In this document: positions 1 through 64,000 of the stretch, piece after piece
Position numbering within the stretch: the stretch's first letter is position 1
Layout of the letters: each line of letters starts with the position of its first letter
Origin: an uncultured archaeon
Lineage (GTDB): Archaea > Asgardarchaeota > Lokiarchaeia > Sigyniarchaeales > SOKP01
Assembly: GCA_964486045.1 (NCBI GenBank)
Contig: CAZALK010000001.1
Location: 712,242 to 776,241, forward strand
Direction: 5' to 3'
Length of the DNA stretch: 64,000 bases
Notes under the pieces: model-generated
The model's database searches: none
What the model saw: only the letters and a program-made list of their open reading frames with translations
Told to the model about the DNA's origin: nothing
Program-made: the position numbers and the translations under genes

Positions 1-1
1 C

Positions 2-157
2 CAGCTATTACAATCGGGGAAAAATTTAATTGGAACTCTTAGGAATAGGAAAGATTCAGCTCATGGTAATCTCCTTGATGTAGAAAATTGGGAAGCTAGA
101 CTAAGTTATAGTTATACTATTTTATTATTGAAGACATTAGAGCTAATTAAGAGTTAA
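2..157 (+). CDS. 3' end of a probable Abi_C/HEPN-like protein (truncated by window edge)
   Basis: Open frame ...GKNLIGTLRNRKDSAHGNLLDVENWEARLSYSYTILLLKTLELIKS*. LRNxxxxAHG resembles the abortive-infection C-terminal HEPN motif. Confidence 0.55.
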   Translation, partial: QLLQSGKNLIGTLRNRKDSAHGNLLDVENWEARLSYSYTILLLKTLELIKS

Positions 158-562
158 TAAAAAAATGTAAAATTTCACAGTAAATTAAAAAAAATGCCTA
201 AAATATATTTATCAATTTCTTTACTTTAAAACCTTCAATAATAATCATAGTTATTTTTTTTTCAATTCATATTAATATAATTAAATACCTCCAGCCTTTT
301 CTGAAGTTTTAATAATAAATATAAAGCGTTAGCAATCTCTGAAAGAATTGATTTTTCTTTTAAAGGTGAAAAAGTAATTTGCAGTTTATTATTTCAAAGA
401 TTGAAAAAACCATCACAGATTAATAAAACATTTTGAGAATATGAGTTTAAAAGCTATAAATTTAATTTTCTGGAATATCTTCAAGGTAATTAATTTAATA
501 ATTTTAAAAGTAGAGTCAAAAATTGAGAAATACCTTACCATTTCCAAATAAATATCAAAGAT

Positions 563-1312
563 TTAAGCTGATTTTTGAAAGTGTGATAAATATTTTTCTA
601 CATCTGGATATCTAGTCACAATATTTTCATCAATCAAATATATGAACTCAGCTACATCTAGCATACAGTCCTCTACTGTTTCAATATTAATTAGATCATA
701 TTCTAAAAAGATTGCACCTGTTATCCCATGAGCAGTACGATGTCTTATGCTCATATAGCTTGTCTTATGTCTAGAATAAATTTTTGACCAGAGAACATTA
801 TTTATTCCAGCCAAACATATATTTAACATCTTAAACGCATTTTTTAAATTATCTTTACTTTGAAGATTAAATCTTTCTGGTAAGAGAGAAAATAATCGTT
901 TTTTACCCAAGCGTTTATAATTTTTCCTAGTTTTCTTAATCTTTCTATTAAACCTTTTTAAAAATTTCTTGAATTTATCATATGCAATATTATCAATCAA
1001 AGTTAGTTTTGATAAATGTCGAAAAAGTTTTGTCAAATAGATTTCTAATGAAGTAATAGTCAATAATATAGCTATTTGGGTGAAGGAGTAATATCTAAAT
1101 CTCTGATTATTTTTCTTCGCATCTAAAATGATAGAATATATTAATAAAACACGATTAAAATGAACAATATTTTCGCTAAACGCGACTGAGTGAGTTTTAA
1201 AAATAGTAGGGTAGCTATATTTAAGGGAATTTTGGTTAATTTCTTCTACCTCTGCCTCAACTATATTATATTGAGATAACTCCTTTTTTAATTCTACTAA
1301 ATTACCAATCAT
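563..1312 (-). CDS. HEPN-domain protein (putative RNase toxin)
   Basis: 249-aa ORF with an N-terminal helix containing LEIYL and a C-terminal RHRTAH (RxxxxH) HEPN motif. Confidence 0.6.
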   Translation of the reverse strand: MIGNLVELKKELSQYNIVEAEVEEINQNSLKYSYPTIFKTHSVAFSENIVHFNRVLLIYSIILDAKKNNQRFRYYSFTQIAILLTITSLEIYLTKLFRHLSKLTLIDNIAYDKFKKFLKRFNRKIKKTRKNYKRLGKKRLFSLLPERFNLQSKDNLKNAFKMLNICLAGINNVLWSKIYSRHKTSYMSIRHRTAHGITGAIFLEYDLINIETVEDCMLDVAEFIYLIDENIVTRYPDVEKYLSHFQKSA

Positions 1313-1534
1313 GATTTTGAATATTTGGAAATTACATTATTCTAATTAGAAATTATAAAAGAACCCTTTCTATCAATTAAAGATAGAACCATTTATTAAA
1401 TATCTTAAAGATCTTTTTTAAAAAAAGATGATTTTAATTGAATCCTTAAAAGATTCATTATTAATTGTGATTTAATTTTATTAATATAAAAAAGTATGTG
1501 AAATAATGATGAAAATGTCAAAAAAGAGGAGAAG

Positions 1535-2452
1535 ATGTATTCAATGAGTGATTTAAGATCAAAAATAAAAGGAATATCCATTTCAGATTTGATTGGAAAA
1601 AATAAAGAAGTAAAAGGTAAATTTAAGGAATGGTTTTTCAAACCGCCATTTAGTAAGAGTAAGTTATCAATGATTCATCCCCTAATTACGGATAAAGCTC
1701 CACTCTTAGGAACTGCTTTCGATTATCTACTCCGTTTTATATTACAATATTCAAATTCTAAGGTGAAAACCATGGTTTGGGCTGCAGAAAAGACCTTATT
1801 AGACTCTAGGGTTAGAAAAATCATTAAACGCTTCAATCCAGAAGCTAATGAACAATTAATAGAATCTTGGCTAAAAGAAGGTAAAACATTATTAACAATT
1901 GCAAAGGAAAACCATTCAAAATTCCTGAAGGATGGGGAAATTACAGGAGATTTGTTGAGATCTTGCCTTCATCTGGCGAAATTGGATGTACTTCATAGAA
2001 GAGGAATTATAGTTAGATTTGATGATATCAATGCTGGAGATATTAAAGATTTACGCTCCTTAATCAGTAATATTCGGATGGAGCAATTCCATGTAGATGA
2101 CGTGTGTTTATTAAGTCCTACTTTCAGCAACGCGACTAAAATCTCTGGCATTGACGGTGAAGCAGATCTTGTATTGGATGATACCTTGATTGATATAAAG
2201 ACCTATACTAGTCCAAAATTTGAACGGAGGTTTTTTGATCAATTAATGGGATATTATCTTCTTTCGAAGATCGGAGGGATTGATGGAGCCCCCGAAAATC
2301 ATGAAATCAATAAGATAGGCATATACTTCTCTCGGCATGAATACCTGCATGTAATAAATGTAAAAGATGTTTTTAATCAATCTGATTTAAGCTCAATTCT
2401 AGGTTGGTTTATTGCCAAAGGAAATGAGATTTCTGGATTGAAAGTAAGTTGA
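1535..2452 (+). CDS. PD-(D/E)XK nuclease-superfamily protein
   Basis: GEADLVLDDTLIDIKT followed by DQLMGY (QxxxY), typical of RecB-like nuclease domains. Confidence 0.6.
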   Translation: MYSMSDLRSKIKGISISDLIGKNKEVKGKFKEWFFKPPFSKSKLSMIHPLITDKAPLLGTAFDYLLRFILQYSNSKVKTMVWAAEKTLLDSRVRKIIKRFNPEANEQLIESWLKEGKTLLTIAKENHSKFLKDGEITGDLLRSCLHLAKLDVLHRRGIIVRFDDINAGDIKDLRSLISNIRMEQFHVDDVCLLSPTFSNATKISGIDGEADLVLDDTLIDIKTYTSPKFERRFFDQLMGYYLLSKIGGIDGAPENHEINKIGIYFSRHEYLHVINVKDVFNQSDLSSILGWFIAKGNEISGLKVS

Positions 2453-3078
2453 AACGGTTACAATATCAAAAGTTGATAGAAATTTTGATAGAGTAATCGG
2501 ATCGGACAAGTTTATTGAATGTGATACATTATTGTTATCGGTAGGATTAATACCTGAAAATGAATTGACTAGAGAAGCAGGAGCGAAAATCTCCAAAATG
2601 GGAGGCCCCGTTGTAGACAACAATTTAGAAACCACATTAGAAGGAATCTTTGCTTGTGGCAACGTACTACAAGTTCATGACTTAGTTGACCTTGTTACGG
2701 CCGAAGCAAAGCGAGCGGGATTAAATGCAATTGACTATTTAACTAATAGATATAGAAAAAAAACAGAAAAGAGATATTATAATTAAGTGCAAATCTGGAG
2801 AAAATGTTAATTATGTTAAGCCTGATCTAATAAAAAAATCTGATTTATCAAAAGGCATTATATTCCATTTTCGGGTCAAACAACCAGATAGAAGAATTCT
2901 AATCCAATTTAAAGATAATAATAACAAGATCGTTTATGAGCGAAAAAGAAGATATGTAATACCTAGTGAAATGATTGAGTTAAGAATAAATTTAAGTGAA
3001 TACCAAATAGATCCCAATTGTAAAAGTTTAAAAGTTGAAGTAATTCCTCGTCCAGAGGTTATGATTGAAGAAGACTAA
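2448..3078 (+). pseudogene. 3' fragment of an NAD(P)/FAD-dependent oxidoreductase, frameshifted
   Basis: VETVTISKVD...ECDTLLLSVGLIPENEL...GIFACGNVLQVHDLVD. The frame shifts near the A8 run at 2756-2763 and continues ...ENVNYVKP...VIPSEM...EED*. There is no start codon or N-terminal half. It lies upstream of DUF1667, its usual neighbour. Confidence 0.8.
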
Positions 3079-3094
3079 ATTAAAGGTAACTAAA

Positions 3095-3478
3095 ATGTCA
3101 GAATCAAAGGTTCCAGAAGGAAGTAAAGAAATACGTTGTATTGTGTGCCCCACCGGCTGCTTCGTCCACGTTGAGAATATTTCAGGAGAACTTGTAATTG
3201 AAGGGCATTCGTGTAAAAGGGGGGAAGTATATGCTCGAGAAGAATTTATATCACCAAAACGAATTCTTACTACTACTATGAGAGTTGAAAATGGATTCTT
3301 ACCATTAATTCCTGTAAGATCTGATAAACCTATACCAAAAGAAAGACTCGGAGAAGCTTTAAAACAGATTGCATTCACTAAAATTAAAGCCCCAATTAAA
3401 ATGGGTGATGTTTTACTTAAAGATATATTAGGATTAGAGGTTAATGTCATCGCCAGTAGAGATTTAATTAAGGCTTAG
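3095..3478 (+). CDS. DUF1667-domain (Cys-rich) protein
   Basis: CIVCPTGC, CKRG..YA..E...PKRILTTT, PVRSDKPIP, APIKMGDV. The ATG at 3095 is preferred over the TTG at 3065. Confidence 0.85.
   Translation: MSESKVPEGSKEIRCIVCPTGCFVHVENISGELVIEGHSCKRGEVYAREEFISPKRILTTTMRVENGFLPLIPVRSDKPIPKERLGEALKQIAFTKIKAPIKMGDVLLKDILGLEVNVIASRDLIKA
3234..3478 (+). repeat. Copy 1 of a ~245-bp diverged direct repeat (partner 5530-5774)
   Basis: Colinear match at a constant offset of 2296 nt, starting agaagaatttatatcacc. Confidence 0.95.
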
Positions 3479-3610
3479 TAATTTTTTTCTACTTTTAGCT
3501 AAATTTTGTATTATTAGACAAGTTAATAAACAAAGAATTGATAATTTAAATTCAAGAAATCAAATTTCATACTTGGATTTCTTCAATAAATATTATTTAG
3601 GTGAATAAGA

Positions 3611-3910
3611 ATAACAAGAACCACTCGAGAATGGTTATTATCTTGGGTATTAGTAGGGATTGCATTTATTACTATGCTGATCCTTATACCTTTTTTTGGT
3701 CCCCAAGCTGGTTCAAATCCAATTGCAGTCATAATTTTAATTACTATAATTATAATTTCAGTTTGTTTATTAAGTATGAACAGATATATTTCCAGTTATT
3801 TTAAATCAAAAATTCAAGATAAGAAGCAAGTAGTTTTAATTTGTCCCAGATGTAATATTCTAGTGAAAAAAGATCCAGGTATTTGCCCCGAATGTGGCAA
3901 TAAATTATAA
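3611..3910 (+). CDS. Small membrane protein with C-terminal zinc ribbon
   Basis: Hydrophobic segments plus CPRC/CPEC. The frame is open upstream of ATG 3674 to an ATA 6 nt after AGGTGA, so the start is uncertain. Confidence 0.7.
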   Translation: MTRTTREWLLSWVLVGIAFITMLILIPFFGPQAGSNPIAVIILITIIIISVCLLSMNRYISSYFKSKIQDKKQVVLICPRCNILVKKDPGICPECGNKL

Positions 3911-4179
3911 AATGAAAAATTCTCCTCTTTTCCCTATTTATTAATATTTTCATCTTTTATTCAAAATTAATGTTAAATGAAACTTTAATGATAAGATTCA
4001 AGTTCTAATTCTTTTACAGATAGAGCATTTTAGATCCAATTATTAATTATATCGTTAAGGAAATTGTATGAGACAATATTAGTAAGAGGAGATAACTTTA
4101 AATATACTCTTTACTAAATAATAAACAATCAAAGGATAGAACTTATATTATTAGAAAAAATTGAGGTGTAAATCTTAAA

Positions 4180-4725
4180 TTGGCAGAAATTTACGTACCT
4201 ATTGATTGTTCCAGCATTAGAAAAGTGATTCCCCAAGGAGAAGATATTCTTTATAGTACAATGTGCAAAATGATAGTTAACAAAGGTTCGGAAGGTATTT
4301 ATCTTATCAATTTAACAACCTGGATTACACATGTTTTAATGACTAAAAGTGGTTTTGCAATGAATATACACCAAAAATATCAAGTGACAGAAAGAAAATT
4401 CATTCCCTGGTATGAGATTAAATACCTTAATCCTGTAGGAATTTACTGGGGATTAAGATCAAAACGTCTCGAATTTATTAGAGATCCGAATTTTGAAACC
4501 AAAAATGGTTTTAAAAATCGTAAATGGGAGTTTCCATTGAAATTTATACCAATTGCCATTGAAAGCAGGAAAAATCGAATCGCTGAAATGGAAGCTAATC
4601 CAACCAAATTTAAATCCAGGTTTATTAGAAAAATGAAGAGAAGGATTTATGGTTTAGATATTGAGCTAGATAAATATAGGAAAAAAGCCAATAGAAAAAT
4701 GACAAAGATGGATAAGAATAAGTAG
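4180..4725 (+). CDS. Hypothetical protein
   Basis: 181-aa ORF with a GAGGTG SD-like motif upstream. Confidence 0.7.
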   Translation: MAEIYVPIDCSSIRKVIPQGEDILYSTMCKMIVNKGSEGIYLINLTTWITHVLMTKSGFAMNIHQKYQVTERKFIPWYEIKYLNPVGIYWGLRSKRLEFIRDPNFETKNGFKNRKWEFPLKFIPIAIESRKNRIAEMEANPTKFKSRFIRKMKRRIYGLDIELDKYRKKANRKMTKMDKNK

Positions 4726-4929
4726 TTAATTTTAGTCATCATAAGCTTCTTTTTTAAAATTTTATATAAGATAAAAATTAGTAATAATTTATTTCGCACA
4801 CTATTAGTAAAAAATTTCTGGTTCAATTTTTTCTTTGGATGTCTTGAAAAATCCATAGAAGTCGATATCCGTAAAAAGGTTATCAGTAGGTCTCACTGAC
4901 ATTAACTATTCTAATTTTCTCTCATTGTT

Positions 4930-5355
4930 TCATAAAACCTCAGATCGAAGTTTAATTGGTATTGTAAGCGCATGACCAATATCAGTATATAATTTAGCAG
5001 ATAGTGTAAAAACACCGGATTCCTTAGGTAATATTGTAACAGGAGCTCTTACGGTACTATTTGCCCCGATGGCCTGAAAATTTAATAAATTTGTTAATAA
5101 TTCAACTTGGGGTGGTCCAGAGAGTTTAACCTTAACATCGGGTATAGAATTTAAGCTATTATTTTTAACTTTCAGAAAGAATTTTTTGACTGTGTTAGGG
5201 TATACGAATAGAACTTCAATATCTTCTTCAAGGGAGATTTCAAAGTCTGATTCTGATATGGGACCTGTGAATTTTGGTTTTTGTAAGTTTTTTCCACATT
5301 TAAGACAAAAATCTGCTCCTTCAGATACGTTTGAACCACATTTAGGGCAAAACAT
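4930..5355 (-). CDS. Zinc-ribbon plus Ig-like (CARDB-type) domain protein
   Basis: N-terminal FCPKCG...FCLKCG followed by a beta-rich domain (LKVKNNS...VKVKLSGP...PKESGVFTL). Confidence 0.75.
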   Translation of the reverse strand: MFCPKCGSNVSEGADFCLKCGKNLQKPKFTGPISESDFEISLEEDIEVLFVYPNTVKKFFLKVKNNSLNSIPDVKVKLSGPPQVELLTNLLNFQAIGANSTVRAPVTILPKESGVFTLSAKLYTDIGHALTIPIKLRSEVL

Positions 5356-5529
5356 TTTAAATTATGATTTTTTAATTGACCTTCATTTAATTAGGAATTA
5401 CAGATTAAAGTAAGTAACTTTTTCTTTTTAATCTACTTGAAAAATAATATAATTATAAAATTAGTATCACTTCAATTTTTAAGTTTTATACTAATTTTAA
5501 ATGCTTAAATATTATGAGATTATTTTACA

Positions 5530-5774
5530 CTCTAGAAGAATTTATATCACCCAAACGAATTCTTACCACTACTATGAGAGTTGAAAATGGTTTCTTACCA
5601 TTAATTCCTGTGAGATCTGATAGACCTATTCCAAAAGAAAGACTCCTAGAGGCTTTAAAACAGATTGCATTCACTAAAATAAAAGCTCCAATTAAAATGG
5701 GTGATATTCTACTTAAAGATTTATTAGGATTAGAGGTTGATATCATCGCCAGTCGAGATTTAATTAAGGTTTAA
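5530..5774 (+). pseudogene. Duplicated 3' part of the DUF1667 gene
   Basis: Near-identical to 3234-3478 but lacks the CxxC and CKRG ligands. Confidence 0.85.
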
Positions 5775-5895
5775 CTAATTATTGTTTTCTCCCGGTTCTT
5801 TCTTATCACTTTTTTGAAAATCATAAAAAATTTTAAACAACAAGCAACTAATTACTTTAGCTGTTAATCAAAAATTGAAACTAAAAAAAAATGTG

Positions 5896-6993
5896 TTAAA
5901 AATGGCTCAAGATCAAACGAATAAAGAAATAACCATTGCAGAACAAACAAAAAAATTCCTTGTTAAAAGTATGTATGGATTCCAAACTATCCTTACCTAT
6001 GGTTTAGGACAACGGTTAGGTATTTATGAATATCTATATGAAAAAGGTAAGAAAAGTGAAAAAAAAATGACTTTTGTGTCATTTAATCTTGAAGAACTCT
6101 CTGAAAACTTAAATCTCGATTTAACATATTTAGATGCATGGCTTCACCTATCAATTGCATGTGGTATATTCGAAATTGATGAAACTTGTGAAAGGTGTGC
6201 TAAAACAGCTCCATATGTATACGATTTATTAATTGATCATGAAAATATGTTTTATATAGGGCAGATGATGGCAGGATTTTATGTTATGGCTACTAACCAA
6301 GACCTCTTTATTAACGGCATCAAAACTGGCAAAATCTACAACATTCTAGACGTACCTGGGGGAGAATATAAGGGAGCCCAATTAATGAGTGCAAGATTTG
6401 GCAGCTTAGTGGAAAGATTATTCGCAAAATATTGTAAAGAAGATAGAAAAAAAATCTTAAAAGAGACCGCGAAAATAATTGAAATTGGGTGTGGGTATGG
6501 TTATAATCTCGTAGGTTGGATGAAAAGATATAAAAAAGCAAAATTTGTTGGAATTGATATTGATCCAGATGGGATTAAACATGCGAAACAACTAACAGAG
6601 GGAAATAACTGGAATGATAGAGTAGAGTTATATCATATCCCCCTGGAAGATTATATAACTAAGACAGATAATAAATTTGATATAGTTATCCTCAATATGG
6701 TTTTGCATGAGATGAACCCCGATGATAAATATAGGTTGAGTGTTTTAGAGAATATCTATGGATTATTAAAGGACGATGGTTTACTGATTATTGGAGATAC
6801 GATGATTCCTGATACATTCAATCCAAATACTAAATTTCAACTATTTGATGTAATGCATAAAATGTTGGAAGTAGCAATTGGATCTAAATTTTATAATGAA
6901 AAAACTTTCAAAGATCTTGTTGATTCCAGTTCATTTAGTCAAGTTGAATTAATAAAAGAAGGTGCTAATTATTTCTGGGCTATAAGGAAATAA
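5896..6993 (+). CDS. Class I SAM-dependent methyltransferase with N-terminal winged helix
   Basis: EIGCGYG, GIDID, FDIVILNMVLHE. The ATG at 5896 is preferred over TTG 5875. Confidence 0.85.
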   Translation, partial: LKMAQDQTNKEITIAEQTKKFLVKSMYGFQTILTYGLGQRLGIYEYLYEKGKKSEKKMTFVSFNLEELSENLNLDLTYLDAWLHLSIACGIFEIDETCERCAKTAPYVYDLLIDHENMFYIGQMMAGFYVMATNQDLFINGIKTGKIYNILDVPGGEYKGAQLMSARFGSLVERLFAKYCKEDRKKILKETAKIIEIGCGYGYNLVGWMKRYKKAKFVGIDIDPDGIKHAKQLTEGNNWNDRVELYHIPLEDYITKTDNKFDIVILNMVLHEMNPDDKYRLSVLENIYGLLKDDGLLIIGDTMIPDTFNPNTKFQLFDVMHKMLEVAIGSKFYNEKTFKDLVDSSSFSQVELIKEGANYFWAIRK

Positions 6994-7201
6994 AAGAGTT
7001 TCTAACTCCTCCAGGCTATAGAAATTCGGGAATCCATTCTCGATTTCCTCAAAGAAATTGAGGAAAATAGAAGAAAATATTAAAAATTGTAAACCCTCAA
7101 TTAGACTCCTTTAAATAGCTTACTTGAGTTCTAAAGATTTGCTTAAATATATAAAGTAATACTTTGATTAATTAATAAATTAATTTTGAGGAGAATTTTA
7201 C

Positions 7202-7558
7202 TTGTCAGAATTTGAACAAAAAGTTATAAAATTACTAGGAGACATAAATGGAAAACTTGATTCCCTATTAAAAGGAGACTCTGGAACCGCCACTGTGGCT
7301 TCATACACTTCACCCGCACCGAGTTCTGCTACTACTCCCGGTCAGAGTAGACCCAAACCTTCTGAACTAGTTGAAAGGCAAAAAGAGGAAGAAAAAATGA
7401 TTGAGAAACCTCCGGTTGAAGGACGGAGGGTTTGTCCAAAATGTGGGGGTAAAACCTTTAATGCAATTGAAGATAAATCCCAGGTTTTGCATCAAATGGG
7501 TGGGGTTAAGATTTACGCCAAAAAATATATATGTAAAGGCTGTGGGACTGAAGTCTAA
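7202..7558 (+). CDS. Small protein with C-terminal Zn ribbon (same module as the gelsolin C-terminus)
   Basis: EGRRVCPKCG...DKSQVL...IYAKKYICKGC. GAGGAG SD upstream. Confidence 0.75.
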   Translation: MSEFEQKVIKLLGDINGKLDSLLKGDSGTATVASYTSPAPSSATTPGQSRPKPSELVERQKEEEKMIEKPPVEGRRVCPKCGGKTFNAIEDKSQVLHQMGGVKIYAKKYICKGCGTEV

Positions 7559-7762
7559 TATATCTTACGTCAACAAAACCGCTTCATTTCCTCTTTTGAG
7601 TTCTCTACTGCTGGGAAATTTATAGTTTTTTTTTATTTTTTATCTCTTCCCTAAATATATCTATCTTTTAGAACTTTTTAGTTAGATTTTTAATTTGAAT
7701 TAGCTTAAAATCTTTAATAGAAATATAATTCAGAGTTAATGGTGTTCAAATAAATTCCACAA

Positions 7763-8839
7763 TTGAGAGTAAAACAGTTGTTTCAATATGTAAAAAATTT
7801 CCTATTAAATAATTTCTCAAATATCAAGGTCCCTTATTCGGCACAAATTGAATTAACACTTCGCTGTAATGGAAAATGCCCTTTTTGCTCTATTCATTCT
7901 TTACCTTCTTCAATTACAAGTAAAGATATGACAACAAAACAAATTAAAAATTTAATCGATCAAATTGCTGATCTCGGTGTTCTGGCATTATCATTCACAG
8001 GTGGTGAACCTACTTTAAGAAAAGATCTTCCAGAACTCATATATCACACCGGAGTGATACATAATTTTATGAATGGAATGGCCTCTAATGGGTATTTGTT
8101 ACCGAAACTGCTAAGAGAAGATAGACTAGAAGGCTTGGATTATATATTACTTTCCCTAGATTATCCTAACGCAAAACTACATGATAAATGGAGAGGAATT
8201 AAAACATTTAACAAAGTAATAGAATCAATAAAGCTTGCATATAGAAATGATATAAAACCGATCATAAGTACGGTGGTTATGAAAGACAACATTCGCTTTT
8301 TAGGGGAGATGTGTGAATTGGCAGAAAAATTAAATGCATCCATTGAAATCTACCCATGCGAAGATATAATTAGAAACTTTTCTGAAAAAAGCTATCAGGT
8401 TGACAATATCAATGAATTAATACCAGATATCTCTTTATGGGCTAATATAATTCGATCTTTAAGAAAACAATTCAAGAATATTTTAACAGATTCAATTAGC
8501 ATAGAAGTGGTTGAAAAAGGTGGATTTGGGGGATCTCCTTCATACCACCAGAAAATTTTACGTTGTCATGTTGCTGAATCTTATTTATTTATAAGTCATG
8601 ATGGATTAATTCATTACCCTTGTAAAATCCATCCTCTTAAGAGTTTTAGCATTTTAAAACACCCTATATCTACCATCTATAAATCAACGGAAGTAGGAGA
8701 GATAATGAAAAACTATGATAATTATGATTTTTGTGATAATTGTCGTTTGGGTTGTGCTATAGCATCTTCAATCCCAACTCGTTGGAAAACAGTCTATACT
8801 AAATACATAAAAGGATTTTTGGACGGTAATTTGCGGTAA
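7763..8839 (+). CDS. Radical SAM protein with SPASM/twitch-like C-terminus
   Basis: CNGKCPFC, FTGGEP, and C-terminal CDNCRLGC. Confidence 0.9.
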   Translation: MRVKQLFQYVKNFLLNNFSNIKVPYSAQIELTLRCNGKCPFCSIHSLPSSITSKDMTTKQIKNLIDQIADLGVLALSFTGGEPTLRKDLPELIYHTGVIHNFMNGMASNGYLLPKLLREDRLEGLDYILLSLDYPNAKLHDKWRGIKTFNKVIESIKLAYRNDIKPIISTVVMKDNIRFLGEMCELAEKLNASIEIYPCEDIIRNFSEKSYQVDNINELIPDISLWANIIRSLRKQFKNILTDSISIEVVEKGGFGGSPSYHQKILRCHVAESYLFISHDGLIHYPCKIHPLKSFSILKHPISTIYKSTEVGEIMKNYDNYDFCDNCRLGCAIASSIPTRWKTVYTKYIKGFLDGNLR

Positions 8840-8948
8840 TACAAAATATATAAGATAAATCTCAAAAGTTCTCATTCCGTTTTAATAATAGATTCGATAT
8901 CAAAAAATTTAATTAAAATTATGATTTTCATAATTTAGTGATGCTATT

Positions 8949-9596
8949 ATGTCAAATGTGGAAATAATTCTTCAAATTATAGGAATAACCATTGGTATGA
9001 TAATTTTAGGTATGGTCTTAAATAAGATATTAGGTTTATCAAAAGTAAAAATTACAGAATTTAGGGAAAAGGCTTCAAATATTCAAGAACGTATGAGAAA
9101 TGCTCAAGTTGTTGGTGATATACGAATGCTAACACAATTACAACGAGAAACAATGCAGTTTACCAAACAAATTATGTTAAAACAATTTGTCCCGTTATGC
9201 GTAAGGTGTGTTATCTTTCTTGGAATCTTCGGTATATTAGGATTTATTTATGCTAACTATAGCGTTGGACTTTTACCGATAAATATTCTATTTTTTGGAA
9301 GTGGATGGGTTGCAGTGTATTTTATTTTTTCTATTAGTTTCTCACTAATCATTTATGGAATGAAAAGGCTTTATAAAAAAATGACAGGGAAGGAAACATC
9401 AAAAAAGGGTAATTTAAGAGAGATGATGGAAATGATCTCTCTTAACCAAAAAAGTTCTGGAATTTCATTTGAAGTTTCTGGAACAGCTTCTTCAAGTCCA
9501 TCTAGAATTACCACTATGAATACTAATCTAACGTCTATTTCAGAAGATGGACTTAGTGAAAAATCTGATACTTGGAAAGATCGGATAGAAAAATAA
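8949..9596 (+). CDS. DUF106 / EMC3-TMCO1 family membrane protein (Oxa1 superfamily)
   Basis: TM helix, Q/M-rich coiled coil, further TMs ending GWVAVYFIFS. Confidence 0.7.
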   Translation: MSNVEIILQIIGITIGMIILGMVLNKILGLSKVKITEFREKASNIQERMRNAQVVGDIRMLTQLQRETMQFTKQIMLKQFVPLCVRCVIFLGIFGILGFIYANYSVGLLPINILFFGSGWVAVYFIFSISFSLIIYGMKRLYKKMTGKETSKKGNLREMMEMISLNQKSSGISFEVSGTASSSPSRITTMNTNLTSISEDGLSEKSDTWKDRIEK

Positions 9597-9657
9597 TACT
9601 AAAACTTATCTGTTTTTTACTGTTTTCTTGTTTTACTAATATAGAAGGTGAATAATA

Positions 9658-10143
9658 ATAGCAGAAGAAAATAACACTAAGAGACAGATGACTCTCTACT
9701 TTATATTTGCAGCTGTAATGATTGGCTTGAATTATTTAATTCAAAAACTAAATGAATTAGTTGTTACACCATTTATATGCCAAAATCATGGTGAAAATGA
9801 TTTTTTCCATATATTATACTGCTCAACCAATCCTTTTAATATGCCAGAGTTAATAGGATCTATTGTTGCTGTTGGGATTACCTATATTATAAAGTTTTTT
9901 CTAGATAAATATATTGTTTTTAAAAAGAAGGGAACAAAGTTGAAAGAAACTTCGTTAGAATTTATTAAATACTTCGGATTTGCCATATTGACCACAATAG
10001 AGAATATTGGAATTCAGTTCATATTTACAAATTATTTAAATACCCCGTTGGAACTAAGCTTAGTAGTCGCCTTATCTATTGGATATTTGACAAAATTCTT
10101 CATAGATAAAAAATTTGTTTTTATATTTGAGATTAGAGAATAA
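9658..10143 (+). CDS. GtrA-family membrane protein
   Basis: Four TMs with repeated KFFLDKYIVF / KFFIDKKFVF. The start is either ATG 9688 or an SD-spaced ATA at 9658. Confidence 0.75.
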   Translation: MAEENNTKRQMTLYFIFAAVMIGLNYLIQKLNELVVTPFICQNHGENDFFHILYCSTNPFNMPELIGSIVAVGITYIIKFFLDKYIVFKKKGTKLKETSLEFIKYFGFAILTTIENIGIQFIFTNYLNTPLELSLVVALSIGYLTKFFIDKKFVFIFEIRE

Positions 10144-10178
10144 AAAAATTTAATAGATCGAATAGTGATTTAAAATAT

Positions 10179-11261
10179 ATGTCAGACGACGGAGAAAAAC
10201 ACGAAGAAGAAGAAGAAGACAAATCGATCGTTGACGCATTAAGTACTCTTGGATGGGTAGAAGAGGAGGAAGAAGAAGAAGAAATAACAACAGATGAAAA
10301 TATCTTAGAACAGCTTAATTTCTTCCAAGATGAAAATAAAAACTTAAGAAGTGTTATAAATGAGAAAATAAAAATTATTAGCAGTCTTGAAGCAAAAATA
10401 CAAGAATTGTCAGCTCAACTAAAAAGCAAATCATCACAGAGTGAAGCAACCCAAAAACTCTATGAAATTATTGAAAGTAAAAATGATGAAATTGAACGTT
10501 TAGGTTCTGTCATTAAAGAGGAAGCAGATAAATCTCAAAAGATAATAAAAGATCAACTTCAAAAAATTAAAGATTTGACAACACAAATAGATGAATCCCA
10601 ACCTGATCAGACTGATTTGATTAAAAAAAAAGATGAACAAATAAAAGAATTAAAAGAACAGCTTCAATATCTAGAAAATGATACAATTCAAAAATCAAAG
10701 TTTGAAAAACTTGAAGTTCTTTTGGAAAAAAAGGATGAAATTATAACTGACAAAGAAAAAACCATTTTTAGCTTAGAAAACTCGTTGAAAACAGCCAATC
10801 AAAAAACTCAAGAAATACACCAACAATCTGAAACATTTAACCTAGTAAAAAAAGATCTTGAGAAAAAGTTAGAAAGAAATAAAGAATTAGTGGTTAAAAT
10901 AGAAGAACTAAATCAAAAAAACATTACTAATTTAGAATTAGTCAACCGTCTTGAACAAAATTTAGAAGAAGCTCATAAAAAAACGGGAAATATTACTGGT
11001 AAATTTGAATTAGAATTAGGTAGTCTACGACATTTGCTGGATGGGAAAGACAATGAAATAAAATCATTGAGAGATAAAGCTATTAGTGTAGATACTGAGC
11101 TACATGAATATAAGAAAATCGAAGATAAAATTTTAGGTGATATTCAGGGTATAAAAGATGATAAACTTAAACTCGAATCTGATATTGAAGATCGGAGTAA
11201 GGAAATCATCGAACTGAAGAAGAAGATTAAATTAATGCGAAGAGATATGAAAAAAGCTTAG
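10179..11261 (+). CDS. Long coiled-coil protein with acidic N-terminus
   Basis: 360-aa E/K/L heptad-rich ORF. Confidence 0.75.
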   Translation: MSDDGEKHEEEEEDKSIVDALSTLGWVEEEEEEEEITTDENILEQLNFFQDENKNLRSVINEKIKIISSLEAKIQELSAQLKSKSSQSEATQKLYEIIESKNDEIERLGSVIKEEADKSQKIIKDQLQKIKDLTTQIDESQPDQTDLIKKKDEQIKELKEQLQYLENDTIQKSKFEKLEVLLEKKDEIITDKEKTIFSLENSLKTANQKTQEIHQQSETFNLVKKDLEKKLERNKELVVKIEELNQKNITNLELVNRLEQNLEEAHKKTGNITGKFELELGSLRHLLDGKDNEIKSLRDKAISVDTELHEYKKIEDKILGDIQGIKDDKLKLESDIEDRSKEIIELKKKIKLMRRDMKKA

Positions 11262-11301
11262 ATCAGAAAAATTTCCTTCAAATTTGTTACTAAACCATTA
11301 A
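11241..11301 (+). repeat. Copy 1 of a 61-bp direct repeat (partner 13844-13904)
   Basis: AGAGATATGAAAAAAGCTTAGATCA is identical in both copies and is followed by 36 colinear, diverged nt. Confidence 0.9.
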
Positions 11302-11422
11302 TTTTTCATTTAATCATCAAATAGACACAGTTTTAAGAGAAATCTAAGGTTTTCTTCTAAACATAAATCTTTTTATATTTTAGTATCTTCATTTTTATCT
11401 AATTATTATGCAAAAGTGAATA

Positions 11423-13777
11423 ATGATGAAGAGAAAAGAACATAAAATCTTAATATTAACTTATCTTAGTCTATTTTTGTTTCTCATATTCTTAACATCA
11501 AGTATGGGGGATGTGATAAACGACCCTAAAGATGTGTCTTCCAACGAAATTATAAATTATGAAAATAACTTAAAGAATTTGAAGAATTCTGGGTATTGGA
11601 CTTTAAATAATATTACTATTGATGACTTACTTTCTGGTGTGGGGGCTAGAAACTGGACTTGGGCTGCTACTCAACCTTGGTGTAGCGGAACGGGCACTTT
11701 GGGAGATCCATATATAATCGAAAACGTAACTATTAAAAATTCGAATACGGGAATTTTCATTAGAGATTCAACTAAATATTTTGTAATTCAAAATGTTACA
11801 ATTTTCAATGTAACTATATCTGGAATAAGATTAAATAATGTAACCAATGGTGTGTTATTTGATAACAATATTTCGTCCAACGATATTTATGGGATATATT
11901 TAACTGGGAGCAAATATAATCTCATTAAAGAAAATTTTATATCTAACAATACAAATAATGGGATATTGCTAACGAACTTAAGCAATAACAACACTATCAA
12001 AGAAAATATAATAAAAAATAATACACAGCATGGCATTTCCTTAGAAGAGAGCAGTGGAAATTTAATCAAAGGAAATACGGTAAATAATAGCACAGTGATG
12101 GGAATTTCAATAGCTTTACAAAGTAATAATAATACGATCTCAGAAAATATTGTTAACAACGGCTTATGGGATGGAATATACCTTGAAAGTAGCGTTAGTA
12201 ACATGGTTTTAGGAAATAATGCAACTAACAACAGTGGAGATGGAATTTATTTATCAGGTGCAAGCTACGATACAACTGTAAAAGAAAATAAATTAAATCT
12301 CAATAACATGGGAATTCATCTTATGAATAATGTTAATAATACTATAAAGGACAATACAATAAATAATTCCACTTACGATGGGATATTCTTAGTAAACTGT
12401 GATTTTACAAAAATTTTAGGTAATCTGGTGAATAATAATAAGGATAATGGGATGAGTTTAGTGAATAGTACCAACAATTTCCTTGAAGATAATTTCATAA
12501 ATAACAATCAAGGAGATGGTATTTTGCTAATGTCATCAAGTCATAACAACACAATTAAGGCAAATAGAATAATTGACAGTAATGTCGGGATTGATACAGC
12601 AGATAGTGATGGAAATGCTATTATTGAAAATACAGTAAATGGTTCTTTATACTCGGGGATAAGTGTATACCTTGGTAATTTCATAAAAGTCATAGGAAAT
12701 ATTGTTTATAATAATACTCAGGATGGGATATACACGGATAGTATTTATAATAGTACAATAGCTGAAAACACAGTTTATAATAATTTAAGGCATGGAATAT
12801 ATCTCACCGAAGAGAATATTAATAATAACGTGACAAGAAACATCATTAGTGACAATGCAATGAACGGTATAGATCTTAGTAGTATATTCAACATTGATAA
12901 CCTAATTTGGAAAAATATTCTCATTAGAAATGGAAAACACGCTATGGATGCTGGAAGTAATAACAATTGGAATAGCACGACAATTGGTAACTATTGGGAT
13001 AATCATACTGGTCCAGACACAACCCCAAATGATGGAATTGTAGATGCGCAATACAATATAAGTGGACCAGCAGGAAGCATCGATTATTTACCGATTGCTG
13101 ATGATGGTGCGCCACGGATAACGATTAACACTCCTTCTGGAGGAGATGCATTTGGTAGCAGTGCTCCCTCTTTCGATGTGACAATCATTGACAATTTTTT
13201 GGATGAAATGTGGTATAGCGTAGATGGTGGTTTAAACAATTACACATTTACCACAAATGGAATTATTGAACAAGCGGCTTGGGGTGCTATTTCTGATGGT
13301 GCTTTAACACTTGCATTTTACGCTAGAGACATACTTGGAAATATTGGCTCTGCTGATGTCATCATAGAAAAGGATACTCAAGCACCGATAATCACTATAA
13401 ATTCACCTAATCCGGGAGAGATATTTAGTAACGATGCCCCTTCTTATAATGTGACAGTCACTGATCCCAATTTGGACTCTGTATGGCTTGAGCTAGATGG
13501 ATCGAATTACGAATTGAGTATTCCAATTATCGGAACAATTAACCAAACAGCCTGGGCAGCTTTACCTGAAGGAAGTTATACAATAACTTTGCACGCAAAT
13601 GATACGTTGGGCCATTCTACTTCTGAAGCTGTCACAATAACGAAGATTGTCCCATCTGGAGGAGGGATTGGGTTGGATTATTTCATGACCAGTTTCCTTA
13701 TCTTTATAACTGGTGGAATTGGTGTTATAGTTATAATAGCGAAAATATATACTAAAAGACGCGTAAAATCCTCTTAA
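11423..13777 (+). CDS. Surface protein with NosD/right-handed beta-helix repeats, Ig-like domains and a C-terminal membrane anchor
   Basis: Signal peptide, GTLGDPYIIEN, many GIxL...NN.I..N repeats, GNYWD, DTQAPIITINSP, and a TM followed by a basic tail. Confidence 0.85.
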   Translation: MMKRKEHKILILTYLSLFLFLIFLTSSMGDVINDPKDVSSNEIINYENNLKNLKNSGYWTLNNITIDDLLSGVGARNWTWAATQPWCSGTGTLGDPYIIENVTIKNSNTGIFIRDSTKYFVIQNVTIFNVTISGIRLNNVTNGVLFDNNISSNDIYGIYLTGSKYNLIKENFISNNTNNGILLTNLSNNNTIKENIIKNNTQHGISLEESSGNLIKGNTVNNSTVMGISIALQSNNNTISENIVNNGLWDGIYLESSVSNMVLGNNATNNSGDGIYLSGASYDTTVKENKLNLNNMGIHLMNNVNNTIKDNTINNSTYDGIFLVNCDFTKILGNLVNNNKDNGMSLVNSTNNFLEDNFINNNQGDGILLMSSSHNNTIKANRIIDSNVGIDTADSDGNAIIENTVNGSLYSGISVYLGNFIKVIGNIVYNNTQDGIYTDSIYNSTIAENTVYNNLRHGIYLTEENINNNVTRNIISDNAMNGIDLSSIFNIDNLIWKNILIRNGKHAMDAGSNNNWNSTTIGNYWDNHTGPDTTPNDGIVDAQYNISGPAGSIDYLPIADDGAPRITINTPSGGDAFGSSAPSFDVTIIDNFLDEMWYSVDGGLNNYTFTTNGIIEQAAWGAISDGALTLAFYARDILGNIGSADVIIEKDTQAPIITINSPNPGEIFSNDAPSYNVTVTDPNLDSVWLELDGSNYELSIPIIGTINQTAWAALPEGSYTITLHANDTLGHSTSEAVTITKIVPSGGGIGLDYFMTSFLIFITGGIGVIVIIAKIYTKRRVKSS

Positions 13778-13843
13778 AATTAAATTCTCCCTTTTTTATT
13801 TTTTTAATTTTTAATTTTTTTTTATCTAGAAAAAGTGGTGTGT

Positions 13844-13904
13844 AGAGATATGAAAAAAGCTTAGATCAAAATAGCTGCCTTCGAATTTTTAACTAAATCA
13901 TTAA
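13844..13904 (+). repeat. Copy 2 of the 61-bp direct repeat (displaced end of the coiled-coil gene, RDMKKA*)
   Basis: Matches 11241-11301. Confidence 0.9.
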
Positions 13905-13950
13905 AAAAAGATAAAAATAAATATGAATGATTATTTTTAGATAGTTGGCT

Positions 13951-15066
13951 CTATCTTTCGCGCCACATGCAAGAACACATACCACATTGGAATTTTTTTC
14001 CATATACACGCGGGTAATCGAGTATGATATTTGATTTGTCAACACTCTCATGGATCATCTTGTGATCATCATTTTCACACTCAGGACACTTACGTCTCCC
14101 CTCTGTTATCTCCACAGTTAGTATTGAAGTATCTAAGCTACCAGGTCTTCCCGGGGCTGCACCGGAGGCTTTTACTTTTGAGATGTCAGCACTAATATCT
14201 TCTGGAGTTACTTTTTTAACTTCAGGTTTAGTTTCTACTGGAGTTACTTTTTTAACTTCAGGTTTAGTTTCTACTGGAGTTACTTTTTTAACTTCAGGTT
14301 TTGATTCTACTGGAGTTACTTCTTTAACTTCAGATTTAAATTCAGGTTGGATTGCTTTTGCTACTCTATCATCTGCATCTTCTCCTTCTAAAACAGACTC
14401 AGCTTTTAATTGAACCGCATCAGATTCTTTATATTCTTCACCTCTAGCTAAAGCGGTAAAAAATTCTGCGTCATCACCCTCTTCAAAGATTGTTTCTTGC
14501 TGTAACCCGGCCCTATCAGCATCTATAGATCTAGCCCATTGGCCAGCTTTAACTTTCTCTTTAGTAGTACATGCTTTTCCCTGCCAAATAAATACTTTAT
14601 TTCCTAAATCAGCAACAAAACAATCTTCTGATTCTAATGAGTTTTTGGAATAGGGAACTTGAATCATTTTCATGGCGTTAATATCCTCAAATTCTTCAGA
14701 TGATACACGGTACAATATATTTCGCCATTCATTAAACCCGGCCCAATCTCCGGTGCTGACATCTATAAGTAATGTCTTTGCATAATTTTTTTCCACGATT
14801 TTCATAGCTCCCATAGGAGAGATAAGCTTAAGAAATTCTTTAGTCTCAAAACCTTGGTCTACGGTAATAATTTTTGCGGCACCCCCACGTTGTTGGTCTA
14901 ATGTTCTCGCTTGAGCAGCTCCAGAAGTCTTTTCATCTACTGAGCATTTATTGCCAATCCAAACAAAAATTGTTCTATCGTCATCTACCAGATAAACGTC
15001 TCCAGAGCTAAAAATTGGTTTTTTTATTTCTTTTAATTCGCCTTTGTCAATTAGAAATAGTTTCAT
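13951..15066 (-). CDS. Asgard two-domain gelsolin with repeat linker and C-terminal Zn ribbon
   Basis: FSSGDVYLVDDDRTIFVWIGNKCSVDEK and SLESEDCFVADLGNKVFIWQGKACTTKEK are gelsolin-repeat signatures. Confidence 0.9.
   Translation of the reverse strand: MKLFLIDKGELKEIKKPIFSSGDVYLVDDDRTIFVWIGNKCSVDEKTSGAAQARTLDQQRGGAAKIITVDQGFETKEFLKLISPMGAMKIVEKNYAKTLLIDVSTGDWAGFNEWRNILYRVSSEEFEDINAMKMIQVPYSKNSLESEDCFVADLGNKVFIWQGKACTTKEKVKAGQWARSIDADRAGLQQETIFEEGDDAEFFTALARGEEYKESDAVQLKAESVLEGEDADDRVAKAIQPEFKSEVKEVTPVESKPEVKKVTPVETKPEVKKVTPVETKPEVKKVTPEDISADISKVKASGAAPGRPGSLDTSILTVEITEGRRKCPECENDDHKMIHESVDKSNIILDYPRVYGKKFQCGMCSCMWRER
14202..14333 (-). repeat. 36-bp coding tandem repeat (~3.7 units, EVKKVTPVETKP)
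   Basis: ctggagttac recurs at 14202, 14238, 14274 and 14310. Confidence 0.95.
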
Positions 15067-15166
15067 ACCAAATTTTCACTTTTATAATTTTTTTTAAAAT
15101 TTTATTTTTAAATAGATTATAATAAAAGGTTTATAAAAATTTGTGTAATAAAATGAAAAAATTATT

Positions 15167-16555
15167 CTAAAAATCATTCAGAGCATGGTTTATTCTTTTT
15201 ATTAATTCTGGGATCTTCGGAAGATCTATTGAACAATAAGCAATGCGAATACCATTTATTTGTTCATCTAATTTTTCGATGGGTATTACTCCTACTTTAT
15301 ATTTTCTTAAAAGGTGATCTCCGAATTCTTTAGCCTTTATTTTAGCTGGATTCAAATTTAAAAACAGAAAAAAACCTCCTGAATTAGGATCGATTGAAAT
15401 GTTAGGATCATCAATTTTCGCAAGTTCTGAATTTATTTTTTCATACCTCTTCTGAAGTAAATCTTTCACTTTTTCTCTTGAGATGAGTATTTTTTCAATA
15501 CCATTTTCATTAAATAATTTTTGAGTTAGAGCTTGGTAAAAATGGTTACAATTTGAAATTGTAGCTCGAGTAAATCCTTCTAATTTGTTGTTTATCTCAT
15601 CTTTCAAAATTTCTAGTTCTTGATCATTATCTACCCAGTTTGATTTTAATCCTAAGGTAATGAAGCCAATCCTTCCTCCGTACATCAAGAGTTCTTTTGT
15701 GATACCATCCAGTTTTATTGGGATGACATCCTCTTCCAATTGAAGTAAATCATAGAAAATTGATCGATTTAAAGAATCCTTGTTATAGACATAGGGTTCA
15801 TATGCATCATCAACTATGACGATTGTTGGTTTATTATGTTTTTTCTGTTGTTTTTGGAGAAGAGACACAATTTCTTTACCTTCTTCCTTTGAGGGAACAT
15901 ATCCCGTAGGATTATTTGGAAAATTTAAAATTATAATAATCTTGTCTTGAACTCTTGCAAGTTCATTTATGGCAAGTTCCAAGCTGTCAAGATTAATTTT
16001 TTTTTCTTTGAAAAAGCTAAATGACTTTATCTTAGCATCTATGAATTTCTCAATAATATTATCATAATTTCCCCATCTCTTATTTGGAGCTATAATAAAT
16101 TCACCCGGATTAAGGAATAAAGAACTACATTGGAAAATTCCGTTTGTAATACCGGCAGTGATTATCGGTGTTGTAATCAGTTTTTCTAATTTATCCATCA
16201 AACTCTTTTCCGTTATTTCATCATATTGAGATTTTTTGATTACCCAATTCTTCCAAATTTCTCGAGTTTCATTTAGGCCCCCAATTGACGCATAAGGAAC
16301 AATTTTTTTAATATCTAAACTAGAATATTCTGAGATTTCATTAAGGTAGCATGGCATCCAATCAGAGCCTCCTCCATCAACAAAATCTCTTTCAAATCCA
16401 AATGCGGAGCCTATTGTACCAATTAATTCTGCTTCCTTTTTTGCTCTTCCAGACCAGTAGAAAATCCCATCCGGTAAAAATATTCTTTTTCCTAATTCTG
16501 ATAAAGCGCTATATAAAGGTGTATTTTGAAGATATTTAAATTCCATAACATTCAC
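15167..16555 (-). CDS. PLP-dependent aminotransferase class I/II
   Basis: NFPNNPTGY, DDAY, DGITKELLMYGGRIGF, GIRIAY. Confidence 0.9.
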   Translation of the reverse strand: MNVMEFKYLQNTPLYSALSELGKRIFLPDGIFYWSGRAKKEAELIGTIGSAFGFERDFVDGGGSDWMPCYLNEISEYSSLDIKKIVPYASIGGLNETREIWKNWVIKKSQYDEITEKSLMDKLEKLITTPIITAGITNGIFQCSSLFLNPGEFIIAPNKRWGNYDNIIEKFIDAKIKSFSFFKEKKINLDSLELAINELARVQDKIIIILNFPNNPTGYVPSKEEGKEIVSLLQKQQKKHNKPTIVIVDDAYEPYVYNKDSLNRSIFYDLLQLEEDVIPIKLDGITKELLMYGGRIGFITLGLKSNWVDNDQELEILKDEINNKLEGFTRATISNCNHFYQALTQKLFNENGIEKILISREKVKDLLQKRYEKINSELAKIDDPNISIDPNSGGFFLFLNLNPAKIKAKEFGDHLLRKYKVGVIPIEKLDEQINGIRIAYCSIDLPKIPELIKRINHALNDF

Positions 16556-16659
16556 ATTACTTATTTAGAGTGTGATTTAAAACTTCTCTAATATTAAATA
16601 AGGATTATAAATGAAATTAATTTACTCAATTTAAATACTAAAATTATTAAAGAAAAAAT

Positions 16660-17130
16660 ATGACCGAAGATGAAAATTTAAAGGAATCAGGAAAAAAAGA
16701 ACCCAGTGAAAAACCATTCCAAAAGGGATGGAATAGTTTTGTTAATGGAATTAAAAGCGGGTTTGATCAATTTCAAAAATCTATTGAAGACCAATCTAAG
16801 AAGAATAAAGAAGGATGGAAAGAAAATAAAGTGAAGTTCAATAAATTCTTTAAAGACGCTGAACAAGATTGGGATACTAAAATTAAAGAATGGAACACCG
16901 ATATGGAGAAAAGGAAAATAGAATCAAAGGAACAATGGGAAGCACATAAAAGTAAAGTAACTCAAGACTTTAAAGATTGGCAAGAAAATACCAAGAAAGA
17001 CTGGAAGAATGGGGTTTCCACATTTAAGAAAGGATTTTTTAAAGCGTATATATGGTTTTGGGCATTGACACTCCCTATTCTTATCGTTGTAATTATTGTT
17101 ATAGTACTTGTAGTTGGCCTATTACCTTAA
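16660..17130 (+). CDS. Hypothetical amphipathic-helix protein with C-terminal TM
   Basis: Periodic W/F in K/E/D-rich helices and a hydrophobic tail. Confidence 0.7.
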   Translation: MTEDENLKESGKKEPSEKPFQKGWNSFVNGIKSGFDQFQKSIEDQSKKNKEGWKENKVKFNKFFKDAEQDWDTKIKEWNTDMEKRKIESKEQWEAHKSKVTQDFKDWQENTKKDWKNGVSTFKKGFFKAYIWFWALTLPILIVVIIVIVLVVGLLP

Positions 17131-17156
17131 TATTAAGGATAAAAATTTACAAGATA

Positions 17157-17816
17157 ATGCTTGATATATTCCTCTTTTCTTTTTTAGTTGCTTTAAGCGG
17201 AGCTTTGACACCAGGACCTCTTCTAACCTTTACTTTATATAAATCTCTAAAACAAAAAAAAGGATATCTTGCTGGAATCTTCATAATTTTAGGCCATGCT
17301 ACAATAGAATTTGTATTAATTCTTGTACTGCTTGCAGGTGCATCATTATTATTTCAGAACCTAATTTTTTTAACAATAATCGGAATTATAGGAGGAATAT
17401 TTCTGATAATTTTTGGGTTATTGGTTGTTAGAAATGCAACCAAGGTGGATCCTAATGTAGATTTCAATCTCAAAGATGACGACTTAAAAGGATATAAGGG
17501 TAACAGTTATATAGGTGGTATTATCGTTAGTTTAAGTAACCCATATTGGACATTCTGGTGGGCCGTTATCGGATTAGGATTTTTAGTTAACTTTAACATT
17601 ACTTTCGCAACTCCAATTGGACTCTTACTTTTCTTTTTGGGACATGAATTAGGAGATATAATTTGGTATATCCCTATCTCAACATTTATATATCTTGGAG
17701 GGAAGTCTTTAAATCCTAAAATCTATAAATATGTTTTAATAGTTTGCGCAGGATTTATGATAATTTTCGGAATGTATTTAATTCTAAATATTCTTTTATC
17801 TCCTCCTCAAGTATGA
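17157..17816 (+). CDS. LysE-family transporter
   Basis: SGALTPGPL, GHATIE, SLSNPYWTFWW. The start at ATG 17157 avoids overlap with the upstream gene. Confidence 0.85.
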   Translation: MLDIFLFSFLVALSGALTPGPLLTFTLYKSLKQKKGYLAGIFIILGHATIEFVLILVLLAGASLLFQNLIFLTIIGIIGGIFLIIFGLLVVRNATKVDPNVDFNLKDDDLKGYKGNSYIGGIIVSLSNPYWTFWWAVIGLGFLVNFNITFATPIGLLLFFLGHELGDIIWYIPISTFIYLGGKSLNPKIYKYVLIVCAGFMIIFGMYLILNILLSPPQV

Positions 17817-17914
17817 TCCTAATAATATTTAGATATATTAGCTCTCCTATTTTCTAGTATCCAAATATTATAACTTATTTTAGGTTTTTTTTGATTTTTA
17901 AGAAAGAGGATATT

Positions 17915-18165
17915 ATGAATAGTGAAACCCGGGCAATATAATCCGTAAACTTTTAACTATTTGTCCAGTATGTCAAAAAAGAATCTATGGTAGGGATATT
18001 GACATCCTAAAAATTGATACATCTAAGGTTAATCATTGGCCCTTAAGATATATCCACTGTCACACTAATAATAATGTTCCATTCCACGCTTTAACTATTT
18101 TTTTAGATAATAATTTTAGCGTACGTGGGAACGAAGTATCGAATTTTATAAAAATAGAAAATTAG
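17915..18165 (+). pseudogene. Small CPxC/His metal-binding protein with a 1-nt frameshift near its start (missed by the ORF track)
   Basis: Frame 17926-18165 reads NPGNIIRKLLTICPVCQKRIYG...HWPLRYIHCH...HALTIFLDNNFSVRGNE. The SD-preceded ATG 17915 is out of frame and stops at 17941. Confidence 0.65.
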
Positions 18166-18166
18166 C

Positions 18167-20242
18167 CTAAAATTTTTCCAACTCTTGATCTTCTTGAGGC
18201 TCAAATAAACCTGAATGAGGTTCAAGGAAATGATTTTGACACATTGGACAAGAATTATATTTTGAAAGCCAAAAAGCTACACAGAGATAATGATATGTAC
18301 TACCACAAAAAGGACAAGTTATCACTTTATCTCTTGCAAAGTTTAAATTTTTATGGCATACTGTACACTGGACATCCGATTCTGTTACACCTTTTCGCAC
18401 TTTTACTCTATTTGATAATATCGTTTCCAATTTTGATAACTCAACTTGATAAAGTCCCAAGGAATTATTTAAGTGATTTATTTTTGAATTGATTTCATTA
18501 ATTCTCTCTCTCAATTCATCTTCGGTTAGTTTTTCTGCCAAAAATGAAGATAAGGCAAAATTTAATGGTAAATCTTCAAAATTCTCAGTTTGTTCAGTTA
18601 TTTCGGTAACTGTTGCAAATAAGATTCCCTCTTTATCAATTAGCTCCTTAAAACTTTTAAATAGCTTATTTATTAAAAGAGAAATAAGAAAAGTAAGTTG
18701 TTGTCTTTTTCGATTAAAATTATCTTCCCATAATTTAATGATTTGATAAATATCAATATCATGAGACTTGATGGAATCTAATCTTTTATACACATCATCC
18801 TTAATATTTTGAATTTTTGAATTATATTCATTTAAAATCTCTTTAACCTTTTTTAATTGAGGGAATTCTTCCCGGATAATAATAGACGTTTCATCCTCAT
18901 AGTTTCTTATCAGCTCATTAATTTGTGTAATCTTTTCGGTGACAAATCTCCGAATAATAACTCTTAGCTCCTCATCTTTTACAGTTTTTATGAATGTTAA
19001 ATATTCACTTTTCCTTCTAAAAATTTCTGAGGTTAAATTTGAGAAGATCTTTTTCAATGATTCTGTAATATTTTCATAAGGTTTAAGATAAGGTTCAAGG
19101 GTTAAAATCCAATTTTCCATATCATCGATTATTCCGGAGAATTCTTCAATTTTCTGATAATAAAAATTAGCTATTTCTTCAAATTTCTCAGATTCGATTA
19201 CATCCTGAATTTTCTTCTGGAATTTCTTTTCTAATCCTTTAATATATAAATCTACTATTTTCGGTAAAAAATTGCTTATTTTCTGTTTTTTAAGGGCATC
19301 AATATCTAAACTTTCTAGATTCTCGTTTAAATCAAAATCTTCTAATTCAACAAAAATATTCCTTAATCTATCAATTATAAAATCTTTAAGTAAAGGATTA
19401 ATGAATTTTTTTAAATTTTCAATGACTTCTTTCCTTTCAAGGATATTTATAAACTCTTCTCCTTGGTAAATTTCAAAGCCATTATTCTTGTATAAGAGGT
19501 ATATCAAGTCAGTATAGTATTTAATTTGTGTTTCATCTTTCGATAGATAGAATTGATAAATTTCATCAAAATGAAATGTTTTGATATTCTCTTTCTTTGC
19601 TTTTTTTACCTTTCTACTAAAAACTTCATTTAAGCTTATGATAAAATCTTCGAGATCTTTAATCTCATTCCAATTCTCCATCCCATTTGGTAAGACATTT
19701 AACTTGAAATTAAGATTTTTTACCTTGTTGGCCTCAATCCAGAGAAAAATTTCATCATTATAAAGATTCACCTCTTCTTTTAAGGAGCTTATTACATTTG
19801 AGGCAACATCATTACTCTGATGAAGTAGATCTTTCGTGGTAGTTAATAAAGAATCTAAATGAGAAAAACTATTTTTAGTAAATCTCTTAATATTCGAGCA
19901 ATTTGAACTTATATTTTTTAAATTTTCTATTACACGATTTAATTCTTTAAGAATTCGTGATTTTAAATGATAATAAAGATAGGTTTTTACTCCGGAAGTT
20001 GTTCCTACTAAATATTGATCAAAAAAAGTTGCTATTTCATTTAAATAATTAGAATAGAGTTCAAAAACATTTTCTGGTATATTTAGTTTAGTAATTATAT
20101 AATCATTTACTTCTGACGCTTCTGCTTTTTCGGATTTTAGCCTGGTTAGAGTTTGTTTTATTTCTGTAATTTCTTCCTTACTAAAACTCGAAATATCTCT
20201 ATTAACATTAAAAGTATTATCGATTAAATTCATTGAGTTCAA
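18167..20242 (-). CDS. Coiled-coil protein with C-terminal RING finger (C4HC3), putative E3 ligase-like
   Basis: CTVC-x13-CPFC-x4-HYLC..FWL.....CPMC at the C-terminus. Confidence 0.8.
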   Translation of the reverse strand: MNSMNLIDNTFNVNRDISSFSKEEITEIKQTLTRLKSEKAEASEVNDYIITKLNIPENVFELYSNYLNEIATFFDQYLVGTTSGVKTYLYYHLKSRILKELNRVIENLKNISSNCSNIKRFTKNSFSHLDSLLTTTKDLLHQSNDVASNVISSLKEEVNLYNDEIFLWIEANKVKNLNFKLNVLPNGMENWNEIKDLEDFIISLNEVFSRKVKKAKKENIKTFHFDEIYQFYLSKDETQIKYYTDLIYLLYKNNGFEIYQGEEFINILERKEVIENLKKFINPLLKDFIIDRLRNIFVELEDFDLNENLESLDIDALKKQKISNFLPKIVDLYIKGLEKKFQKKIQDVIESEKFEEIANFYYQKIEEFSGIIDDMENWILTLEPYLKPYENITESLKKIFSNLTSEIFRRKSEYLTFIKTVKDEELRVIIRRFVTEKITQINELIRNYEDETSIIIREEFPQLKKVKEILNEYNSKIQNIKDDVYKRLDSIKSHDIDIYQIIKLWEDNFNRKRQQLTFLISLLINKLFKSFKELIDKEGILFATVTEITEQTENFEDLPLNFALSSFLAEKLTEDELRERINEINSKINHLNNSLGLYQVELSKLETILSNRVKVRKGVTESDVQCTVCHKNLNFARDKVITCPFCGSTYHYLCVAFWLSKYNSCPMCQNHFLEPHSGLFEPQEDQELEKF

Positions 20243-20345
20243 ACCTATATCAGATACATTGTGCTTTATAAAAGAAAGATGCTATACAATTAATAATTAA
20301 TGACTAAAAGGTAATCTCTACATTTTTAGAAAAAGAATAAAAACT

Positions 20346-20960
20346 TTATTCTCCCACTTCTTTTATTTCAACAAATTTTTCTTTAGAACCAGTTTTAGTG
20401 ATAGTTAAAATATCTACACCGTTACCAGACATTGCATCTCGTGCAATTGTATTTATGATTGTTTTTTCTACTAATTTTTCCCCTGCTGCTACCGTCATGC
20501 CCGGTTTGTATTCTGCTTCTAAAATTCCCGTGGAAAGTAACATTCCTGTCCCTACCGCACCATAATCATCAGGCATTATACTCCCAATTTGATCAAAAGT
20601 GTATAAATCAGGCCCTTCTTTATCCATTCCTGCGATTACTACGATTGCCACTAAAGGTGCCATTTTTCTCGAATATAAATAATTACTTATCATTTTACCC
20701 ATACTTCGTGTAGAGATCCTCTCTCCAGCATCTAAGAGGTATAGATTTGCCTGCGCCCGTAGGATTCTAACTAAAATTTGGAAATCTCCGATAAGTCCAT
20801 AGCATGCTAACCCTATATGGTCAGTAATCTTAAAAACCTTTCTTGTAGCCTTATTAACTACGGTATAACCCCACGTAGCTCTCCGATCACTGCCCATAAC
20901 TACACCATCCTTACATTTAATAGCAACCGATGCCGCTCCTGGAACCATTATCTGTGACAT
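20346..20960 (-). CDS. psmB: Proteasome beta subunit lacking the catalytic Thr1
   Basis: VAIKCKDGVVMGSDRRAT, RKVFKITDHIG, GLIGDFQ, AVGTG, RDAMSGNGVD. The processing site reads PG|AAS instead of G|TT. Confidence 0.92.
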   Translation of the reverse strand: MSQIMVPGAASVAIKCKDGVVMGSDRRATWGYTVVNKATRKVFKITDHIGLACYGLIGDFQILVRILRAQANLYLLDAGERISTRSMGKMISNYLYSRKMAPLVAIVVIAGMDKEGPDLYTFDQIGSIMPDDYGAVGTGMLLSTGILEAEYKPGMTVAAGEKLVEKTIINTIARDAMSGNGVDILTITKTGSKEKFVEIKEVGE

Positions 20961-21200
20961 TCTTGATCAGTTCTCCTTTTACAATTAATTAAATTGAATT
21001 ATTAAGTTATTTTTGATATTATAAATAAGCAGAACTAATTAAAATTTTTCTTTTAAATTATAACATATAGCAATTAACCTCAATATATTAAAGATTTTTA
21101 TTCTACTCTTTCAATAACCATTTTTCAATTTTCGATTTGTTAAATGATCCCTAGATTGAAATTATTTTTTACTTCTTATTCCAATTATTATATAATGTTT

Positions 21201-21568
21201 ATGATCATACATTTTATCATATGAAATTTAATAGGGATGATTCAATTTAACTAAAGATTTTTTAATTTCCCTTTAAATTATAATAAAAATGAAGTTAAAG
21301 AAGATTTACTCAATAATACAATTTGAATTATTGTGTGCCTAACAAAATTACTTCATATTTTGCGAATGATTAGTCAGTGAATGATCACATAATTTATGAT
21401 ATTTTTTTCACTCATGATTCTCAGTTTCAATTAAAAATTTTTCAATTCCCCTTTAAATTATAATAAAACCAATCCTAACGAGTCTTTACTCAATCTTGAT
21501 ATTCGAACAATTTTGTTTCTATAAAAATTAGTTCATATTTTTTGAATGATCAATAATTCAATGATCAT
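21201..21568. repeat. Degenerate non-coding tandem repeat, period 180 bp
   Basis: atgatca at 21201, 21381 and 21561. ccctttaaattataataaaa, tttactcaat and aaaatta.ttcatattt each recur 180 nt apart. Confidence 0.85.
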
Positions 21569-21769
21569 AAGTGATAACTCTTTAATTAAAACTATAATTT
21601 TTTGTCGTGATTTTTTTTTCATTTAACTCTTCATGTTCTGCTGATTTAGTCAAAAGATTTAAATAACTCTTCAGACATTATACTATCTAAGACACTTTAA
21701 AAATAAACTTAAATAAAATTAAAAACTGAAATTTTAAAATTTTACACAAAAAATTTGGAGGAATAAAAA

Positions 21770-21988
21770 ATGGCAAAAAAGAAACATTCTTTCGCATGGA
21801 GCCCAATTCGTCGATTGATGAAGCAACAAGGCGCTTCTATCGTAGCTCGTAATGCAGTTGATTTATTAATTGATCATTTAGAGAAAACCGCTTCTGGTTT
21901 GACTGAACAAGCAAGAACCTTTACCATGCATGCGAATAGAAAGAAAATCACTAAGAATGACTTACTCCTAGCAATTAAATACGTCTAA
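21770..21988 (+). CDS. Archaeal histone (HMf-like histone fold)
   Basis: PIRRLMKQQGA..VA..AV..L...LE...HANRKKITKNDLLLA. Strong GGAGG SD and a T-rich terminator. Confidence 0.92.
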   Translation: MAKKKHSFAWSPIRRLMKQQGASIVARNAVDLLIDHLEKTASGLTEQARTFTMHANRKKITKNDLLLAIKYV

Positions 21989-22253
21989 AAAAAATAAATA
22001 GACTTATAGGATATTTTTAACATTTTTTCTTTTTTTATTTAATTATTTACTTTTAATAGATCTTATTCTTTTATCCTATCAAATTAGTAATTTGGTTTTA
22101 AAATAAATGTTAAATACAACATGTAAACAATCTAATAATATTAATAAGGATAAAACTTGAATAAAACTATGAAGACTCGATTTTCAAATGATTTTGATTG
22201 ATTGGATTTATCAAAACACTGAACAAAGAATCTATCAATAAAGATTTTTAAGA

Positions 22254-23474
22254 TCAGTTAAACAAAAGTTGGATTAATTGAGCTGCTTTTTGAGCCCCAT
22301 TAGTGTCGATTTGTGGATATTCTATTTCTTTACCAATATTGCTTACGATGGTATCAGCTAAAATTTGTGATGTAACTTCAGGGAAATGCATTTCCACTCC
22401 AATTTTATTTTTGCTCAATCGCTCTGCAATTAAATCTTGCTCAAAATGTTTTTCGAGAGGAAAATAGAGAAAATTTTTTTTCAGAGCTGTTAATTCTGTA
22501 GTTGTACTTCCTCCACATTGAGTTATAACAAGATCACTAGCAGCAAAGTGCTTATATAGATTAGGGATAAATCCCTTCACTTTAACTCCATTTGGTACGC
22601 TTATAGATTCTGGGGGGATATTTGGACCACATATTAGGATCATTTGTAAGTCAGAAATTTTTTTTTTAATTAATAAATAAGATTCTGCGCAAAGTTCTAA
22701 TAATGCTTTACCAACACTTGTTCCACCAATTGTACATATTACTAATGGATCTTTACCATATCCCAATTCTTTACATATATTTACTTTATTCATAAATTTA
22801 TCAGGTTCAAAGGGAATAATGTTACCCAAACTCACAAAATTTAGAGCGTCGAATAACTTACGAATATTTTCAGAAGGAAATCCAAAAAGAGCCCCATCAG
22901 GGAGATCATTATATTCACCAACAAAATAATTGTGCACTAAATTTCCGTAGTCAAATGTTTTATCCCTTAAAAAAAATTCATCATTTGCCATTTTTATCAA
23001 CTCGGTTTCTGCAGGGTTGTCTGACCCAGGATAAGCTCCTATAAAATCATAAATCGCAACAAGGGGAACATCCATTAAGGGTTTATTCTCTCTAATAGCA
23101 GTCTTTACAACATTAGTTATTTGATAAGTTTCATCTCCTATGATTAAATCAAATTTATACTTGTTAATTAACTCCTTGAAAATGTCAACAGATTTTGCCC
23201 AATGTTGCAAAACCATGGTTAGATATTCAAATAAATTTACTTGAAATGTAGTACTCACATTTTCCATTATTATCGTTTCATTTGGGTATTGACTCGCTTC
23301 AGGTAGTAATGTTTCACCAGCATTCTGTAAAGCTAAACTTGCGGGTGGAGCAGCAAGCCATGAAATTTCTACATCTGGAATGATTTTATATAATTCCTTA
23401 GTGATCGCGAGATCTCGAGATGCATGTCCTAATCCTACAGAAGCACAAATAAACAAGATTTTTTTATTTACCAT
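22254..23474 (-). CDS. GT-B glycosyltransferase (GT28/MurG-like)
   Basis: GLGHASRD, TIGGTS, DLVITQCGGSTTTE, HFEQ. Confidence 0.85.
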   Translation of the reverse strand: MVNKKILFICASVGLGHASRDLAITKELYKIIPDVEISWLAAPPASLALQNAGETLLPEASQYPNETIIMENVSTTFQVNLFEYLTMVLQHWAKSVDIFKELINKYKFDLIIGDETYQITNVVKTAIRENKPLMDVPLVAIYDFIGAYPGSDNPAETELIKMANDEFFLRDKTFDYGNLVHNYFVGEYNDLPDGALFGFPSENIRKLFDALNFVSLGNIIPFEPDKFMNKVNICKELGYGKDPLVICTIGGTSVGKALLELCAESYLLIKKKISDLQMILICGPNIPPESISVPNGVKVKGFIPNLYKHFAASDLVITQCGGSTTTELTALKKNFLYFPLEKHFEQDLIAERLSKNKIGVEMHFPEVTSQILADTIVSNIGKEIEYPQIDTNGAQKAAQLIQLLFN

Positions 23475-23815
23475 TCAAAACACTCTCAAATTCAAAATTG
23501 CCCTCAATAAATATAGTTATAATAAGGTGATTATAATATATTGATTATTTATATAAAAATGTAATTCTATGAGCGTTAGAAAATAAACAAGGCGTATATA
23601 ATCAAAACAACATTAAGGAAGATCTTAAATACTGTATTTAACTTCTGTTTTTTAAGAAAAGCATTGAATTGATAAAATAGTCTTATTATTAAAATTATAG
23701 TTAACAGTTTGATAGCGGAGTTTAAAAATTTAATTTCAAAATTAGGAGTAACAATCTATATTTTACTGCAATGATTATTTAAATTGTTCTGCAAAAAATT
23801 GATTAATAATTAAAA

Positions 23816-24445
23816 ATGACTAAATCTAATGAAGCAGTTGTAAATGGGGAAGCCAAGAGAATCCTCTTTCAATCAATGGAGCTTATAATGAATAATATTC
23901 ATGCTAACATTGATCACTTGGATAAAAACTTTAAGTATACTCAAAAATTTATTAATTTAGTTTATGATGGATTAGAAAACAAACGTAGGTTTTTCTTATT
24001 GGCATCAGGTAGAAGCGCTTTTATATTACAATGTTTTGCTACAAGATTAGTTCACTTGGGGGCCGAGATCTACATGGTTACTAATTTAGGTTCTATGCCT
24101 GCTTTACGGAAAAAAGATATCCTAATTGTCCTATCAGGATCAGGAACCACAAGTATAGTAGTAAGCTTACTTAATAATTATGTAAACTCAGTTAAACCAT
24201 ATGGAATAGTAACAATTACATCCCACCCTGAAACCATCATTGGTAGAATCGGAGATATCACGATTAAACTTAAAGGCAGAAGTAAGAGAGATAAAGTTCT
24301 AGGAGACACAGCAGTATTAGCACCTGAAGGGACGATGTTCGAAATCGCGGCATTTTCTTATTTGGATGCTATTATAGCTGAACTGGCTATTAAATTGGGA
24401 ATATCTAATGAGGAATTACTTGAACAACACTCACAAGCCACATAA
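23816..24445 (+). CDS. hxlB: 6-phospho-3-hexuloisomerase-like SIS protein
   Basis: SGRSAF...FATRLVHLG, LSGSGTT, APEGTMFE. Confidence 0.8.
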   Translation: MTKSNEAVVNGEAKRILFQSMELIMNNIHANIDHLDKNFKYTQKFINLVYDGLENKRRFFLLASGRSAFILQCFATRLVHLGAEIYMVTNLGSMPALRKKDILIVLSGSGTTSIVVSLLNNYVNSVKPYGIVTITSHPETIIGRIGDITIKLKGRSKRDKVLGDTAVLAPEGTMFEIAAFSYLDAIIAELAIKLGISNEELLEQHSQAT

Positions 24446-24565
24446 AGTTTTAACCACATTTTCTCATCTTTAAATACTAGCTCTTAGTATAACTATGCGC
24501 CGATTTTTTAGTGTTTTTACAAGAACTCTGTTCGATGAGTAAAAATCTCCAAATCGGCGCACACT

Positions 24566-25438
24566 TTATAACACCAGAGCTCCAATTGCTGTGCTAAACT
24601 CGGAATTTTTCAAAAAAACTGCTTTTTTCTTATTAACTCTACACATACGCGATATTAGTTTTCTAGCTATCTTGTTATTTCTTAAAAAACCACCACAGAA
24701 CACGATTGAAGAGATTTCATTTTTATCTGCCATCAAATTTGCTATGGTTCCTATATTTTCCCCGATCATGCATATTAGTGAATTAATCAAATCTTCTTTT
24801 TTCAATATATTGCTTTTAGAATTCAAAACAATCTTCCCTAGGGACGCGGCCGTAAATTCTCTAAATAATGGATCTACTCTACCGTCTTTAGGATCATAAA
24901 TGTCAGAAACTTTTAAATCTACATTATACCTATTTCCATTTTTAGCTAAACTCATGGCTTCTTGGAAGTTATTTATTTTAAATAGTGTTTTAATAATACC
25001 CATAAAAAAACCTCCTCCTAAGGCAGTACCCCCCAGATGCTTATATGAATCACTATTGGAGACTATCGATGTTCCGGTTCCGATAGTAACGATCAATGAT
25101 GTTGATAATACGTTCTTTTTTTCTAACAAATAAGTTGTTTCAGTTCCCCTTACATTAGCCTCAAATTCATTAATTAAAATCGTTTTGATATCTTTTTTTG
25201 AATAAATTTGAAATAAGTGAAAACACTTACCACCTGTGAAATTAATATTTTTAAATTGACCTATTTTCATTTCTATAGCATTCTCAATTGAATTTAGATC
25301 CCGATGTATATTAAAAAATGATAGTTTTAACTCATTATTTTCTATATAAGCAAGTTTAGTTAGAGTTTGTCCCATATCAACTCCAATTGTATCTTCTGGG
25401 AGATTCACAGTAGAAGTATCTATATTAATGTTTAACAT
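24566..25438 (-). CDS. coaW: Type II pantothenate kinase
   Basis: GVDMGQTLTK, TGG, NEFEA, IGTGTS, GGTALGGG, DLKVSDIY, AASLGK. Confidence 0.85.
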   Translation of the reverse strand: MLNINIDTSTVNLPEDTIGVDMGQTLTKLAYIENNELKLSFFNIHRDLNSIENAIEMKIGQFKNINFTGGKCFHLFQIYSKKDIKTILINEFEANVRGTETTYLLEKKNVLSTSLIVTIGTGTSIVSNSDSYKHLGGTALGGGFFMGIIKTLFKINNFQEAMSLAKNGNRYNVDLKVSDIYDPKDGRVDPLFREFTAASLGKIVLNSKSNILKKEDLINSLICMIGENIGTIANLMADKNEISSIVFCGGFLRNNKIARKLISRMCRVNKKKAVFLKNSEFSTAIGALVL

Positions 25439-25520
25439 CTATTCCATCACTTAACTTAAAATTCTATTCTTTCATATTTAATATTATGAATATAATGATT
25501 GAATTTTGTAAAACATTTCG

Positions 25521-26993
25521 ATGAATAATCAATCAGATTTAGAGAACACGGAAGTCGTCATAATAAAAGGTAGTTCACCACAAGAAAGTGTTTTAGAGGG
25601 CATTGAAACACTCGGTGGCATCTCTACATTCATCAAAGAAGGAGATCAAGTTTTTATAAAATTCAATTTAACTTTACCAGGTGGTTTTCCTACAAATACT
25701 AATATTGACGTAATTTCAACTTTAATAGATTCTTGTAAAAAAGCAAGAGCAGAAAAGATATATCTTGGGAGTTTTCCATTTAAAGGTGTACCAATCAAGA
25801 AGATTTCAAATTTATTAAATTTAGAGGAATTTTTTAAAAATATTGGTGCGGAATTGATTTTTCTAGACAATAGCAATTTATTTGTAGAGAAGAATATAAA
25901 GATTGAACAATTAACTAAAATCAAGGAGGAGTCTTTTTCTAGTGTTAACATAAACAATAAAGAATATTTAGTTCCAAAAATTATAATAGAGTCAGATAAG
26001 CTAATCTCGGTTAATCAAGTCAATGTAAATCCCTTATTTAAAATAAATACATCTCTCCTAAATCTCTCCTCAATTGTTTCACCAAAATACCAAGAATTAG
26101 GTGTAAGTAAAAATGAAGAGAATGAGTATATATCACAAGATAAATATAAATCTAACTTAGTTTCGAACATTCTTGACATTTATTCGGTTAAACAACCAGA
26201 TCTTGTAATCAATGATTTGTTCTATGTATTAGAGGGTGCAGGTCCATATCTTTATAAGGACTCTAATCTAAAAAAAACAAATTTGGTGGTAGTCGGGAAA
26301 AACGCCGTTTCTGTTGATACAATAACACTAAAATTATTGAATATTGGGATTCAAAATTATGATTTAATAGTAGAAGCAAATAAGAGAGAGCTGGGGATCA
26401 TAAATCTTGAGAAAATCAAGATCATTAGAGGAGAACTAGGAGAAACTAACATAGATGTCGATTTATGCGTACCTAAGCTCGAAGATATTAATGTGAAGAA
26501 TTTTAGGATAAGCTCTGGTGAATATTGTTCAGGGTGTTTTAAATATGCTTACCATTTATTAAATTTCATGAAAACCAACATGGTTAAGGACTTGAAATAT
26601 AATCCTAGTAATAATTTTCTTGTCGGTCAAAATCCACCAAAACCAGATTATTTTAGTAATATTTTACTGTTTGGCGATTGTGCCATAAGCAGTACGAAAA
26701 ATAGCAATTTTAGAATGATAAAAAAGGAATCGAAAAAAAATATAGTAGATGGAGCAAAAGATAAAATTTTAAAAAAACAAAAGGACCAAAAAAAGCCTAA
26801 GTCTAAAATTAAAGCCAACAAAAAAATCTTGGAATTTCCAGGATGTCCACCTGATATCTTAAGCTGCCTAAATCTTATTATGAAATATTATGGAAAAAGT
26901 AATATGCCCAATTTATCCTTGCTTAAAGAGAATTTAAAAATTTGGTTTAATCCAAAGGATAAGCAGAATTTGAGAGCTATGGGGGTGCTTTAA
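25521..26993 (+). CDS. DUF362-domain protein with C-terminal Cys motifs
   Basis: GDQVFIKFNL, TNIDV, EGAGP, NAVSVD, CSGC, GDCA, PGCPP. Confidence 0.75.
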   Translation: MNNQSDLENTEVVIIKGSSPQESVLEGIETLGGISTFIKEGDQVFIKFNLTLPGGFPTNTNIDVISTLIDSCKKARAEKIYLGSFPFKGVPIKKISNLLNLEEFFKNIGAELIFLDNSNLFVEKNIKIEQLTKIKEESFSSVNINNKEYLVPKIIIESDKLISVNQVNVNPLFKINTSLLNLSSIVSPKYQELGVSKNEENEYISQDKYKSNLVSNILDIYSVKQPDLVINDLFYVLEGAGPYLYKDSNLKKTNLVVVGKNAVSVDTITLKLLNIGIQNYDLIVEANKRELGIINLEKIKIIRGELGETNIDVDLCVPKLEDINVKNFRISSGEYCSGCFKYAYHLLNFMKTNMVKDLKYNPSNNFLVGQNPPKPDYFSNILLFGDCAISSTKNSNFRMIKKESKKNIVDGAKDKILKKQKDQKKPKSKIKANKKILEFPGCPPDILSCLNLIMKYYGKSNMPNLSLLKENLKIWFNPKDKQNLRAMGVL

Positions 26994-26997
26994 TACA

Positions 26998-28578
26998 TTG
27001 ATAAATAAGAAATTCAAGGATAATTGGTTAAGAATGCTTAATTATAATTCCAACATTGATCTGGGAAATAAAATTAAAATAACTGATAGAAAAATAAGAA
27101 TACCACTTACACCTATAGAAGTTGATCCATATCTCCTATACCATCTTTTTAAGATTTTATATCCCAAATTTATCAATGACCATAATAACATTTTAGATAT
27201 AATAATATCTAATGATGGAAAGAATGTTATTAGCTCATATCTATATGAAACCAAAAAAGCAGGAATTCATGAGTCAATCGAAAAACTACCGCATGATATA
27301 TTTAAGTTTCATAAAAAGGATCTTGATGATATCAACAAATTTTACAGAAGAATTTTAGATGGTTTAACTAAGAAGAAGGGAATAAGAGTCTCATCAATTC
27401 GGATATTTAAAGAAAAAGCCATTGAGCATATTAATCGATATTGCGTAGATATTGAAGATACTCCTTTCGATTCATTATTATCGGAAGCCTGTGATCTGAT
27501 TCAGACATTACTTGAGCAGGAATTATTTATAATTTACCCTGAACCTAACTTGTTAAGATATTTAAAGGAATTGATAGAATTTCTAAATGGTAATCAACTA
27601 AGCCATCTTATTAAGTTAAGTTATACGCTTCTCCCTAAATTTAATATTGCTATTATTTTTGGGGCTCAGGATTTAACGATAATCCTACATTTGCAAAAAA
27701 TTGAAGTTTCAAAATCAGTTACACCCTATTTGAGAATAAAATTAATAACCACAGACGAATTGGGAATAAATACCGAAGATATTAATAAAAATGAAATAAC
27801 CGAACTTGTTCAGCAACAAATACAACCCGAAAAGACTTATTATATAAATCAAGTTGACGTTATTTCACTTTTAACTGAATTAGTCAATTTACCGGTTAAT
27901 CTGAGAGAAGAGAATTTGGTGCTTTTGTTACAGAAAATCTTATTTGGATTTAGAAGTTTTGAGAAACATTGGCTCTTAAGCCCGAGACCAATTATTTATA
28001 ATAACTTATTAAGATTTTTTGTAAGACTCTTCGGATTCAATATAAATCTTCGAAAGATTTCTCATTGGGCAATACCAGATCTAATCTTCAATATATTTAG
28101 AAACAACTTTGGATTGAATTATAAGATTTTAGTTATTATTTCAGACATATCTGGGATGGAAAAGCAAAAATTAAGCAATTGTAAATATTTAGAAAAGGCT
28201 GCTAAGCATCTGTTTATTTTTGAGATTGAAAATAATACATTAATAAAAATAAATTACATAAAAAAGGAAGATTTATTTACTAATGAGCAAATTGAATCCT
28301 TTGAATCAATAAGGTTAAGATCCTCAGAAAAATATGGTTATCTGTCAAATATCATTGTTCTCGACAAGGGTTTACTTCAAAGTTTTATAAGAAATTTTAT
28401 GTTTGAACATTCCAAGATTGCCCCACGCTCCAAAATAAGAACCTTGAAGATGCTCAAAAAATCGAAATTTTTCTATATGTTCCCTGAACTCCCGCTCTAT
28501 AAATTAATTAAAAAGAAAAGTACAATTTCACTTATAAAACTCCTACTCCCAATTATAATTGACAAACATGAATTTTAA
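26998..28578 (+). CDS. Hypothetical protein
   Basis: 526-aa ORF, translationally adjacent to the DUF362 gene. Confidence 0.75.
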   Translation: MINKKFKDNWLRMLNYNSNIDLGNKIKITDRKIRIPLTPIEVDPYLLYHLFKILYPKFINDHNNILDIIISNDGKNVISSYLYETKKAGIHESIEKLPHDIFKFHKKDLDDINKFYRRILDGLTKKKGIRVSSIRIFKEKAIEHINRYCVDIEDTPFDSLLSEACDLIQTLLEQELFIIYPEPNLLRYLKELIEFLNGNQLSHLIKLSYTLLPKFNIAIIFGAQDLTIILHLQKIEVSKSVTPYLRIKLITTDELGINTEDINKNEITELVQQQIQPEKTYYINQVDVISLLTELVNLPVNLREENLVLLLQKILFGFRSFEKHWLLSPRPIIYNNLLRFFVRLFGFNINLRKISHWAIPDLIFNIFRNNFGLNYKILVIISDISGMEKQKLSNCKYLEKAAKHLFIFEIENNTLIKINYIKKEDLFTNEQIESFESIRLRSSEKYGYLSNIIVLDKGLLQSFIRNFMFEHSKIAPRSKIRTLKMLKKSKFFYMFPELPLYKLIKKKSTISLIKLLLPIIIDKHEF

Positions 28579-28638
28579 AGAGGAAAGAGTAAGTCTAAAA
28601 TCAGTGAAATAATTAGCTACATTGATGAGGTAATCATA

Positions 28639-29727
28639 CTACTTTATAAATCCCTTATTAACTAGTAATTCTGCATTTAATATGGCTCCTCCTGCAGCTC
28701 CTCTAACGGTATTGTGACTTAAAGCAATGAACTTAAAATCAAAGACTGTATCTTCTCTTAATCGACCAACTGTTATTGCCATTCCTTTATCGTTATCTCT
28801 ATCTTTTTTAGGTTGAGGACGATCTTCGCCTTCTAAATATATTATTGGTTGTTTAGGTGCATATGGTAAATCCAATTCCTGAGGAATTGATTTAAACGAA
28901 TTCCAAATTTTAATTATTTCTTCTTTTGAGGGTATTTTCTTTTTGAATTTTATATTTACACTAGCCGTATGACCATAAGAAACTGGAACTCTCGTACATG
29001 TTGCACTTATTTGAATTGAATGATCATTTTCTATCCCACCATTCCCAATTTTTCCTAAAATCTTTAACGGTTCATTTTCTGTCTTCTCCTCCTCTCCGTT
29101 AATATAAGGAACAAGATTATCAACAATATCTAGAGAGGGAACACCTGGGTATCCTGCTCCAGAAACAGCTTGTAAAGTAGTTATTATTAACTTGTCCACT
29201 TTATATCCTGCTTTTTCTAGAGCATAAATCGGTGTTAAATAACTTTGGAGAGAACAATTTGGTTTCACAACTATAAATCCTCTCTCGAAACCATGATTTT
29301 TTTGTTGGATTGGGATGACATTTACATGTTCGTGGTTAATTTCACCAATAATCATGGGTACGTCAGGAGTCCAGCGATGAGCTGAATTATTACTAATTAC
29401 CGGTATTCCTCTTTTAGCATAATTTATTTCAGTTTTTTTAATTTGTTCCTTTGTGGGCATACTAATAGCAGAGAATACCAAACTAAGATCTTTGGGTAGT
29501 CTCTCAAAGTCTTGAACATCCCTTACTATTAGATCTTTAACTGAGCTTGGGATAGAAGTAGACATCTGCCATTTAGCTTTAACAGCTTCTTTATAAGTTT
29601 TATTCGCTGATCTCGGTGAGGCTGCTACATCAACTATTTGAAACCAAGGATGATTTTGTAATAAGTTAATATAATTTTGACCTACAACTCCAGTAGCTCC
29701 TAGAATACCTATTTTATATTTATTCAT
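28639..29727 (-). CDS. asd: Aspartate-semialdehyde dehydrogenase
   Basis: GATGVVG, KPNCS, QAVSGAG, CTRVPV..GH, HNTVRGAAG. Confidence 0.95.
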   Translation of the reverse strand: MNKYKIGILGATGVVGQNYINLLQNHPWFQIVDVAASPRSANKTYKEAVKAKWQMSTSIPSSVKDLIVRDVQDFERLPKDLSLVFSAISMPTKEQIKKTEINYAKRGIPVISNNSAHRWTPDVPMIIGEINHEHVNVIPIQQKNHGFERGFIVVKPNCSLQSYLTPIYALEKAGYKVDKLIITTLQAVSGAGYPGVPSLDIVDNLVPYINGEEEKTENEPLKILGKIGNGGIENDHSIQISATCTRVPVSYGHTASVNIKFKKKIPSKEEIIKIWNSFKSIPQELDLPYAPKQPIIYLEGEDRPQPKKDRDNDKGMAITVGRLREDTVFDFKFIALSHNTVRGAAGGAILNAELLVNKGFIK

Positions 29728-29924
29728 TAGAAGATCTTCAGACAGTATCTAAGATTTTAAATAGATGTATCTTTATTTAGTTTGAGATTTCAATCTAATT
29801 AATTTTCCTACTTTTTGTCTAAAGTTTTTGAATTTTGCTACATTTTTATTTTTTATAATCTTAAATGTATCTTGTATTTTTGAACTTATTAAATAAACTG
29901 TATTAATGGAATGATGTGTTAGTT

Positions 29925-30455
29925 ATGTCGGGACCATATGATGAGCTAGAAAAAGAAGCAGAAAGATTGGAAAAACAATCTAAAAACGAGTTTGGCAAGA
30001 AAAACTTTATTTCAGCGATTACTTTATTAAATGAAGCTAAAAATTTGTATTCAAAACTTGGTTTTCAGGGTAAAATTAATATGATTGATCAAAGAATAAC
30101 TCGGTTAAATAATCTGGTTAAATTCGAGAAGCAGGATTCAGATATGAAAACCAAAAGTGAGGAAGCATTCCAAAAACGGGTTGATAAGGTTATAAAAGAA
30201 AAACGAAAATATTCTGACAAAAAATTTTCTGAACAAAGAGCTATAACACCAGAAATGAAGAGAACATTTGAAAAGATTAATTTATTAGTTGAAAAAGCAG
30301 AAAAAGAAGAGAAACTAGGAAAGTATTCTAGAGTTATAGGGAGATATGAATACATTTTGGAGATATATAATTCTATTCCAAAGGATATAGGAGATTTCTC
30401 ACAGCGAATATATGAAATTGAGAAAAAAATAGCAATGCTACAAACAAAGAAGTAG
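29925..30455 (+). CDS. Helical (TPR/MIT-like) hypothetical protein
   Basis: All-helical pattern (AEKEEKLGKYSRVIGRYE). ATG 29925 is the likely start. Confidence 0.65.
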   Translation: MSGPYDELEKEAERLEKQSKNEFGKKNFISAITLLNEAKNLYSKLGFQGKINMIDQRITRLNNLVKFEKQDSDMKTKSEEAFQKRVDKVIKEKRKYSDKKFSEQRAITPEMKRTFEKINLLVEKAEKEEKLGKYSRVIGRYEYILEIYNSIPKDIGDFSQRIYEIEKKIAMLQTKK

Positions 30456-30502
30456 AATTTTTTTTTCTCACTCTCTCAATCAAAAATATACAATGAATTT
30501 TT

Positions 30503-31543
30503 ATGAAAAATCCATTTAACAAGTTTTATCACGTTCCTAATTCAAAAGAATTGCTAGACATAGCCTTTAAAAGAGGGATGAAAAGTTCAGCGCAAGTCTC
30601 ACAAAATGCTCCAATTCTAATTAAAGCAAAAAAAAAGGAGTCTAAGCGTATTAAAGTCGCTGTAGAAGAGCTTTTAATTCGAATACTTAAAATTATTAAA
30701 ACAGTGCCTATTATTAATGAGTTACCTGACTTCTATAAAGAATTAGCATCTATTTTAGTCGATGTAGACAAATTAAGGTTGACTCTCGGCAAGTTAAATG
30801 GTATTATGCCCGTTTTACGTAAAATTGAGTCAGAACATCTAAGTCAACTAAGGAAAATTGAATTTCCGAAAGAAGGAGATCGTTTGCGAAGAGCCGCATT
30901 TGGAAGAATTTCTTCCATAATCAATAAACAAAACATTAATCTCGAATATTTAAACAGTATAAGAGGTAGTTTAAGACAAATCCCATCAATTGATTATACT
31001 ATGCCATGTGTAGTTGTCGCGGGGTATCCAAATGTAGGTAAAAGTAGCATTGTAAAAAATATATCAACAAATAAAAAGATTGTAGTAAGAGAATATCCAT
31101 TTACCACTAAAAAATTGATAATGGGGCATTTAGAAATTGAGCGAAAATTTGAGAAAATTAAAATTCAGTGCCTAGATACACCCGGGATATTAGACAGGCC
31201 AATGTCAAATAGGAACAGTATTGAATTACAAGCTATCCTTGCATTAAGGCTCATATCTGATCTAATTATATTTGTTTTTGACCCTACACCCGCTTGTGGT
31301 TATGATGTATTGTCCCAAATTGAACTGTTTAATGAAATAAAAGAAAAATTTACGAGAGACGGAAAAATCGAAATTTTAACTGTATTTAATAAAATGGATC
31401 TAGCCAAAGACTCTGAAATTGAATATTTAAAGGATTATCTAAAGCTTGATGATAATGAATTTTATTTAACTAATGCTCTTAGTGGGGAAAATTTGGATAA
31501 AATAATTGACGCTTTAAAGGAAAGATATAGGGGTAATGAATAA
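30503..31543 (+). CDS. NOG1-family GTPase
   Basis: ELLDIAFKR, GYPNVGKSS, YPFTTK, DTPGILDRP, NKMD. Confidence 0.92.
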   Translation: MKNPFNKFYHVPNSKELLDIAFKRGMKSSAQVSQNAPILIKAKKKESKRIKVAVEELLIRILKIIKTVPIINELPDFYKELASILVDVDKLRLTLGKLNGIMPVLRKIESEHLSQLRKIEFPKEGDRLRRAAFGRISSIINKQNINLEYLNSIRGSLRQIPSIDYTMPCVVVAGYPNVGKSSIVKNISTNKKIVVREYPFTTKKLIMGHLEIERKFEKIKIQCLDTPGILDRPMSNRNSIELQAILALRLISDLIIFVFDPTPACGYDVLSQIELFNEIKEKFTRDGKIEILTVFNKMDLAKDSEIEYLKDYLKLDDNEFYLTNALSGENLDKIIDALKERYRGNE

Positions 31544-31551
31544 TTTCCCAT

Positions 31552-31593
31552 ATAGTTATTGGGTTAGATATAGGTGGTGCAAATACAAAAGTT
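31552..31593 (+). pseudogene. Displaced 5' remnant of mfnF
   Basis: Encodes IVIGLDIGGANTKV versus MIILGLDIGGANTKA at 36623. The frame stops at 31613. Confidence 0.8.
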
Positions 31594-31656
31594 GAGAAAG
31601 ATATCTATAATTAAATAATATAATTAAAAATTCAACTTCAATTTTAATTTACCTTC

Positions 31657-33144
31657 TCAAATCCGTCTTAATTTTTTCAAGGTTCGCGAGAAATCTTGAG
31701 TTAGACGATTGATCCACGTCGATTTTATAGAATATGAGTAATAATCTTTAGTAGGAAACCTAATTAACTGATTTTTCTCATTAACAATCTCAGCATAAAA
31801 TTTAATATAAGTCCCTGCTTGAAACGGTTGAATTAATCCTGTTAAATGACCTTTATGCATAACAAGGGGAACAGGATGCCAAATATCCTCACGCGGAGTG
31901 TAATAATACATAGTTCCATGAAGAGAATGAATTTTTGGATAACTAATAAAAGGAACAATATTTTTCTCAATATTTTGCATCTGATTAGCTCTATAAATTT
32001 TTAGTCCGACTGCTTCTTTCCTCTCTACTTTAAAAGGGCTATATTGAATAATATATAAATAAGTATCCCAGGAACCAATTATTATCTCTTTTTTACCATT
32101 ATTATTGAGATCATATAATGTAGGTGTAGCAAAAATAGGTCCATCGGTCGAATACTTTGTTAAGATATTCCCATGAAGATCTACTATGTAGACATTACCA
32201 TCCCATCCCCCTATCACAATCTCAGGAGAATCGTCTCCAGTCACATCCCCTACTGTTGGTGATGACCATAAGTAGGTATTAAGATCAATTGGAAAACCAG
32301 AGAAGGGTGTACCATTACTCCTCCAAGCATATAATTTATCAGAGCCAACTATTATTTCCTTTTGTCCATTTCCATCAAGATCATATATTGCAGGAGTTCC
32401 AACTGTATAGCTTAGAGTCTTGTTTGGCCAACTTTGAAACTTTTTTCCATTTCCTTGAAAAATATAAATTTGATCAGAAGCTACAATAACTTCTTTTTTA
32501 TTATTGCCATTTAAGTCTACAATTTTAGGAGAAGACCAAACAAAATGTCCGGTCTCAATTGGCCACCCACTTAAAGGAGATCCATTAATTTGCCAAGCAT
32601 AAACTTTGCAATCCCAAGAGCCAATTACAATATTTGAATGACCATCATCATTAATATCTCCAATTGCTGGAGAACTTGATATAAATCCATTAGTTTTCTG
32701 AGGCCAACCATTTAATAGTTTTCCATCAGGTTTCCAGATATAAACGTTACCATCATCTGAACCCACTATTATTTCTAATACACCATCCTTATCCAGATCG
32801 ACTAGTTCAGGAGTACTGTAGACATCTCCTCCTGTTCTCAATGGAAATCCTTTTAAAATATTCCCTGATTTATCAAAAGCATATATACAATCATCATCAC
32901 ATCCTACTATAATAACAGAAGAATCATTACCATATAAATCTCCAACTTTTGGCCTAGATGCGAAAAAATTTTTACCTTTAACCGGGAATCCTGATAAAAT
33001 TGAGCCATCTGATTTCCAAACATACACAGCATCCGATACAGCTATAATTTCATTATTTTTGTCACCTATAAAGTCACACACAGTTGCTTGCGCACTGATA
33101 TAACCCTTAGTAGGAAATCTCGTAGTGTGAATCTTTGTATTCAT
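31657..33144 (-). CDS. FG-GAP/VCBS-repeat beta-propeller protein
   Basis: Repeated SSP...DLDxDG..EIIVGS.D...Y.W..DG....GWP units. No obvious signal peptide. Confidence 0.85.
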   Translation of the reverse strand: MNTKIHTTRFPTKGYISAQATVCDFIGDKNNEIIAVSDAVYVWKSDGSILSGFPVKGKNFFASRPKVGDLYGNDSSVIIVGCDDDCIYAFDKSGNILKGFPLRTGGDVYSTPELVDLDKDGVLEIIVGSDDGNVYIWKPDGKLLNGWPQKTNGFISSSPAIGDINDDGHSNIVIGSWDCKVYAWQINGSPLSGWPIETGHFVWSSPKIVDLNGNNKKEVIVASDQIYIFQGNGKKFQSWPNKTLSYTVGTPAIYDLDGNGQKEIIVGSDKLYAWRSNGTPFSGFPIDLNTYLWSSPTVGDVTGDDSPEIVIGGWDGNVYIVDLHGNILTKYSTDGPIFATPTLYDLNNNGKKEIIIGSWDTYLYIIQYSPFKVERKEAVGLKIYRANQMQNIEKNIVPFISYPKIHSLHGTMYYYTPREDIWHPVPLVMHKGHLTGLIQPFQAGTYIKFYAEIVNEKNQLIRFPTKDYYSYSIKSTWINRLTQDFSRTLKKLRRI

Positions 33145-33335
33145 CGTATGAACTCTAACTCATCTTCGACAATTTTTTTATTAAACTTGAGCATGTGATT
33201 TAGATCAAATTTTATTGGTAAGTATTAAAAAAACTCTAATTAAATTATAAGAAAAATATTTATATCTCAATCTAACAAACTTTTAATGTATTATTTAAGA
33301 TACAGTAAAATCTAAAACTTCCATTCCTATATATT

Positions 33336-35684
33336 TTGACAATTGTTAATTTACTTGGAAAATCGAAGTTATTATATCAAATTATACAGTATTTTGATTT
33401 GTTTGATTATCCAGTAAAATTTGCTGAATTAGTGCAATTACTAGACATAAAACCTAACGTAATACACAGTGAGTTGAAATTCTTAATATCCAAAAAATTA
33501 ATATCAAAATTAAAAGAATATTTTTTTATACCAAAAAAAGACTGGACGATTCTAGAAAGAGTTAAATCAGAGAATAATTTTCAAATTAATATTATCAAAA
33601 TTGTTAGAGCAGGATGGATTTTGTCTCATTTTCCATTTGTTAGAGCTATTATATTAACCGGTTCTGCTTCAAAAAATATTCTTGGGGAATACGATGACTT
33701 TGATTTTTTGGTTATTACAGAGCCAAACTATATTTGGATTTGTAGATTGTTTATTGATTTGTTTAAAAGATTAGTATCCTTAAATTATCATTATTCAAAT
33801 CCTAGATTTTTTGATTGCAACTATTTCATTAGCGCAAACAATCTAAAAATACAAGAAAAGAATGAATTTACAGCTTTAGAAATTTTTTATTGTAAACCTA
33901 TTTATAATTATCCACTATACACGAAATTTATTGACGAAAACGACTGGATATACCAGAAATTTAAAATTCCTTCAAATAATGGATTAAAGCTTTCAGTGAA
34001 TCGACGAATACAATTTATACAATTAATTCTAGAATACTTAATAAAGATCTTTTTAAAAATTTTTTATCGGGGAAATAAACTGGAAAAAATTATATATGCA
34101 TTATATCATCAAATTTTAAAGAAAAATCAGTTAATTAGTACTTATAAAGAATTTAGAAAAGATGCAAGTTTTTCTCGAATTAAAATACTTGGAAATACTC
34201 AATCTTTTATGGTTGATAGCTTTCAGAATATCTCCAAAATCCAGTATAGGAATAATATAAGAACGAAAGTTTTACGATCATATTTAAAAGCAAAACCAAA
34301 TGAATCTCAGGGTTTAGACATCATTTTAACTCATGCTTATTACTTGTCAAAGACGAAAAGAGATAAAAAAGTAAAAAAACCATACATACCTCTTGGTCCA
34401 CTCTACATTGCAAGTCACTTACAAGCAAATGGATTTAATGTGGCGTTTTATGATACGACATTTACGAAGGGACCTTCTCATTTCTCAAAGGACCTAATAA
34501 AAAGGTTCAAGAATAAATCTTTTGGAGTAATTGGAATTTATATCAATGAAATGACAAGAAAAAACGCGTTAAAAATGATAAAAGCGTGTCGACATATGGG
34601 TATAGTAGTAATTGTGGGAGGTCCCGATCCTTCAAATGTACCTGAATTATATATTAAGAATGGGGCAAACATAGTTGTAATTGGCGAGGGTGAGCAAACC
34701 GTATTGGAAATTTTACAAAACATTAAGAATCCAACAAAACCCTTAACAGAAATTAAAGGAATTTACTCAGGAAGAGGATTTTCACAACCTCGCAAATATA
34801 TAAACAAATTGGATGATCTTCCCTTTCCTGCATATGATCTACTCGTTCTTAAGCCTTATTTTCATATTTGGAAAAAATTTCATGGACATACTGAAATGAG
34901 TCTAATAACTTCTCGAGGATGCCCATACGATTGTAGTTGGTGTTCTAAACCAGTGTTTGGGAATACTCTGAGGCTAAGGTCACCTAGAAACGTAGTACAT
35001 GAGCTGGTTTACTTGATAGATAAATATAATCCTGATCTTATTCATATTAATGATGATATTTTTGGAATTAATGAGAATTGGTTAAAAAAATTTCATTTTG
35101 AAATCTTCAATAACAACGTTAGGATTAATTATGAATGCTTGTTAAGAATAGATATAGTAAACACTAAAATTCTACAGTTATTAAAAGAATCTGGATGTAG
35201 TTGCATATGGCTTGGCATAGAATCAGGATCACAAAAAATTCTTAATAGAATGAAAAAGAGGATAAATATTGATCAACTGGAACTGAAAGTGGAAATGATA
35301 AGGAAGGTTAAATTAAAAGTAGGGTTCTTTATTATGCTAGGATACCCCGGAGAAAATTCAACAGATATTGAATTAACTAGAAAATTACTTCAATTGACTA
35401 AACCTAATTTTCTAGGGATATCAATGGCATATCCTATAACGAATACTAAATTCTACAATGATATTGCTCCTTATTTGAAGAGATCACGATTTAAACTAAG
35501 ATTAGAAAGCAGTTCTCGTTTATTGTTTAAGACTAAATATCCTCCATTTTATTATGGAATAGTTAGAAGATTACTTGAAACCGAGAAAAAAATTTATAAT
35601 AATATAGGAGTAGCTCTATTTAATAAAATTCTCGCGAAAATTTATTCACTTATTTATAGAATTTTTATATTATGTCTCAATTGA
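33336..35684 (+). CDS. Nucleotidyltransferase-like domain fused to a B12-binding radical SAM enzyme
   Basis: N-terminal LTGSAS...DDFDFLVI. C-terminal PLGPLYIAS, VGGPDPS, GEGE, SRGCPYDCSWC, GIESGSQ, GYPGE. Confidence 0.85.
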   Translation: MTIVNLLGKSKLLYQIIQYFDLFDYPVKFAELVQLLDIKPNVIHSELKFLISKKLISKLKEYFFIPKKDWTILERVKSENNFQINIIKIVRAGWILSHFPFVRAIILTGSASKNILGEYDDFDFLVITEPNYIWICRLFIDLFKRLVSLNYHYSNPRFFDCNYFISANNLKIQEKNEFTALEIFYCKPIYNYPLYTKFIDENDWIYQKFKIPSNNGLKLSVNRRIQFIQLILEYLIKIFLKIFYRGNKLEKIIYALYHQILKKNQLISTYKEFRKDASFSRIKILGNTQSFMVDSFQNISKIQYRNNIRTKVLRSYLKAKPNESQGLDIILTHAYYLSKTKRDKKVKKPYIPLGPLYIASHLQANGFNVAFYDTTFTKGPSHFSKDLIKRFKNKSFGVIGIYINEMTRKNALKMIKACRHMGIVVIVGGPDPSNVPELYIKNGANIVVIGEGEQTVLEILQNIKNPTKPLTEIKGIYSGRGFSQPRKYINKLDDLPFPAYDLLVLKPYFHIWKKFHGHTEMSLITSRGCPYDCSWCSKPVFGNTLRLRSPRNVVHELVYLIDKYNPDLIHINDDIFGINENWLKKFHFEIFNNNVRINYECLLRIDIVNTKILQLLKESGCSCIWLGIESGSQKILNRMKKRINIDQLELKVEMIRKVKLKVGFFIMLGYPGENSTDIELTRKLLQLTKPNFLGISMAYPITNTKFYNDIAPYLKRSRFKLRLESSSRLLFKTKYPPFYYGIVRRLLETEKKIYNNIGVALFNKILAKIYSLIYRIFILCLN

Positions 35685-36493
35685 TTAATAACTATAAAAA
35701 TTCAAAGTTAGTTTGGGATAGTTTAGCGGATGCTTACGACGAAAGATTCAATCATCCATATATCAATCAATATATGAGAAAGATAAGCCAGGAATGCTTG
35801 ATAAAATATTTCAATAAAAGTTCTCATCTTTTAGAAATTGGATGTGGAACTGGTGACGAAGCTATTTTTTTTGCAAGGAAAAATAAAAAAGTTACAGCAA
35901 TTGATATATCCCCTAAAATGATAGAAATTGCTAAATCGAAAGCGATGAAAGAAAATGTTGAGAAAAACATTGATTTTTATGCAATCCCCGTTGAAAAACT
36001 AAAAAGTATTCCAAATATAAAGTATAATGGTATTTATTCATCTTTTGGTACATTGAATTTAGTGTCTAATTTAACCACTCTCGCGAAAACTTTAGAAAAC
36101 GTTATGTCACCCTCAAGTTATTTCATAGCATCAGTAATGAATAAGTATTGCTTATTTGAAATATTTTATTTCTTAGTACACGGAAAATTGAAACAAGCAT
36201 TTCGTAGAATTTCAAAAGATTCTGTTCCCGTAAGATTAAATCCTAAACTCCCATCATTAAACTGTCACTATTATTCTCCTACTTACTTCTACTATCATTT
36301 TAAGAAATATTTTTCTTTAGTAGAGGTTTGTGCTCTTCCCTTCCTTATTCAGGCACCATATATTGACACAGTTCAGAAGTTTGTTAGAAATATATTATAT
36401 AAAATGCTTTTTCTTGATAAGAAATTGTCAAAAATTTTCCCATTTAATAGATTTGGAGATCATTTTATTATAGTGATGAAAAAAAGAACTTAA
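35672..36493 (+). CDS. Class I SAM-dependent methyltransferase
   Basis: LEIGCGTG, IDISPKMI, SSFGTLN. Confidence 0.88.
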   Translation: MSQLINNYKNSKLVWDSLADAYDERFNHPYINQYMRKISQECLIKYFNKSSHLLEIGCGTGDEAIFFARKNKKVTAIDISPKMIEIAKSKAMKENVEKNIDFYAIPVEKLKSIPNIKYNGIYSSFGTLNLVSNLTTLAKTLENVMSPSSYFIASVMNKYCLFEIFYFLVHGKLKQAFRRISKDSVPVRLNPKLPSLNCHYYSPTYFYYHFKKYFSLVEVCALPFLIQAPYIDTVQKFVRNILYKMLFLDKKLSKIFPFNRFGDHFIIVMKKRT

Positions 36494-36622
36494 TTATCTT
36501 TATTCATTGAGATATAAAAGAAAAAATAAAAAATATTAAGTTTGATTTGGTAATTTCTAAATCGATAAATTAGATAAAATGTAGTAAAATAATCATAAAA
36601 AAAAGTAAAAAATAATTTTTCA

Positions 36623-37693
36623 ATGATAATTTTAGGTTTAGATATTGGTGGCGCAAATACGAAAGCTGCCTTATTGCACTTTAGAGAAAAAAAAATCACT
36701 AAATCCTTTTCATACATTGAATATTTTCCATTTTGGAAAAATACTATTACAGAAATCCCTGATCTGTTGCGAAGGGTGTTTAAAAAGCTAGTTGAAGAAA
36801 ATAGTTTTACACATAAAAATATTGATTACATTGCTGTTACCATAACTGCTGAACTATCTGATGCTTTTCAAACTAAGAAAGAGGGAATCTCACTAATTTT
36901 AGATGCTTTGGAAACAATATTTAAAAAAGAAAAATTGAGATTCATAACTAATAAAAGTAAATTTATAAATCTCCAAAGGGCTAAATCTAACTGTTTGTCA
37001 ATCGCAGCAGCTAATTGGGCATCGACAGCTTTATTTTTAGGAAAATATATATCAATGTGTGTTTTGATTGATGCTGGTTCAACAACAATAGATGTAATTC
37101 CTATACATGAATCATTACCCGTACCTAAAGGAATAGATGATGCTTCACGTCTACTAAATCACGAATTGATTTATACAGGAGGTTTAAGAGCTACAATCCC
37201 CTCTATAACCCATCATGTTCTCTATAAAGGCAAAAATATTCGTATTTCCTTTGAAAAATTTGCTTTAATTTCTGACGTTTATAGAATTTTGAACTTAATT
37301 TCAGAGGAAGATTACATTAACGATACTGCTGATAATCGTTCAAAATCATTAAAAAATTGTTATTCTCGTCTTTCAAGAGTGATTTGTATGGATCCTGAAA
37401 CGATTTCAATAGAAGATTTAAATATTATTGCTAAATCCATTTATGAAAAGCATTTAAATATTATTACAGAAGAAATAAAATCATTTATGGTAATTCTTTT
37501 AGGGAGATATGATGAATTTAAAACAGAACCAAAATTTGTAATAACAGGATTATCTTCTGATTTTCTAATCAAAATTCCTCTAAAAAATTTAGGTTTTCAC
37601 AATATTTTAAGTTATGAAGAAATAACAAAGATTCCAAATAAAATAAGCTCATCTGCTTTTGCTGTAGCAGGAGCATTATTTCACCAATTATAA
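36623..37693 (+). CDS. mfnF: Hydantoinase A-like methanofuran biosynthesis protein
   Basis: GLDIGGANTK, YFPFWK, TAELSDAF.TK.EG, AAANW, DAGSTTIDVIP, ELIYTG.LR. Confidence 0.8.
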   Translation: MIILGLDIGGANTKAALLHFREKKITKSFSYIEYFPFWKNTITEIPDLLRRVFKKLVEENSFTHKNIDYIAVTITAELSDAFQTKKEGISLILDALETIFKKEKLRFITNKSKFINLQRAKSNCLSIAAANWASTALFLGKYISMCVLIDAGSTTIDVIPIHESLPVPKGIDDASRLLNHELIYTGGLRATIPSITHHVLYKGKNIRISFEKFALISDVYRILNLISEEDYINDTADNRSKSLKNCYSRLSRVICMDPETISIEDLNIIAKSIYEKHLNIITEEIKSFMVILLGRYDEFKTEPKFVITGLSSDFLIKIPLKNLGFHNILSYEEITKIPNKISSSAFAVAGALFHQL

Positions 37694-37707
37694 TTGAACT
37701 GAGGATA

Positions 37708-38433
37708 ATGGAATACGCTAGTGTGATATTTAAAATTGGAGGTAAGATTTTAGAGAACGTTGAAGATTTAACTTCTACTATTTCTCAACTTACTAATTTA
37801 TATGATAAGGGGCGTATACAGAAAATTATTTTAATCCCCGGTGGAGGAACACATGCAAATTTCATCAGAAAAGTATACAGCGAACTAAAACTTACTGAAG
37901 AACTTGGACACTGGATGGGAGTAATATCCATGAATTATAATGGAATTGAATTGGGTAAGAAATTCCCTGAATTGGAGGTTATTGAAGATATTAATAGATT
38001 AAAGAAATTTGATAAAAATATTTGTATTTTTCTTCCCTACCGGTTCTTAAAAGATATTGATAGACTACCACATAGTTGGGATGTAACCTCTGATTCCATA
38101 ACTCTTTCTATAGCAGAAGAGATAGGAATACCTTACTGTTTCTTAATTAAAGATATTGATGGTATTTTAAATAATGAAAATCAAGTTATCAAAGAACTTA
38201 CCACCTCAGATTACAAGAAAATGAAAGAATCTGGGAAGTTAGGTGTGTTTGAAAGTGATGAAGGTGAGTTAAAAAACCAATCTAGGCCAGTTGATTCTTA
38301 TTTACTTACTTTAATTGAAAAGTGGAAAATCTCTTGTGTGATTCTAAATGGTAAATCGAATAGTCAAAGAATTATTGATTATTTTGATATATCAAAATCC
38401 AACTCTGATAAAATCTTCTCAATCATTAAATAA
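37708..38433 (+). CDS. mfnE: Amino-acid-kinase family methanofuran biosynthesis kinase
   Basis: KIGG, IPGGG..AN.IR, HWMG, LPHSWDVTSDSI, KDIDG. Adjacent to mfnF. Confidence 0.78.
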   Translation: MEYASVIFKIGGKILENVEDLTSTISQLTNLYDKGRIQKIILIPGGGTHANFIRKVYSELKLTEELGHWMGVISMNYNGIELGKKFPELEVIEDINRLKKFDKNICIFLPYRFLKDIDRLPHSWDVTSDSITLSIAEEIGIPYCFLIKDIDGILNNENQVIKELTTSDYKKMKESGKLGVFESDEGELKNQSRPVDSYLLTLIEKWKISCVILNGKSNSQRIIDYFDISKSNSDKIFSIIK

Positions 38434-38476
38434 ATAAAATCTTGACTATTTGTATTATTGAAAATGGTGCTCGTTT

Positions 38477-39754
38477 ATGGCTGATATAGAAAATATTAAA
38501 AATATCGCAATTATTGGGGGTGGTATAATGGGCTCAGGTATCGCTCAAGTTGCCCTACTTACAGGATATGAGAAAGTTACTGTTATTGATCTTAGTTCTG
38601 AAATTCTTGAAAAGTCAAGAAAACTGATTCAAACCCGAATGGAGGCTCTTGAATCTAGGGAAAAATTTACGGAATTTTTCGCCTCCAATTAAATGGTAAT
38701 GAATTTGGACATAAAGAAGAAATTGGGGAGTTTCGAATCGGTCGGTATTATCAGTAATAAAGTTGATACAAAAACCATTATGAGTCGCCTGTCAATAGAA
38801 ACGGAAATTTCGAAAGGAGTTGAAGATGCTGATTTTGTAATTGAAGCTGTTTCTGAAAAATTAGATCTAAAACAGAACATATTTAAACAGCTTGGAGAAT
38901 TTACTCCAACTCGAGCGGTCTTAGCAACAAATACATCATCAATGAGTATTTCAAAAATTGCTCAGTTTTCCAGGGAACCCAAAAAGATAATTGGTATGCA
39001 CTTTCACACTTTTTTCCCAATACTCGGAATGTTAATTGAGATCACTCCTGGGGAAAAATCATCAGAGGATTCTCTTGAAATTGGTCAGACAATTGCACAA
39101 AAATTTCCGTGCTTGACAGGTAAAAGGTTCACGTTTCAGCTTGAAAAAGAAACTGCTGGATTAATCGCAAACAGAATCTCCTTTCCTATTTTTCTCTACA
39201 CCAATTGGTTTTCAAAACATGCAATCGCTAATGGAATTTCTCGCGAGCAGTTAGATGCTGCCGGTTTTTCACTTGAAGTAGCTGATCGTATTGGTCTAGA
39301 TACTATTTATTTTCTTCAAAAATATCTCGAAAAATACCTTTCCCCTGATTTTTCTCCTGGTGAAGAATTAGCGAAATTAGTAAATGAAGGAAGGTTAGGT
39401 AAGAAGGTTGGAAAAGGATATTATAATTGGAATGAAAATGAGCCAATAAAGAATCTTCCCTCTTTAGATCCGAAAACAATGGAGTTTATAAGTAAAAATT
39501 TTAGTGCTGAAATAATCGAAGCCCTTAGACTAAATGAAGGTTGTAGGTTACTAGAAGAAGGAGTAGTAAAAGGTTATAGATTAATTGATAAGGTGCTTTT
39601 TAAAGGAAATTTCACCCCAGGGCCTTTTAGAGTAGGGAAAGATAAGTATAAAGAGTGGGTTAAACTGCTTTATCAAGTGGCGGAAAAATCGGGGAAATCC
39701 TATTTGAAGCCTTGTGAAATGATGGAATCGGGAAAGTTTATTTCTCTGGAGTAA
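38477..39754 (+). pseudogene. 3-hydroxyacyl-CoA dehydrogenase interrupted by an in-frame TAA (38690-38692)
   Basis: GGGIMGSGIA lies before the stop. DADFVIEAVSE, ATNTSS, GMHF and GRLGKKVGKGYY follow it in the same frame. Confidence 0.8.
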
Positions 39755-39890
39755 TCATTAGATGATTCAAAAACATTAAAGAAAAATCACTAACCGAATC
39801 ATAAGGAAGTTGGTAATTTTATAAATTAAAGTTTTAATTATGTTGATGCTAAATTAATATTAGTACGATCTAAAATTGAGAGCTATTAAC

Positions 39891-40394
39891 ATGTCAAATA
39901 TTGAAGAAATGAAGAAGAATGCTGAATTCTTGATAAATAATCTCCCCGGAAAAGATGTACCCGGTGTTGCTAAAATCAATGTGCGATATAAAAATTTAGT
40001 AAACTTCGCAAAATGTTTTGGTATTACCGATCCAAAATACGTTGGTCCTGAAGAAGAGGGAATAATTGCGTGTCATGCATATGCTAATGCCTATACAATA
40101 AAAGGACTTTACACACTAGTCCCTGGGGCTAGATTAGTCCAAGATGGAGAAGAACGTATGATTGTAAAAAATCCTAGAATGATACTTCATGCGGGAAATA
40201 AATATAATTGGGAAGGTTGCGTAGATGTAAAACCAGGGGATAAGTTAAAAGCCACTGCAAAATGGGGAAAAGTATGGTTAGTAGAAGCAAATATGATGTT
40301 ATTTGCGGAATTAATTACAACTATTAAAAATCAAAGTGATGAAATTGTATGTAATGTAGTAGTAACTGCCGGTATAAGAAAAGGAGGCTATTAA
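39891..40394 (+). CDS. MaoC/FAS1-like hot-dog dehydratase subunit
   Basis: FAKCFGITDPKY, ILHAGNKY, VKPGDKL. Paired with the downstream MaoC gene. Confidence 0.7.
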   Translation: MSNIEEMKKNAEFLINNLPGKDVPGVAKINVRYKNLVNFAKCFGITDPKYVGPEEEGIIACHAYANAYTIKGLYTLVPGARLVQDGEERMIVKNPRMILHAGNKYNWEGCVDVKPGDKLKATAKWGKVWLVEANMMLFAELITTIKNQSDEIVCNVVVTAGIRKGGY

Positions 40395-40398
40395 AGAA

Positions 40399-40947
40399 AT
40401 GGTTAAAATATCAGATTTAAAAATAGGACAAGTTTTTACCAATGAATTTGATGCTCTTACAAGGGATTTATTAAAGCAATATGCTAAGGCATCAGGAGAT
40501 ACTAATCCCATACATGTAAATGATTCTGTAGCGGAAGCCGCAGGGTTAAAGGGAGTTATAGCTCATGGATTATTCTCATTTGGGTTCATTAGTAAACTCT
40601 TTGAAGATCTCCTTGAGCATGGGAAATATGGTAAAATTATTGAGTTCCTGGTGGAGATGCGTGGGATGGTCCGGGTAGGAGATAAACTTGTAACAGAAGC
40701 TACGATTGAAAAAATTGAGGGGAAAAGAGTTTTTCTTAAAGTAACACAAATAAGTTTTACCAAAGTTGATATAAAAGACAACAATGGTAATATTGTCAAA
40801 CAATTTGAAGCTGGTGAAAGAGGGTATATTAGTGAAAAAGATATTGAACGAGGATTAGTAAAAACAAAAGAAGTTTCAGAAGGTACGTTAACTTATCGAG
40901 AACGAATTGCTATTCCTGGTAGTGCGATTATTGAACTTTCTGAATAG
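40399..40947 (+). CDS. MaoC-family (R)-enoyl-CoA hydratase
   Basis: YAKASGDTNPIH...A...GL.GVIAHG. Confidence 0.88.
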   Translation: MVKISDLKIGQVFTNEFDALTRDLLKQYAKASGDTNPIHVNDSVAEAAGLKGVIAHGLFSFGFISKLFEDLLEHGKYGKIIEFLVEMRGMVRVGDKLVTEATIEKIEGKRVFLKVTQISFTKVDIKDNNGNIVKQFEAGERGYISEKDIERGLVKTKEVSEGTLTYRERIAIPGSAIIELSE

Positions 40948-41293
40948 ATGAAATTTTAAAATCTCAAAACTATCTTTTTTTAAGATTTAACCCATTAACT
41001 TAATTTATTACCATCCTTTAAAGAAAAGGCTGTCAATCGAAAAGTCTTTCTACCCAATAATCTCTAATATTAAGAAAAAATCAACATTGTTTCTTTAGGA
41101 CAATTATCTATTTATTAAAACTAAAGGTTTTATCATCCATTTCTTAAGAGGAATAATTTCTCTTAAGTTTTTTTCCTTCATTTTTTATGATTTTATAATA
41201 TTTGCCATAATTATTTTAAAAGATATTTATACTACTTTGATAGAAGAGATCTTTGAGAAAGAAATTTTTAAAAATGTAAAAATTCCAAGATAA

Positions 41294-44245
41294 TTGACAA
41301 CTCTAACTTTAGATACTGAGAGAATTGAAAGTTTAATCCTAAAAGGCATTAATGAAAAAGCAGCTGAAGAAATATTTAATGTTATCGATGAGCATCAAAA
41401 CTTTGCTGATAACGATCTTATTTATAGGTGCTTTAGTTTATTAAACTTGATTTGTGATAAGTCTTCGTCCATTTCGCTAAGAACAGTAAAATATGTACAG
41501 CATTTTATAAATAATTCTGACTCTTGGATACGATTAGTTACTTTAGAAATTTTATATCAGATAAGTATGTTTAGGCCAAATTTATTTATTAATTTAATTA
41601 GTAAAATTAGGGGAAGACTTTACGATCAAGATCCGACAGTGAGAAGACTTACTGTAAAAATTATAGGTAATTTGATTTTAAAATTACATATTGATTTAGA
41701 TGAATTACAAGAAATAATTGAAGAATATACTGAAAAATTAATGGATAATGACTGGAAAGTAAAACTCAATGTGATTAAAACGGTTCAAAATATTTTAAAT
41801 CAAGACTATACAAAAATTAGAAATTTAGAACCTTTGTTATCAATGGTTATTATTAACCTAAGGGATGAAGATGATGATGTTGCGAAAGCAGCTGTAGAGT
41901 TACTAAAAATTCATGGAACATATTTCCTTTCAAAAGAGAAGTTATTTTATATTCTTCTTAACTTGCTGTATAATGAAGAAAATAGAGTAAAAGAATTGAT
42001 AATTTGGCTTTTTGGTGAGATTGGAAAAGAAAAATCTTCTGAAATTATATCTATTATCCCTAAATTAATAAAGCTCTTAAAAGAAAAAGATTATCGTATT
42101 CAACTAAAAGTGATTGAGGCACTTGTTAATATTGCAGAAAATAACTTTGATCAGATATGGGCGAATCTACTGCATTCTTTACAAGGAACTAAGCATTCTT
42201 ATTATAGAAATTCACTAATAAATGCAATATATCAACTCAGTCACAAAAACATTAACATCATTTTTTCTTATTTAATTGATGAATTAGAAAATCCCTCTGA
42301 AATTATTAGGGATGGGATTTCCTTAGTATTTAAACGATTATTTGAAGAATATCAAGTTGAAATAGAAAATGAAATTACAAGAATTTTATATAAACTGGAA
42401 TCACAATATTGGCGTGAAAGGAAGAAAACTATAAATCTACTAAACCAAATTTGTTTCATATTAAAAAATCAAAAAATAGCGGTTTGGATTACTATTGAAC
42501 TCAATAATTCGTTACAAACTGAAAAGGATCCAGAAGTCAAAGATGAAGTATTTTATACACTAGAAAATATTCAGGCAAATTTTAAAAACATCGATACTAC
42601 TATTGAAAGAATTAATAATGATTTAGTTATATTTCAAGGGAAAATACTCAAATTTCAAAAAATACCCGCACAATTTAGGGAAAAACTAAACTCTTATATT
42701 AACAATTTTAAGTTTAATGAAACAGAAGTTCAATTAAATAAAAAGTATAATAAAATTCTAAAAAAGATAAAAAAATTTGATAATATAATTAATAGATTCG
42801 AATTTAAAAGATTAGTATTTGATTTGATTGAAGAGTGGGAGGAAACAAAGGTTCAAATCATTGAGGAATTGAGTATCATAAAAAGTTTTATCTCTGAAAT
42901 CTGTGAAGAGAAAAAAAGCGAATTTTTATTCAAGTTACAAGAAGAAATTAAGTTATTGGATAAACGTATAAGTATTTTAAAAGCTGAGTTTGATTATATA
43001 AAAGAAAATGAATTTAGCGTAGAATTAGATTCTAATATATCTATCCTTACCGGAAATAATGATGAAAATGACAAATTTGTATATATAACTCAAATAAGGA
43101 AAAAGACTTTTAAATTAGATGGTGATATAAGAGAGTTATTGATAAATAATGTTGAATTTGATGATTCCTTTAAAGATCTGCTAAGAAAATGGGTATCAAC
43201 TAAAATTGAGATTCAGGAATACTTAATTGATTTAGATCGACAAATGAAAACAATTAAAGATAGTTTAGTCAGGCAAGTATTCCAGATAAACCAGGTTAAT
43301 AGAACTTCTAATGATATTGGAATTGCTGGCGTGAATGATGAATTAAGAATTCAATTGCTTCAAGGTCATATACAATCTATTATTACTGAGAGAATTGAAG
43401 GTAGCAAGAAATTAAAGGATAACTTTAGTACGTTAACTTCGAAGGTGGAATTTTTAATTAAAAAAAATGAATTCTCAGATGCAAAGAAATTAATTAGATT
43501 AAACTCTTCTCAAATCCAAAACTACATAGAAGAGACAGAAAAACAAATAGAAAACGTTATTGGGAAAGAAAAGGCTCTAGAAGATAATAACATATTCAAT
43601 TTATATGTAAGACCTTACCTTAAGAAATTTTATGCTTCGAAAGATTTATTAATAAATCGGTTAAAGAATTTTGTCAGAAAAAGTGAGAATAAACTCCATC
43701 TAAATCAGATTAAATATTATCGGAAAATTATTAATCCAATTAAATTTGAATTACTTTCATCATATCTAGATTTAGAAAAGGATAAAATAAAGGAGATTGC
43801 TCTTAGATTCATTAATAAAAATAAATTAAATGCCAAAATAATAGATGAAAAACTTTATTATCAAGAACTTGAATCCGATATCCCAGATTCAAAAGAAATT
43901 TTCTTTTTTAAAAATATAAGAACTTCTGGTAATGATATTTATTTAAATTGCAAACTTACTAATCCCTCAAATCTTGAGTTTAGAGATTTTCAGATTTCTT
44001 TAAAAGTGCCTACATATGTTCGTGTACAAAGAGAAGAAAGTTTTCCAAAATATCTCCAACTAAATGAACTGAAACCCGGTAAAGCTTTTAAATTTAATTA
44101 TGTGTTAAAAGTTGATAAACAACAAGAACTAAAGAAGAACTTATTTGACCCCGCTGGTGATGAAATCAAGTTAGAATTATTTTATAGAGACCAATATGAT
44201 AACATGAGAAAGACTACTAAACATATTGAAATCTTTCTACCATAA
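41294..44245 (+). CDS. HEAT-repeat / coiled-coil / PCI-like / Ig-like multidomain protein
   Basis: HEAT motifs (DQDPTVRR, DNDWKVK, DEDDDVAK), LSSYLDLEKDKIKEIALRFINKNKLNAKI (PCI-like winged helix), and a beta-sandwich-like C-terminus. Confidence 0.75.
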   Translation: MTTLTLDTERIESLILKGINEKAAEEIFNVIDEHQNFADNDLIYRCFSLLNLICDKSSSISLRTVKYVQHFINNSDSWIRLVTLEILYQISMFRPNLFINLISKIRGRLYDQDPTVRRLTVKIIGNLILKLHIDLDELQEIIEEYTEKLMDNDWKVKLNVIKTVQNILNQDYTKIRNLEPLLSMVIINLRDEDDDVAKAAVELLKIHGTYFLSKEKLFYILLNLLYNEENRVKELIIWLFGEIGKEKSSEIISIIPKLIKLLKEKDYRIQLKVIEALVNIAENNFDQIWANLLHSLQGTKHSYYRNSLINAIYQLSHKNINIIFSYLIDELENPSEIIRDGISLVFKRLFEEYQVEIENEITRILYKLESQYWRERKKTINLLNQICFILKNQKIAVWITIELNNSLQTEKDPEVKDEVFYTLENIQANFKNIDTTIERINNDLVIFQGKILKFQKIPAQFREKLNSYINNFKFNETEVQLNKKYNKILKKIKKFDNIINRFEFKRLVFDLIEEWEETKVQIIEELSIIKSFISEICEEKKSEFLFKLQEEIKLLDKRISILKAEFDYIKENEFSVELDSNISILTGNNDENDKFVYITQIRKKTFKLDGDIRELLINNVEFDDSFKDLLRKWVSTKIEIQEYLIDLDRQMKTIKDSLVRQVFQINQVNRTSNDIGIAGVNDELRIQLLQGHIQSIITERIEGSKKLKDNFSTLTSKVEFLIKKNEFSDAKKLIRLNSSQIQNYIEETEKQIENVIGKEKALEDNNIFNLYVRPYLKKFYASKDLLINRLKNFVRKSENKLHLNQIKYYRKIINPIKFELLSSYLDLEKDKIKEIALRFINKNKLNAKIIDEKLYYQELESDIPDSKEIFFFKNIRTSGNDIYLNCKLTNPSNLEFRDFQISLKVPTYVRVQREESFPKYLQLNELKPGKAFKFNYVLKVDKQQELKKNLFDPAGDEIKLELFYRDQYDNMRKTTKHIEIFLP

Positions 44246-44383
44246 ATTTTTAATATTACTTTTCCTAATTTTCTTCTTAGTTTTATTCATTTTTTAAATA
44301 AATTATATAGAAAAAATTAATATATCCGCAATTTCTACTTATACCTACTAATATGAGAAGAAAAAACAGATTTGAGGTGAAGG

Positions 44384-45418
44384 ATGCAAGAGTTAGAAAA
44401 TTATCGATTGACATTGCAAACGAAACTATTTGGTTGAAATTGTAAACTGGATGCGAAAATTTTAGACAGCCTTTTATCTAAAGTAGGTTTAAAAGGAGAT
44501 ATCGAAGATTCTGCTGTAATTCCTGTGCCTAATACCAACCTCGTTATGGTAAAGAACCTTGACATATTCACACCTATCCTAGACGAACCAGAAATAACTG
44601 GAGAGATTGCTGCTGTTAATGTTACTAATGATGTCTTTGCTTTGAATGTTCGCGATATTTCGGGTATGCTCGTATTCCTTGGAATCAAGAAGAACATGCC
44701 AACGTATGTTTCAGAAGGTATACTTCGTGGGATGAAAAATTTCATGGAACACAAAATAAATTCCAAAATCTTAGGGGGTCATACAATATACTCTGAATGG
44801 CCTCTGATAGGTGGAGAAGCTTCAGGATTCGTTGAGAAAAGCAAGATAATACAAAAGAACTATGTTGAATTAGGAGATAAATTAATCCTTACCAAGCCCA
44901 TTGGGAATCAAGCCATTATGGCAGCATATCGTCTACAGAAAAACAACCCCGCCCTTTTAGAAAGTTATTCATCAACCGAAATTGATACTTCAATTGAGAC
45001 CGCAATTAATCTTATGATAACACCGCTTCAAGATGTCGTAAAAACCATATATTCCTACGACGACACATCGTTTATCCATGGAATGACAGACGTGTCTGGA
45101 TTTGGCTTAGCAGGACATTTAAAAGAAATGCTCCAGGATTCACAGCTTTCAGCAGTAATCGAAAAAATCCCAAGTATTAAACTGACACAAGACTTAGCTC
45201 ATGAATTCGGATACAAATATGATGAATGTGAAATGCCTGAGACTGCTGGTGGGATGCTTCTATCTGTAGATCATAAATATGCTAATGAATTCACGGAAAA
45301 ACTAAACAGTGAATACGGAGTGAAAAATTGGATAATAGGGTCGATCGATAACAAAAGCAAACTTAAACATGTTCGCGTTTCCAAAAACGTTGAGCATCTT
45401 GAAATAACTAAAATATAA
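44384..45418 (+). CDS. selD: Selenophosphate synthetase, selenoprotein (UGA=Sec at 44435-44437), 344 aa
   Basis: GAGGTGA SD, then MQELENYRLTLQTKLFG-U-NCKL in frame with EDSAV, LDIFTPI, NDVFA, GGHT, LTKPIG, TDVSGFGLAGH, ETAGG. Confidence 0.93.
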
Positions 45419-45490
45419 CGATGTCGATGAAACAAGCAAAAACGTAGTAATACGAGTGCTTGTTGAGTTTTCCACTGCAATGTGGCATCG
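45419..45490 (+). promoter_or_regulatory. Eukaryote-like SECIS element of selD1
   Basis: ATGA(45427)-AACAAGCA-AAAA-CGTA gtaa TACG-AG-TGCTTGTT-GA(45466), closed by the helix CGATG/CATCG. Confidence 0.88.
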
Positions 45491-45559
45491 TACCTTCTTA
45501 AAAAAATTCTTTTTTAAAGTTAAAATTCCATTAGTTCATAGGGATACATTTTCATCATT

Positions 45560-46492
45560 TTGTATTTGGTGTTATTCATAATATTGACAGAAATAAAAGA
45601 AATTCTGAGATTATTGAATGCTACTTCAGAGGATAAAGTTAATTTTAAAGATAAAGTAATTTCTTTTCAAGGTTACAGTTTTATGTTTCGAGATCCCTAC
45701 TTAAAGTCACAAGATTCATATGTAACCGGAAAATTTAGTAGCAAATTCTCTTCGGTGGGATTTTGGAGTGATATCATAAAATATTCTTTAGAAAATCTTA
45801 ACAAAATAAAGAACCTTAATGACCTTAATTTAGAAGATACCAAGCACGATTTTCTTTACGGGGGTTCTTTGAAGACACTCGTGCCATCCTTAAAGTTTGG
45901 AGGGGATGAAGTTTTGTTTGATGTCTGGATACTTGTAAAAACTCCCGAGGGTTTCATTTTTCCCGCAACGCTTTACTATGGTAAAACAGGAACATCGTTA
46001 GGGGGTTGGTATATAGATGATGCCAAGGAAGTATTCCCCCCCGAGTTTTTTTCACTCATCAATTTCAGCCCATTTGATTTCGCACCCGAAGAGCGCAATG
46101 CGTTTATTGAAGCTCTTGAACTCTCACTTAAGATGGTACCCGTTACTGATTATTACGGCATCTGTAAGGGGGAGAATGGCTATACAATTATGGGTGTTAA
46201 AGATGGCAAACCATACCTCAAGGAACTTGGTTGGGTCTATGACGAGGTCAAAGAAGATAGGTCTTTTGACACGACAACAGATTTAAGAAAACGTTATTAT
46301 GTTGAGGGATATTTAGAAGAGCAAAACTTCGCGATTTGGTGTGCTGACTGTATTCTTGAACAAGAAATTGAAGTCCCTCATTATCCAATTTTTGTTCAGG
46401 GATATGAAGATAGCCCAGTTTGCGAGATTTGTGATAAAGAATTGAAAGTAAAAGTAGTTAATTACAGCAATGAACCAAGTGAAGGAGATTAA
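45560..46492 (+). CDS. Hypothetical protein with C-terminal CxxC..CxxC
   Basis: ~300-aa ORF between the two selD copies, with CADC and CEIC. The start is uncertain (possibly TTG 45584). Confidence 0.7.
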   Translation: MYLVLFIILTEIKEILRLLNATSEDKVNFKDKVISFQGYSFMFRDPYLKSQDSYVTGKFSSKFSSVGFWSDIIKYSLENLNKIKNLNDLNLEDTKHDFLYGGSLKTLVPSLKFGGDEVLFDVWILVKTPEGFIFPATLYYGKTGTSLGGWYIDDAKEVFPPEFFSLINFSPFDFAPEERNAFIEALELSLKMVPVTDYYGICKGENGYTIMGVKDGKPYLKELGWVYDEVKEDRSFDTTTDLRKRYYVEGYLEEQNFAIWCADCILEQEIEVPHYPIFVQGYEDSPVCEICDKELKVKVVNYSNEPSEGD

Positions 46493-46606
46493 GTTTAAAT
46501 CGTTTAATCTTCTTTGTAATATTTAAATCACTCAAAAATTCGAATAATTAAATTTAATCTTTAATTATCTTATTAAGAACAAAATTTTTGTGAAAGTGAG
46601 GTGAAT

Positions 46607-47665
46607 ATGCCTAGAAAAATAGAATATAGGTTAACAAAGCAAGTGAAAATTTTTGGTTGATCATGTAAATTAGGTGCTAATGAATTACATAAATTGCTAG
46701 AGAAAACTGGTTTGGCTGGAGATATTGAAGATGCTGCCATTATTCCTGTTCCTAATACTGACATTGTTCAAGTGAAGAGTTTAGACATTTTTACCCCTAT
46801 CGTTGATGAGCCTAATATAATGGGGCAAATAGCTGCTTGCAATGTAACGAACGATCTTTTCGCAATGAATGTTCCTGAAATATCGGGGATGCTGGTCTTT
46901 TTAGGAATTAGTACTAATACACCAATGGAGGTTGCTGAGGGAATATTAGAAGGAATCAAATATTTTGTGGAAAAAAAGATCCATTCTAAAGTAGTGGGAG
47001 GCCATACTATTTACTCCGAGTGGCCTTTAATCAAAAAAGTTGTCCTTTTTTGAGGGGAGATCGGAGGAGAGGCTTCTGGATTTGTCCACAAGGATTCTAT
47101 AATTTTGAAACAAGGTGTAAAAAAAGGTGATAAGTTGATATTAACAAAACCAGTCGGTATTCAACCAGTAATGGCTGCATATAGAATGTTAAAAGACTTT
47201 CCTGAAATGTTAGAAGAGTTTTCTAAAAAAGAACTTAATAAATCTATCGATATTGCAATTAAGATAATGACTACGTCAAATCAGAATGTGGTGAAGACTA
47301 TTCACTCTCTTAATGATTTTTCATTTATTCATGCAATGACAGACATTACAGGCTTCGGGCTTGCTGGACACATGCTAGAAATTCTTCAGAACTCGAATTT
47401 ATCAGCAATTATTGAAACAATCCCCTCTATTAAACTCTCTGAAAGTTTATCAAAAGAGATGGGTTATGCTTTTGATGAATGTAAATGTGGAGAGACGGCT
47501 GGGGGTATGCTCATGGCGGTCGATTCTTCAAAAACCGAGGATTTTTCACACACTCTCTCAAGTAATGGAATATTGAATTGGATTGTAGGTACTATTGATA
47601 CAATATCTCCTGGACTTGTGAGAATTTCAAAAAATGTTAAAAATTTAGAAATTTCAAGAATATAA
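46607..47665 (+). CDS. selD: Second selenophosphate synthetase (Sec at 46658-46660), join(46607..47029,47060..47665), 342 aa after intron removal
   Basis: GAGGTGA SD, then MPRKIEYRLTKQVKIFG-U-SCKL. All three ORF pieces are in one frame. A 30-nt insert with TGA splits WPL|IGGEASG. Confidence 0.88.
47030..47059 (+). other. Candidate BHB (tRNA-type) intron in the selD2 mRNA
   Basis: CCTT-TA^A-[TCAAAAAAG ttgtc CTTTTTTGA]-GGGG-AG^A. It has a 4-bp central helix, two 3-nt bulges and a 9-bp intron stem. Excision restores the paralogue sequence. Confidence 0.85.
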
Positions 47666-47734
47666 CTCCAAAAAGAATGAATTTTGTGAAGAAATGTTAG
47701 TCGCAAAATAACTGCCTAGCAAGGGTATTTGGAG
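47666..47734 (+). promoter_or_regulatory. SECIS-like element of selD2 with variant core
   Basis: CTCCAAA...ATGA(47677)-ATTTTGTGA-loop AGAAATGTTAG-TCGCAAAAT-AA...TTTGGAG. The 3' core is AA instead of GA. Confidence 0.65.
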
Positions 47735-47763
47735 AAAATAATTTAACAAATTGAAAAATCTGC

Positions 47764-48258
47764 TTATAAGAATAATTCCATGAAAATTTCATCTTCATAT
47801 TCTCCGTCTATTTTAACTTGCTCTGTAAGCACTCCTTTCTGGATAAATCCCAAATTTTTATAAAATTTTATTGCTCCAGTATTTTTCGCTCGTACATAGA
47901 TAAGTAGCTTTCTATAACCATTCATACGAGCAAATCGAAATGTATTTTCCGATAGATGTCTTCCTTTGGAGATTCTACGCCACTTAGGGAGTACGAAGGT
48001 TCCAATTTGACCAACATGATCAAATGAATCTGTAAATTTTCCCCATAAATCAAGTGATTGGAATGCAATTATTTGCTTTTCTAATTCTGCAATAAATATT
48101 CCCTCCCGATCTGAAAGAGAAGAGATATAATCCCGCTCTTGTTGAACTGTAAAAGGTTGATTAATAGCGGTAAATTTCCTTTCAGCACAAATTACTTCCC
48201 AAATAGAGGATATCGCTTCAGCATCATCAATGGATGCTTTTCTAATAAGAGTTTTCAT
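47764..48258 (-). CDS. GNAT-family N-acetyltransferase
   Basis: IRKA..DDA, FVLPKWR, V.AKNTGAIKFYKNLGF, DEIFMELFL. Confidence 0.88.
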   Translation of the reverse strand: MKTLIRKASIDDAEAISSIWEVICAERKFTAINQPFTVQQERDYISSLSDREGIFIAELEKQIIAFQSLDLWGKFTDSFDHVGQIGTFVLPKWRRISKGRHLSENTFRFARMNGYRKLLIYVRAKNTGAIKFYKNLGFIQKGVLTEQVKIDGEYEDEIFMELFL

Positions 48259-48310
48259 AGAGATCTTCTTTTATAATTAATAAGGGTTATGTTTTACACT
48301 GAATTTGTAA

Positions 48311-49105
48311 TTATTCTTTTTTAATAATTTCACCATTTAGGTCTAATATTATCTCTTTTATTTCATCCAAGGCTTTATCAACCAGTTTTTCTCCATTCTC
48401 CACATTAAAAGCTGTTATAGAAACCTCAACTTCAACGGATAAACCAATTCTTGGATGAGTTTTGATCCAAAGTTGAGGATATTTATTTTCTAACTCACCC
48501 GTATATGGAGCAATCTGACTTTCTCCAATACCTGAAAATAGAAATCCCTTTTCTATAAACTTTCCTTGTTTCTCTTTCAAAATAGGCGTTATCACATTTC
48601 TAAATATTGATTTTAACTCTGTAGGCACTCCCGGTAATATGTAAATATGTATCCCGCCCTCTTCAATTTTAACCCCTGGGGCCGTTCCTATGGTATTGGG
48701 TAGCGGAATAGAGCCTTGGGGAAGATATGCCATTTTTTCTCGTTCTTTTGTCATTCCATCAAGCTTTAAAATATCCCTATCATAAGCGTGTTTATACATT
48801 TTCTTTATAGAGGAAAACGCATGTTTATTTAGTTCCAACTTCCTATTTAAACCCATTGCAATGCCTTCTAAAGTCATGTCATCAAAAGTTGGACCTAATC
48901 CTCCTGATGTTATTACTATATCTGGTTTTCTTTTTAAAACTTCTTGTAGTGCACTAGATATGGTATTCAAGTCATCTCCCACTGTAGTTATTCTTCGAAG
49001 TCGATGACCATATCGAGCAATCCTTTTTGCCATCCAATTTGAATTACTATCTACTGTTTTACCAATCAAAATTTCATTTCCAATGATTAAAAATTCAACT
49101 TCCAT
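48311..49105 (-). CDS. CinA-like molybdopterin-binding-domain protein
   Basis: IIGNEILIG..DSN, VGDD, SGGLGPTFDDMT, GTAPG, LPGVPTE, GESQIAP. Confidence 0.88.
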   Translation of the reverse strand: MEVEFLIIGNEILIGKTVDSNSNWMAKRIARYGHRLRRITTVGDDLNTISSALQEVLKRKPDIVITSGGLGPTFDDMTLEGIAMGLNRKLELNKHAFSSIKKMYKHAYDRDILKLDGMTKEREKMAYLPQGSIPLPNTIGTAPGVKIEEGGIHIYILPGVPTELKSIFRNVITPILKEKQGKFIEKGFLFSGIGESQIAPYTGELENKYPQLWIKTHPRIGLSVEVEVSITAFNVENGEKLVDKALDEIKEIILDLNGEIIKKE

Positions 49106-49232
49106 TGATAAATCAACACATGAGTTTAATTAAAATCATATTATTTTCTAAATAATTTAGTTTTATAAAACTTGATATATATTATTAATTTACATTATTT
49201 CCAACAAATTGAATAAGTAATTTTAAATTCAT

Positions 49233-49790
49233 ATGGCAATTGAAATCGATGATGCAGGAACCGGTGATTTAGTAGGAGATGCTTTTATAGGTTTTTTAAG
49301 AAAAAAATCCGGGGAGTTAATTTTTAAAACTATACCTGTAGATTTATTTAAGGGAGAAAATTGGAAAAACAAGAAGCCATTTTCAGAAACTGTAAATTTA
49401 GTTAAAGAAGGTCTAAACGAGTTAAATTTCCAGAGGGATGCTGAAGTAATCCGTCTGTGCAGAGGGAATATCTTTGATCAAGTTCGAGCTTACTTTTTAG
49501 AAGAAGGTATAAATTATGAAGACGCTATAGTTGAAGGCAAATTACAAGACGCTGTTGAAGGTAAATTAGTTGAACATCTCAGAAATGATTTAGGGGTGAG
49601 ATCAAAGAATTTAACTAAAAAGAGTGGAGCGAAACGATATTTTGTGCTTTTTAATTGGGTTTGTTACAACTTCCCTAAAAGAGAAATGTATGTCAAATCA
49701 GGATTTAAGAAATGGAATACTGTTTGGAGAGATCGAGCAATTGAAAAGTTTGATGAGATAAAAAAATCAAAAAATAATAAGCGCTATTAA
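49233..49790 (+). CDS. Conserved hypothetical protein, probable RNase H-like fold
   Basis: N-terminal IEIDDAGTGDLVG resembles the RNase HII-type first strand. CRGNIFD is also present. Confidence 0.6.
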   Translation: MAIEIDDAGTGDLVGDAFIGFLRKKSGELIFKTIPVDLFKGENWKNKKPFSETVNLVKEGLNELNFQRDAEVIRLCRGNIFDQVRAYFLEEGINYEDAIVEGKLQDAVEGKLVEHLRNDLGVRSKNLTKKSGAKRYFVLFNWVCYNFPKREMYVKSGFKKWNTVWRDRAIEKFDEIKKSKNNKRY

Positions 49791-49874
49791 TTCACTGGAA
49801 ATAATTGAAAAGAATTAGGATAGAAATGTTTAGAATTTCTAATTACAATATAACATTAATAAATTTGAAAACTT

Positions 49875-50549
49875 TTAGTTTAATGTAGTTCCACAACTCT
49901 TACACAATTGAGCATCTTTAGGATTTTTATCATATCCACAGGCAAAGCAAATCAAATTTTTATCATTTTCTGGTTGTTCAAAATCAATTCTTTCTTGTTT
50001 TGGCAAAGAATGTTGTTCTTGAGATGGATTTTTTCCTGGACTAAGGTGCTTTTTAACAAAGTCATCATCATGAGGAGTTATTATTTTAAAATCATTTGAG
50101 GTTTGAATCTCTTTAAATCCATCAGGGATAACCTTCAAATCAGAATTTTTATCTATTTTAGTTTCTTTATCCTCAACTGTTTTCTCTGGGCTTATTTCTT
50201 CTGAAAGCTTAATTTCAGGAAATTGAGACTTAAATTTTTCTTTTTGAATTATTTCTGAAGATTCATTTTTATGAATATCCTCTTCTTGTGTGTAGCCATC
50301 ATTTTCAAACAAAATTTTATCTTTTTGGCCTGCTTTTAAGTTTTTAATGTGTTCAACAATTCCTTTTGTTCTATTAATAAGCATATTCCTAAAGGTCGAA
50401 TCAATTACCTTTGATTTAGAAAATTTAAGTGTAATTTCAGAAATTTCCAACCATAGTTTTATAGCTGAATCAATTTCATTTCTTTTCTCGTAGTTTTTTG
50501 CTAACCCAACCTTAGTTTTCAATTCATTGTTAAATTTTGTTATATCCAT
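49875..50549 (-). CDS. Hypothetical protein: MIT-like helical N-terminus, C-terminal Zn ribbon
   Basis: AKNYEKRNEIDSAIKLW helix, and CFAC..CKSC. Confidence 0.65.
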   Translation of the reverse strand: MDITKFNNELKTKVGLAKNYEKRNEIDSAIKLWLEISEITLKFSKSKVIDSTFRNMLINRTKGIVEHIKNLKAGQKDKILFENDGYTQEEDIHKNESSEIIQKEKFKSQFPEIKLSEEISPEKTVEDKETKIDKNSDLKVIPDGFKEIQTSNDFKIITPHDDDFVKKHLSPGKNPSQEQHSLPKQERIDFEQPENDKNLICFACGYDKNPKDAQLCKSCGTTLN

Positions 50550-50735
50550 TAGTGAATCTATCCCATCTTCTTTAGTTTACAAGTTTAACATGGTAATTCA
50601 AGTTATTAAATATTTATTCGAATTCTAACTTAATATTTAAGCTAAAAATTAAATTTTTATTTCGAATCACTACTAGATATTTAAGGATTATAATTTCTGA
50701 TTAACATAACTTAATTCATAGAAACCACAATAACA

Positions 50736-52625
50736 ATGTCAATTAACCCATTTTCATTGAATGAAATAAAAAATCTTCGAGAAATTGTTGAGAAAAATGG
50801 TTGGAAAATCAATGGATCGATTGAAAATTATTTTCGGTATAGTATCAAAAGGGAGAAAATTCTCATTTTCACTATAAAATTTCCTATAACATTACCAATA
50901 AGGATTAATATACCATTTGAAGTTGTAAATTTCCGTGTTTCAATAGCTTTTCAATTATGGAATTTGAATCAGAATGCTTTCACTATTATACTTTATTTAA
51001 TGAAAGTTCTTCGAACTCTAGCAATTTCTCTAACTCTAGAACATAATTTTCCAATGAAAGGAAAAGAGTCGGTACTCATTGATTTATTAAATCTAATTAT
51101 GCCTGAGCTTATTATAGATGAACATGAGAATACTTGGTTAAATCGCATCAGGATTTCTCTCATGAATAAAAGTGAGCAATTAAAGGATTTATCTGAGCAA
51201 CAACATAGAAATCTAGTGGGATCTTTAATAAATCTTGGATTAGAACCTAGTTTTAGCTTACCTTGGGAATTAAAGAATGGAGTTCCTAAAATTCGAACAT
51301 CAGAAACATTATTTTTTTCAAATGATAAAGATTTTGATGAATTTTTTGTTTTAGAGAAAGGATTTTTTACATATTTCAAAGATCTCGAATATAAGAAATT
51401 TTATATCAGAAGCTCGTTTGACAGCTATTCTCCACATATTCTAGTTGAATTATTTAATGACCATCCTGACTTTAAATTAGAATTATTGGTAGAAAATTGG
51501 ATAAAATTTAGCAGAATAATATCAAATTCAATTATTGATGTAATTGAGAATGGAAAGATTAATCAACGCGAGCTTCTCAATTTCAGACCATCGAAAGAAT
51601 TAGTCTATCGAAGTAACAACTATGTTTTAGATCAAATTAATTTCCCATTTTCACCATTATGTTATGAGAGTTCAATAGCAAAAGAACTATTCCCCTTTCA
51701 TATTGACTTATTCAACAAACCCCCTACCAATTTTGAAGTAATTGAATCTATTAATCATTATACAGAAGCAGAAGAGCTTATTAAAAATTACCGTTTTGAG
51801 GAAGCAACTAAATTATTGAATGATTCACTAAAAATCTTTAACAAGAATCAACAAAAAAAGGTAGTAGTCTCAATTTTGTTAAAATTAAGAAAAATCGCTA
51901 CTCTATTAGACAATGAAGAGCTAGCAGTTAATTACTTACAGAGCGCTCTTAGCATTGCTAAATCTGGGGAAGTGCCAATTGATTATATAATTAAAATTCA
52001 CCAAAAATTAGGAATTAGTTATTTCAAAAATAAAAATTACGATAGAGCGTTGGATCATTTTAAAATAATAAAGAATTTTTTAGAAAAGGAGAAAATATCT
52101 CTTATTAAAGAAAGCTATTTAGGCATGGCCTATCTTTATACAGGATTAATTTATTTAGATCAAAATAAAATTGTTGAATCAAAAGCCAATTTTAAAGAAG
52201 TCCTTGAAATTGGAAAACGGTTCATTAAAGTAAAATTAAAATATTTCTTAACACGTGCTATCTATTTTAAAAATCAAGGAAATCTATCACAAGCCCAAAG
52301 ATTCTTAAAAGCGGGGTTAAATGTTAATGAGATTCGTTTTAATAATAACTCTCACCAAAATGTTTTGATTGATTTTATACTGGAGTTAGCCGAGTTCTAT
52401 ATTCATCATCGAAGAGATTCTAGAAAAGCTCTTTACTTTTTGAATAGTTTAGAGAACCACCTCTCTCCTAATGAAATTAATACTATAAAGAGAGCTATTA
52501 GATGGAATTTGCTGATGAGTGATTATTATAATGGTCTAGAAAAAAATCGTCAAAAATCACAATTCTATGTAAAAGAAAGCCAAAAACTAAAAAGTCAACT
52601 TCACACAATTGGGGTAAATAATTAA
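50736..52625 (+). CDS. Protein with C-terminal TPR repeats
   Basis: LGISYFKNKNYDRALDHF, AYLYTGLIYLDQNKIVESKANF. Confidence 0.75.
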   Translation: MSINPFSLNEIKNLREIVEKNGWKINGSIENYFRYSIKREKILIFTIKFPITLPIRINIPFEVVNFRVSIAFQLWNLNQNAFTIILYLMKVLRTLAISLTLEHNFPMKGKESVLIDLLNLIMPELIIDEHENTWLNRIRISLMNKSEQLKDLSEQQHRNLVGSLINLGLEPSFSLPWELKNGVPKIRTSETLFFSNDKDFDEFFVLEKGFFTYFKDLEYKKFYIRSSFDSYSPHILVELFNDHPDFKLELLVENWIKFSRIISNSIIDVIENGKINQRELLNFRPSKELVYRSNNYVLDQINFPFSPLCYESSIAKELFPFHIDLFNKPPTNFEVIESINHYTEAEELIKNYRFEEATKLLNDSLKIFNKNQQKKVVVSILLKLRKIATLLDNEELAVNYLQSALSIAKSGEVPIDYIIKIHQKLGISYFKNKNYDRALDHFKIIKNFLEKEKISLIKESYLGMAYLYTGLIYLDQNKIVESKANFKEVLEIGKRFIKVKLKYFLTRAIYFKNQGNLSQAQRFLKAGLNVNEIRFNNNSHQNVLIDFILELAEFYIHHRRDSRKALYFLNSLENHLSPNEINTIKRAIRWNLLMSDYYNGLEKNRQKSQFYVKESQKLKSQLHTIGVNN

Positions 52626-52640
52626 AAATTTGAAAGAGTT

Positions 52641-52844
52641 TTACCTTTTAAATCGAGATCTCTTTGCTCCAAGACTGTCCTGTTGACCACCAAATCGTTC
52701 ATTAATAAATCGAGCTTTATACAACTCTCTGAATCGTATTCTTGGAGGCTTTTTCTTACGAGAATTTACACCACTTCTTGCAATTCGTGGAGTTTGTTGT
52801 TTAACTTTTCCTGCTTTAGTTAACGAACCATGAGAACCAGGCAT
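52641..52844 (-). CDS. rps30e: Ribosomal protein S30e (eS30)
   Basis: SHGSLTKAGKVKQQTP signature. Confidence 0.93.
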   Translation of the reverse strand: MPGSHGSLTKAGKVKQQTPRIARSGVNSRKKKPPRIRFRELYKARFINERFGGQQDSLGAKRSRFKR

Positions 52845-53008
52845 TTTTTTCTTATCAACTCAATATTATATTTATACTAAGAATATTAAATAATTTCAAA
52901 TTCTTAAATTTTGGCATCTAAAACTTTCCTTAAAGATTGGACCCCATTTTTTTATTAAGTTTATTCATAATTTCTTTAATTAAATTTAATCTTACCCTAT
53001 TTTCTATT

Positions 53009-53158
53009 ATGTCTGATAAAGGATTTGATAAAAAAAAAGTTGAAAAAGACGAGGAAAAAATATTATATAGCACTAGCAAGATAATCTGCTTTGCGTGCGG
53101 AGAACAAATTAAAAAAAAAACAAAAGTCTGTCCTTATTGTAAAACAGCTATATCGTAA
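53009..53158 (+). CDS. Small zinc-ribbon protein
   Basis: MSDKG...ICFACGE...VCPYCK. ATG 53009 is preferred. Confidence 0.65.
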   Translation: MSDKGFDKKKVEKDEEKILYSTSKIICFACGEQIKKKTKVCPYCKTAIS

Positions 53159-53235
53159 TAATTTCATTCATATATCTTAAACTTAAAGAAATATTATAAT
53201 TTATACAGAATAAATTATTCAAAAAATGCAATTAT

Positions 53236-53733
53236 ATGATTTCTAGTAATCGAAGCTCACAGAAAAAAAGCTTGTTGCGTGTATGGGTTTATTTGTTTAT
53301 ATTAATCACATCCTTATCTTTTATTTTATCTCTGATAGTAAATCCCTTCTGGTGGATCTTACTTCCTTTGTCATTTTTCTTATTTATCATAATCCAACTC
53401 ATGTCTCGGTATTTTTGGTTAGAGGAAAAAATTTGCCCTCGCTGTAATAATCCTGTAGGTAAATATAGTGAATTCTGTAGAAATTGTGGATTCAAACTTT
53501 TTTACAGGTGTATATCATGTGGAAAATATATGCGAGCTGATGCTCAATTTTGCGATAATTGCAACATTAAGCTTGAACACACCGAGGAAGAGAAAAAGAC
53601 AATTGAATATCCCATAGTAGAAAAAGGTTCTCCACCTCCTGAAATGCCTAATTTTTGCGAAACTTGCGGTACTGAAGTAAAACACACAGGCGTTATTAGA
53701 TTTTGTGAAGAATGTGGAGCAAAACTAAAATAA
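53236..53733 (+). CDS. Membrane protein with multiple zinc ribbons
   Basis: Two TMs followed by six CxxC motifs. Confidence 0.8.
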   Translation: MISSNRSSQKKSLLRVWVYLFILITSLSFILSLIVNPFWWILLPLSFFLFIIIQLMSRYFWLEEKICPRCNNPVGKYSEFCRNCGFKLFYRCISCGKYMRADAQFCDNCNIKLEHTEEEKKTIEYPIVEKGSPPPEMPNFCETCGTEVKHTGVIRFCEECGAKLK

Positions 53734-53907
53734 AATTTTAAAGGATTATCCCCTCTTCGAATCTTTAATAGCAGAGATTTTTAAACGTTAAAGCTAAAAA
53801 TTGTGAGTTTAAGCAAAATTTCTAAATAGTTCTTCATAATTTATATTTTCTCAAACCAATCAATAAAACCTTAAAGAATAGAAATTTTTTTATCTTAAAC
53901 AAGAAAA

Positions 53908-54543
53908 ATGGTGAGAAGATCAATTTCAGAAAAGAGAAAGGAAATTTTTAACAAAAGTGAAGGTCGACGAAAATCAATTTACCTTTCTAAACCAAGAGTT
54001 CCCCCCTTAGAAGAATCAAAGTGGGATGATGATGCTCGAAATTTGATAGAAGGGTGGCGAAAATTGAATAATAGAAAAGAAGTAATAAACATTTTGGCCA
54101 CAATGGCGAATTATTCGAAGTTATATAATCGATGGCGTGTTTTCGGGAATCATGTTTTGTATAAGTCCTCACTTCCTATTAGAGAAAAAGAAATCCTTAT
54201 TCTCCGTACAGGATGGCTCTGTAATTCGAAGTATGAATGGGGACAACATAGCCTTATAGGAAAACGTTTTGGCCTAAGCGAGGAGGAGATATTACGGATT
54301 AAGGAAGGTCCAAATGCTAAAGGTTGGAGCGATTTCGAATCTATATTGCTACGCGCGGCGGATGAATTATATGTTGACTCATTTATAAGCGATTCTACAT
54401 GGGAAGAGCTTGCTAAAACTTATAATACTCAACAATTGTTAGATGTAGTTTTTACTGTTGGACAATACAATTTAACAGCAATGGTCCTAAACTCTCTCGG
54501 CATTCAACTTGAAAAAGGTATGGAAGATTTTCCAGAATTTTAA
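53908..54543 (+). CDS. Carboxymuconolactone decarboxylase/AhpD-like protein
   Basis: LP.REKEILILRTG..C.S.YEWGQH, AADEL, VGQY. Confidence 0.85.
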   Translation: MVRRSISEKRKEIFNKSEGRRKSIYLSKPRVPPLEESKWDDDARNLIEGWRKLNNRKEVINILATMANYSKLYNRWRVFGNHVLYKSSLPIREKEILILRTGWLCNSKYEWGQHSLIGKRFGLSEEEILRIKEGPNAKGWSDFESILLRAADELYVDSFISDSTWEELAKTYNTQQLLDVVFTVGQYNLTAMVLNSLGIQLEKGMEDFPEF

Positions 54544-54760
54544 ATATGGATCTTACTTTGCTGATTTTAAAATTAATGGTAAGGATAAAAAAATTCGCCA
54601 ACATATAGAGTATTTGGAATATTTAGCTCGTTCCTATGGATTTAGATTAGAAGAGTACAAAAGAAGGAAAGGTTTTTTATTGAGATTTTTTGGTGATACA
54701 CAAGAGATTATTGATGAATTTGTATCGCTGTGTTGCAATACTGATTATATTGTCTGGTAA
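54509..54760 (+). CDS. Small hypothetical protein (start uncertain)
   Basis: Protein-like open frame overlapping the end of the upstream gene. Confidence 0.45.
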   Translation: MKKVWKIFQNFKYGSYFADFKINGKDKKIRQHIEYLEYLARSYGFRLEEYKRRKGFLLRFFGDTQEIIDEFVSLCCNTDYIVW

Positions 54761-54882
54761 TAGGGTATATTTTTCTATGTTCTAGATATATAATTTATGT
54801 TAGATTAATATATTTTACAGATCTACTAATTATTTTAAGCATGAAAGTATTTATTCTTGGAATAATTTTATTACTTACCTAA

Positions 54883-55047
54883 GGGGACTTGGTGTAGTTT
54901 TCTAAGCAAATCGCTTAGTAAACATAACCCGGTGGCACAGCAGGCTCCAGATCCTACAAGCAAAAGCTGTTCCGTGGACACCTGTCGGTCGGGGGTTCAA
55001 TGTGGGATGCTAAAATCGCATTCTACGGATACATCCCTCAGTCCCCA
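54883..55047 (+). tRNA. trnW: tRNA-Trp(CCA) with three introns (54898-54927, 54951-54979, 55001-55032)
   Basis: The spliced 74-mer GGGGACT TG GTGT AGCCCGGTG GCAC A GCAGG CTCCAGA CCTGT CGGTC GGGGG TTCAAAT CCCTC AGTCCCC A folds as a full cloverleaf. Each insert has BHB/BHL geometry. CCA is not encoded. Confidence 0.92.
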
Positions 55048-55064
55048 TTCTTTTTTCTTTTTCT
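55048..55064 (+). terminator. Oligo-T terminator after tRNA-Trp
   Basis: ttcttttttctttttct immediately follows the discriminator base. Confidence 0.55.
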
Positions 55065-55315
55065 AAATGTAAATTCATCAATAGTTCAGTACTAATTAAT
55101 CTTAAGTAATATAGAAAATCATACGGTCTAGGATAATAATATGGTTAAACGAGAGAAATTCGTTTAGAAATTAATTTGTTGAGAGAAAAAACTAACCATT
55201 TTACTTTTTAAATGTAATTAAATTAGAGTATTTTTTTATGAAATTTAACAAGTGAGTTAATCTTTTTGAATTTTCTCCTTTAATTTGAAGAATTAATATA
55301 ATTAGGTGAAAGCAA

Positions 55316-55525
55316 ATTAAAATTGGATGGAAATTATATAAGGGTACGTACCCCTTCGTATGTGATCGTTGTGGATTTTTTCAATATGAAAATAGGTCTA
55401 TTTGTGAGGGATGTGGAAGTAGTAAAACAATAAGGAAAATAACTAAAAAAGATTGGAAAAAACACCAATTACATAAGCACGCGAAATCAATAAAGCCACA
55501 TCCGTTGGAAGAAATACCTTATTAA
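55316..55525 (+). CDS. Small Zn-ribbon protein with probable non-ATG start (missed by the ORF track)
   Basis: IKIGWKLYKGTYPFVCDRCGFFQYENRSICEGCGSSKTIRK...; AGGTGA lies 6 nt before the ATT, and an in-frame TGA lies immediately upstream. Confidence 0.6.
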   Translation: MKIGWKLYKGTYPFVCDRCGFFQYENRSICEGCGSSKTIRKITKKDWKKHQLHKHAKSIKPHPLEEIPY

Positions 55526-55670
55526 TTTTCTAATTTTTTTCCTAAATATTAAAACAGCCTAATTAGACTCCTCAGTCTTCAGCAAAAATTTTAAAACTAA
55601 TTTAGAAACATAATAAACATTAAAATTTGTAATTACCTTTCATAATCAATATAGAATAAAGTGTTAGACT

Positions 55671-56597
55671 ATGTCAGAATTGTTTGATGAGATTGAGGAA
55701 GTATATATTGAAACGAATGGAATAAAGCTTCATACTGTGTTAATTGGATCTGGGAAACCATTAATTTTATTGCATGGTTTTCCTGATTTTTGGTATGGTT
55801 GGAAAAATATAATGCTTGGGTTGAAGGACCAGTATAGATTAATTGTTCCAGATATGCGTGGTTATAACCTTTCCGATAAACCTGAAGGGAGAGAAAATTA
55901 TACTCTTGAGCTTCTAATTAATGATATTAAAGGATTAGGCGAATCATTAAACTTGGGAAAATTCTACCTTGCAGGGCATGATTGGGGTGGTCCTATTGCC
56001 TGGGCGTTTGCTGGAATGTTTCCAGAATTATTAGAAAAGCTGATATTAATAAATGGTCCCCACCCTTTAATAATAAGAGACCTCATCGCAAAAGATGATG
56101 ATCAAAGAAAGGCTAGTTCTTACATTTTCGAATTTCTAAAACCTGACAGTGCTAATAACCTCATGGATAACGATTTTCAAATTTTGAAGGCAGTTTTGAA
56201 TATGGATTTTCAAAATTTAGCGGGTCTTCTTAGAGGGTCAGGTATAGATGATATTTCTGAAATGCCAAAAAGAGAAAAAACATTAAGCAAGTTTGATGAG
56301 GAAAAATATGTGGAAGCTTGGTCTCAACCAGGTGCGATTAACGCTGGATTGGATTATTATCGAGCCTCAGTTACTGAACAATTAATAGGTAATGTGTGGA
56401 GCGGAGAAATTAATGTTCCAACACTAGTCATTCACGGGATGAAAGATGTTGCTCTAACTCCAAAAATTTTAAACGGTTTAGATGACTATGTAAAGGATCT
56501 GAAAATTGTGAAGATTGAAAACGCCTCTCATTGGGTTATGGTTGATGCTCCTGATATCGTCAATTCTAGTATAAAAAATTTCATTAAAAATGGTTAG
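55671..56597 (+). CDS. Alpha/beta hydrolase, epoxide-hydrolase type
   Basis: LLHGFP, PDMRGYN, GHDWGG, YYRA, ASHWV. Confidence 0.9.
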   Translation: MSELFDEIEEVYIETNGIKLHTVLIGSGKPLILLHGFPDFWYGWKNIMLGLKDQYRLIVPDMRGYNLSDKPEGRENYTLELLINDIKGLGESLNLGKFYLAGHDWGGPIAWAFAGMFPELLEKLILINGPHPLIIRDLIAKDDDQRKASSYIFEFLKPDSANNLMDNDFQILKAVLNMDFQNLAGLLRGSGIDDISEMPKREKTLSKFDEEKYVEAWSQPGAINAGLDYYRASVTEQLIGNVWSGEINVPTLVIHGMKDVALTPKILNGLDDYVKDLKIVKIENASHWVMVDAPDIVNSSIKNFIKNG

Positions 56598-56615
56598 GTT
56601 AAAAAAAGTATTTCA

Positions 56616-58550
56616 TTAGAGGTTTTCCAATCTTTCTTGTTCCTTTTTTTTCCTGCTTTCTATTTTTTTCTTTTGTTTATCAAGTTTCTTTCGTTTTTTT
56701 GCTTCTTGTTTTGCTTCTTTTTCTTTTAACTTTCTTTCTTGCTTCAACCTTTTAAGTTCCAATTTTTCTTTTTCAATGGCTTCTATTTCTGCTTTTTCTC
56801 TTTCTACTCGTTCCCTTTCTAATCTGATCTCTTCTCTTCTTTCTTTCTCAATTTTTTCTAATCTAGCTTTTTCTGCGTGTTCTTGCCTTAATCTTTCTCT
56901 TTCTATTCTTTCCATTTCTAAACGAACTTTTTCCTTTTTTGCCTTTTCTCGTTTTTCCCTTTCTATTCTCTCTATTTCTTCTCTCTTTCTCCTTTCTTTC
57001 TCCAAACGAATGCTTTCTAATCTTTCTCTTTCTTTCATCTCTTTTTCTTCGATTTCAAAGCGCCATGAATCAATTTTTTGACTTAATTCTTGTTTTTCTT
57101 TTAATGACAATCCAAGACTAGGTTCTTTTTTCATGTAGATGTTTGCATATTTACTCATTTCCCATATTTTTGTCTGATGGGTAGTGGTTGCACTAACTCC
57201 TATCTGTCTCATACTCTCCCTAGCGATTTCAAAAGCTTGTCCAATAGACCGCATCTCAAAGTTCTCTTCAATAACCTTTTTTAAATACTGTAGAATTTGT
57301 TTAATATCAGCTACGGGCGGATTGGGTAATGGTTTAAATCCAACTTTTTCAGATTTTAATGTTTCAAGCTCAAACTTTTCTTGTTTATATTCAGGGGTTA
57401 TCATAACGTTGACATCAGGACTTTGAATATCATTTTTTTTAAGATAAGTGTGGTGCTGTATTATTTCGGGTGGAACCATGGGTTCTTTTTTTGCTTTTCT
57501 CTTAAATTGTATTGGCCAGCTTGCAAATGCGTAAAGTCTATCTTCTGCAGAAGCAAAAATTGAATGTTTGGATGACTTTCTTCTTGTTAATTCTTTTTGT
57601 GGGGGAGATATATGGGAGATACCGGAACTTATCATGGTTGATGCATTTTCTAGGATTGAGAATAAATACATAGGATCAAACTCCAAATTAGAATAAATAC
57701 TTTTCAAAGAATTAATCTTATTTTCAATAATTGTAAGATTTTCTGGAGATAATGTTTCATCTAGCTGTTGATCAGCTGCAAAAACAATTCCGTTTAATCC
57801 TGCTACTGAATCTAAGTACAAAAGATCTGCTTTTTCTTTCATTTTATCAGAAACTAAAATCTGATTGTAAAAATTCCAATGAGTACTCAATAGCATATGA
57901 CCATCTTTAGCAATTTGATAGGAATCACCATTACGGATTGTTTCCATCATCTCTAAAAATATATCCTTATGTGGTATGAATATATTTCTCATTAAAGCAC
58001 CCTTTATGAAAGTTTTATGGCTCTCTGATTTATGTGATAAATCAACTGGAACTTTAATCACTTTTTCTGCGATGATAACATCTTGATCATCTTCTAAAGT
58101 TACATTTGCAGATGTAGCCATATTGTCATAAGCGAAGTCAGAAAGTATTAATCCCGTTAAAATTCTATTGTCTGTTATATACTTACCAGATTCTAATTCA
58201 AATTTTAAAAAATAATACCCTAAACCAAAAAGATTATGGAGTGTTCCTCTTTCAATCTCAATGGAATAGTCGTAACCGGCAAAGAAGATAACTGTATCTG
58301 AAATTATTTTTGAGACCTGATGATGAGCATATTTTCCTAATGTAGGATAACCTAACAAGGCGCCCCAACTGGGTATCATAAAAAGCGATTTACTGGGATA
58401 TAATTTGTTCTCCATTTTCAGTTTTTCAATTCTTTCTTTTTCAAGTTGTTCTTTTTCGAGGCGCTCTTTCTCTAACCTTTCCTTTTCCAATTTTTCCTTT
58501 TCAAGTCTTTCTTTTTCCGATTGTTCTTCATCCATTTTCTCTATTTCCAT
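56616..58550 (-). CDS. Hypothetical protein with E/K/R-rich single-helix termini
   Basis: Globular core flanked by (KERLE)n and other charged tracts. Confidence 0.75.
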   Translation of the reverse strand: MEIEKMDEEQSEKERLEKEKLEKERLEKERLEKEQLEKERIEKLKMENKLYPSKSLFMIPSWGALLGYPTLGKYAHHQVSKIISDTVIFFAGYDYSIEIERGTLHNLFGLGYYFLKFELESGKYITDNRILTGLILSDFAYDNMATSANVTLEDDQDVIIAEKVIKVPVDLSHKSESHKTFIKGALMRNIFIPHKDIFLEMMETIRNGDSYQIAKDGHMLLSTHWNFYNQILVSDKMKEKADLLYLDSVAGLNGIVFAADQQLDETLSPENLTIIENKINSLKSIYSNLEFDPMYLFSILENASTMISSGISHISPPQKELTRRKSSKHSIFASAEDRLYAFASWPIQFKRKAKKEPMVPPEIIQHHTYLKKNDIQSPDVNVMITPEYKQEKFELETLKSEKVGFKPLPNPPVADIKQILQYLKKVIEENFEMRSIGQAFEIARESMRQIGVSATTTHQTKIWEMSKYANIYMKKEPSLGLSLKEKQELSQKIDSWRFEIEEKEMKERERLESIRLEKERRKREEIERIEREKREKAKKEKVRLEMERIERERLRQEHAEKARLEKIEKERREEIRLERERVEREKAEIEAIEKEKLELKRLKQERKLKEKEAKQEAKKRKKLDKQKKKIESRKKKEQERLENL

Positions 58551-58778
58551 GATATCAGCTCGAAATATGTTTGAAAAATTAAAAAAAATGATTTCTAATA
58601 TTATTATTATAATTACTATCTAATAATTTATGATTTTCTCATCCTATTCTAATTTCATGTTATATTTGAAAGGAATTTTATTAAATCGATTTGATATTGA
58701 ATTGCTTTATATAATAAAATTAATATGAAAAACTAACAATTATTTTATTTAGAAGTAATGAAATTTAAGGTTTAAATT

Positions 58779-59156
58779 TTGTATCGAATCGAAAAAATTG
58801 GGGAACATCATTTTTATATAAAAGTCTTAGGCTTATTTCCCCCATCAGTGGCAAAACGTTGTATAAAGGAGTTTAAAAAGAAGACAAAGAAATTAGAAGA
58901 GTTCTCTGCAATTATTGATGGTTTAGATTTTATATTTCTTAATCTCGATTCATTTAAAATTGTTTTAGACTACCTCAAAGAAAATGAGGAGAGATTAAAT
59001 AAATCTTCCTGGGTTATTTCAAAAAATCCCACATTAGATAAAGAAATCGAAATTCTTTTAGAGAGAGCTGAATCTCCTAAACGGAAAATTGTGCAAACGC
59101 TTGAAGAGGCAAAGGAATGGATTGGAGTTAGTGATATAAAAATAATGCGGGATTAA
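58779..59156 (+). CDS. SpoIIAA/STAS-SEC14-like small protein
   Basis: ~125 aa ending IVQTLEEAKEWI. Confidence 0.55.
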   Translation: MYRIEKIGEHHFYIKVLGLFPPSVAKRCIKEFKKKTKKLEEFSAIIDGLDFIFLNLDSFKIVLDYLKENEERLNKSSWVISKNPTLDKEIEILLERAESPKRKIVQTLEEAKEWIGVSDIKIMRD

Positions 59157-59179
59157 CGCTAATTATTAATAAATAAGAT

Positions 59180-59980
59180 TTAATCTAAATTTAAACGTTT
59201 TTTACATAAATCAATCGCTGTTGGATTATTATCTACACCGATCCAATTTCTTTTAAATTTTTCTGCCATAGCTAAAGTTGTACCAGTTCCACAAAAAAAG
59301 TCAGCAATAAGGTCTCCTTCATTAGAAGATGATAAAATTATTCGTTTAAGCAGCTTTTCTGGCTTTTGGGTTGGATACCCTAAATATTTCTTTGATCTAG
59401 TTCTAGTTTGATAGGAATATATATCATTCCAAACATCTCCTATCGTATTTCCTGGTTTTTCATCTAAGTATTGTTTACCGCCACGCCTTTTTCTATAAAG
59501 TCGTCCATCCTCGTCTTTATATCGAAACATTTTTTTAATATATTCTTCCCTGTAAGGGATATATTGTTTATTAAAGGTGTATTTACTAGATTTAGTGTAA
59601 TATAAGATTGTGTCATGCTGACGTACCCAACCTTTAACTTGACTTTTAAATCCCGAAACACTTCCCACATTCCATATTATCTCTCTTCTAAAAAGTTTTT
59701 TTCCAAAGATACTATCACATAAGAGTTTGAGATCAAATACAGCATTCGCATCGCAATGACAGTAGAAACTGCCAGAAGTCTTTAAAACTCTATGTATTTC
59801 TTTTACCCTTTCTTCCATAAACATTAAATAACCATCAAAAGAGTCCCATATATCATCGAATTCCTTATAATTAACACCCGTGTAGAAGGGAGGATCAATA
59901 TATATTAGGTCAATATACTCAGAATCGAGTTTTCTCAAGAACTCTAAATTTTCTACTAAATAAACCGTATTCAATTTCAT
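59180..59980 (-). CDS. DNA methyltransferase (N4-C/N6-A, beta class), apparently orphan
   Basis: IDLIYIDPPF, YPTQKPEKLL, DFFCGTGT. The ATG at 59980 is preferred. Confidence 0.9.
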   Translation of the reverse strand: MKLNTVYLVENLEFLRKLDSEYIDLIYIDPPFYTGVNYKEFDDIWDSFDGYLMFMEERVKEIHRVLKTSGSFYCHCDANAVFDLKLLCDSIFGKKLFRREIIWNVGSVSGFKSQVKGWVRQHDTILYYTKSSKYTFNKQYIPYREEYIKKMFRYKDEDGRLYRKRRGGKQYLDEKPGNTIGDVWNDIYSYQTRTRSKKYLGYPTQKPEKLLKRIILSSSNEGDLIADFFCGTGTTLAMAEKFKRNWIGVDNNPTAIDLCKKRLNLD

Positions 59981-60018
59981 TAAGTAATTAAATAGAACTA
60001 ATGATTTATACAATTATT

Positions 60019-60402
60019 ATGAGTAAGGAACGATTAAATAAGAATTTCTTGGATGAATTTAAGGAATATGATTTTTCAAAAATTCAAGAGAATAAAATTT
60101 TTCTGGTAGGATCAATCCGCTTTAAGGACTATTTTATCAAAATTGAATCGATTTTACAGATTTTATTTAAAAAAATTGTATATATTTGTTCGGTTGATGG
60201 ATTATTAAACAAGCAAAAGTTTTCTCCAAAAGAATGGGAAGGTTTGCAAGAAATTGCTTTGAAAAAATTGGAAGATCAAGATGCTCTATTAGTGTTGGAC
60301 GTAAATAATTATATTGGTGAGCATTCTAAAGAAGAAATCGAATTGTTTAGGACGAAATATAAAAAACCAGTATATTACCTAACAGAATTAAGGAGGAATT
60401 AA
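60019..60402 (+). CDS. Nucleoside 2-deoxyribosyltransferase-like small protein
   Basis: IFLVGSIRF, DALLVLDVNNYIGEHSKEEIE, KPVYY. Confidence 0.55.
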   Translation: MSKERLNKNFLDEFKEYDFSKIQENKIFLVGSIRFKDYFIKIESILQILFKKIVYICSVDGLLNKQKFSPKEWEGLQEIALKKLEDQDALLVLDVNNYIGEHSKEEIELFRTKYKKPVYYLTELRRN

Positions 60403-60558
60403 CAAACCTTCTATCGCTTTGTAAAGAATTATTTCTCAAACACTCAAAAATGGGTAGAAAATCATTAATTTTGTAATCTCATTTTTTTTTTAAGAAAAAA
60501 CTACTATTTAGATATAAGCTAATAATAGGAAAAAAAAATATAAAGGTTTAAACGCAAA

Positions 60559-61539
60559 ATGGAACTGTTCCAAGTTTTTTGGGACGATGGGAAACAGCTC
60601 TTCTTAGAATTTAAAAAGGATGAAAAAGAGAATCAAATTCTTCTTCCAGAAGAAATTAAGCGTTTAAACTTAAGATTTGAGATCTCCAAATCGTTAAGAA
60701 AAGAAGTTCATTCTAATCAACCTCCATCCCTAGTATCCATAAAAAAACTCTATTATTCAAATGAATTTCTATGCTTTTCTATTGATTTAAACGAGATCTA
60801 TGGCTATGATGATTTACAACTTAGAGTATTAAGATTAAATATTTTTCTGTATTCTGGACAACGTTTTGAGTATACATTTAAAGAAAAATTCAACATATCT
60901 GACATCTGGTTAAATGAGGATTGTTATGCGGGATTTGAGTTGATTAATTTAGGAGTAAAAAGAAATCAACAGAGTACTTTCACAAGAGAAAAATTCTATA
61001 AGGAAGTAAGAACAGATCCTAACCAAAACAAACAAGAAAGCACCATTATTTATGAAAAGAAAAGCATAAAAAGTGTATCAGTTGATCAATCATTAATCTC
61101 AATGATTAGCGAAAGTAATAACACATTGAAAAGCATAGAACAACAGCTAAAAAATCTAAATTTAACTCTTCAAAATGTATCCCAGACAAATTTTTCCTAT
61201 ACTCAAACTCCACGTCTTCCTAATAGAAATTATGGCCCAGGGATCGAAAGGATCAAAGGGCCATCAAATCCAAGTTTAATCCAAGGTCAAATCTCCTCCG
61301 GTAAATTAATGGTAATTAAAGAAATGAAGACAATTTTTAAACAAATTACTGATGAGAATTCACCCTTTAATATTAAGAATATTTTGAAACCTTTAACTGA
61401 AGAAGAACTTAATAAGATGATGTTGAATGATGAGATTTTAAAAGAAAAAGAAATAGAAGCTATAAATAACCAAATTAAGAGATTCAAGAAGGAACAAGGA
61501 AAAATAATCAAACTTAAGAAATTGAACAAACCGAAATAA
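60559..61539 (+). CDS. Hypothetical protein
   Basis: 326-aa ORF. Confidence 0.7.
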   Translation: MELFQVFWDDGKQLFLEFKKDEKENQILLPEEIKRLNLRFEISKSLRKEVHSNQPPSLVSIKKLYYSNEFLCFSIDLNEIYGYDDLQLRVLRLNIFLYSGQRFEYTFKEKFNISDIWLNEDCYAGFELINLGVKRNQQSTFTREKFYKEVRTDPNQNKQESTIIYEKKSIKSVSVDQSLISMISESNNTLKSIEQQLKNLNLTLQNVSQTNFSYTQTPRLPNRNYGPGIERIKGPSNPSLIQGQISSGKLMVIKEMKTIFKQITDENSPFNIKNILKPLTEEELNKMMLNDEILKEKEIEAINNQIKRFKKEQGKIIKLKKLNKPK

Positions 61540-61634
61540 CAAGATAATTTCTATATAGAAAACTGTCAACTGATTAACAAATCTTTAATTATTTTCTAAC
61601 ATTGGATATAAAGAGGTAATATATTCAGTAGAGG

Positions 61635-62420
61635 TTGAATAATATTTTACTAAATTATATCATAGGTACAGCGGGAAGTGGCAAGAGTACTCTAACTGGG
61701 GAATTAAAAGAATATATTGTAACTCGGGATCCAAAGACTTCCGCGATTACAATGAATTTAGATCCTGGTGTGAAAACTATGCCGTATGTACCTGATATTG
61801 ACATTAGAGATTTTATTATTTTAGAAGAAGTAATGGAAAAATACGAATTAGGACCAAATGGGGGTATGATTTTAGCCTCTGATCTAATGGTCAATTATTT
61901 AGATGATTTGAAAGACGAAATTGACGAATATAACCCGGATTGGGTAATCGTTGATACTGCCGGGCAACTAGAATTGTTTGCTTTTAGAGAAACTGGGCCA
62001 CTAATAGCAAGTGCATTAGGATTTGGTGATATCCAAAGATCTATTTGTTTTCTATTCGATTCTAATTTCGTTCTCAGGCCTAATGGTTTTATTTCAACCT
62101 TACTTTTAGCTGCTTCCGTTCAATTTCGGTTTAGGAACGTTTCGCAGGTAAATATATTATCGAAGGTAGATCTTATTGATGAAGATCAAATTGAAATGAT
62201 TGTTAATTGGAGTCAAGATTTCCAAGCATTAGCAGATTCCACAAATGATAGAGAAAAAGGATTGATTAGAGAATTATCCATGTTGATTTCAGAAGTATTT
62301 GTCCAAATGGGATCAACAAGTGAATTAGTACCCTGTTCAGTAAGAGAAGGTAATGGGTTAAATCTTCTATTTGGGACCTTACAAAGAGTTTTTGACTATG
62401 ATGAATCAAAATATTATTAA
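61635..62420 (+). CDS. GPN-loop GTPase
   Basis: GTAGSGKST, NLDPG, LGPNG, DTAGQLELF, LSKVD. Confidence 0.93.
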   Translation: MNNILLNYIIGTAGSGKSTLTGELKEYIVTRDPKTSAITMNLDPGVKTMPYVPDIDIRDFIILEEVMEKYELGPNGGMILASDLMVNYLDDLKDEIDEYNPDWVIVDTAGQLELFAFRETGPLIASALGFGDIQRSICFLFDSNFVLRPNGFISTLLLAASVQFRFRNVSQVNILSKVDLIDEDQIEMIVNWSQDFQALADSTNDREKGLIRELSMLISEVFVQMGSTSELVPCSVREGNGLNLLFGTLQRVFDYDESKYY

Positions 62421-62470
62421 CCAACATAAATTCTTAAAGTAAGTGTAACGACAAGATTATTTAAAAGAAT

Positions 62471-63568
62471 ATGAAAATTATAGGACCAATAGCGGGTGTC
62501 GGTTCAAGATTAAGACCACTCACTTACAGTAAACCAAAGGCTTTCTTAACTGTGGCGGGAAAAACAGTTTTAGATCATATTCTTGAGAAATTTAGTAATA
62601 CTTTTGATCCTACTACTGAATTAATCCTAATTGTTGGGCATAAGAAAAGACAAATCATTAATTATGTAAAAAACAAGTATAAACATAAATTTAAACTTAT
62701 ATTTATTGAGCAGCATCCGAGAGGACATTTAGATGGTATTCCATTTTTTGGTGGACTAGGTGAAGCTGTTTATGAATCAAGTGTAAGATTTGAAAAGAAG
62801 AACTTTAAGACAAAAGAACAGGACAAAAGGGAAGGTTCACTTATCTTTTTAGGAGATATGATTCCTATTGATGAGTATTCTTATTTAATGTATCGGTATT
62901 TCGAATCAGATGTAGATGGAATAATTACTGTAATGGAAGTCCCTAATGAAGATGCAAAGTCATATGGGGTGGTAACTATTGATGAAAACTCAATTATCCA
63001 AAGTCTTGTTGAAAAACCAAAAAAATTTGTTTCAAATTTAGCAATTGCTGGCATATATGCATTTTCCAACTCAGCTACAATGGCTCTTTTTGAAATTATA
63101 AAGCAATATATAGATCAGAGGTCAGAAACTACAAACGAAATATATATAACACAAAGTTTACAAGATCTCGTAAATAGCGGCTTTAGAATCGCTGCAGTTA
63201 AATTGAAAAAAGGAATTCTTGATTTCGGACGACCTTCTGAATTATTAAACGGTAATAAATTTTTATTAAAGAGTAATTCTGTTAAAAAGGAAAATTTTTC
63301 AGAATTAAACATAACAATCGATCGCTCATTCATAAAAAATCCCGTTTTTTTAGGTAATAACACTAAAATTACTAATTCTGTAATCGGCCCGTTTGTTTCC
63401 ATAGGAGAAAATTCAATCATAGAGAATTGTATTTTAGAAAATAGTGTTATTGAAGAAAGAGCTAATTTAAAAAGCATTATTACAAGTAACTCAATCATTG
63501 GGTGTGATGTAAAGATTGAGATAATCAGTAAAGATAATTTAATTATTGGAGACAAGAGCAGTACTTAA
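62471..63568 (+). CDS. Sugar-phosphate nucleotidyltransferase (glucose-1-P thymidylyltransferase-like) with left-handed beta-helix
   Basis: AGVGSRLRPLT..KPK, VEKP, DFG.P, NSVIGPFVSIG. Confidence 0.88.
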   Translation: MKIIGPIAGVGSRLRPLTYSKPKAFLTVAGKTVLDHILEKFSNTFDPTTELILIVGHKKRQIINYVKNKYKHKFKLIFIEQHPRGHLDGIPFFGGLGEAVYESSVRFEKKNFKTKEQDKREGSLIFLGDMIPIDEYSYLMYRYFESDVDGIITVMEVPNEDAKSYGVVTIDENSIIQSLVEKPKKFVSNLAIAGIYAFSNSATMALFEIIKQYIDQRSETTNEIYITQSLQDLVNSGFRIAAVKLKKGILDFGRPSELLNGNKFLLKSNSVKKENFSELNITIDRSFIKNPVFLGNNTKITNSVIGPFVSIGENSIIENCILENSVIEERANLKSIITSNSIIGCDVKIEIISKDNLIIGDKSST

Positions 63569-63729
63569 TTGAATTTCTCGTCATAAACTCTTAAAGTTAA
63601 AAATTTGAGAAGGGTAATTTCTATATAATATAGTTAAATATTAATTTTAGAAAGATTAAAATAGTAATTAATAACTTCAAGATTTTGAACATATTATAAA
63701 TTTAATTCACACTTGTTTCATTTCAAATA

Positions 63730-64000
63730 ATGCCATATCACGTTGCTTTTGATGTAGCCCATAAACCTAGAGGTCGAATAGACGAGAATTTAACTGAACT
63801 TCGAGATCAACTAAATTCGAATGATTTTATTTGTTATAATTTTTTAGAAATTCCAATAACTGAAGAAGCATTGATACCCTATGATATTTTAGTACTTTTT
63901 TGTCCTGATTATTCACGAATCTCGCCAAACGAAATTACTCAAATAGTGAAATGGGTTAAGAATTCTGGTGGTGGATTATTATTATTATCTCATGCAGGTG
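63730..64000 (+). CDS. 5' part of a GIFT/DUF4350 (IFT52/GldG-like) domain protein, truncated by window edge
   Basis: MPYHVAFDVAHK...YDILVLFCPD...EITQIVKWVKNSGGGLLLLSHAG. Confidence 0.6.
   Translation, partial: MPYHVAFDVAHKPRGRIDENLTELRDQLNSNDFICYNFLEIPITEEALIPYDILVLFCPDYSRISPNEITQIVKWVKNSGGGLLLLSHAG

What the first reader, a model, noticed from the sequence alone, without database searches (positions are those of the whole stretch)
47021..47066. Candidate tRNA-type (bulge-helix-bulge) intron inside an Asgard protein-coding gene, selD2
Seen: relative to the adjacent paralogue (TGG CCT CTG ATA GGT GGA GAA, WPLIGGE), selD2 has exactly 30 extra nt containing an in-frame TGA (47051-47053). The region folds as CCUU(47024-27):GGGG(47054-57) central 4-bp helix, a 3-nt bulge UAA(47028-30), a perfect 9-bp stem UCAAAAAAG/CUUUUUUGA with a 5-nt loop, a 3-nt bulge AGA(47058-60) and exon-exon pairing (UGG/UCG, or CUCCGA/UCGGAG). 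Known: archaeal splicing endonuclease (EndA) cuts after the second nt of each bulge. Those cuts remove 47030-47059 and give TGG CCT TTA|ATC GGA GGA GAG = WPLIGGE, identical to the paralogue and yielding a 342-aa SelD (selD1 is 344 aa). BHB introns in archaeal mRNAs are best known from crenarchaeal cbf5. I do not know of one in selD or in Asgard mRNA but cannot check. Inference: this is EndA/RtcB-spliced mRNA that pipelines would call a pseudogene, and it may gate selenophosphate synthesis.
Basis: partly seen in the sequence, partly recalled or inferred. Interest (0 to 1): 0.95.

Follow-up and report, generated by a model that had tools for sequence, protein, structure and literature searches.

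The report
tRNA-type mini-intron inside Asgard selD
The 30-base insert that seems to break the second selenophosphate synthetase gene (selD2) of this Loki-type Asgard archaeon is a conserved intron of the kind normally cut out of tRNAs, so the mRNA is very probably spliced by the tRNA-splicing enzymes; the papers I could search describe this inside a coding sequence for only one other archaeal gene (cbf5).

Summary

The intron reading is strongly supported by comparison, but not by RNA data; no RNA run was available.
- I found 16 distinct versions of this insert at the same codon junction (WPL|IGGE), in both selD paralogues of this genus. They are 28, 29, 30 or 31 nt long.
- Eight break the reading frame and two carry an in-frame TGA (9 of 16 unreadable).
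- Cutting after the second base of each bulge restores an intact, single-Sec SelD of about 340-350 aa in all 16.
- Both exons are under strong purifying selection (dN/dS 0.05-0.19), including downstream of frame-breaking inserts.
- The central helix pairs in 100% of cells, and there are compensatory changes.
- The exon's Pro codon is CCY in 15/16 intron-bearing genes but CCA/CCG in 36/48 intron-less ones.
- Presence is patchy: at least 8-10 gains or losses.
- The genome encodes two EndA paralogues and RtcB.

The idea that the intron "gates" selenophosphate synthesis has no support.

This scan has noted selD and other mRNA BHB introns on other Asgard DNA. Two other Asgard families carry a 30-nt selD insert at a different site, perhaps the one in those notes. 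At least five other genes in this genome carry the same kind of insert.

The parts
46607..47029 (+). selD2 exon 1 (ATG 46607; Sec codon TGA 46658-46660; ends ...TGG CCT TTA = WPL)
   Evidence: Translation; Pfam AIRS N-terminal domain; dN/dS 0.05-0.10 against relatives.
47030..47059 (+). 30-nt BHB intron with an in-frame TGA at 47051-47053; its first base is the third bulge base and its last two bases are the first two bases of the 3' bulge
   Evidence: It is absent from selD1 and from 52 of 54 genus genomes. 15 further homologous versions were found.
47060..47666 (+). selD2 exon 2 (starts ATC GGA GGA GAG = IGGE; stop TAA 47664-47666)
   Evidence: Pfam AIRS_C; dN/dS 0.08-0.12.
47024..47027 (+). 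5' strand of the 4-bp central helix (CCUU, exon), pairing with 47054-47057
   Evidence: This helix is 100% paired in 12 homologues with covariation. Pro-codon third-base bias is shown.
47054..47057 (+). 3' strand of the central helix (GGGG, intron)
47028..47030 (+). 5' bulge UAA; predicted cut between 47029 and 47030
   Evidence: The cut position follows the established EndA rule of cleavage after the second bulge nucleotide.
47058..47060 (+). 3' bulge AGA; predicted cut between 47059 and 47060
47031..47053 (+). Intron hairpin: 9-bp stem 47031-47039 / 47045-47053 with 5-nt loop 47040-47044
   Evidence: The stem is 92% paired across homologues, with compensatory pairs GC10/AU2 and AU4/GC2/GU1.
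47014..47023 (+). Exon-1 side of the weak outer helix: UGG 47021-23 pairing with UCG 47061-63, or CUCCGA 47014-19 pairing with UCGGAG 47061-66
   Evidence: Paired in 85-92% of cells with no covariation, so this looks like a relaxed (HBh'-like) motif.
44384..45418 (+). selD1, the intron-less paralogue (Sec TGA 44435-44437), reading WPLIGGE without a break
   Evidence: Its orthologues carry the same intron in four other assemblies.
47666..47734 (+). Candidate SECIS-like 3'-UTR stem with AUGA at 47677-47680 (not validated)
   Evidence: Fold. The literature places a type II eSECIS-like element downstream of Asgard selD (PMC4989117, PMC11227280). Rfam gave no hit.

Best explanation
Window 47030-47059 is a bulge-helix-bulge (tRNA-type) mini-intron in the selD2 pre-mRNA.

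The proposed mechanism is as follows. The transcript folds so that four exon bases (CCUU) pair with four intron bases (GGGG). This central helix is flanked by two 3-nt bulges on opposite strands and capped by a 9-bp/5-nt intron hairpin. The archaeal splicing endonuclease cuts after the second base of each bulge. This genome has two EndA paralogues, consistent with the broad-specificity (alpha-beta)2 form reported for Asgard archaea. RtcB then joins the exons to give ...TGG CCT TTA|ATC GGA GGA..., and probably releases a 30-nt circle. The spliced mRNA encodes a normal 342-aa, single-Sec SelD.

What is shown:
- the structure, its conservation and its covariation;
- that the insert cannot be translated in most lineages;
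- that the exons are under selection;
- that the enzymes are encoded in the genome.

What is inferred: the cleavage, the ligation, and the enzymes that perform them.

The intron looks like a tolerated passenger that is often lost precisely or moved between alleles and paralogues by recombination. It does not look like a regulator.
For: 1. Sixteen distinct homologous inserts sit at the identical junction. Lengths are 28 (x1), 29 (x3), 30 (x8) and 31 (x4) nt. Eight break the frame; G000 and L083 carry an in-frame TGA.
2. Excision at the BHB-predicted sites gives an intact 334-352 aa SelD (the 334-aa one, L040, is cut by its contig end) with exactly one Sec and a proper stop in all 16. No other lesion occurs anywhere in about 1 kb of gene.
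3. dN/dS is 0.05-0.19 on both exons at dS 0.3-1.9, including exon 2 downstream of 29- and 31-nt inserts.
4. On 12 sequences, 94% of cells pair and the central helix pairs in 100%. Pair types include UA7/CG3/UG2 and UG6/UA5/CG1, and stem pairs GC10/AU2. The covariation score beats 500 of 500 shuffles, and pairing collapses to 40-70% when partners are slid by 1-3 columns.
5. A divergent version (L040) has an unrelated stem sequence and a register shifted by 2 nt. It keeps the same plan of 4-bp helix, two 3-nt bulges, 9-position stem and 5-nt loop, and still restores LIGGE.
6. The exon Pro codon that pairs with the intron is CCY in 15/16 intron-bearing genes and CCA/CCG in 36/48 intron-less ones (Fisher p about 1e-6, not corrected for phylogeny).
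7. Inside the insert, minor codons (ATC 16%, CTT 20%, CGA 16% of their families) are nearly invariant. The Ile codon just after it drifts among ATC, ATT and ATA.
8. On one contig (L046) both selD paralogues carry frame-breaking inserts of 28 and 29 nt.
9. The insert occurs in both paralogue clades and needs at least 8-10 precise gains or losses.
10. The genome holds two EndA paralogues and RtcB. Asgard EndA is reported as (alpha-beta)2 with the broad-specificity L1 loop (PMC5829648).
11. The same architecture interrupts rnhB, a thiolase, a BadF/BcrA-type ATPase and a nucleoside phosphorylase-like gene in this genome. For the thiolase and the ATPase the two exon halves abut in one Pfam profile; for the phosphorylase-like gene they hit successive Pfam domains.
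Against: - No RNA evidence of any kind. No RNA run holds this DNA.
- The exon-exon outer helix is weak (U-G, G-C, G-U) and shows no covariation. The motif is therefore relaxed rather than the strict hBHBh' form.
- The MFE z-score is only -1.54.
- In some homologues (G014, L041, L042, L093) the BHB fold lies 4-6 kcal/mol above a competing fold.
- L039 and L040 each have a stem mismatch. L083 has an A-A mismatch in the central helix and an extra, bulged U in the stem.
- Seven of the 16 versions are open in frame. Unspliced mRNA could be translated in those lineages.
- The sequences are related, so the shuffle statistics overstate independence.
Confidence: 0.88

Rival explanations
1. The insert is a real, translated 10-residue insertion in SelD2. 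In G000 its TGA is either a second selenocysteine read with the 3'-UTR SECIS or a recent nonsense mutation of CGA.
For: Seven of the 16 versions are 30 nt and open in frame, with a loosely similar peptide (E-x-x-V/I-L-F-R-x-E). G000's TGA is one transition from the CGA seen in relatives. Loki-type archaea do make multi-Sec proteins with a single SECIS (PMC4989117).
Against: Eight versions are 28, 29 or 31 nt long and shift the frame, yet exon 2 stays under dN/dS of about 0.1. The TGA position aligns with Arg, Gln or Lys, never Cys. Between G000 and G014, 5 of the 6 differences are first-codon-position, non-synonymous changes that keep base pairs. The nearly invariant codons are minor ones. The site is contiguous (PW-IV-LGG) in human SEPHS1 and all other SelD.
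Confidence: 0.03
2. selD2 of G000, and the other interrupted copies, are pseudogenes decaying after a small insertion. selD1 does the work.
For: G000 has an intact selD1 next door. Annotation pipelines would call selD2 broken.
Against: All nine disabling lesions fall inside the same 28-31 nt, and none falls in the remaining 1 kb or so of any of the 16 genes. dN/dS is 0.08-0.12 downstream of the lesion at dS up to 1.9. On one contig both paralogues are interrupted. In G014 the only selD found carries the insert.
Confidence: 0.04
3. The insert stays in the mRNA and ribosomes hop over it, by programmed translational bypassing as in phage T4 gene 60. A hairpin and matched take-off and landing Ile codons would direct the hop.
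For: In G000 the gap is flanked by ATC...ATC and contains a hairpin and a stop codon.
Against: The take-off and landing codons do not match in many versions: ATC versus ATA in L037, L038, L044 and L093, and TTC versus ATC in L046b. No stop follows the take-off codon. Bypassing does not explain the conserved 4-bp exon-intron helix, the two 3-nt bulges, or the Pro-codon covariation.
Confidence: 0.03
4. The 30 nt are an assembly or sequencing artefact.
For: None found.
Against: An independent Logan assembly of the source run has it at depth 242. A second run of the same study holds a roughly 88% identical relative with no gap at the insert. Homologous inserts occur in more than 12 unrelated assemblies from JGI, ENA, NCBI and Logan.
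Confidence: 0.005

Closest known systems
cbf5 pre-mRNA BHB intron of Crenarchaeota (Watanabe 2002; Yokobori 2009, PMC2738675)
   Same: A BHB intron inside a protein-coding sequence. It must be removed for a functional protein, shows lineage-specific precise loss, and is presumed to be cut by EndA.
   Different: A different gene, phylum and site, so it is not homologous. Here the intron is a fixed mini-intron of about 30 nt, occurs in two paralogues, is far patchier (2 of 54 species representatives), and sits in a selenoprotein gene of an Asgard archaeon. cbf5 splicing was shown experimentally; this one was not.
Non-canonical BHB introns of Asgard and TACK tRNA genes, cut by (alpha-beta)2 EndA with the L1 loop (PMC5829648; bioRxiv 10.64898/2026.10.13.758758)
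   Same: The same motif geometry: a 4-bp helix, two 3-nt bulges, and a cut after the second bulge base. The central helix is part exon and part intron. The outer helix is relaxed. The enzymes are present in this genome.
   Different: The host is an mRNA coding region, not a tRNA. No tRNA body is available to help recognition, so cleavage must rely on the BHB alone.
BHB intron in the 5' UTR of Haloferax volcanii HVO_1309 mRNA (PMC7714728)
   Same: An mRNA substrate of the splicing endonuclease. In that case cleavage was confirmed in vivo and in vitro.
   Different: That intron lies in the untranslated leader, so no reading frame depends on it. It is in a euryarchaeon with alpha'2 EndA.
selD and other mRNA BHB inserts noted earlier by this scan in other Asgard genomes (unpublished AI notes e1-5424999, e1-5423781, e1-1175089, e1-5426028)
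   Same: The same gene family (selD) or the same 30-31 nt architecture, and the same inferred mechanism.
   Different: The 30-nt selD insert I saw in two other Asgard families lies near codon 90 (NDVY.V|...), not at WPL|IGGE, so it has an independent position. I could not confirm that those families are the Jordarchaeia of the notes.

Membership tests
Archaeal BHB (EndA-type) intron | [quoted passage not shown] | tested here: met
   G000 has CCUU/GGGG with bulges UAA and AGA in the unconstrained MFE fold. 13 of 16 homologues pass a strict scan and 3 show one mismatch.
Archaeal BHB (EndA-type) intron | Flanking helices: an inner (intron) helix h' and an outer (exon-exon) helix h | tested here: inconclusive
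   The inner helix is a 9-bp stem, 92% paired with compensatory changes. The outer helix is only U-G/G-C/G-U or an offset 6-bp helix, with no covariation. This fits a relaxed HBh' motif, which (alpha-beta)2 EndA is reported to accept (PMC5829648).
Archaeal BHB (EndA-type) intron | Cuts after the second base of each bulge give a functional product | tested here: met
   The predicted cuts restore WPLIGGE and an intact single-Sec SelD in all 16 versions, including the register-shifted L040.
Archaeal BHB (EndA-type) intron | Structure, not coding content, is conserved | tested here: met
   Lengths are 28-31 nt and 9 of 16 are untranslatable. The covariation score beats 500 of 500 shuffles. Exon Pro-codon covariation is shown.
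Archaeal BHB (EndA-type) intron | Splicing endonuclease and RtcB ligase are encoded by the host | tested here: met
   Two PF01974 paralogues (102 and 67 bits) and one RtcB (557 bits) in G000.
Archaeal BHB (EndA-type) intron | Spliced RNA, a circular intron, or in-vitro cleavage is observed | not testable with these tools
   No RNA run holds this DNA.
cbf5 intron family (homology) | Located in cbf5 at the catalytic-residue codon of Desulfurococcales and Sulfolobales | tested here: not met
   The host gene is selD (Pfam AIRS and AIRS_C) in an Asgard genome. It works like the cbf5 intron but is not a member of that family.
Second selenocysteine codon | The UGA aligns with Cys or Sec in homologues, and the flanking peptide is conserved in frame | tested here: not met
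   It aligns with Arg, Gln or Lys, or lies out of frame.
Programmed translational bypass (gene 60 type) | Matched take-off and landing codons, with a stop right after take-off | tested here: not met
   The codons are ATC/ATA or TTC/ATC in five versions, and AAA or GAA follows the take-off codon.
Mobile repeat or MITE-like element | Multiple copies in the genome | tested here: not met
   Covariance model R1 finds only the selD2 copy in G000, and only G000 and G014 in 135 genomes of the family. The weak hits are ordinary coding sequence.

The most novel reading that the evidence does not exclude
This intron may be one visible piece of a genome-wide system. In this genus, and apparently more widely in Asgard archaea, many protein-coding genes carry BHB mini-introns of about 30 nt with a stereotyped 9-bp/5-nt hairpin. 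The genes I saw here are selD, rnhB, thiolase, a BadF-type ATPase and a nucleoside phosphorylase, plus, by motif only, RNA polymerase A' and mevalonate kinase. If so, EndA and RtcB act as a routine mRNA-splicing machinery in the closest archaeal relatives of eukaryotes. The introns would be gained, precisely lost and moved between alleles and paralogues by recombination.
Probability: 0.6. Interest if true: 0.92.

Novelty: new member of a known kind. Interest (0 to 1): 0.8.

Why it matters
- In the papers I could search, BHB introns inside archaeal coding sequences rest on a single gene family, cbf5. A second gene family, in Asgard archaea, with frame-breaking variants and exon-intron covariation would show that protein-based tRNA-type splicing of mRNA is not a crenarchaeal oddity.
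- It bears on how much RNA splicing the archaeal ancestors of eukaryotes already performed.
- It has practical weight. Gene callers split or discard these genes, so selenoproteome and metabolic reconstructions of Asgard MAGs undercount functional genes.
- The patchy, two-paralogue distribution offers a natural system to study intron gain, precise loss and gene conversion in archaea.
- It is directly testable with a short transcript and recombinant EndA.

Tried and rejected
- **RNA evidence:** no RNA holder was listed for the stretch, so expression and splicing could not be examined.
- **Rfam and ARAGORN on the window:** nothing found.
- **ARAGORN on the genome:** it lists 31 tRNA-like calls, many doubtful. 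It was not used as a BHB control.
- **Other copies of this intron:** covariance model R1 found none in G000 or in 135 genomes of the family. Three weak hits were ordinary coding sequence in an ArgRS-like gene, a dehydrogenase and an unannotated stretch.
- **GTDB representatives:** a structure-agnostic DNA pattern found only one archaeal hit, G014 (a Promethearchaeota MAG), besides G000. The rest were chance hits in GC-rich bacteria.
- **ORF-only count of mRNA BHB introns in G000:** this failed. Observed counts (185 and 62) equal those of shifted-site controls (176-211 and 60-75), so no genome-wide number is claimed. Only individually checked genes are reported.
- **DNA for P0004 and P0005:** not retrievable because the sample file is too large.
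- **Same selD site in other Asgard families:** the idea that their insert sits at this site was tested and rejected. It lies near codon 90.
- **Outer exon-exon helix:** two alternatives were tested and neither shows covariation.
- **Not run:** structure prediction and complex prediction, because they would not discriminate between the hypotheses.

Full report
**Observation.** selD2 runs from ATG 46607 to TAA 47666 on the + strand, with the selenocysteine TGA at codon 18. Its neighbour selD1 (44384-45418) is 60% identical. The two differ by one clean 10-residue gap at WPL|IGGE. The extra 30 nt are 47030-47059 and contain an in-frame TGA at 47051-53.
- outer helix CUCCGA/UCGGAG;
- 4-bp central helix CCUU/GGGG;
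- 3-nt bulges UAA and AGA on opposite strands;
- a 9-bp stem with a 5-nt loop.

The geometry matches the canonical tRNA 37/38 BHB: on both strands, read 5' to 3', each bulge follows the central helix. By the established EndA rule, the cuts after the second bulge base remove 47030-47059 and give TGG CCT TTA|ATC GGA. The fold is not significant by energy alone (z = -1.54).

**Not an artefact.** An independent Logan contig of the source run carries the insert at depth 242. A contig about 88% identical from a second run of the same study spans the site with no gap at the insert. A roughly 87% identical contig from a third run lacks exactly 30 nt.

**Relatives.**
- In 54 species-representative genomes of the genus, only G000 and G014 have an insert here.
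- A scan of all GTDB representatives adds nothing.
- Searching 5.8 billion proteins and then fetching the DNA gave many more. The JGI metagenome scan added further versions.
- In total there are 16 distinct versions at the same junction, with lengths 28 (1), 29 (3), 30 (8) and 31 (4) nt.
- Eight shift the frame. G000 and L083 also carry an in-frame TGA. Gene callers split such genes into two ORFs.

**The insert is not translated.**
- After excision, every one of the 16 genes gives an intact SelD with one Sec and a proper stop (334-352 aa as extracted; the 334-aa L040 is cut by its contig end). No other lesion occurs anywhere.
- dN/dS is 0.05-0.19 for both exons at dS 0.3-1.9, including exon 2 behind 29- and 31-nt inserts and behind G000's stop.
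- One contig (L046) has both paralogues interrupted, by 28 and 29 nt.
- In frame-open versions the G000 TGA position is Arg, Gln or Lys, never Cys.
- The nearly invariant ATC, CTT and CGA codons are minor codons in this genome, at 16-20% of their families. The Ile codon just after the insert drifts freely.
- The junction is uninterrupted in human SEPHS1 and in all other Asgard SelD examined.

**The structure is conserved.**
- On 12 aligned versions, 94% of cells pair.
- The central helix pairs in 100% of cells, with pair types UA7/CG3/UG2 and UG6/UA5/CG1.
- The stem has compensatory pairs GC10/AU2 and AU4/GC2/GU1.
- The covariation score exceeds all 500 shuffles.
- Sliding the partners by 1-3 columns drops pairing to 40-70%.
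- L040 has an unrelated stem sequence and a register shifted by 2 nt, yet keeps the same plan and restores LIGGE.
- The exon Pro codon whose third base pairs with the intron is CCY in 15/16 intron-bearing genes, but CCA/CCG in 36/48 intron-less ones.

Weak points:
- the outer exon-exon helix is weak and does not covary;
- three versions carry a mismatch;
- in four versions a competing fold is 4-6 kcal/mol more stable.

**Distribution.** A SelD tree separates the two paralogues. The intron occurs in 4 of 25 selD1 rows and 12 of 35 selD2 rows, which needs at least 8-10 gains or losses. Around the intron, G014 shares CCC...ATTGGGGGCGAA with selD1-type carriers rather than with its own clade. That hints at transfer by gene conversion. 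This is an inference.

The intron is not a repeat. Covariance model R1 finds no other copy in G000 or in the family.

**Machinery.** G000 has two EndA paralogues and RtcB. Asgard EndA is described as (alpha-beta)2 with the broad-specificity L1 loop (PMC5829648; bioRxiv 10.64898/2026.10.13.758758).

**Rivals.** Four rivals are each contradicted by the data above and together get about 10%:
- a translated insertion or second Sec;
- a pseudogene;
- gene-60-like bypassing, where take-off and landing codons mismatch in five versions;
- an assembly artefact.

**Known context.** In the library I searched, BHB introns in mRNAs are reported only for crenarchaeal cbf5 (coding) and the Haloferax HVO_1309 5' UTR (PMC2738675, PMC7714728). 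Searches found nothing on selD or Asgard mRNA introns, and the Asgard selenoproteome papers do not mention one.

Earlier AI notes of this scan report selD BHB introns in Jordarchaeia and other mRNA introns in Asgard genomes. I found a 30-nt selD insert with a TAA in two other Asgard families, at a different site near codon 90. Following the RNase HII lead, I found that G000's rnhB carries a 30-nt insert of identical architecture that restores GIDEAGRGPVIGPL.

My own scan found further examples:
- a thiolase and a BadF/BcrA-type ATPase, whose exon halves abut in one Pfam profile;
- a nucleoside phosphorylase-like gene, whose halves hit successive Pfam domains;
- a PurM-like gene, where only exon 2 hits a profile.

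**Verdict.** This is a real BHB mini-intron in an Asgard selenoprotein mRNA (confidence about 0.88). Its mechanism is a known kind; the host gene and lineage are new. Splicing itself remains to be shown. No evidence supports a regulatory 'gate'.

Noticed in passing
G000 contig C1, about 474,282-474,911, minus strand (outside the window; locus L114): The RNase HII gene is interrupted inside GIDEAG-R|GPVIGPL by a 30-nt insert with an in-frame TAA. It has the same architecture: central helix UGGU/GCCA, bulges AGA and AAA, a 9-bp stem and a 5-nt loop. BHB cuts restore the canonical motif.
   Followed up: partly
G000 C3:186175-186204 (+), C7:54809-54835 (+), C7:186723-186752 (-), C5:195271-195300 (+); loci L115-L122: Four more genes carry 27-30 nt BHB-shaped inserts with in-frame stops: a thiolase, a BadF/BcrA-type ATPase, an AMP/thymidine phosphorylase-like gene and a PurM-like gene. 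For the thiolase (Thiolase_N 1-89 then 94-258) and the ATPase (PF01869 1-135 then 137-271) the exon halves abut in one Pfam profile. For the phosphorylase-like gene they hit successive domains (Glycos_trans_3N, then Glycos_transf_3 from position 11). For the PurM-like gene only exon 2 hits a profile (AIRS 43-97).
   Followed up: partly
G000 C13:44101-44130 (+) and C11:28707-28737 (+): By motif only, a 30-nt insert splits GHFGH|IELARP of RNA polymerase A'. A 31-nt insert splits the ILFGEH|VVYG motif of a mevalonate-kinase-like gene. An ORF-only count of such introns was no higher than controls, so no genome-wide number can be given.
   Followed up: no
Loci L099, L100, L101, L105, L106 (other Asgard families f23 and f12): In these families selD has a different 30-nt insert with an in-frame TAA, near codon 90 (NDVY.V|...|.V.FLAILG). 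This is a second, independent intron position in the same gene family.
   Followed up: partly
window 47024-47026 and homologues: The Pro codon before the intron is CCT or CCC in 15/16 intron-bearing genes, but CCA or CCG in 36/48 intron-less genes. A synonymous exon site is fixed by pairing with the intron.
   Followed up: yes
window 45560-46492 (+): A 310-aa ORF with no Pfam match lies between selD1 and selD2 in G000. In relatives the two selD genes are adjacent, or an HGD-D family gene sits there instead.
   Followed up: no
window 41294-44245 (+): A 983-aa ORF lies directly upstream of selD1, with conserved synteny. Its counterparts in relatives carry HEAT and Adaptin_N-like Pfam hits. It may be of interest as an Asgard eukaryote-signature-like protein.
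   Followed up: no
locus L093 (LAZR01001251.1, marine sediment metagenome): An LAZR-prefixed marine sediment metagenome contig carries a selD1-type gene with a frame-breaking 31-nt version of this intron. This may be the 'Laz' assembly mined for Loki-like SPS genes in PMC4989117, which does not report an insert in them.
   Followed up: no

What the first reader, a model, noticed from the sequence alone, without database searches (positions are those of the whole stretch)
47030..55032. System-level hypothesis: ~30-nt BHB introns spreading from tRNA into mRNA
Seen: four hairpin introns of 29-32 nt within 8 kb, three in a tRNA and one in an mRNA. They share geometry but no obvious sequence. Inference: the lineage may carry a hidden set of spliced protein genes. 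These would be misannotated as split genes, or be invisible when the intron is 3n long and stop-free. This would bear on the ancestry of non-spliceosomal mRNA splicing in eukaryotes (HAC1/XBP1 type, which uses a tRNA ligase).
Basis: inference. Interest (0 to 1): 0.75.

Follow-up and report, generated by a model that had tools for sequence, protein, structure and literature searches.

The report
tRNA-type mini-introns throughout Asgard mRNAs
In one family of Asgard archaea (Lokiarchaeia), at least 18 ordinary protein genes of this genome, including its only RNA polymerase A' gene and its EF-2 gene, are broken by ~30-base inserts with the shape cut by the tRNA-splicing enzyme; they very probably have to be spliced out of the mRNA, which the papers I could search confirm for only one archaeal coding gene (cbf5), although no spliced transcript has been seen yet.

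Summary
Observation confirmed. The selenophosphate synthetase gene selD (46607-47665) carries a 30-nt bulge-helix-bulge (BHB) insert at 47030-47059. Canonical cuts restore WPL|IGG exactly. tRNA-Trp (54883-55047) has introns of 30, 29 and 32 nt.

The system-level claim holds. This Promethearchaeia (Lokiarchaeia) genome has at least 20 such inserts in 18 protein genes, including rpoA1, EF-2, uS10, cdhA, histones and Rab-like GTPases. A BHB scan checked by homology gave 17 coding sites against 0-2 for decoy geometries. Motif-free alignment puts the borders on the BHB cuts. Across the family, 26 of 128 EF-2 and 17 of 128 rpoA1 genes carry them, with compensatory base pairs. None were found in 22-24 genomes of other families. 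EndA (two paralogs) and RtcB are intact.

Not supported: copying from tRNA introns (no sequence donor), a large hidden stop-free class (in-frame stops look selected for), and ancestry of HAC1/XBP1 splicing. Presence is scattered across the tree, so gain or loss is fast. No spliced RNA was found. This scan has reported the same class before on other DNA (37 notes, at least 24 genomes); I found no paper on it.

The parts
46607..47665 (+). selD paralog 2 (selenophosphate synthetase; Sec UGA at codon 18, 46658-46660), two exons, 342 aa after splicing
   Evidence: PRK14105 model positions 27-145 then 146-345; both exons under purifying selection, dN/dS about 0.03-0.12 against three relatives
47030..47059 (+). 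30-nt BHB mRNA intron (1+9+5+9+4+2 geometry) with an in-frame TGA at 47051-47053
   Evidence: homologous stop-free insert at the same site in G014 (L018) with one compensatory A-U to G-C change
47024..47027 (+). exon strand of the 4-bp BHB central helix (pairs with 47054-47057)
44384..45418 (+). selD paralog 1 (Sec UGA, intronless); internal control for the spliced junction
47677..47712 (+). SECIS-like hairpin after selD2 (AUGA...; the 3' GA of relative G013 reads AA here)
   Evidence: inference, not tested with a SECIS model
54883..55047 (+). tRNA-Trp(CCA) gene with three introns; 74 nt mature
54898..54927 (+). tRNA intron 1, 30 nt, position 15/16, BHB; present in 11 of 29 related loci
54951..54979 (+). 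tRNA intron 2, 29 nt, anticodon loop 37/38 (one-base ambiguity), relaxed BHB; present in 29 of 29 loci
55001..55032 (+). tRNA intron 3, 32 nt, T-loop, canonical BHB; T-loop introns in 21 of 29 loci
48311..49105 (-). CinA-like gene, intronless here; its ortholog in G006 carries a 30-nt BHB insert in the SGGL|GPT motif

Best explanation
These are true introns of the archaeal BHB class that sit in mRNAs as well as tRNAs. The pre-mRNA folds into a 9-bp intron hairpin plus a 4-bp exon-intron helix flanked by two 3-nt bulges (shown by sequence and covariation). The cell's tRNA splicing endonuclease, probably a two-subunit (alpha-beta)2 EndA whose alpha subunit carries a Crenarchaea-type specificity loop, cuts after the second base of each bulge. 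RtcB then joins the exons and the intact protein is translated (inferred; no RNA data). Most mRNA introns are 30 nt and carry an in-frame stop that appears to be selected, so an unspliced message gives a short peptide instead of a full-length protein with 10 extra residues in its active site (inferred). The introns sit in conserved motifs, where only exact removal is tolerated. They come and go at the same sites across the family without phylogenetic signal, by precise loss, allele exchange or both. The route of gain is unknown, and copying from tRNA introns is not shown.
For: Essential genes are broken. The only rpoA1 has an in-frame TAA inside the insert between GHFGH and IELARP, EF-2 is broken in its P-loop, and uS10 by a 31-nt frameshift. 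Borders located by protein homology alone fall on the BHB cuts: best or tied-best of 780 alternatives at 12 of 15 sites, uniquely so at 5. The motif-free census against 1.0 Mb of aligned coding DNA gave 8 clean stop-containing 30-32-nt inserts here and 4 in G006, all BHB; other clean indels score low. Canonical geometry gives 17 homology-verified coding sites; three decoy geometries give 0, 2 and 1 from about 6000 candidates each. rpoA1 codon-79 introns: 94% of cells paired, 9 of 13 pairs with double-sided changes, 0 of 500 shuffles as high, slid controls 31-44%. EF-2 codon-70 introns: 273 of 286 cells paired, and a stop at intron codon 3 in all 22 sequences even where the partner base mispairs. 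A at the first base of the 3' bulge in 23 of 24 sites, a feature not used in the score. EndA alpha aligns to A. pernix EndA including the loop and catalytic His, a second paralog lacks that His, and RtcB is intact. Precedent: cbf5 (PMC2738675).
Against: No spliced transcript or cleavage assay. A metagenome scan across the EF-2 junction found 10 intron-bearing and 13 intronless records but no identical pair that would betray a cDNA. The exon-exon helix is often absent or 1-3 bp, and some sites (uS10, the anticodon intron) have relaxed motifs. For selD alone, splicing is not logically forced: a second selD exists, the only stop is a UGA in a selenoprotein mRNA, and the G014 copy is stop-free.
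Confidence: 0.88

Rival explanations
1. Programmed ribosomal bypassing (like T4 gene 60 or yeast mitochondrial byps): the ribosome hops over a hairpin with a stop, and no RNA is cut.
For: Size (about 30 nt), hairpin and in-frame stop resemble byps (from memory). selD has a matching take-off and landing codon, ATC...ATC.
Against: Matching codons exist at only 1 of 15 sites in this genome. 13 of 24 sites split a codon. The 4-bp exon-intron helix with 2-nt offsets and the same geometry in tRNA genes have no role in bypassing.
Confidence: 0.03
2. DNA-level elements: small insertions excised from the chromosome in part of the population (programmed excision or phase variation), not from RNA.
For: Presence is scattered: near-identical sister genomes differ, and there is no phylogenetic signal.
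Against: The assemblies carry up to 20 inserts at once, including in essential genes. There is no shared end sequence or target duplication. Pairing includes G-U pairs and the strand-specific EndA geometry, which are RNA features.
Confidence: 0.04
3. Pseudogenes or assembly artefacts.
For: All genomes are metagenome assemblies; this one has 7.8% contamination.
Against: The same sites occur in dozens of independent assemblies with diverged, covarying sequences. rpoA1 is single-copy. The selD exons are under purifying selection.
Confidence: 0.01
4. Stop read-through (Sec or suppression) gives proteins with a tolerated 10-residue insertion. Plausible at most for selD.
For: The selD insert's only stop is UGA in a selenoprotein gene with a SECIS-like hairpin, and G014's insert is stop-free.
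Against: Elsewhere the stops are TAA/TAG, often multiple, or the insert shifts the frame (31, 32, 40, 50, 65, 85 nt). The selD insert changes amino acids freely between G000 and G014 while keeping the base pairs.
Confidence: 0.04

Closest known systems
cbf5 pre-mRNA BHB intron of Desulfurococcales and Sulfolobales (Watanabe 2002; Yokobori 2009, PMC2738675)
   Same: Short (16-44 nt there) BHB or BHB-like intron in a coding sequence, at a catalytic motif, cut by hetero-oligomeric EndA, and missed by annotation.
   Different: cbf5 is one gene, one site and one old gain with a few losses, with splicing confirmed by cDNA. Here there are at least 20 sites per genome in unrelated genes, several sites per gene, tandem and nested cases, a sharp 30-nt mode with stops and no phylogenetic signal, and splicing is not yet confirmed.
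Non-canonical tRNA introns of Asgard archaea (PMC11291895; bioRxiv 10.64898/2026.10.13.758758) and Thermoproteales
   Same: BHB geometry, repeated gains, multi-intron genes, two EndA paralogs, and no general route of arrival found. The tRNA-Trp here is an ordinary example.
   Different: Those studies cover tRNA genes only (the preprint has no occurrence of 'mRNA'), and its focal classes are Jordiarchaeia and Atabeyarchaeia.
Haloferax HVO_1309 5' UTR BHB intron (PMC7714728)
   Same: An mRNA substrate of EndA.
   Different: It lies in an untranslated region, is a single case, and does not interrupt a reading frame.
HAC1/XBP1 splicing by IRE1 plus tRNA ligase (own knowledge)
   Same: Protein-catalysed, non-spliceosomal removal of a short mRNA intron, closed by a tRNA ligase (RtcB in animals).
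   Different: A different nuclease and motif (two stem-loops, not a BHB), one regulated target. No IRE1-type RNase domain was found here, but that search had no positive control.

Membership tests
Archaeal BHB (EndA-spliced) introns | Two 3-nt bulges on opposite strands around a 4-bp helix, flanked by an intron helix | tested here: met
   relaxed at uS10 and at the anticodon intron
Archaeal BHB (EndA-spliced) introns | Cuts after the second base of each bulge restore the mature sequence | tested here: met
   Motif-free borders coincide with the cuts; intronless relatives show the same junctions
Archaeal BHB (EndA-spliced) introns | Structure conserved by compensatory change | tested here: met
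   rpoA1; EF-2; selD, two sequences
Archaeal BHB (EndA-spliced) introns | EndA able to cut non-canonical substrates, and RtcB ligase, encoded in the genome | tested here: met
   presence and motifs only, activity not tested
Archaeal BHB (EndA-spliced) introns | Spliced RNA or EndA cleavage demonstrated | not testable with these tools
   An indirect look in metagenome contigs found no spliced/unspliced pair
Programmed translational bypass elements | Matched take-off and landing codons | tested here: not met
   1 of 15 sites
Transposed tRNA introns (Thermoproteales type) | Near-identical intron sequences at different loci | tested here: not met
   Best mRNA-tRNA match 15 of 23 nt; the only related pair is EF-2 codon 68/70, 18 of 23. 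The tRNA set is incomplete (44 introns).
IRE1-type (HAC1/XBP1) introns | IRE1 RNase (KEN) domain and CNG stem-loop splice sites | tested here: inconclusive
   PF06479 not found, but the control did not ring; the splice sites fit BHB geometry instead

The most novel reading that the evidence does not exclude
A family of Asgard archaea has a genome-wide population of EndA/RtcB-spliced mRNA introns, tens per genome, in essential genes. They turn over rapidly at fixed hot spots, can be tandem or nested, and are under selection to contain in-frame stops. This would be a prokaryotic, spliceosome-free parallel to eukaryotic intron proliferation, including the depletion of stop-free 3n introns.
Probability: 0.75. 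Interest if true: 0.9.

Novelty: new variant of a known kind. Interest (0 to 1): 0.8.

Why it matters
Papers up to 2020 cite cbf5 as the only archaeal coding sequence with a confirmed BHB intron (PMC7714728). If these inserts are spliced, routine mRNA splicing of core genes exists in relatives of eukaryotes. Marker genes used in Asgard phylogenomics (rpoA1, EF-2, uS10) and eukaryotic-signature genes (Rab-like GTPases, histones) are then being truncated by gene callers in a sizeable share of Lokiarchaeia genomes. Because many close genomes differ by exact presence or absence at the same site, intron gain and loss, a long-standing open question, becomes testable in a simple system. The claim can be checked with existing sediment metatranscriptomes. 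It does not by itself show ancestry of any eukaryotic splicing pathway.

Tried and rejected
A BHB scan without homology is uninformative: about 80,000 loose hits for both true and decoy geometry, and 36 against 36 after an ORF filter. ARAGORN and Rfam miss the three-intron tRNA. Copying from tRNA introns: no donor; a small aggregate excess (13.2 vs 12.7 matches, P=0.02) is best explained by a shared loop preference. Origin by local duplication of flanking exon: suggestive for selD and EF-2 codon 70 by eye, but not general (P=0.14). Long insertions in EF-2 and rpoA1 of other families are ordinary protein indels without BHB. The search for a spliced cDNA among metagenome contigs was negative. 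The IRE1 domain search was uninformative. My tRNA intron census is partial. The first EF-2 tree mislabelled six truncated loci as intronless and was redone without them. Inner BHBs of the 85-nt rpoA1 inserts were not resolved unambiguously. Five literature searches aimed at Asgard mRNA introns and two on archaeal mRNA introns found no report; subscription journals are not covered. Yokobori 2009 mentions unconfirmed predictions of introns in other archaeal protein genes.
Full report
Observation. The window holds two selD paralogs, each with a Sec UGA near the start. The second (46607-47665) has 10 extra codons, including a TGA, inside the invariant WPLIGG motif. The 30 extra bases (47030-47059) form a canonical bulge-helix-bulge (BHB) motif, and cutting after the second base of each bulge restores the motif exactly. 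Of the congeneric orthologs examined, only G014 has the insert. It is at the same site, homologous and stop-free, with one compensatory and two compatible base changes; 80 further selD loci show no insert (one is truncated at the site). Both exons are under purifying selection. The tRNA at 54883-55047 is tRNA-Trp with introns of 30, 29 and 32 nt. Removal gives a normal 74-nt tRNA, and relatives lacking the first or third intron show the predicted junctions.

Lineage and machinery. The relatives are Promethearchaeia (Lokiarchaeia) metagenome-assembled genomes, among them Loki_b32. The genome encodes two EndA paralogs. One aligns best to Aeropyrum pernix EndA alpha, including the G-x-PLG-x-x-KPR loop and the catalytic His; from memory, this loop is the one linked to broad substrate range. 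The other lacks the His, as expected of a structural subunit. RtcB is intact, and two reverse transcriptase genes are present.

Genome-wide test. A motif-only scan has no power, but it surfaced the sole rpoA1, broken by a 30-nt BHB insert with an in-frame TAA. For a motif-free census I fetched a 1.56-Mb sample (47%) of relative G006 as regions and compared proteins with DNA in both directions. In about 1.0 Mb of aligned coding sequence, this genome has 8 clean stop-containing inserts of 30-32 nt and G006 has 4 in other genes. All form BHBs; the zinc-finger case does so in a register tied for best by homology. A BHB score of 9 or more occurs at 6e-4 of random coding positions. A scan that requires a homolog aligning without gaps across the junction returned 17 coding sites for the true geometry and 0, 2 and 1 for three decoys (the single hit is a shifted copy of a true site). 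Together the minimum is 20 inserts in 18 genes: rpoA1, EF-2, uS10, selD, cdhA (2), fwdA, a GH57 enzyme, AMP phosphorylase, MoxR, thiolase, an AIR-synthase-like gene, a zinc-finger gene, a dodecin-like gene, three Rab-like GTPases and two histones (one with 2). Genes without a homolog in my sample are not counted. At 12 of 15 sites tested, the BHB cut is best or tied-best among 780 border choices scored by protein homology alone.

Across the family. rpoA1 carries inserts in 17 of 128 genomes at codons 42, 79 and 80, including two introns four bases apart and 85-nt compound forms. EF-2 carries them in 26 of 128 genomes at codons 37, 39, 41, 68 and 70. They also occur in 10 of 23 metagenome records matching the codon-70 site. 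None was found in these two genes in the 22-24 genomes of other families of the class; two genes do not show absence. Covariation supports the structure. On trees of exon DNA, presence shows no signal: 11 changes for 11 rpoA1 carriers, and 15 changes against 14.9 shuffled for EF-2. My sample was enriched for carriers, so these counts describe scatter, not rates. The non-canonical tRNA-Trp introns are equally patchy, while the anticodon intron is fixed.

Properties. Of 24 distinct mRNA sites, 20 are 30 nt with a 1+9+5+9+4+2 layout, and 23 have A at the first base of the 3' bulge. All 20 of the 30-nt introns carry an in-frame stop, against 12.6 expected from structure-preserving shuffles. For the 15 sites found without requiring a stop, the product of the per-site probabilities is about 9e-4 (computed). 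At EF-2 codon 70, the stop is kept in all 22 sequences while its pairing partner varies. Flanks are more conserved than average (22.8 vs 20.6 of 26 residues, P=0.002). No mRNA intron matches a tRNA intron closely, and local duplication is not a general source.

Mechanism. Shown: the inserts, their geometry, exact restoration, covariation, the need for removal in single-copy essential genes, and the presence of the enzymes. Inferred: cleavage by EndA and ligation by RtcB on mRNA, a fail-safe role for the stops, and fast turnover by precise loss and/or allele exchange. Unknown: how new introns arise. Bypassing fails the matched-codon test. DNA excision does not explain the RNA-specific geometry. 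Read-through is conceivable only for selD.

Comparison and novelty. The confirmed precedent in a coding sequence is cbf5 (PMC2738675), plus a 5' UTR case in Haloferax (PMC7714728). Asgard tRNA intron richness is published (PMC11291895; bioRxiv 10.64898/2026.10.13.758758), without mRNA cases in the passages I searched. The chemistry is therefore of a known kind, while the scale, targets and dynamics appear unreported in the searchable literature. Public protein sets hold the truncated products. Earlier notes of this scan describe the same class in this and other genomes. They are not independent evidence; I checked the histone and Rab leads myself.

Verdict. Real, and system-wide within one Lokiarchaeia family. 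RNA-level splicing about 0.88 likely; new variant of a known kind; interest 0.8.

Noticed in passing
window 47677-47712: SECIS-like hairpin after selD2 whose 3' GA (present in G013) reads AA here. A different SECIS-like element follows selD1 at about 45420-45470.
   Followed up: partly
L109 and L111 (G026, G022 rpoA1 codon 80): 85-nt inserts with three hairpins inside one BHB frame; possibly introns nested within an intron.
   Followed up: partly
L108 (G025 rpoA1): Two introns (30 and 35 nt) separated by a 4-nt exon; the helix of the second pairs fully only after the first is removed, suggesting ordered splicing.
   Followed up: yes
L358 (G000:C9:148817-148847): 31-nt frameshifting insert in ribosomal protein uS10 with a relaxed motif (4-nt 5' bulge by inspection); G084 has a different uS10 insert.
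   Followed up: partly
G000:C6:146615-146644 and 146775-146804: A histone gene with two 30-nt BHB inserts; another histone at C12:112768-112797 has one.
   Followed up: partly
L322 (LAZR01001632.1): This record, which I recall as the Loki's Castle sediment metagenome, carries the EF-2 codon-70 intron.
   Followed up: partly
L261, L265 versus L245-L264: EF-2 introns at codons 68 and 70 are related in sequence (18 of 23 nt), the only such pair: a possible short-range relocation.
   Followed up: partly
window 52641-52844 (-): Small basic ORF resembling ribosomal protein eS30 (judged from memory), next to the described region.
   Followed up: no
cdhA in G005, G027, G031, G089, G094, G076, G084: Longer match spans with one internal stop, suggesting further single or double introns.
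   Followed up: no
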